Assembly: GCF_016433145.1 (NCBI RefSeq)
Contig: NC_058130.1
Coordinates: forward strand, 92,097,002 to 92,161,001
Direction of reading: 5' to 3'
DNA length: 64,000 nt
Source: Gracilinanus agilis
Taxonomy: Eukaryota
Part shown: piece after piece, positions 1 through 64,000 of the stretch
How the letters are laid out: every line of letters begins with the position of its first letter
Numbering within the stretch: the first letter of the stretch is position 1
Program-made: the position numbers and the translations under genes
Notes under the pieces: generated by a model
What the model was told of the DNA's origin: nothing
The model's input: only the letters and a program-made list of their open reading frames with translations
Database searches by the model: none

Positions 1-600
1 GAGAGTGGGTTGCCAAGGGGCCCAGAGAGCCGAGTGCAGGGCTGGCGGCGGCGGCGGCCTCGGTGAGTGAGGGAGTGAGGGAGGCCCTGCCGCCCGGGGC
101 GGGGTAGTCGGGGCCGCCCGCGGCGTTTAGCCGCGCAGCCCTTCCGCCCGCCCGCCCGCTCCCGCTCGGCCCAAGGTCACGGGGAGCCGGCCCTGGGCTG
201 GGAGGCTGGGAGGCTGGGAGGCTGGGAGGCCGAGAGGCCGGGAGCCCAGTCTCCCAGCTGGGGGGGGCGGGGCCGGCCCCTCCTCCGAGGTCCCCGCCCC
301 TTCAGCGGCTCTACGCCGGAGGAGGGTAGGAAAGCCGGGCGTCCAGAAGCGAAGGAGGAGGGGATGGCAGATTGACGGCGAAGAGACTCTTCGCATTTGG
401 TAGGCGAAGTCAGGGCCCAGAAAGGCTTCCAGCTGGAGAGCCGAGGTCCGCTCGTCGCGTGCGTGGGCCCGCCCGGGCCTGCGAGGCCCTTAGTAACAAT
501 CACTAAAACACACCTAGAGGACCCCGGGGGAGTAGAGTGGCCGGACTGACCTCCGTTCTGAGATCCCCTGAAGGGAGGGGTGCGGGAATAAGGTGCTAGG
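1..600 (+). promoter_or_regulatory. USP19: USP19 CpG island with non-coding exon 1 (ends at 62, donor GTGAGT at 63)
   Basis: Very GC- and CpG-rich segment with GC boxes and a strong 5' splice donor. The next exon (4977-5236) carries the USP19 start codon. Confidence 0.75.
195..230 (+). repeat. (GGGAGGCT)n 8-bp tandem repeat, G-quadruplex-capable
   Basis: Four copies of ctgggagg, with GGG runs at 195, 200, 208, 216 and 224. Confidence 0.7.
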
Positions 601-3600
601 ACAGGCGGGGCTGAGACTGACATAAAGGCCAACCCTACTAGGGCATCTCCCTCCACTCCCTTTCACCTCTTCTGTACTAATCCCTCAGGTTCCCTTCTCA
701 TGCCCATTTTAGAGACCTGCTCTTATGATCTCTAGGGTTCCTTCTAAATCCTGGGAGATAACTGGGGGGTGGGTAGGCTATGAACAGCTTCCTCTCCGTG
801 TGTTCACTTTATCCTTATCAAGAGGGAGAGCAGGGCTAGCAGTAGTATGTGGGAGTAGGCAGGCTCCTAGCATGGCAAGGAAGCCCTGGTGCTGATTTCT
901 CAGCATCATAGGTAGAACATTATCCGTGTGTGTGCAAAGCCCAATTCTGGTCATGGTGAAAGAATCTGGAATATGGGGAAACCCCTCAGAGACCTCCAAA
1001 TCCAGCAGGTAAAGTTAGTATGGGCACAGATCTATGACAAAAATTATACAAAGCCAGCTATATTAGAGGCAATCCTAAGATTAAGGATCTGGTGGAACCT
1101 GGAAGAAAAAGGGCATTGAGTACTGTAATTAGGTAAGAGGGGAGATCTGCAAAAGGTGAGTCTGGAAGGGGCAGCTAGGTGACTCAGTAAATAGAGCCCC
1201 TGGGTTCAAATGTGACCTTAGATACTTCTTAGCTGGGTGACCTCTGGAAGTCACTTAATCCTGATTACCCTTACCTTTCTTCTGCCTGAGAACTGATACT
1301 ACTGATTCTTAGAAGGTAAGGGTTAAAGAAAAAAAGATGAGTCTCGGGCAACATTGATAGATGGTAAGAATACTACAATTAAATGGTTAGTAAAGTAACC
1401 AAGTAAACTATACCAAGAAGGCAAGGGACTTTCTGGATCAGTGATTGTTTTTTGTTTGATGAACACAAAAAATAGTCAGCAAGCATTTATGAAATGGTTA
1501 CTATGTGTCAAACGCTGGCACTAAGCCCTGGAGATTGACAAGAAAAGCAAAAACATTGTTCCTGCTTTCAAGGACCTCATGTTCTATTGTGGGAGACATG
1601 TAAGTGACTATATATGTACATACAGAGTATAGATAGTGATTAGTCTCTGAGGAACGCCTGAAGAAAGCAGAGGAGGAAGACCAGGAAAAGCCTCTTGCAA
1701 AAGGTAGGATTTGAACTGAGTCTTGAATAAGCCAAGTGGGAGCAGAGCATTCTACTCATGGGGGATAGCCAGTATATTAGGCCTACCTACAGTTTACAGG
1801 CCCTTTCTTTCCAGGACATTAGAATCAGAACCATTAGAAGATAAGCACCTTGAGGGTGGGGACTGTTTTATTTTTGTATTTGTATTCCCCAGAGCCCAGC
1901 ACAATGTCTGGCACATAATAAGTGCTTAGTAAATGCTGTTGAAAGGATGAACTAATCAGGCAGATAAGGCTGGTGAAGAATAGTCCAGTAGCTGGGAGAA
2001 TGTCAGTTGCCAATGCTGAGGGTGGGAACACATGTTCCAAGGTTTCTCATGTTGTTAAACCTGTAGTAATAAATGCTCTCCCTTTTGACTCCACCCCTTC
2101 CCCCATATGTTGCATTTATGGATCAGCGACTCCTATAATGCATCTGCCTTGAAAAGAGGCAGTATAGAGAGAGGCTGCCGGTGTGCATAGAAACTGGAAC
2201 CTTTCCCTTGTGTCAGCCTTTTGTGTTGTTTGAGGAGATGGAAAGAAGTAACTCCAGTTCTGCTGAGTAGTGACTTTAGTCCTAATAATTGGAAATTAGA
2301 TGGGGGGGGAATGGTAGAAAGTTTCCTGTTGTTGCTTAGACCCCTAGGACCTTGCCTGATGATTCTTTTCTTCTCTAAGCATTTGAAATGGATTATGATA
2401 GGGGCTCTCTGAGGGGGAAAGAGTAGAGAGTCATTTGCAGAGGCTACATGGAGATGTTAGATTGGACAGGGGGGACAAATCTTCTGGTGTCAAAGGAGAA
2501 GGTGCTAGTCTGTTCATGTGTATGCCTCTTGTTTGCCTAACCCTTACATAGTTTGCTATGGTTCTCCCTTTCTCCTGTCTCCTCCTACCTTCAGAAGAGT
2601 ATTGTAGGAAATGGGAAGGAAGCCCAAAATTGGTTGTAGAGGGAGATGGGAGTGGGGGGTGGGGGCAGTCCTGGTGCTGGTGTTTAACTTTGTTATGGGC
2701 TCTGTGTTCTGGAGCTTAGAATGAGTTTTGTGTTCAGTGTTCAGAGACATCCATTTATACTTTCATAGCCTAGGCCCCATTGGATGGTGCAGGGAGTGCT
2801 GTGTTTCCATCTAAGCCCATCCTGGTGGTTCCCCAGGGCCTTGAGTTAGCACCCAGACCTCACCACTTATTAGCAATGGAAACTAGACCTACCACTGCTA
2901 ATGATAAAGTGGCATGTACTTTAGATGACTAAGCAACAGAGTGAAATTGAAACAGAATGACAAGGCTCCAGACTGCCTTGCCCTCCACATACCCTCTTCC
3001 TTATCCCCATCATGGGCATGTGGAACATTGAAGGTGGGAGTAGAGTTCTGGCTAGAGCCTGAGAAATTTTCTGGAGGAATACCACATGAATGTGGTCTGC
3101 CTTTGCATGTCAATCTCTCTACTAGGGAGTAAAGCCCTAGCAAATAAAGAGGGACTGGGTAACAAACCTGAGAGTTGTGGCAGTCAGGTTGGGCCCAGGT
3201 TTGCAGAGAATGAGAGCTAATGCTTTCTTGGCTCTTGTCCACTGCTCTTATAGCAGCTCTTGGTATATGTAAGGGAAGCAGAGGAAGCTGGAGCCCTTTC
3301 CTTAATCAGACATCCAAGCAAGGCACTGGCCAGTTTAAGAGCCCCAGCCAAAGAGGTCTGCAGCTGCCTGTATCATTCACTTGGCCCTCAGAATAGCCCT
3401 GACCAAAGGCCCTGCATCCAGTTCAGCCCTATAGGAATGTGTGCCCTGGGCCACCTCATTCACTTGCCACACTTGCCTTTTTTATGCATGTTCTAGTCTG
3501 GAGTCAAGAGAAGAACTTGAAAAGTACCCCAATAGGAGCCAAACAATAGTTGGGATACCTTTCCATGTTGGTGCTTGTGGGGAATCCAAAAACATTTCCT

Positions 3601-4021
3601 TTGGCTCAAGCCAGGACTTGGCAGTTAGTAGACTCCCTCTTTCTTTTCTGGCTTTCATTCTGTTCCCAGGGCTTTTTCTCTGACTGTCCCTCCTGCTGAC
3701 TTTTCAGGGGCTCAGTAGTTATCCAGTTCCTTTCTCAGTGATTATCCATCTTGTATCTCTGTCCTTTTAAGCTGCTCCCTCTTGCTCAGAACTACAGGTG
3801 GTCGGTCATCTAGTATGGCTTATTTTTTCAAATATAGAAATTGAGGTCCAGAAAGATTTGTTGACTGGCTGAAGTTTATTGGGTGGCAAAGCCAAGATTC
3901 AAACCCAGGCCTAATGACTCCAAATCCAGGATTCTTTCTTTTGGTATATATTTAATTCAGTATGACCTTGGTTCAAGTGTTGTGAAGCCCTGCACTAATT
4001 GCATTAAGATGTACTTTTTGT

Positions 4022-4390
4022 CAGGGCAGCTAGGTAATATAGTGGATAGAGCACTAGGTCTAGAGATGGGAAGATATGGGCTCAAATTTGACCTTAGACA
4101 CTTCCTGGCTATGTGACTTTTGGTAAGTCATTTGATCTTTATTTTTATTTTTTTAATTTTTTTTAAACCCTTACCTACCCTCTTGGAATCAATACTGTAT
4201 ATTGGTTCCAAGGCAGAAGAGTGGTAAGGGTAGGTAATAGGGGTCAAGCGACTTGCGCAGGGTCATATAGCTAGAAAGTCCGCTCAATCCACTGGGCCAC
4301 CCAGCTGCCCCCCACTTGATCTTTATTGTCTAGCCCTTACCACTATTCTGCCGTGGAATTGATACTAAGAAGATAAGAGGGTTTGTTGTT
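4022..4390. mobile_element. Older SINE (+) interrupted by a younger, internally deleted SINE (-, about 4141-4312)
   Basis: Duplicated cat/cacttgatcttt flanks the inner element, and the outer SINE sequence resumes after it. Confidence 0.7.
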
Positions 4391-4549
4391 TTTTTTTTGT
4401 TGTTGTTTTTTAATGATGTACTTTTGGACTAGGAAGGCAGTGGTGTCACATTCAAATAGAAACCAATTCCTGCTAGAAAACCACAAATTAACGTTATGTT
4501 TTGTTGTAATTTTATTTGTTAAACATTTTCCAGTTGCATTTTTTATCTT

Positions 4550-4722
4550 TTAAACTCTTGCCTTCTGTCTTCTAAGGCAGAAGGGTGGTAAGGGCTAGGC
4601 AATGGGAGTTAAGTCACTTACCTGGGCTCATACAGCTGGGAAATATCTGAGGACAGATTTGAACCCAGGACTTCCTATCTCCAGGCCTGGCTCTCTATCC
4701 CCTGAGCCACTTTGCTACCCCC
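4550..4722 (-). mobile_element. Opossum-type SINE
   Basis: Reverse complement of the tRNA-derived SINE body also seen at 30891-31093. Confidence 0.7.
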
Positions 4723-5112
4723 TTCCAGTTACATTTTACAGACTTTGACACTTATTTAATAAGAAAGATAAAAATAAATAGCTACAATATGAAGACTTTT
4801 AAGTTTCTTCCCTGGGTACTGAATTTCTTCTCTTATTCATTCACATCCAAAGTCTCAGTGGTGGGTGGGGTTCTCTCCTACATACCAAAAGCCCTTACCA
4901 TATATCAATACTCTTCTTACTCTCCAAAAAACTTCTAGGACTTAGCAGGGAGTAACTAGGGCCCATTTTTCCTTAGGTCATTTGTTCCTCACTGGAGAGT
5001 TTGGCCACAGAGAGTCGCCAAGATAGCTGGGCCAGGAAGAAAACGTCGAACCCCTGACCCAGACTCCATCACTGACCCCGGTGGATTCTGGGTGTCAAGT
5101 AAGCGGCTCAAG

Positions 5113-28415
<23,303 letters not shown>

Positions 28416-28786
28416 GTTGCCTGCTTTGTAGGCTGGCCCTCTGGGGAGTGGATTTGGACCCCCATTGTGGACTTGGGGCCCTGGTTGTGTTCATTACATT
28501 TTGTCTCAGGGCTGCCTGCCAGCCTCCCCCCAAGGAGAGAATAGGCTTCTGCCCAGCCAATTCCTCATGTCTTAGACCCTGAGCTATGTCCCTGGACCAC
28601 CTGCCTGTTGGGCCCTACCTTTAGCCCAAGGCCATAAGCATAATCCTGAGGTTACAGGGATTCCATTCTCCCTTCTTGCCTTCCATCTCTGAGGCCCAAC
28701 CCCAGATCCTTCTTTCCCTTTCCATGATCCCAATTCCCAAGCTACTTAATTTAATGTATTAATTAATTTATTGTATTTAATGTGTC

Positions 28787-28792
28787 AATAAA
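28787..28792 (+). terminator. Polyadenylation signal for the USP19 TM isoform
   Basis: AATAAA about 370 nt after the stop at 28415, preceded by an AU-rich tract and followed by GT-rich sequence. Confidence 0.7.
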
Positions 28793-29039
28793 GTGAAATT
28801 GTTCCCAGGCTCAGTGTCTTGTCTCCTCCCTCTGGTGCCTCTTAGTGCGTCTTTTCCCCATGTGCGCCTACCATCCCAAAAAATGTTCTAGAGTACCTGG
28901 ACCAATCTATGTGCCCTGATTGCTCACTGGTGGTGGAGAAGGGGACCCACACCCTAGGGAGAGGATCCTGGGAGCTGTTGGAGGGGAAGGGATTGCCCCC
29001 CTCCATACTGCCCCTCCCAGCATTATGTTCCATTTGCAG

Positions 29040-29171
29040 GGAATGGGCCCCGAGCCCTTCACGCCTGGTCTGGACCCTGAGGGGGGCCCCCCGATGACGC
29101 CCGCAGAGCTGTTCCCCCGCCCCACGGAGCGTCCCACCCCTACCTACAGCAACATGGAGGAAGTCGACTAG
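29040..29171 (+). CDS. USP19: USP19 alternative terminal exon, cytosolic isoform ending in MEEVD
   Basis: Acceptor tttgcag at 29039, phase 0 like the donor at 26436. Translates GMGPEPFTPGLDPEGGPPMTPAELFPRPTERPTPTYSNMEEVD*, matching the known USP19 ...PTYSNMEEVD terminus. Confidence 0.93.
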   Translation, partial: GMGPEPFTPGLDPEGGPPMTPAELFPRPTERPTPTYSNMEEVD

Positions 29172-29439
29172 CAGGTCCCTGGGTGGGGGGGCCCTGGGTT
29201 GGGGGAGGGTGTACCTAGCAGGGCTTTCTGGCTCTGGCTTTCTCCTATGCCAAGCACCTTGTTCATTCTCAGCTTTCCCCCTCTCTAGCTCCTAACAGCT
29301 TCCCTCAGCCTTTCCCTCCTCTAACCTGGGACCCAAGCTTCATTTGGGGGGTGGAGGTGGGAGGGAACTGGAGGGTTATGGGCTGCTGAGGTGATGCCTT
29401 GGCTGTCTGTAGTCAGCCTGTAACCCTCAAATGTCCACA

Positions 29440-29482
29440 CACACATATACATACATACATGCATACATACATACATACATGC
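29440..29482 (+). repeat. (CATA)n microsatellite in the 3' UTR of the USP19 MEEVD isoform
   Basis: Direct reading. Confidence 0.8.
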
Positions 29483-29668
29483 ACCAGTCCCCTGAATGAG
29501 ACCCTGGATTCTTCCCTGGCTCTGAGCCCACCTCTGGTGCCCTCTGTGTTTAATTTCTCTCAGTTATACTTTCAGTTCTTTCTGATTTGCATTTTAATTT
29601 TATTTGAAATATTGTAATTTTTTTTTGCATTTGGGAAGTGATTGCTGCTGTTTAAATATATTTTAAAC

Positions 29669-29674
29669 AATAAA
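29669..29674 (+). terminator. Polyadenylation signal for the USP19 MEEVD isoform
   Basis: AATAAA about 500 nt after the stop at 29171, in a U-rich context. Confidence 0.6.
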
Positions 29675-30890
29675 TAAGTAAACCTCAATTATTGTAACCA
29701 CTGTGGAGGCTGCATTTAGCACTGCCCATCCAGGGATACCTCCATCACCTGGTCCTACCTCCTTTCAAGCTTTTCCCACAACTCTTGTCTTTTTCTCCCT
29801 AATTCATTCACTATCTTTGGGTCCAGGATAGAAGCGAAGACATGGAACGCTCACCCTTTGGGGCTTATGAAGGAGTCAGGGAAGCAAGTGGATGCTCTGC
29901 TTAGAGGAAGATAGTGATTCATATTTGTACTGATATTTCTCTAACATTTTATATGGTGCTTCATGTATGTTCCCTCATTTGAGCCCCATTTTATGAATGA
30001 GAGGAGGAGAGGTTCTAGGGGTTAGGCAGTTTGGCAGTTCATACAACCAGTGTGGCAGGTGGCATCAGAACCATTCTCGTTTGATGAGCAATGAAATTTT
30101 TTGCTTTTAAAAGATCCTGCTACTCAAGAAAGGCTGGGAGCCACTGATCTCATTTCATTCCCTAACCCTCTAGATAAGGAACAGACTTGGAGAAATCAAG
30201 CCACTTGTTCAGAGTAAAGAGAAGGAAAGAAAATTAGCATTTATTAAGCATCTAATGTGTGCAAGGCACTGTGCTACTAAAGCTCTTTACAAATATCTCA
30301 TTTGAATAGTAGCAGAGTCAGGATTCAGCCCTAGCCCTTGATTCCAAAATCAGAGCTTAGGAAAGGTGAGGCAGGCAGGGTGTGGAGAAGGGTCTCTGAG
30401 GGTAAAACTTCTGTCAGGGTTCTCATACCTGTCCCAGTTAGGGATCTGTTCCCTGGAGTATCTTAACCTCATCAGATTTAGAGTTGGGAAGGATTTTTTG
30501 GGTCATATGGTTTATTTTCCCTCAAAAGGAAACATTCCCAGGCAAGGAAAGACTTTGGTAGTGAATAGTACAGGGTCAAAGCTTAGATCTCTGGCCTCTG
30601 GATCGGGTAGTTTTGGGTAGTTTTGTCTAGTCTTACCTTCTACCCTTTGAAGGACTTTCCCCTTACAAGGAGGTCCTAAATGGAACAGCAGCAGGGCACA
30701 GTGAAAAGAGGCATGGATTTAGTCAGAAGATCCAGGTTCAGATGCCAGCTCTCCTACACTTCCGGGGGGGGGGGGGGGGTGAGAAGGGAACTTCAAGTAA
30801 GGAGTCCCCTTATCTTTCTGGACTGCACATTTCCTCATTCCTAAAGTGAGGGTCCCTGCTGACTTTGCATGTTAAGATCTTGTGTTTAAG

Positions 30891-31093
30891 GACAGCTGGG
30901 TGGCTCAGTGGATTGAGAGTTAGGCCCAGAGACAGGAGGTCCTAGGTTCAAATATGGCCTCCAGACACTTCCTAGCCGTGTGACCCTGGGCAAGTCACTT
31001 AATCCCCGTTGCCCAACCCTTGCCACTCTTCTGCCTTGGAACCAATACACAGTATTGGTTCCAAGACAGAAGGTAAGTGTTTAAAAGAAAAAA
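30891..31093 (+). mobile_element. Opossum SINE with 17-bp TSD
   Basis: TSD aagatcttgtg(t/a)ttaag at 30874 and 31094. Confidence 0.85.
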
Positions 31094-32022
31094 AAGATCT
31101 TGTGATTAAGTCAGCAAGCATTCTTTACTCTCCTATTCAATAGATTCTAGGCAATATCTATAGCTCTACACACAGACCTCCTACAAAGTCCTAACAGTTA
31201 GTGACCAGGAGAAGTGCAGCCCGGGCTTGGACCCTCTGACCTGGTCTGCATGTCCGCTTAGCCAGTTATATAGCCTGTGGGCCCTTGCCAAGCTGCTTTC
31301 CCTCTTTGGACCTGTTTCCGTATTACAAAAGGGAGAGCTTGATCTAAATGATTTTGAAGGAATGAAGGAAGGAAACAAGCCTTTATTAAGTGCCTGCTGT
31401 GTGCCAGGCATGGTGCTAAGCACTTTACAGATATTACCTCATTTGATCCTCAGAACAACTCATTGAGATAGGTACTATCATTACCCCCATTTTACAGTTG
31501 AAGAAACTAAGGCATACAAAGGTGAAGTGACTTGCCCAGAGTCACACAACTAATAAGCCTTTGAAATAGGATTTGAACTCAGATCTTTCAAATTCCAAGT
31601 ACAATCTACTAAATGTCACCACTTAGCTGCCTTTCAGGCCCATTCTAGGGCTAAATGTGATTATCCTAAGTCTTGTCTAGTTTCAGGCTTCCTCCTAGCC
31701 TGGTCATCCTCCTCTAGGCAAGCACAAGCCTGTCAGTTTTGAGAACTACATTATGCTAGTGCTAATTGTTACATATGTATGTGTATGAGGCTTAGAGGAA
31801 TACAGAATGATAAGACTCAATGTTGTAGATTTGCTTAGGAACCTCTAGAGAAATGTATTTATATATTATACACTGTATATTGTAGCCATCTGTCCATGGA
31901 TATAGTGCATGGATAGGGATTGGAGCTAACATTCCAGGTTTGGACTGAGTGGAAAAGGGTGAATGACTAGGTTATAAGTGTCTTTTTTGCATATACAAAT
32001 CTGCCAAACACATGGGTTACTT

Positions 32023-32232
32023 TTTTTTTTTTTTTAATAACCCTTACCTTCTGTCTTAGAATCAATACTATGTATTGGTTCCAAGGCAGAAGAGAGGTAA
32101 GGGCTAGGCAGTGGAGGTTAAGTGACTTGCCCGGGGTCACACAGCTAAGAAGTGTCTGAGGCCAGATTTGAACCCAGGACCTCCTGTCTCTAGGTCTGGC
32201 TCTCTGTCCATTTGAGCCACTCAGCTGCCCCT
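32023..32232 (-). mobile_element. Opossum SINE with TSD
   Basis: TSD acatgg(g/a)ttactt at 32010 and 32233. Confidence 0.85.
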
Positions 32233-32849
32233 ACATGGATTACTTTCATCAGGGAAAATAAACTCAGGGCAACAAGCATTTACCTGCCTCATTGCTGCTC
32301 TGAGCCCTATACTTGAAGCTGTCAGAATCTGAAAGCATAGGCTCCCAGTGGGTTTAGAGGGGTCAGGGGTAAGAAGATTCACATTCTGCCTGCCTTATAT
32401 GTCTGAACAATTCCAAGGGTGGGAGTTGAGAGCACATTTTAATGAAGCAAACATTAACATATCCTTCCCAAGATGCTGAGCTGAGCTGAGCAGCAGAGAA
32501 ATCCTTTTCCTAGGGGAGCTCACAGTTTAGGTGGAGAGATGGGGCCTGAGACAAGATGGAAGTGCACAAAGAACTGCAATAAAAGTTGGAATGTAATTAG
32601 TGCTGCAACTAGAATGAGTTAATAGGACTGGGGACTTTGAGGGAGAAGGCGTAGGTAGACAAGGATGCTTTTCTCTGTTAATAGGCCATGGAGAACTTCT
32701 CCTTTCCCCTGATTCACTGTCTGTGGATCACTCTAAGCAAACTAAAAGAAAGAGTCTGAGCCCCCTTGACAACTCCCCCACCACCTCCTCTGCTTTTCTT
32801 CCCCATAGCACAGAGCTCAGCTGGACAGAATCATCAATAAATATTAAAC

Positions 32850-33560
32850 ATGTTAAGAAGACTATGAATGATACCTGAGGGGGAAAGTTTAGGTAAGACA
32901 GCCCTTGTTCACATGGAGTTCACAATCTAGTACACATTATATGATAAATAATTTAAAAAGGACAAACAAAATACATGAGGAGTCAGTGCATTTGAGGGAG
33001 AGGAGATTCAGGACAAGCTTATTGGAGGAGATAGTGTTTGACTTGGACTTCAAAGGATGGGTAGAAATTCAAACAAAAGAAGATGAGGAGACTATTCTAA
33101 TCAGAGTGCAAAGGCACGTAATCAGGAAAGTGCAGTGGAGGGGACTAGAAAGGGACACAGAGTTTGGTTTTCCTGGCATAATGAGGGACTAGAAACATGA
33201 TGTGAGTCAAGACTAGAAAGGGATGGGAGGCCCTTAATGTAGCCTGAAGAACTGTAACTTCACTTGTTAGGCATGTTAGGCAGTAGGGAGCCATTGGAAA
33301 CTTTGGAGCAGAGGGCTGACATGCATCAGAATGAATGTGTGTTGCCATTTAATTGTTTCAAGTGAAGTTTTATTTAAAAATTATTCCAGGAATAATAGCC
33401 TGAAGAAAAGAGTGGATTGGGAAGAGTAAAAAAACGGGGAAAACCTTAGGAGTGTATTGGAATTGTCCAGAGGGTGACAGGTCTTCGATGAAGTATAAAA
33501 AGGAGAAACTTGACAGGATCAAGCTAATTGGCTGAGGGTGGGGGCACAGTTCAAGATAAC
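32850..33560 (-). mobile_element. L2 LINE fragment
   Basis: Antisense L2-like sequence. Confidence 0.5.
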
Positions 33561-34399
33561 CTCCAGATTATATTATCTGACTCAACGGGGTGCTCACTGC
33601 TGCCTGATAAGAAAAACCGATTTTAGCTTAAAGTGAGGGAAAGCTCCCAAGATCAGAGCTGTCCAGAAGTAGAATGAGTAACCACAAAAGTAGCAAATTG
33701 CCCATCATTTTAAGGTCTTTCGGCAGAGGTGAGATGACCACTTGCCAGGGATTATTCATTCTCAGAATTTAGATTTGGGTGCTTTGTAGAGTTTGGTCAG
33801 AGGACCCAGGACTTCATCTCTCAGCTCTCCCCTATCACACTCCCCACAGAGCTGTTTCAAACCTTTCCCCAAAGCAACCTCAGGCTCCTAAAAAGACCTC
33901 ATCTCCTTCCTCGAGATTAAAGTCATTGACCTCATGGTCCACACTGAAAACCCCTCATCGTCATGGGCCTCCTTCCTTCCGTCCCTCCTTCTGAGCTGGT
34001 GAGATGACCCCCTGCTCCATGTCGAGGCCGTTCTAACGAGATGGAGGAGCTCCGTCCAGGCTGCTTTGCTGGGGGATCTACATCGGGGCCGGGGCCTCTA
34101 CTAAACTAAGCTGCCTGAGGACGAAGGCTCAGGGCTAGCCACAGGCACTTATTTAGGGAGTTCTCTGACAGCGCTCATCCTGCCTTCTCCCCAGCTTTGG
34201 CTCTTCCCCAGCACTTAACTGGTGGAGTGCTGGATGAATGGATGAATGGTGGTGGATGGAGAGCACCAAACATCTGGGGAAAGCGCCCTGAGCTTCGAAA
34301 AGCTGAAATGCAAACCTCCGAGGCGGGGAGCCCCAGTCCAACCCCTCGGACCGCAGTGGGGGCGTGGCTGGGGAGAGGTGCTCGTCCAGCCCCTGGGCT

Positions 34400-34980
34400 C
34401 CGACCACCTGGAACCTGGAGGGGTGGGGTGGGGTGGGGGCTCCCTAGGTGCTGACTTGGCCCAGTGCCCAGAGCCGCAGGGAACGCGGCCACGCGCGCAG
34501 GGAAGGAAGAGGCTGTCAGTGTAGCGAGGGGGCGGGGGCGCGCAAGTGCTGCGCTGTGCCGGGCTGCGCGCAGTGCAGCGCAGGCGGGGTGGGGAAGGGA
34601 ACCGGAGCAGAGTCGGGAGTGGAGGAGAGCGGGAGGCCGGAGCTGAGCCGGCAACATCGGAGATGGCGGAGCATCCGCAGCAGCCGTGGAGCCAGCCCAG
34701 AGGGAGGCAGGGCACCCCGGAGCCCTTAGCGGGTAGCGGCCGGGCCAGGCCGGGAGGACTGGCTTCGGCGGGAAGCTGAGCCTGAGGGCCCAGGTGAGAC
34801 CCCGGACTGGGGTTGGGGGAACTGCACCAGAGACAAGGAAAGGGACCCCATTCCCCTAGCAAGCCGCCCCCCAGATGCGAAGTCAGGTCTTGTTCCTTTG
34901 CGTAGCTGGCTTGCTGCGGACGGTCATCCCGCTAGAGAGGAGGAGTCTTTTCCTCCCCCTTCCCGGTCCCGCGTCAAAGG
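34400..34980 (+). promoter_or_regulatory. CpG-island promoter and non-coding first exon of the GPR22-like gene (donor CAG|GTGAGA at 34793/34794)
   Basis: Isolated CpG island with GC boxes and a strong donor. The nearest downstream strong acceptor (long pyrimidine tract, CAG at 37808-37810) lies 30 nt before the GPCR ATG. Confidence 0.7.
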
Positions 34981-37840
34981 CCTCCCTTCCCCAACCTAGG
35001 AATTCAGTGCCATCTATTAGGGGTATTTGTGTGCAATTGTATGCTGTGACCAAAGGGTGAAGAAAAAATGTGCCCACAGCTGGGAAGGTGTAATGGTGTC
35101 TGGGTACCCACTCAAAGATTCTGATCCTTAGGAGACAAACTGATTCCTCAGATCACCCCACCCGCAATCACAAGGTTGGGCTCTTATCGGTGCCTTTCCT
35201 CAACCTTTCATCACTGGAGGCTTTTGGTAGAGGAAAGGAAAGGGAGCCCTTTGCCTGAGCCCCAGCTATCCAGCCACCAGTGTAATAAGCAGCCTGAATC
35301 TGACGCTCTCCCAGAGAACTCTGCCACAAAGATTGGCCCCATTGGGCATTAGGGACTCCATTCCAGGGGACAAATCAGGTCAGAGGATCCTATGATCATC
35401 TATCATAAAGTGAAGAGACTTTACCCATCATCTAGTTCAACCCTCTGATTATAAATGAGGAACTAGACTAGAGAAGAGCTGGAACTCGCCAAGGTCAGAT
35501 AGGTAGTAAGTTGCACATGATTCAAATTTAGGTTCTGTTATTCTAAATCAAGTGATTTTTCCTTTTGCTTTGGCATTGTAGAAGTATGAGAGGACTAAAG
35601 AGACTAAAGAAGGGAGAGACAGAGCACCCTACTTGGATAGACCTCTTTGTCAGAGATCAGGATATATAAACAAATGAAAAGCAACTCATTAATGTGATAT
35701 GGGCTTAAGGGAGAAAGGATAAAAGGTGTATCTGGAAAATTAGAGAAAGTTTCCTTGTCCGAGGTGGGCTGAGCTGGAGTTAAAATGAGGGGTGAATCCC
35801 CCTTCCAGCTTGACTGGAGTGGGGAGAGCTTTTGCCCAACACAAACAAAGAAGGCTGATCTTGGGAGAAGACCTCTGTTAGATACAGTTCAATGGAATGG
35901 AAACATCCCTCGGATCCTGAGCTGGGAGTCAAGGAGATAGGTTCTTGGCGAGACTCTTTGAGATTAACTTTCTGTGTGCAAGTCTCTTCCTCTCTTTGGA
36001 TCTGTTTTCCGACTGGGCCATAAGGGGGTTGGAGGAAATGAACCCTGAGGTTCTTTTCAGCTCTGAATTCATGTCCCTAGAGGTGGTGCTGGTGTCAGCT
36101 ACTTCCCAAAGGAGCCCCTCTGGGGATAAGGGTAAAGATGGCTACTGGAAACTGTGTCTCTTTTTGGTTGTTTACAAACACCCAGCCTGGCCTAGAGCCT
36201 CCTGAGGAACAAATCTTCTTCTGACCTTGGCCACGAACCAAGGGCATCTCCTCCTCAGCAGTGCCAGAGCAGAAATCTACACATACTCCCTCTCAGTCCT
36301 GCAGGAGATACTGAGAGCTGCTTGTCTCCTCCAGGACAGGTCTGCCTGCATTCCTCCCCACCCAGAGACCCCAGAATATAAAGAAGGGACAGATGACCTG
36401 AGGTGTGGCTCTGGATGTGGGTGGGTCAGGAGCTCTGACCTTTATTCCCAGCCTTTCTCTTCCCTCACTCCTCTCACCCCCAACTGACCATTTTGTGGGT
36501 GGGGAGGGAGAGGACAAAGTCAAAATAACTTCTCCAGTTACCCTTGGTTAGCTGACATCATGGTAGGGGGGTTGGTGGGATGGAGGTGGAGTCACTTAGT
36601 CATCTTGCCAGATGGGGCAACAGCTGCTGCATGTTCCCCAATTCTGATGCTTGGTTCCTTCACTGGAATCATCATATACTAAAGCTGGAAGGGACCTTAG
36701 AACATAGGATGAAAGAGCTAGGAAAGCCTTTTTAAGATCATCTATTCCACCCCTTTTACAGATGGGGAGACTGAGACCCAGGGAAGTTAAATAATTCAGG
36801 TTCAAACAAGTAGTTAATGACAAAGCTGGGATTCAAATTTAGCTGTTCTTAGGCCAACCAATTCCAAGATTCCAAAACAGCACACTGTCCTATAACCCAT
36901 CCCTTTCTCCCTAGAGCAAAAGTGGGCTTCAGATGCATCTGGGTCTGTGGGAGAAGGGGGCAGGGGACACTTAAAGCTAGGTGTTACTCAGGGTCTGGAG
37001 CCAAAGGCAAGGAAGTCAGACACTTATTCCAGAGCAGGAGGCAGGCTATTTCAGGAAGGATAGAGACTAGGTTGTGGAGACTTTGTTTCTCTTTTGGAGA
37101 GCTTCCATTTTGAGGGAGGGCAGAAGACAGTGGTAATAATTCCCATTTCTACAGAGCCTTAATGTTTACACTGCACTTTCCTCCCGACACCTTTGTGAGG
37201 TGATGAAAATATTGTCATCTCCATTTTACAGATATGCTCAGAGACTGTGATTTGACCTGGGGCTCCTGACTCTCACTCCCTGTGCTGCTGCTTCCCTACT
37301 AAAAGTTCCGACTCATAGAATCAGATGAAAGAAGGCTGGATGAGGGGAATAGAAATTCATCTCAGACTTCCTGGAGGAAATTGGAGGGAGGGGAGATGTT
37401 CTAAAAACAATCTAGTCCAGCTCATTTATTAAGCACCTTTGCTTCTTTGCCCAGGGCACTGTGCTAGAGTCATAAAGATAATGGATCGAAGAGCCAAGCA
37501 CTGAATACTAGTTGCCAATTCCAAATGCTCCTGCCTTTGCAATACATAACTCCCATCTAAATTGTACTTTGAGATTTACAAGCACTTACTTTCTTTACCA
37601 TAGCCTTGCAACACATAAAACCTCATGAGGTTCATTCAACAAGGGTATTTGACTTGCCCAGAGTAGCTTAGCACAATGCCTGGCACGTAGTAGAGGTTTA
37701 AATGTTTATTGATTATAGAGCTTGTCTCTTAGTGCCAGGGTTAGGAGGATGGGGAGCCGGAGAAATTCACCGCCTTCTCTCTCTTGCCCTCCTCCCTCCC
37801 TCCCTTCCAGGTGGCTCTGGGATTATGCTGAGCCCCGCCC

Positions 37841-39208
37841 ATGGAGACCCACGTGGACCTTCCGGTGCTGGAGACACATGATGGACCAGGGGCAGGGGCT
37901 ACAGTGGGCAGCCCTGAGGATGCTGGCTGGGCTGGGGGACCGTTCCCTGGGGGCTTCCGGGCTTCCCTGGCGGGCGTGCTGCTTCTGGAGCTGGCACTGG
38001 GTCTGGGCTGCAACGCTGCTGCCCTGCTACTGCACCGGGCCCGAGCCGGCCCCCGGGCCTCCGCCAGCGCTCGCCTCACCCTCAGCCTTCACGTGCTGGA
38101 CACGCTCATCTGCGCGCTTTGTGTCCCGCTCAGTGTAGCCGTACTCCTGCTGCCCACGACGGCGCCTCGCGTTCCGGCCTCGGCGCGCCCCGCAAATCTG
38201 CTCTGCCGGTTCCATGAGGCCGGAGTCACCTTCAGCGGAGTGGCCACAGCCGCTGGCGTCCTCGCTGTGAGTCTGGACCGCTATGACATGTCTGCGCGGC
38301 CCGCGCGCCGCCGTCTCACACCAGCGCGCGCGCTGTTGCTCCTGGCCGTCGCTTGGCTCCTCTCCCTGGCAGCCTTTTTCTTGCCCTTTGTGGAGGCCGG
38401 GTTCGCCCCGGGGGCGTGGGATGAGGCCTCGGGTGCTGACAACCGTACAGGCGTGTCCTGTGTAGGTACAGGAGGAGGTTGGGGCGTGGCGGGCCGAGGG
38501 GCGCCTGCTGGCAGGGGCCACCTGTTGGTGCAGATCCCTGCCTTCGTGGCTGCTCTCGTGGGGCTGCTGGTGACCTACGCGCGTGTCCTCCATGCACTGA
38601 GCGCGGGCCTCGGTGCAAGAGCTAGTCGGCGGCGGAGAAGGGGGAAGCGGCGAGGGCACAGCTGTGGCTCTGGGGCCGGGGCTGGAGAGGCCCGGGGACT
38701 GAGTCCGATGCCGCCGCGGGCCGCGCCTGCCCCGGGTCCCGCGCCCCCACCGCCAGCCCTGCAAACTTCAGTGTCTGTAATTCTCGCGCTGCGCAGAGCG
38801 GTGCGCAGGCACCGCGACCGGCGGGCTCGGAGGCGTCGGGTTTTGCGCCGGTCGCTGCTCATCGTCAGTTCTTTTGTGGGATGCTGGGCTCCGCTGTCTG
38901 TGGGCAATCTGCTTCTTTTGTGCATGGGCCCCAGCGAGCGGCTGGCCCGCCTGCGACTCTGCTGCCTGGCGGCTGCCTACGGTACCACGGTGCTGCACCC
39001 GCTCCTCTACGCCTTCCCTCGCCGCACGCTGAGTCGGGCACTCCGAAACCAAGCCCGGAGGCACACCGTGTGCGCCTTGCGACCCGAACCACCTGCCCCA
39101 GCTGCTGCTATTGTGCGGAATTCCTGGCTAGGAATGCGCAAGGGCTCCGGGGAGGCGGAGGAAGCCGGGGACCGTGGTTTGGGCTTGGGAGAGCAACCGC
39201 CCGACTGA
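37841..39208 (+). CDS. GPR22-like orphan class A GPCR (paralogue of GPR22), 455 aa, intronless CDS
   Basis: Seven hydrophobic segments with class A landmarks: GCN (TM1), LHVLD (TM2), C-RFHEA and SLDRYD (TM3), W in TM4, ECL2 Cys, HLLVQIP...TY (TM5), CWAP (TM6), AYGTTVLHPLLYAF (TM7). It also has the GPR22-specific blocks TSVSVILALRRAVRRHRDRR, LCMGPS, LRLCCL and IVRNSW. Good Kozak context (cccATGG) and no stops or frameshifts. Confidence 0.92.
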   Translation: METHVDLPVLETHDGPGAGATVGSPEDAGWAGGPFPGGFRASLAGVLLLELALGLGCNAAALLLHRARAGPRASASARLTLSLHVLDTLICALCVPLSVAVLLLPTTAPRVPASARPANLLCRFHEAGVTFSGVATAAGVLAVSLDRYDMSARPARRRLTPARALLLLAVAWLLSLAAFFLPFVEAGFAPGAWDEASGADNRTGVSCVGTGGGWGVAGRGAPAGRGHLLVQIPAFVAALVGLLVTYARVLHALSAGLGARASRRRRRGKRRGHSCGSGAGAGEARGLSPMPPRAAPAPGPAPPPPALQTSVSVILALRRAVRRHRDRRARRRRVLRRSLLIVSSFVGCWAPLSVGNLLLLCMGPSERLARLRLCCLAAAYGTTVLHPLLYAFPRRTLSRALRNQARRHTVCALRPEPPAPAAAIVRNSWLGMRKGSGEAEEAGDRGLGLGEQPPD

Positions 39209-40360
39209 GGACTTAAGCTGTTGCCCCTGCTTTGCCCGCACCCAAGAAATGAGGATAACCTTGATTTCCTCGGTATCCGTGGTTCATGGGGGCCCATGAA
39301 CTGACAGCCTCATCCAGGTGCATCTTCCCTGCGAGTGCCCAGGAATCATCTGCCTTCCCTGACCGGAAGGTATCCATAGACTGAGGGCCTCAGCTTGAAG
39401 TCTCTGCCCGGGAGGTGGATGTGCACCAGCTGAAGCTCTCATTCATCCACCATATCCTGCAGATGACCATACACTGGAGACTTTCTTTGCTCTCCTGTCC
39501 TGTGTGGCCTAGAGGTCCAGGACTTGTCACCAGCACCTACCACCCCTGGGCCCCTGGAGCCTGCAGGGGGATTGGAGGAGAGCCTCCCTCTAAGTTCAAA
39601 TTCCTGCTGGCACAATCCCACTACCCATCACCAAAGAAAGCACAGTCTTCTCCATTGTTTCACAAAGTCCCTAGCCACCACAGAGTGCTCTGCTCCTGGG
39701 GATGATGGGGTGCCCCTGTTGTACCATTAAGGCAATAATGGGGCTAGGGAGAAGAAAACCCCACAGGAGACCCACTGCCCTGACAAGGCTCATTACAGCA
39801 ATAACTCCAGATGGAGGTCCTCAGTTACCCCATTCTTGCCCCCAAAGATTCACCAGCCCAAGAATCTCCACCTCCCTGTGCAATACCAGATTTAGCAAGG
39901 GGGTGGGATTCTGTTTGGTCTTCCTGTTAGTCTGTGGCTTGCTAGAGGGGGCTAAGCAGGTATCTGTCTTCTCTCTACCAGCACCCTCCGAGGATGGAAA
40001 AGCTCATAGTAATTGTTCCTTGTAGGGAAGGGGGGGGGTTTGAAATAGGAGTGGGGAGCAGACCAGAGTTTCTTCAAACTTTGGCCAAACTGCCAGGATT
40101 AAGGACTGGCTCTCAGTGCAAATCATGTAGGATGTGATGTTACTAGAGTTGCCCCAGAGCCTTTGGCAGCTGTTTTCCAAACTTGGGCAAAAAAAGGAAC
40201 TGCCCTAGGGGAAGCCCTACCCCTACATGTAGTATTTACTTTTAATACTGTCCAGTCTGGTGTGACTTTTCTGGTAGCATTCTGTTCCCCTCTAGTTTGA
40301 GGTGATCCCAGGTCTTTGTGCAGACTATTTGCAAAGGATCTGCTCCCTCCCTTTTAGCTA

Positions 40361-40366
40361 AATAAA
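40361..40366 (+). terminator. Candidate polyadenylation signal of the GPR22-like gene
   Basis: AATAAA about 1.15 kb after the stop, followed by U/GU-rich sequence. Confidence 0.5.
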
Positions 40367-42372
40367 CTTGTTTGCCATTCTGCCCTCAAAAGTTCTGGCC
40401 TCTCTCTGGGTCCCTGCATAGGGGTTGGAAGATATAGAGACAACCAGTTCCTTTTACTTGTGGGGAAAAAAAAACAAGGACTCACTCATCATACTGTCTG
40501 AGAAGCTGACTAGTTTTGAAAATGATTTGCATATGTCAACAGAAACCTAAGCATCCTTCCTCCCAACAGTTTCCTTCACTCTCAGTCAATGCTGCTCTTG
40601 TCTCAATTCCCTCCCTGACCAAACTGTTCTCAAGGACTTCCTGGTCAGGACTGAATTTTTGGGTTCTGGACCCTTCTTGCCACTAGATCTCAAACTGTTC
40701 CAGGAGAGAGTCTGGACAGCAGGTTGTTCGGAAGAGGGACCTGGATGGGTTGGCAGAAGTAGATCTAGGGAATAAAGCAGGTTTAGTTAATTAGGGAGGC
40801 ATCCCAGAAGCAGAGAAAGCATAAGCTAGACAGCCATTTGTAGGTCCTGAAACTGTACCCTACCTTGTCTCCTAGATCAGCTTTCTGTTAGAATGGAAGA
40901 AAGCAGATTTTTTATCCAAATAGAGTATAAGAGATAAAGATTGATAGCTAGAAAGGTTCTTATGGACCATCTATCTCAGCTCCTCGGTTAGATGAAGAAC
41001 CTGGGACCCCTGAAATATGACATGTCCAAGGTCACAGGGGCCTAAGTAGCAGAACTGAGTTGAACCCAGTATACCATGCTGCTGAGTTAAAAAGACTCAG
41101 ATCACTTCGGGAGAGAAGTAGAAGAGGAGGACAAAAGATAGCTAAAATACTCCAGGAAGACCTAGTGAAGGAGGGAAAGAAGGGAATTTGGGATTGAAAA
41201 GAGAAGTTGCCCCTGCCCAACAAAATTATCCCATGGTATAATTTAGTTCATAAGAATGAATCTTGAATCCCATCAGCTTTAGTGTCTCTTCCTTTGTTCA
41301 TCTCTAGAAGAGGTGGGTAGTATCACCATACCTAGAGGTAGGGTGGAGGAAAATAAAGGAGGGAATGAAAGAGGAAAAAGAAAGGAGAGGACTGAAAAGG
41401 TTGGAAAGAGAGAGGAAAGGAGGGAAGAAATCTGTTCAGAATCATTTCACTTCAACATCAGGAACAATTTCCCAACAGCTGTACAACAAGGAAAAGGCTG
41501 GCTCAGAAGATAGTACCTTATCCTGCAGGTATTTAAGCAGAGGATACAGGATCCCCTGTCAGGGTACTTTAGATGGGATTCCTGGACCGGTGGGGAGGTT
41601 GGAGTCTGATCTTTAAGACCCCTTCCATCTCAGACTCTAGTAGGCGACACAAGATGTCACATAGGTGCACCCTTGTGGCTTCATCAGGAATTGCTTTCGG
41701 GCTGATGGATTTCTGCAGAAGGGGGAATCACTGAGAACCTCAACCTGCTAGATCCCTCTGTTCTTAGGAAGCTAAATCTTGCCTGAAGCCTGCTAAAAAT
41801 TTGCTGGCCTCAAGGCCCCACCCAATTATAGAGGGGCAATATTGGGGAAATTAGATATGGGAAATAGCTGGGGCTAGAAGGCTTCCCATCACCCCCCAGG
41901 GCTCAAGGAAACACTTTATAGACATCCTGATAATAGGTACTATGTCTTGAGGGCACATGACCAAGTATTTTATTTTGTTTTTTTATATCCTTGAAATTTT
42001 TATTTAATTCATTAATTAATTTAGGATATTTTTCCATGGTTACAAGATTCATGTTCTTTCCCTCCCCTCCTGCCACCCCCTGCCCATCACTGATCTAAAG
42101 AAATGAATGCAGATACACAGGGAATTCAATGACCTATAAAAGACAAGGACATAAAAGAGAAGCAAGGGAAGATAATGGAAGATAAGCAACAAGCACTGCA
42201 ATATCAGAAGTGATATAAATTGGAACAAGCAAAGAACAATAAGAACAATAAAAAGGATAGACTTTTTGTTATATTGTTTTTTTAAAGCAACAAAGTATAC
42301 TTTTGAGAATCTTCTCTTGCTTTTATTGTTTGTTCGACTGCACCAAGATAATGGATTCTGGCAAAACCAGTA

Positions 42373-42907
42373 CAGGTATATATACCTTGGAGATTTTTCA
42401 GGTTAGGTTCCAGACTACCACAAATAAAATGAATACATCAATAAATCAAATCACAAGAATTTTTTGGCTTCCCAGTACATATACTGGACCATTTACAGTA
42501 TACTGTAGTTTATTAAACAGACAATAGTATGTCTAAGATAACAGTGTACATATCTTAAAAATACTTTGATTGCTAAAAAATGCTAAAAATCATCTGAGCC
42601 TACAGTGAGTCATAATCTTTTTGCTAATGAAGGGTCTTGCCTCATTGTTGATTAGGATAGTGACTAGGTTGATTAGGATAGTGATTAGGTGGTTGCTGAA
42701 GCTTGGGATAACTATGGCAATAAGAGAACAATGGAGTTTTCCAGGCAATTGACTCTTCCCTTCACTTGAACACAGAGATTATTGTAAAGTTATTTATTGG
42801 CCTAATTTCAAATTTGTTGTGTCTTACGGAATAGGGAAACCTGAGGAGAGGGAGAGAGATGAGGCATGGCCAGTCTTTGGAGCAGTCAAAACACACAACA
42901 TTTATTT
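42373..42907 (+). mobile_element. Internally deleted Tigger1-like (Tc1/mariner-pogo) element, right end missing
   Basis: Left end CAGGTATATATACCTTGGAGAT...GGTTCCAGACTACCAC, and later ggcctaatttcaa...gaggagagggagagaga...acacacaacatttat, match Tigger1 as recalled. Confidence 0.7.
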
Positions 42908-44123
42908 ATTTGTTTGTTTGTTTGTTTGTTTGTTTGTTTGTTTGTTTGTTTTTGGTTTTTTAATTATTTTTTTATTTTTTAGAAAAATTTTCCATGGTTA
43001 CATGATTCATGTCCTTACTTTCCCCTTCACCCCCTTCCCCATAGCTGACATGCATTTCCACTGGTTTTAACATGTGTCATCAATCAAGACCTATTTCCAT
43101 ATTATTGATAGGTGCATTGGTGTGGTCGTTTCAAGTCTATATCCCCAATCATGTCTGCATCAACCCATGTGTTCAAGCAGTTGTTTTTCTTCTGTGTTTC
43201 CACTCCTGTAGTTCTTCCATAAATCCCTCAGAATTGTCCTGGGTCATTGCATTGCTGCTAGTACAGAAGTCCATTACATTTGATTTTACCACAGCGTATC
43301 AGTCTCTGTGTACAATGTTCTTCTGGCTCTGCTCCTTTCACTCTGCATCAATTCCTGGAGGTCTTTCCAGTTCATATGGAATTCCTCCAGTTTATTATTC
43401 CTTTGAGCACAGTAGTATTCCATCACCAACAGATACCACAATTTGTTCAGCCATTCCCCAACTGAAGGACATACCCTCATTTTCCAATTTTTTGCTACCA
43501 CAAAAATAAATGCACATAAATCATCAGCATTTCTATATATTTCCAACACATCACAGCAGCAAGAATTAGAAAGAGAAACCCCATTAAAAATCACCCTAGA
43601 CAATATAAAATACTTAGGAATCTATCTACCAAAACAAACACAGGAATTATACAAATACAACTATAAAACACTTTCCAAACAATTAAAACTAGATCTAAAC
43701 AGGGCAGCTGGGTAGCTTAGTGGATCAAGAGCCAGGCCTAGAGATGGGAGGTCCTACGTTCAAACCTGGCCTCAGACACTTCCCAGCTGTGTGACCCTGG
43801 GCAAGTCACTGGACCCCCATTGCCCACCCTTACCACTCTTCCACCTAGGAGCCAATACACAGAAGTTAAGGGTTTAAAAAAAAAACAACTAGATCTAAAC
43901 AACTGGAAAAGCATTGATTGCTCATGGTTAGAACAAGCTAACATAATAAAAATGACCATTCTACCCAAATTAATTTACTTATTTAGTGCCATACCTATCA
44001 AACTACCAAAATACTTTTTTACTGAATTAGAAAAAACTATAACAAAGTTCATTTGGAAGAACAAAAGATCAAGAATATCAAGGGAAATAATGAAAAAAAA
44101 AAAACAGGAAGGAAGGTGGCCTA
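42908..44123. mobile_element. L1 insertion with inverted 5' part (3' end on - strand 42908-43515; ORF2 segment on + strand 43516-44123)
   Basis: Minus strand: L1 ORF2 C-terminus (VVAKNWK...WLNKLWY...MQSE) plus 3' UTR and (CAAA)n tail. Plus strand: HKSSAFLY...IKYLGIYL...NWKSIDCSW...[17 protein letters not shown]. Confidence 0.85.
43702..43886 (+). mobile_element. Young opossum SINE inserted into L1
   Basis: Perfect 15-bp TSD aactagatctaaaca at 43687-43701 and 43887-43901. Confidence 0.9.
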
Positions 44124-44804
44124 CGTGATAACTGGATTAAGTCTATACTGCCCATCTTTAGATCTAATCACCAAAGGTGAGAGCACCTCCAAATTCTGGG
44201 AGGTCCTTAACCCACGTGTGCTAGAGTGAGTGATGAATCAGAATCAACTGACTGCCCCCTAGGCAATCCTATGAGAAGCATCTATTGTGATTGGACACAC
44301 AAACTAGGGGAAGGCACAGGAAGTGATGCATAAGTGACCCCTTTAAAACGAGGGAGTTGACTGAATGAGAGGACTTCTGTTGAAGAGGGCTAATGGTGAA
44401 GGAGGTCTTCTAGTTTTCCTGGTTCGTAGAGGAGTGTTAGCTGGAATGCTGAGACTTTGGTGAGACTACCTTCAATATCTTCTTTAGAAGTCCACATGGT
44501 GAATTTAAAGACTGAATCTTCCTGAACTTCTCTTAAGGAACTTCCCTTTAATAGCCTCTGGCCCTCTCACTCTTGGCTGAGGGTTAATTAGATCTACCTA
44601 GATTAATTAGAGGTTCATAGTAATTTACCTACTATGTTAGATTCTTATTTCCTTATTTCCTCTCTCTCTTCTCAATTGTAAATAAACTTCCATAAAAGTC
44701 AATTTTGATTTGAGATTATTCTTAATTGAGGATTGATAATTGTTCCATCCTCTGGTGACCAATCTTAAATATATTTACCCCAAAGCCCCCTTTTCCCCCT
44801 TACA
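44124..44804 (+). mobile_element. LTR (same family as 48497-49211), no matching TSD
   Basis: Starts (c)gtgata and ends ccccttaca; shares blocks aatcaccaaaggtga, tgtgattggaca and ggaagtgatgcataag with the second LTR. Confidence 0.8.
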
Positions 44805-47800
44805 AACCCCCATCTTTTGGGTGATATCTTTGTGAGTCTTCTTCCGCACTCTCTTCTACCAGCCCCAGAAGTTAGTCTAGCATGGCCACTGGTTTTGGGG
44901 TCTATCATCTCCCCTTTTGATACTAGAAGACATTCTGATGTAGGGGAGTCTCTCGCCTCAGTGTTACACTAAGTGATCTAGGTAGGGTGACCTTTGTGGA
45001 CACACAGTTGTTGACCCTCTGGTGTGGGTTTAGCCATTCCGCATCAAATGGGACAGAGACAGAGCGTACCCCGAGATTCCCCTTTGGGGTATAAACTTAA
45101 AATTGGAAAAATTGGCTCTAGACACCTTGAGAAAAAAGAAACTAATTTCTTTTTGTAATGTTGAATGACTACATTATACCTTTGATAAATAAGCAAGAGG
45201 CATGGCCTATCCATGGCACCCTAAACTGTAATACTGTCTTCTATTTACAAATTGAACAAATTTTTTAAAATTTAAGTCAGGCCTAGACAGCTCGTATCCT
45301 CCCTTGGGTAGTGACTGCGCTGGACTTTCTCCCTTTTCAGTCTAGGAAACCTCAGGGTCGGAGTGGCTACCAAGCCTGAGGCGGGAGCCAGATAGGGACT
45401 TGCCAACCCAATTAAGACAAAGGGAAAAGCATCCTCACAGGCTTCTTCTGTTGGGTTTTTTGTTTGTTTTTGTTTTGTTTTTTCTCATGCTGCATAGCTG
45501 AGCAACATCATGGAAAAATGAGGACATTGGTTTTTTGGTACCCTAAATTCTAACACCAGGTGGCAATTGGACATATTTTGCAGGAAAGAAGGCATATGGT
45601 CAGAAGCCTTTTAGCTTTATCCCCTCATTAGGCTCCCAGTTCTCCAAACTCTACTCTTTACTTGGATTTTAAGGCAAGGGCCCACCCAGAAATTCAGGCT
45701 AAGATAAAGGAGGAAACCAGGCAGCTATAGGTTCACTGTCCAGATCTGCCTTCCTCTTCTGCAGCAGGGAGGAAGTGAGTTGATTTTGAACAGAAAGACA
45801 ATTAGAATTGGTGAATCACCCCTACTTTTGGGATTCTTAAATGTCATGCTTTTAAACTAAGTTTTTTTTTTTAACTTGTGGAACAACAATTATCCTCTAT
45901 TTTTGGGTAAACAGAGATAGATAAGAAGTCCTGTTAAATCTGGAAGTAATGCTTAAATCTCTCTTATTAGAGTTCTTTATTGGTATTTTAATTCAAAATT
46001 GTGATCATGTATATATGTGGGTTTAGAAAATAACATCCTAATTCTAATTATGTTTGTTGGACAGTGAAATGTCAGTCTGTATAGAAAAGCCATGGATCAG
46101 TTTTGTAAAACAGAGTTTTTAGCAGTATAGTCTCAAGAAGACTGCTTTCTATCCTTATCTATCTTTCCATCATAAAAGGTTTATAAAAAATGGGTTTAAG
46201 TGTTTAAACTTATCAAAAATGTTTTTTATTTAAAATTATCACAAATGGTTTTCATCTCAGTATTAAAGTTGACTAACTTTATTATTACATTTAACTTCCT
46301 GATCTTGAGAATAGATAACCAGCCTGCTTGTCAAAAGGCTTGCTTTAAGGTTTTCAGCACTTAAAATGTTTTAAATTTCTAAATATGTTATGTGAATTGC
46401 TGCTAAAACATGTGTATTAAGTATTGTGTAAATGTAAGCGAAAGCTCATTGTAAACCTGACTGTATCATAACTTTTTTGTTCTGTTCTAAGTGATTACCT
46501 CAGTTTACCAATTTGTACTATGAACTGAAATTTATAACTGATTAGTACTATGCTAAAAATACAATGTTTCAAAGATGTAATCCTTTAAATCAGGATTCTT
46601 TTGGGTTACTGATTAGCAATTGAAGTGATATAGAATGTTTATTTGACTTATGATAGTAAAAGCAAGTCAGAGGAGGTGAAGAGGTATGTTGAGTTTGAAT
46701 AAAGCTTGAGTATACAGATCTGTGAAGGGAGAATGGAAGTTGTATTCTGCTTTTAAGAAGAGGGTTTTGAAGGAAAAGAGAGAGAGAGAAGGTGAAAGAA
46801 AACATAATTGAATCTTTAACTGAGGGATAATTTCTAGAATTGATGTATGTGGTTTTGGAAAATAACAAATGATTCTGGAATTTCTCTGGAAATTCTGAGA
46901 GATTCCTGACTGATCTTGTCTTAGTTCAGTGATAGGCTTTTGAGCTTGGCGTGTCAAAATTCGCCAAAAACCAAGCATAACTCAGGTGTTATGTCACTTC
47001 GAGAAAAAAAAAATTTTGTGATATTTATAGTTTAAATTAAAAGAAAGTATAATTGTAATATATAACTGTGTTTCATAAACCAAAAAACTAATTATTTAAC
47101 TTACCTGCTTAGTGACAGTTGTTTTGGCCTACAAAACCTCTGGCACAGAATGTCGGCATGTGGCCTGCAGCCACATGTCATCGAAAATGGCTATGCATGT
47201 CAGTGTTGACAGGCATGTTATAGGTTTGCCATCAGGGTCTTAGTTCCTTCAGAAGGCTTAGGGCCAGGATATGATCTAGCTCTGATTTGCTTTAAGGAAT
47301 CCTTAGAGTGGTCAAGTGATCAGAAAAGCTAGTTTGAGGTATATGGAAATTTTTTTTATCTGCTGATAAGCAGAATTTCTCTCAGCTGAAATGGGTAAGT
47401 CTTGTCTTTTAAAGCAAAAAGGTTTCTGGGATCCAATGGTGATGAAGTACTCTAAGGAGAGAGAAAGTCCTAGGATGGTTAAGAAGGGCAATTCAGGGCT
47501 CAACTTGGACTGGACCTTTTTTGACCATCTAGGCTGCTGATTCTTGAGTGATACGTGTCACAAGCCAGTGACAGCCTTGCCTTGTACATGAAGCCACTCA
47601 CTGTGTCCTTTGGGATGTGAGGAAACATTTTTCCCTGTCTGCCTTTTCCTTTGTGACAAATTCCCATAATCAGCACATAATGCAAATTGTAAAATTAAAG
47701 TTTCCATTTCCCCAAACAACCTATTCGGTTAATAATTGAAAATTATCAAATTGTTAGGGAACATACTTTTAGAAGTAGGTGAAGTTTATTAATAAATGAT

Positions 47801-48496
47801 TTGTAACTGCAGCCTTAATTTACCACAATTGAAATTTGGATCTTGAGCTTGGAAATATAACCCAAAGCTTTCTGGATTTCCTCCAGAATCTGAGATAAAG
47901 AAATTCATCTGTAAAATATTGTTAATCAAGTGTTTATAGATGCCATATTAATGTGGACTTTACAAAAGGATATTCTTAAGCAGAAACATCACATACCATC
48001 TCTGCAAACAACTTAGGAATCAAATTTCATAAAGGGATCCATTCCTGTCAGAAGATGATTTCTGAAGATGGAGTTTGTTGGCTAAGATACCCAAATGCTC
48101 ATGTTTAATATCAAGTTCTATTGTATTAATTTTCTCTGTTTATATCTGTCCCTCTAGTGTTTGCCCCAGTCCTGGGTTCTATACTTCTGCCTCAGGGACT
48201 GACTCTTCCCCCTTGTGACCTGTCTGCTAATTAGAGGAAGCAGTCACTGGACACCTCCAAGCCTTCAGGTCCCCAGCTACTAGGACCCAGGCATTGACTG
48301 AGGACATGCCCCTAAAGACCCTGTGCCCACAGCCCCTCCCTCCCTGTTATCTTACCCGCCCTTGCTTTAGCCTGACCCATAACTATTCCTTTCCTTACAT
48401 TCTGGGTCTTCTATGTTTTAAATCATGCATGCCCCACCAGCTGGACAGAATACTCTGATTCAACTTGGGGAAGACCTGCCTCCCCCAATTGTGTAT

Positions 48497-49211
48497 TGTG
48501 ATAATTAGATTAAATCTACCCTCCCCATATTTAGATTTAATCACCAAAGGTGAAAACATCTCCACTTAACTCACAAGTTGGGAGGTCTGTGACCCATGTG
48601 CTAGAATGAGTGACAAATCAAAATTTACTGACTGCTTCCTGGGCAATCCTAAGAAAAGTACCTGTTGTGATTGGACATGTAAACTAGGAGGAAGGCATAG
48701 GAAGTGATGCATAAGAAGTCCCTTTAAAAGAGAGTTCAATGAGTTCAGCTTGTCTCTTCTGCTTCCTGTCTTGTATCTGAAGGAGCTCTTCTTGTTGGTG
48801 TCTTGGACCTGGAGGAGTGCTGGACCTGGAACCCTGAGACCTTGGTGAGACTATTCTTAAATCTTTCCCTTAGAATTACTCGTGGTGAGTGGAGAAGGCT
48901 GACTACCTTAGCCTCTGGAGGGGCCCTTGATTGGGAGAAGTCCTTGTGACTAAACCCCTTGTTAATTGACTTTTAGGCTCTCTGGCTGGGCCTCTGGAGC
49001 CCTGCCGGAGTAAAGCCCAGACTTGAATACGAATCTAGTTAGTTAAGTTAGATCTCTTACTCTACCCTCTTCTCATCTCTCTATTTCCACTCTCCTATAT
49101 TTTGTAAATAAATTACTAAAATCATCTTAGGAATTGGTATTTATTCAGTTCCTTGGCAACCACACCTTTAAATATTAATATAAAAAAAAACAACCCTTTT
49201 CCCCTCTTACA
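48497..49211 (+). mobile_element. Solo LTR nested in the ERV
   Basis: TG...CA ends with a 4-bp TSD gtat (48493-48496 and 49212-49215). Confidence 0.85.
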
Positions 49212-49887
49212 GTATGAAACACCCCCAAAGTGGAGAGAATCCCAAGCTTCTAGCCCATGGTCTTAGTGCCTCTGAGGCTTACCCAAAACCTGAGGCTTCA
49301 AGGATATTCACATTCTCCCCAGTTTTGTCTATTCCCCTTTGGGATATGTGGATCTTGCATTTTTAACCTTATCACTTCTCTAGTTGCTTCTAGGGTGAAA
49401 ACTCTCATTGGTGTCATGGAGATGCCATTACAACCCTTGCAACCATTCTAGCCTAAACCCCTGGACATTGCCTACAGCCAATACCTTTCTCTCCTGACAA
49501 TAGGCAGAGACAGCTCTACAACCATTCTCAGCTCTGAAGAAGCTACAGCAGAGTGAGACCATAACCCTTTTCCCCTTAGATATTTGAGGAGGGGTAGATG
49601 GACAGAGACACACCTTATTCATCTGTCTTCCAAATCACAAGAACCGCCCCTATGTCTTTGGGCAAATCTCCCCCACTCCTGGCTTCAGTGCTTACCACTC
49701 TAGAGCCACATCCTCACTGTTGTAAAGAGTATAAAAACCCTAGAATGGATGTCCTCTGGGGGACAGCTTTTTCCATGCTGTCATCCCAAGGAACAGCTTC
49801 CCATCTTGCTATCCTCCTGGCCATTCTCAACATTACTTTTCAAATTAATAAATTTCTCTTTTTAAGTTTTTGGAGTCTTGCATTCTT

Positions 49888-50102
49888 TTTTTTTTTTTTT
49901 TTTTTAAATTTTTTTTTTTTTATTTTAAACCCTTAACTTCTGTGTATTGACTTATAGGTGGAAGAGTGGTAAGGGTAGGCAATGGGGGTCAAGTGACTTG
50001 CCCAAGGTCACACAACTGGGAAGTGTCTGAGGCCGGATTTGAACCTAGGACCTCCCGTCTCTAGGCCTGGCTCTCAATCCACTGAGCTACCCAGCTGCCC
50101 CT
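49888..50102 (-). mobile_element. Young opossum SINE inserted in the ERV 3' LTR
   Basis: 16-bp TSD ggagtcttgcattctt at 49872 and 50103. Confidence 0.9.
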
Positions 50103-51525
50103 GGAGTCTTGCATTCTTGCAAAAGGCATCCTTTCCAAACCCAGGAGGTTCACCTCTGTATCCCACAACACTATGACTTTAGTGGATCTTCAAATGAAAA
50201 TAACTCAAGACCTTTCATTATACTAGTTGCCTTTTTCTGCACCTTCTTCAACACACTAACATCCTCTTTAAAAAAACAGGATACTCCAGATGTGGTTTAA
50301 CTAGGGCAGTAGACAGCTATCCTCTTTGACATCTGGATATTGACTTTTTTCTAGCAGCCTAAGGGCACATTGACTTTTTTGGCTGATAGGATTATACTGT
50401 TGACTCATATTGAGCTTTCAGTGATTTAAAACCCCAAGATTTTTTTTTTTCCTTTTCCTAAGCTTAAATGCTGGGCAGCCAAGTCTTCAGCATCTGAAAC
50501 TTGTGGAGTTCCTTAAAAAAAAAAGTATTTATGTGACTATATATGTATACTTAAATGTAAAATGTATATATGTGTGTGGGGTGGGGTCCTTTGAGAATTC
50601 TGAGGTTCTGTAACTAATTCACTGCTGTTTAATTATTGTTTCTTTCAACTCTACCTGAGCTAGTGACTTGGCAAAGATAAGGTAGTGGTTTGCTAGTTCC
50701 TTCTCCAGGGTACCCTGACTTTATAGATGAAGAATAGAGGCAAATAGGGGTTGTTATTCACCAAAACACAGATAGTGTCCGAGGCCATATTTGAACTCAG
50801 ATCTTCCTGACTCCAGAAGCAGTGCTGCCTCCCCTGTACCATATAGCTGTCACCCAACTGTAGTCTAACTCACTCTATTTCAGGAAGTTGGGCACAAACT
50901 CAATAATCTCACTATTTCTGTCCTCACAAAAAAGACTTATGGGTAGACGAGTCAATGGCCAAGATTTGTGCCAGTTATTCTGCAGTTGTGCTAGTTATTT
51001 ATGCAATTATTCTGACCTAAAGATCTTCCATAACCGGGAACACTGATTGCACATTTTTACCAATCTAAGAAATGGATTCACCACGGGAGCGACTCACGCA
51101 TTGCCAACTACACATCTGGAATGGTTTTTTTCATTTTACTTGGCAAATAGTTTCCCAGAGGTACTGAGCAAGTAGCGAATCACGCAGGCCAGATTGCCCC
51201 TCTTCCTTTCCCCCGCCCCAAACAACCACGTGTTCTCTTCAGAAAAATCTCAGGAAGCTTTCAGGCCACGCCTTCCCCATCACTTCCCCCAGTTACACCA
51301 ACAGTAACATGGCGACCTCCGGAAGTGGCGGAAGCCCTCGGGTAGGTTCTTCCCTCTGAAGATCTTTAATAGTGTTGAAGCGCTGTTCAGTCTCCGCCCT
51401 CCAAGAGCTATCCCATTGGTCTTTCTTTGTAGACGCGTACACGCGCGTCTCCCTATTGGTTAGGCGTGAGTGAGCGAGGCGGCGCCGATTGGTCGGGTAT
51501 GCTTCCTGTTCTGAGCGGCTCCACG

Positions 51526-64000
<12,475 letters not shown>

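What the first reader, a model, noticed from the sequence alone, without database searches (positions are those of the whole stretch)
37841..39208. Intact GPR22 paralogue between USP19 and QARS1: candidate ohnologue kept in marsupials and lost in placentals
Seen: a complete 455-aa 7TM ORF with GPR22-diagnostic motifs (LDRYD.S.RPA, HLLVQIP, TSVSVILALRRAV.RHR.RR, AYGTT.LHPLLYAF, I.RNSW), its own CpG-island first exon, a splice acceptor and a polyA signal. It therefore looks like a functional gene rather than a retrocopy. Recalled knowledge: human GPR22 lies at 7q22 inside COG5 near LAMB1/LAMB4, while USP19-QARS1 lie at 3p21.31 beside LAMB2, only a few kb apart with no coding gene between. 3p21 and 7q are paralogous blocks (LAMB1/2, GNAI1/2, SEMA3, CACNA2D1/2). 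Inference: this is the whole-genome-duplication sister of GPR22, a second orphan receptor that eutherians lost and that is probably uncharacterised.
Basis: partly seen in the sequence, partly recalled or inferred. Interest (0 to 1): 0.85.

Follow-up and report, generated by a model that had tools for sequence, protein, structure and literature searches.

The report
Marsupial GPR22-like receptor gene (GPR22L)
This is an intact, selectively maintained second copy of the orphan receptor GPR22, lying between USP19 and QARS1 in marsupials; it belongs to an ancient vertebrate paralogue (GPR22L) that placental mammals lack, but the clade was named in 2019 and is already annotated, so it is real and correct rather than new.

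Summary
The 455-aa ORF at 37841-39208 (+) is real. It is a class-A GPCR with every microswitch intact and a confident 7TM model, and its nearest characterised relatives are GPR22 (35-37% identity). It lies between USP19 and QARS1 on the same strand; USP19 ends 8-9 kb upstream of the same single-exon gene in Monodelphis, wombat and sugar glider. It is not a relocated GPR22. The canonical clade (shark to eutherians, including Tasmanian devil and both monotremes) has 100/100 support and excludes it (AU p = 3e-18). The devil's canonical GPR22 is still nested in COG5. The window protein groups with 'GPR22-like' proteins of platypus, turtles, skate, lamprey, gar and teleosts, and many species carry both types, so the duplication predates jawed vertebrates. 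No eutherian, bird, squamate or amphibian member appeared in the hit list. Selection is evident: 2.4% of TM columns vary among four marsupials against 23% of loop columns, and dN/dS versus platypus is at most 0.25. Two caveats apply. The clade was already named GPR22L (Rinne et al. 2019) and NCBI annotates it. The USP19-X-QARS1 position could be confirmed only in marsupials: platypus, turtle and stickleback copies have other neighbours within 10 kb. WGD origin is therefore consistent with the data but unproven.

The parts
37841..39208 (+). Single-exon CDS of the GPR22-like receptor (GPR22L), 455 aa plus stop codon
   Evidence: ORF; Pfam 7tm_1; 97% identical to Monodelphis 'GPR22-like' over its full length; 7TM + helix 8 AF2 model; top Swiss-Prot fold hits are GPR22.
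37770..37810 (+). Candidate 3' splice acceptor: polypyrimidine tract ending ...cccttccAG at 37809-37810, 30 nt upstream of the ATG
   Evidence: Read directly from the sequence; no transcript evidence.
37825..37881 (+). Out-of-frame upstream ATG opening an 18-codon uORF that overlaps the main start codon; an in-frame TGA at 37829-37831 bounds the main ORF
   Evidence: Sequence and stop-to-stop ORF table.
34470..34793 (+). CpG-rich block with a consensus 5' splice donor (CAG|GTGAGA at 34793|34794): candidate non-coding first exon and promoter, unverified
   Evidence: GC 0.68 and CpG o/e 0.63 for 34501-35000, donor-like site; sequence; long ORFs here have no Pfam hit.
40361..40366 (+). First AATAAA downstream of the stop codon, implying a 3'UTR of about 1.15 kb; a second AATAAA lies at 40771
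   Evidence: Pattern scan; sequence.
5113..29168 (+). USP19 coding exons (upstream neighbour); the last coding exon ends ...PTYSNMEEVD, 8.7 kb before the receptor ATG
   Evidence: Exon peptides; Pfam USP19_linker + UCH on window exons; the same arrangement in Petaurus, with USP19_linker, UCH, zf-MYND and CS, and in wombat and Monodelphis.
51526..64000 (+). QARS1 coding exons (downstream neighbour), running off the window; the ATG is about 12.3 kb after the receptor stop codon
   Evidence: N-terminal peptide [25 protein letters not shown]; Pfam tRNA_synt_1c_R1 and tRNA-synt_1c on window exons.

Best explanation
The ORF is the marsupial orthologue of GPR22L, an ancient vertebrate paralogue of the orphan class-A receptor GPR22. 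Shown here: it is an intact 7TM receptor gene with a single coding exon. It is kept at the same place (USP19 -> GPR22L -> QARS1, all on one strand) in American and Australian marsupials. It is under purifying selection concentrated on the transmembrane core. It is phylogenetically separate from the canonical, COG5-nested GPR22, which marsupials also possess. Both lineages include cartilaginous fishes, ray-finned fishes and tetrapods, while invertebrate deuterostome homologues fall outside both. The duplication therefore dates to early vertebrate evolution, which is compatible with the 1R/2R genome duplications. Eutherians lack it (as apparently do birds, squamates and amphibians, none of which appeared in the hit list). 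Inferred: it works like GPR22. That means a plasma-membrane (possibly ciliary) receptor with an unknown or no ligand, signalling through Gi/o to lower cAMP, perhaps constitutively. The basis is that it keeps the family's DRY, CWxP and HPLLY switches and the highly basic TM6-proximal ICL3 segment (ALRRAVRRHRDRR...) that is invariant between the two paralogues. Also inferred: transcription starts at a CpG-island non-coding exon about 3 kb upstream, splices into the acceptor at 37810, and ends near the AATAAA at 40361. The marsupial lineage underwent a burst of change on its stem (branch 0.86 substitutions per site, GC-rich recoding, rewritten ICL1, a 9-residue ECL1 insert), after which the protein was tightly conserved.
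For: ORF and Pfam 7tm_1. Nearest named proteins are 'GPR22-like' of seven marsupials (83-97% identity), platypus (56%), turtles, gar, teleosts, skate and lamprey. Careful ML tree: canonical clade 100/100, including Sarcophilus, platypus, echidna, eutherians, sauropsids, amphibians, coelacanth, lungfish, shark and ray-fins; window + Monodelphis 100/99; marsupial L 100/100; plus platypus L 100/99; plus turtles, skate and lamprey 100/100. AU test rejects marsupial L inside the canonical clade (dlnL 92, p 3e-18). L monophyly is not rejected (p 0.073). Sarcophilus canonical GPR22 exists and is nested in COG5. USP19 lies upstream on the same strand in Petaurus, wombat and Monodelphis. All microswitches are conserved. 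The AF2 model shows 7TM + H8 with TM pLDDT 83-95. The top four Swiss-Prot fold hits are GPR22 at E 1e-20 to 1e-22, with the next class at 1e-10. Variable columns among four marsupials: TM 5/207 against non-TM 57/248; a neutral ORF would survive with P = 0.005 at 0.2 substitutions per site. NG86 against platypus gives dN 0.31, dS 1.2 (saturated), omega <= 0.25. Published naming of GPR22L, with no human orthologue (PMC6504862). GPR22 couples constitutively to Gi/o (Adams 2008 as cited in PMC11138089).
Against: There is no expression or transcript evidence, so the first exon, promoter and tissue are unknown. No marsupial-to-marsupial dN/dS could be computed because DNA of the other marsupial loci was unavailable. 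In the ML tree the canonical stem attaches to the gar/Amia L-type (100/100), so L-type monophyly is not recovered. This is probably a rate and composition artefact, since marsupial, skate and lamprey sequences fail the composition test. Immediate neighbours differ outside marsupials: platypus has a Pkinase gene downstream, the Mauremys turtle has a beta/gamma-crystallin gene downstream and satellite upstream, and stickleback has a CIDE-N gene upstream. No USP19 or QARS1 exons lie within 10 kb in any of them. Gi/o coupling is extrapolated from a paralogue only 37% identical. The marsupial ICL1 and mid-ICL3 are strongly diverged.
Confidence: 0.85

Rival explanations
1. The gene is an ancient paralogue, but its place between USP19 and QARS1 is derived. 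It moved there in the marsupial or therian stem, for example by retroposition of its single-exon mRNA or by a small rearrangement. In that case the resemblance to the 3p21/7q22 paralogon is coincidental and says nothing about WGD origin.
For: Platypus, turtle and stickleback copies have other neighbours and no USP19/QARS1 exons within 10 kb. The turtle copy sits 1.4 Mb from the end of a 130-Mb chromosome amid satellite. The long marsupial stem branch (0.86) and the GC-rich recoding would fit a change of genomic environment. The coding sequence is intronless.
Against: The CDS is single-exon in the turtle and marsupial L copies and in the canonical gene, so intronlessness is not diagnostic. An upstream acceptor and a candidate 5' exon are unusual for a simple retrocopy. 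From recalled human map data, GPR22 lies between PRKAR2B and LAMB1, and USP19/QARS1 lie beside LAMB2 near PRKAR2A and SLC26A6. A random landing in exactly the paralogous segment is very improbable. The 10-kb views are too short to exclude regional synteny, since the window's own gaps are 8.7 and 12.3 kb.
Confidence: 0.25
2. 'GPR22L' is really two ancient paralogues, one kept by tetrapods, skate and lamprey and one kept by ray-finned fishes, with reciprocal loss. The vertebrate GPR22 family would then have had at least three early members.
For: The ML tree separates a tetrapod + skate + lamprey L clade (100/100) from ray-fin L lineages and joins the canonical stem to gar/Amia L (100/100). [quoted passage not shown] Neighbours differ between fish and tetrapod copies.
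Against: No species in 93 hits carries two non-teleost-duplication L copies. L monophyly is not rejected (dlnL 4.9, p-AU 0.073). Skate and lamprey nest inside tetrapods, which is not the species tree. The sequences involved also fail the composition test and have long branches, which points to artefact.
Confidence: 0.12
3. The gene is the GPR22 orthologue itself, relocated from COG5 to the USP19-QARS1 interval in marsupials.
For: None beyond family resemblance (35-37% identity to GPR22).
Against: The canonical clade at 100/100 excludes it. The AU test rejects the grouping (p 3e-18). Sarcophilus has a canonical GPR22 at least 90% identical to other amniotes and nested in COG5. Platypus has both types on different chromosomes.
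Confidence: 0.01
4. The ORF is a decaying or non-functional copy (pseudogene or retrocopy) that is open by chance in a GC-rich, stop-poor sequence.
For: GC 0.69 lowers the stop-codon frequency, and several long spurious ORFs overlap it on both strands. There is no expression evidence.
Against: Full-length ORFs occur in the window species plus seven other marsupials spanning the American and Australian lineages. Substitutions avoid the TM core by tenfold. All microswitches are retained. A simulated neutral ORF survives with P = 0.005 at 0.2 substitutions per site, without counting indels. Omega is at most 0.25 against platypus.
Confidence: 0.02

Closest known systems
GPR22L ('G-protein coupled receptor 22-like'), the GPR22 subtype without a human orthologue named by Rinne et al., Sci Rep 2019 (PMC6504862); NCBI LOC models in Monodelphis, Vombatus, Phascolarctos, Petaurus, Sminthopsis, Notamacropus and Macrotis
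   Same: It is the same gene. It is 97% identical over the full length to the Monodelphis model and 83-92% to Australian marsupials. It groups with platypus, turtle, gar, teleost, skate and lamprey 'GPR22-like' proteins. The taxon distribution matches the published set (gar, duplicated fishes, coelacanth, amphibian, reptile, marsupial).
   Different: Nothing essential differs. This window adds a further didelphid-like species. This analysis adds the USP19-QARS1 position across marsupials, formal exclusion from canonical GPR22, evidence of selection, and the marsupial-stem burst of change. I did not verify that the paper's reference ID ENSLOCP00000017943 equals the gar protein used here (P0013).
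GPR22 (canonical; human Q99680): orphan class-A receptor of brain and heart, constitutively Gi/o-coupled, nested in a COG5 intron
   Same: It shares the fold and the family signatures: DRYD, HLLVQIP, CWxP, HPLLY in place of NPxxY, the basic ALRRAV(K/R)RHR(E/D)RR segment before TM6, the (I/V)xxNSW tail motif, a single coding exon, and a similar length (433 against 455 aa).
   Different: Identity is only 35-40%. It forms a separate clade (100/100) and sits at a different locus. Canonical GPR22 is at least 90% identical across amniotes, whereas the L-type evolves much faster, with a marsupial stem branch of 0.86 substitutions per site. The marsupial L-type has a 9-residue ECL1 insert, a rewritten ICL1, a proline/alanine-rich ICL3 centre and GC-rich coding. 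Ligand, coupling and expression of the L-type have never been tested.
Other class-A receptors retained in marsupials, monotremes or sauropsids but lost in eutherians (e.g. GPR185/GPRx, PRLHR3, HRH5 and GPR190B in PMC6504862)
   Same: The evolutionary pattern is the same: an early-vertebrate paralogue, patchy retention, and loss on the eutherian stem.
   Different: These are different receptor families. They are listed only to show that the pattern is common: the paper counts 19 such clades in marsupials.

Membership tests
Rhodopsin-like (class A) GPCR, Pfam PF00001 7tm_1 | Profile match above the curated threshold | tested here: met
   68.9 bits against a cutoff of 30.5, E 6e-19, residues 77-390.
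Rhodopsin-like (class A) GPCR, Pfam PF00001 7tm_1 | Seven transmembrane helices plus helix 8 | tested here: met
   AF2 helices at 37-68, 75-103, 116-152, 161-188, 226-272, 305-362 and 366-390, plus H8 at 396-413. TM pLDDT is 83-95. PDB fold hits are all class-A receptors.
Rhodopsin-like (class A) GPCR, Pfam PF00001 7tm_1 | Conserved microswitches: N1.50, D2.50, TM3-ECL2 Cys pair, D/ERY, W4.50, P5.50, CWxP, NPxxY | tested here: met
   N58, D87, C122/C207, D146-R147-Y148, W172, P233 and C348-W349-x-P351 are all present. TM7 has HPLLY (386-390) in place of NPxxY, as in every GPR22-family member aligned.
GPR22 family (GPR22 + GPR22L) | Closest characterised relatives are GPR22, well separated from other class-A receptors | tested here: met
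   Swiss-Prot fold search: ranks 1-4 are GPR22 of rat, mouse, human and zebrafish, E 1e-20 to 1e-22, 35-37% identity; rank 5 has E 1.8e-10. All named sequence hits are GPR22 or GPR22-like.
GPR22 family (GPR22 + GPR22L) | Family-specific motifs (HLLxQIP in TM5, ALRRAVxRHRxRR before TM6, AYGTTxxHPLLYAF in TM7) | tested here: met
   Invariant or nearly invariant columns H227-L228-L229, Q231, P233, A316-R333, Y380, T383 and H386-F392 across 12 and 46 sequences.
Canonical GPR22 orthogroup | Falls inside the clade holding human, mouse, bird, frog, shark and gar GPR22 | tested here: not met
   It is excluded by a 100/100 branch. Forcing it in costs 92 lnL units, p-AU 3e-18.
Canonical GPR22 orthogroup | Nested in an intron of COG5 | tested here: not met
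   The window gene lies between USP19 and QARS1. The marsupial canonical copy (Sarcophilus) is the one inside COG5.
GPR22L clade (Rinne et al. 2019) | Groups with the non-canonical gar, fish, reptile and marsupial set, and has no human orthologue | tested here: met
   It groups with Monodelphis and other marsupials, platypus, turtles, skate and lamprey (100/100) and lies outside the canonical clade together with the gar and teleost L-types. No eutherian appears among 93 hits. Strict monophyly of all L-types is unresolved (p-AU 0.073).
2R/1R ohnologue pair (GPR22 and GPR22L) | Duplication node after the split from invertebrate deuterostomes and before the gnathostome radiation | tested here: met
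   Shark is in the canonical clade and skate (and lamprey) in the L clade. Both clades hold ray-fins and tetrapods. Saccoglossus, Amphiura and other invertebrate homologues fall outside both (100/100).
2R/1R ohnologue pair (GPR22 and GPR22L) | The two genes lie in paralogous chromosome blocks sharing other ohnologue pairs | not testable with these tools
   There is only the marsupial adjacency to USP19/QARS1 and to COG5. The 3p21.31/7q22 paralogy (LAMB2/LAMB1, PRKAR2A/PRKAR2B, SLC26A6/SLC26A3-5) is recalled knowledge, not tested here.
2R/1R ohnologue pair (GPR22 and GPR22L) | Position of GPR22L conserved in outgroup lineages | tested here: inconclusive
   It is conserved across marsupials. Within +-10 kb, platypus, turtle, stickleback, pipefish, zebrafish, gar and Notothenia show no USP19/QARS1 exons. 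Three of them show other genes: Pkinase, Crystall and CIDE-N. The flanks are too short to judge regional synteny.
Processed retrocopy / pseudogene | Disabled ORF or neutral substitution pattern | tested here: not met
   The ORF is intact in the window species plus seven other marsupials. Variable columns are TM 2.4% against loops 23%. Omega is at most 0.25.

The most novel reading that the evidence does not exclude
GPR22L is a true 2R ohnologue still sitting at its ancestral site beside LAMB2-USP19-QARS1 in marsupials. On the marsupial (or therian) stem it underwent an episodic burst: 0.86 substitutions per site, GC-biased recoding, a new ECL1 insert and a rewritten ICL1. It was then locked under strong constraint, while eutherians deleted it and collapsed the USP19-QARS1 interval. 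This would imply a lineage-specific change of ligand or coupling in a receptor family whose canonical member is at least 90% identical across amniotes. It would also offer a natural 'second GPR22' for de-orphanising the family.
Probability: 0.3. Interest if true: 0.45.

Novelty: already known. Interest (0 to 1): 0.25.

Why it matters
GPR22 is an unliganded, constitutively Gi/o-coupled receptor with reported roles in cardiac stress protection and in zebrafish cilia. A second family member that is absent from human and mouse, but intact and constrained in marsupials, monotremes, turtles and fishes, gives a comparative handle on ligand and coupling. It also adds one more example of eutherian-stem GPCR loss. 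Its existence and its absence from placentals are already in the literature and in genome annotation, so this window adds no new kind of gene. A relocated orthologue is formally rejected. The USP19-GPR22L-QARS1 arrangement holds across marsupials. The rate asymmetry between the two paralogues is striking. The neighbouring genes outside marsupials do not yet support the synteny argument.

Tried and rejected
1. The word-indexed search with the window protein and the exhaustive HMMER search of 50% representatives returned no named canonical tetrapod GPR22. I reached it only indirectly, through an unnamed fragment (P0097) and then gar P0353.
2. Synteny by 10-kb flanks. Platypus, turtle, gar, Notothenia, zebrafish, pipefish and stickleback loci gave no USP19/QARS1 exons by tblastn. 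blastn found no conserved non-coding blocks, only dispersed repeats and the CDS.
3. One walking step upstream in the turtle found only a GC-rich tandem-repeat tract miscalled as a 785-aa gene.
4. The platypus kinase neighbour could not be identified, because only a 52-aa first exon lies in the locus. None of the neighbour genes has a remnant in the window.
5. DNA for Monodelphis, wombat and Petaurus loci was unavailable ('file too large'). A marsupial-to-marsupial dN/dS and a test of upstream-exon conservation could therefore not be done.
6. Rfam found no RNA family in the window. Long ORFs in the 34-kb CpG island and at 43-44 kb have no Pfam hit.
7. Earlier-findings look-ups returned nothing.
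8. The relocated-orthologue, pseudogene and chance-ORF readings were considered and rejected; see the rival explanations.
Full report
**Observation**

The window holds a 455-codon ATG-initiated ORF at 37841-39208 on the + strand. An in-frame TGA at 37829-37831 bounds it, so the N-terminus is well defined. It matches Pfam 7tm_1 at 68.9 bits against a cutoff of 30.5. It has only distant sequence matches to solved receptors (dopamine D1, opioid; E about 1e-8).

- a polypyrimidine tract ending in AG at 37810;
- AATAAA at 40361, 1.15 kb past the stop codon;
- a CpG-rich block at 34.5-35.0 kb carrying a consensus donor at 34793|34794.

No transcript data were available, so the exon structure remains an inference. 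An out-of-frame ATG at 37825 opens an 18-codon uORF across the start codon.

**Surroundings**

USP19 coding exons run on the + strand from about 5.1 kb to 29.17 kb. Window exons give Pfam USP19_linker + UCH, and the last exon ends ...PTYSNMEEVD. QARS1 begins at about 51.53 kb on the + strand, with the Gln-tRNA-synthetase N-terminal domain and the class-Ic catalytic domain. The receptor therefore sits in a 22-kb USP19-QARS1 interval, co-oriented with both neighbours. Nothing else protein-like or Rfam-like lies in the interval.

**What it is**

The best database hits are 'G-protein coupled receptor 22-like' of:
- Monodelphis (97% identity, full length);
- six Australian marsupials (83-92%);
- platypus (56%);
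- six turtles (about 50%);
- gar, Amia, many teleosts, a skate and two lampreys.

No eutherian, bird, squamate or amphibian appears among the 93 hits. Canonical GPR22 had to be reached indirectly. It forms a separate, very conserved lineage. One 90%-identity cluster of 509 members spans rodents, carnivores, bats, birds, a lizard and the Tasmanian devil.

A careful ML tree was built from 66 sequences under LG+C20 with five invertebrate outgroups. The main results were:
- The canonical clade has 100/100 support and a species-tree-like order from shark to eutherians, including Sarcophilus, platypus and echidna.
- The window protein joins Monodelphis (100/99), then the other marsupials (100/100), then the platypus L-type (100/99), then turtles, skate and lamprey (100/100).
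- Forcing the marsupial sequences into the canonical clade costs 92 log-likelihood units (p-AU 3e-18).

The devil's canonical GPR22 is nested in COG5 on the opposite strand. Platypus carries both types on different chromosomes. Gar, Amia, Scleropages, Anguilla, Danio, Oncorhynchus, Gadus and Trematomus also carry both.

Monophyly of all L-types is not recovered. The long canonical stem attaches next to the slowly evolving gar/Amia L-type. However, L monophyly is not rejected either (dlnL 4.9, p 0.073). The marsupial, skate and lamprey sequences fail the composition test, so I read this topology as an artefact rather than as evidence for two L paralogues.

**Is it functional?**

- *Open reading frames.* All eight marsupial ORFs (the window plus seven species) are open.
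- *Pattern of substitution.* Among four marsupials spanning both superorders, 5 of 207 transmembrane columns vary, against 57 of 248 loop and tail columns.
- *Neutral expectation.* A neutrally evolving copy of this GC-rich CDS would stay open with P = 0.06 at 0.1 substitutions per site and P = 0.005 at 0.2, ignoring indels.
- *dN/dS.* Nei-Gojobori against platypus gives dN 0.31 and dS 1.2 (saturated), so omega is at most 0.25, even across the fast marsupial stem.
- *Microswitches.* Every class-A microswitch is retained: N58, D87, C122/C207, DRY 146-148, W172, P233, CWAP 348-351, and the family's HPLLY at 386-390.
- *Fold.* AlphaFold2 with the family alignment gives seven helices plus helix 8, with TM pLDDT 83-95. 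The N-terminus, ECL1 insert, ECL2, mid-ICL3 and C-tail are disordered.
- *Nearest characterised relatives.* The four best Swiss-Prot structural matches are GPR22 of rat, mouse, human and zebrafish (E 1e-20 to 1e-22, 35-37% identity). The next class is eleven orders of magnitude weaker. No GPR22 structure has been solved.

**Mechanism (inferred)**

GPR22 is an orphan receptor of brain and heart that couples constitutively to Gi/o and lowers cAMP (Adams et al. 2008, as cited in PMC11138089). The L-type keeps the G-protein-facing elements that are invariant between the paralogues: DRYD, the basic ALRRAVRRHRDRR segment leading into TM6, and HPLLY with helix 8.

I therefore consider Gi/o-type signalling by an orphan, possibly constitutively active receptor the most likely mode of action, at about 50%. 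The marsupial-specific ECL1 insert, the rewritten ICL1 and the proline/alanine-rich ICL3 centre arose on a stem branch of 0.86 substitutions per site. They could mean altered ligand or partner specificity.

**Position and the ohnologue claim**

USP19 lies 8-9 kb upstream on the same strand of the single-exon gene in three other marsupials:
- Petaurus, where the upstream gene has USP19_linker, UCH, zf-MYND and CS domains (1381 aa);
- wombat, where it has a UCH domain;
- Monodelphis, where it is a 1395-aa gene.

The arrangement is therefore conserved across both American and Australian marsupials.

Outside marsupials I could not confirm it:
- the platypus copy has a protein-kinase gene 9 kb downstream;
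- the Mauremys copy has a beta/gamma-crystallin-domain gene 9.5 kb downstream and only satellite upstream, and lies 1.4 Mb from a chromosome end;
- the stickleback copy has a CIDE-N gene upstream;
- no locus has USP19/QARS1 exons or conserved non-coding blocks within 10 kb.

These views are short, and the window's own gaps are 8.7 and 12.3 kb, so regional synteny remains open. The timing of the duplication fits 1R/2R. From recalled human map data, GPR22 lies between PRKAR2B and LAMB1, while USP19/QARS1 lie beside LAMB2 near PRKAR2A and SLC26A6. That makes an ancestral ohnologue position the more likely reading. It is not demonstrated here.

**Comparison with what is known**

Rinne et al. (Sci Rep 2019; PMC6504862) already describe 'a new subtype GPR22L'. 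They report it in gar, duplicated fishes, coelacanth, amphibian, reptile and marsupial, with no human orthologue among 65 placental genomes. No other paper in the library uses the name. NCBI and UniProt annotate the gene as GPR22-like in all the marsupials listed. The gene is thus known but functionally unstudied.

**Verdict**

Three caveats apply:
- WGD origin is consistent with the data but unproven.
- Retention is much wider than marsupials.
- The finding is not new.

Interest is modest.

Noticed in passing
window 28035-28412 and 28920-29168 (+): USP19 carries both alternative C-terminal coding exons known from eutherians. One is a hydrophobic membrane-anchor exon (...[13 protein letters not shown]...). 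The other is a downstream exon ending ...PTYSNMEEVD. The ER-anchored/cytosolic isoform switch therefore appears conserved in this marsupial.
   Followed up: no
window 55473-55855: A run of 383 N lies inside a QARS1 intron (assembly gap or masked stretch).
   Followed up: no
window 43045-44125 (+): ORFs of 128-154 aa have LINE-like peptide content (e.g. ...[38 protein letters not shown]) but no Pfam hit at E<0.01. This is probably a degraded retrotransposon in the GPR22L-QARS1 spacer. Repeats shared with the platypus locus occur at about 5.4, 31.5, 32.1, 43.7, 50.0 and 55.2 kb.
   Followed up: partly
L003 11310-11624 and 12780-13094 (Atractosteus spatula): The C-terminal third of the gar GPR22L gene is present twice, 1.47 kb apart and with identical match statistics. 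This is either a tandem segmental duplication or an assembly artefact. It may explain why the gene model there does not translate to the deposited protein.
   Followed up: no
L007 10.8-18.7 kb (Mauremys mutica CM035639.1, about 1.40 Mb): A GC-rich, proline-rich tandem-repeat tract is open in several frames on both strands (ORFs up to 905 aa). It is annotated as a 785-aa gene with no Pfam hit. It is almost certainly subtelomeric satellite and not a gene.
   Followed up: partly
P0096 (401 aa, Logan assembly, contig 1916 bp): This is a divergent GPR22-family protein of unknown taxon. It is only about 48% identical to turtle and gar L-types, with an aberrant N-terminus. It could be an amphibian or squamate GPR22L or a further subtype.
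   Followed up: no
Tree; clusters: The rate asymmetry between the paralogues is extreme. Canonical GPR22 is at least 90% identical from lizards and birds to rodents and a marsupial, with terminal branches of about 0.01-0.02. The marsupial GPR22L stem alone measures 0.86 substitutions per site, and the ostariophysan and lamprey L branches exceed 1.
   Followed up: partly
window 1-500: A strong CpG island (GC 0.73, CpG o/e 0.75) lies at the very start of the window, about 4.6 kb upstream of the USP19 ATG. It is presumably the USP19 promoter or first non-coding exon, or possibly the 3' end of the preceding gene.
   Followed up: no
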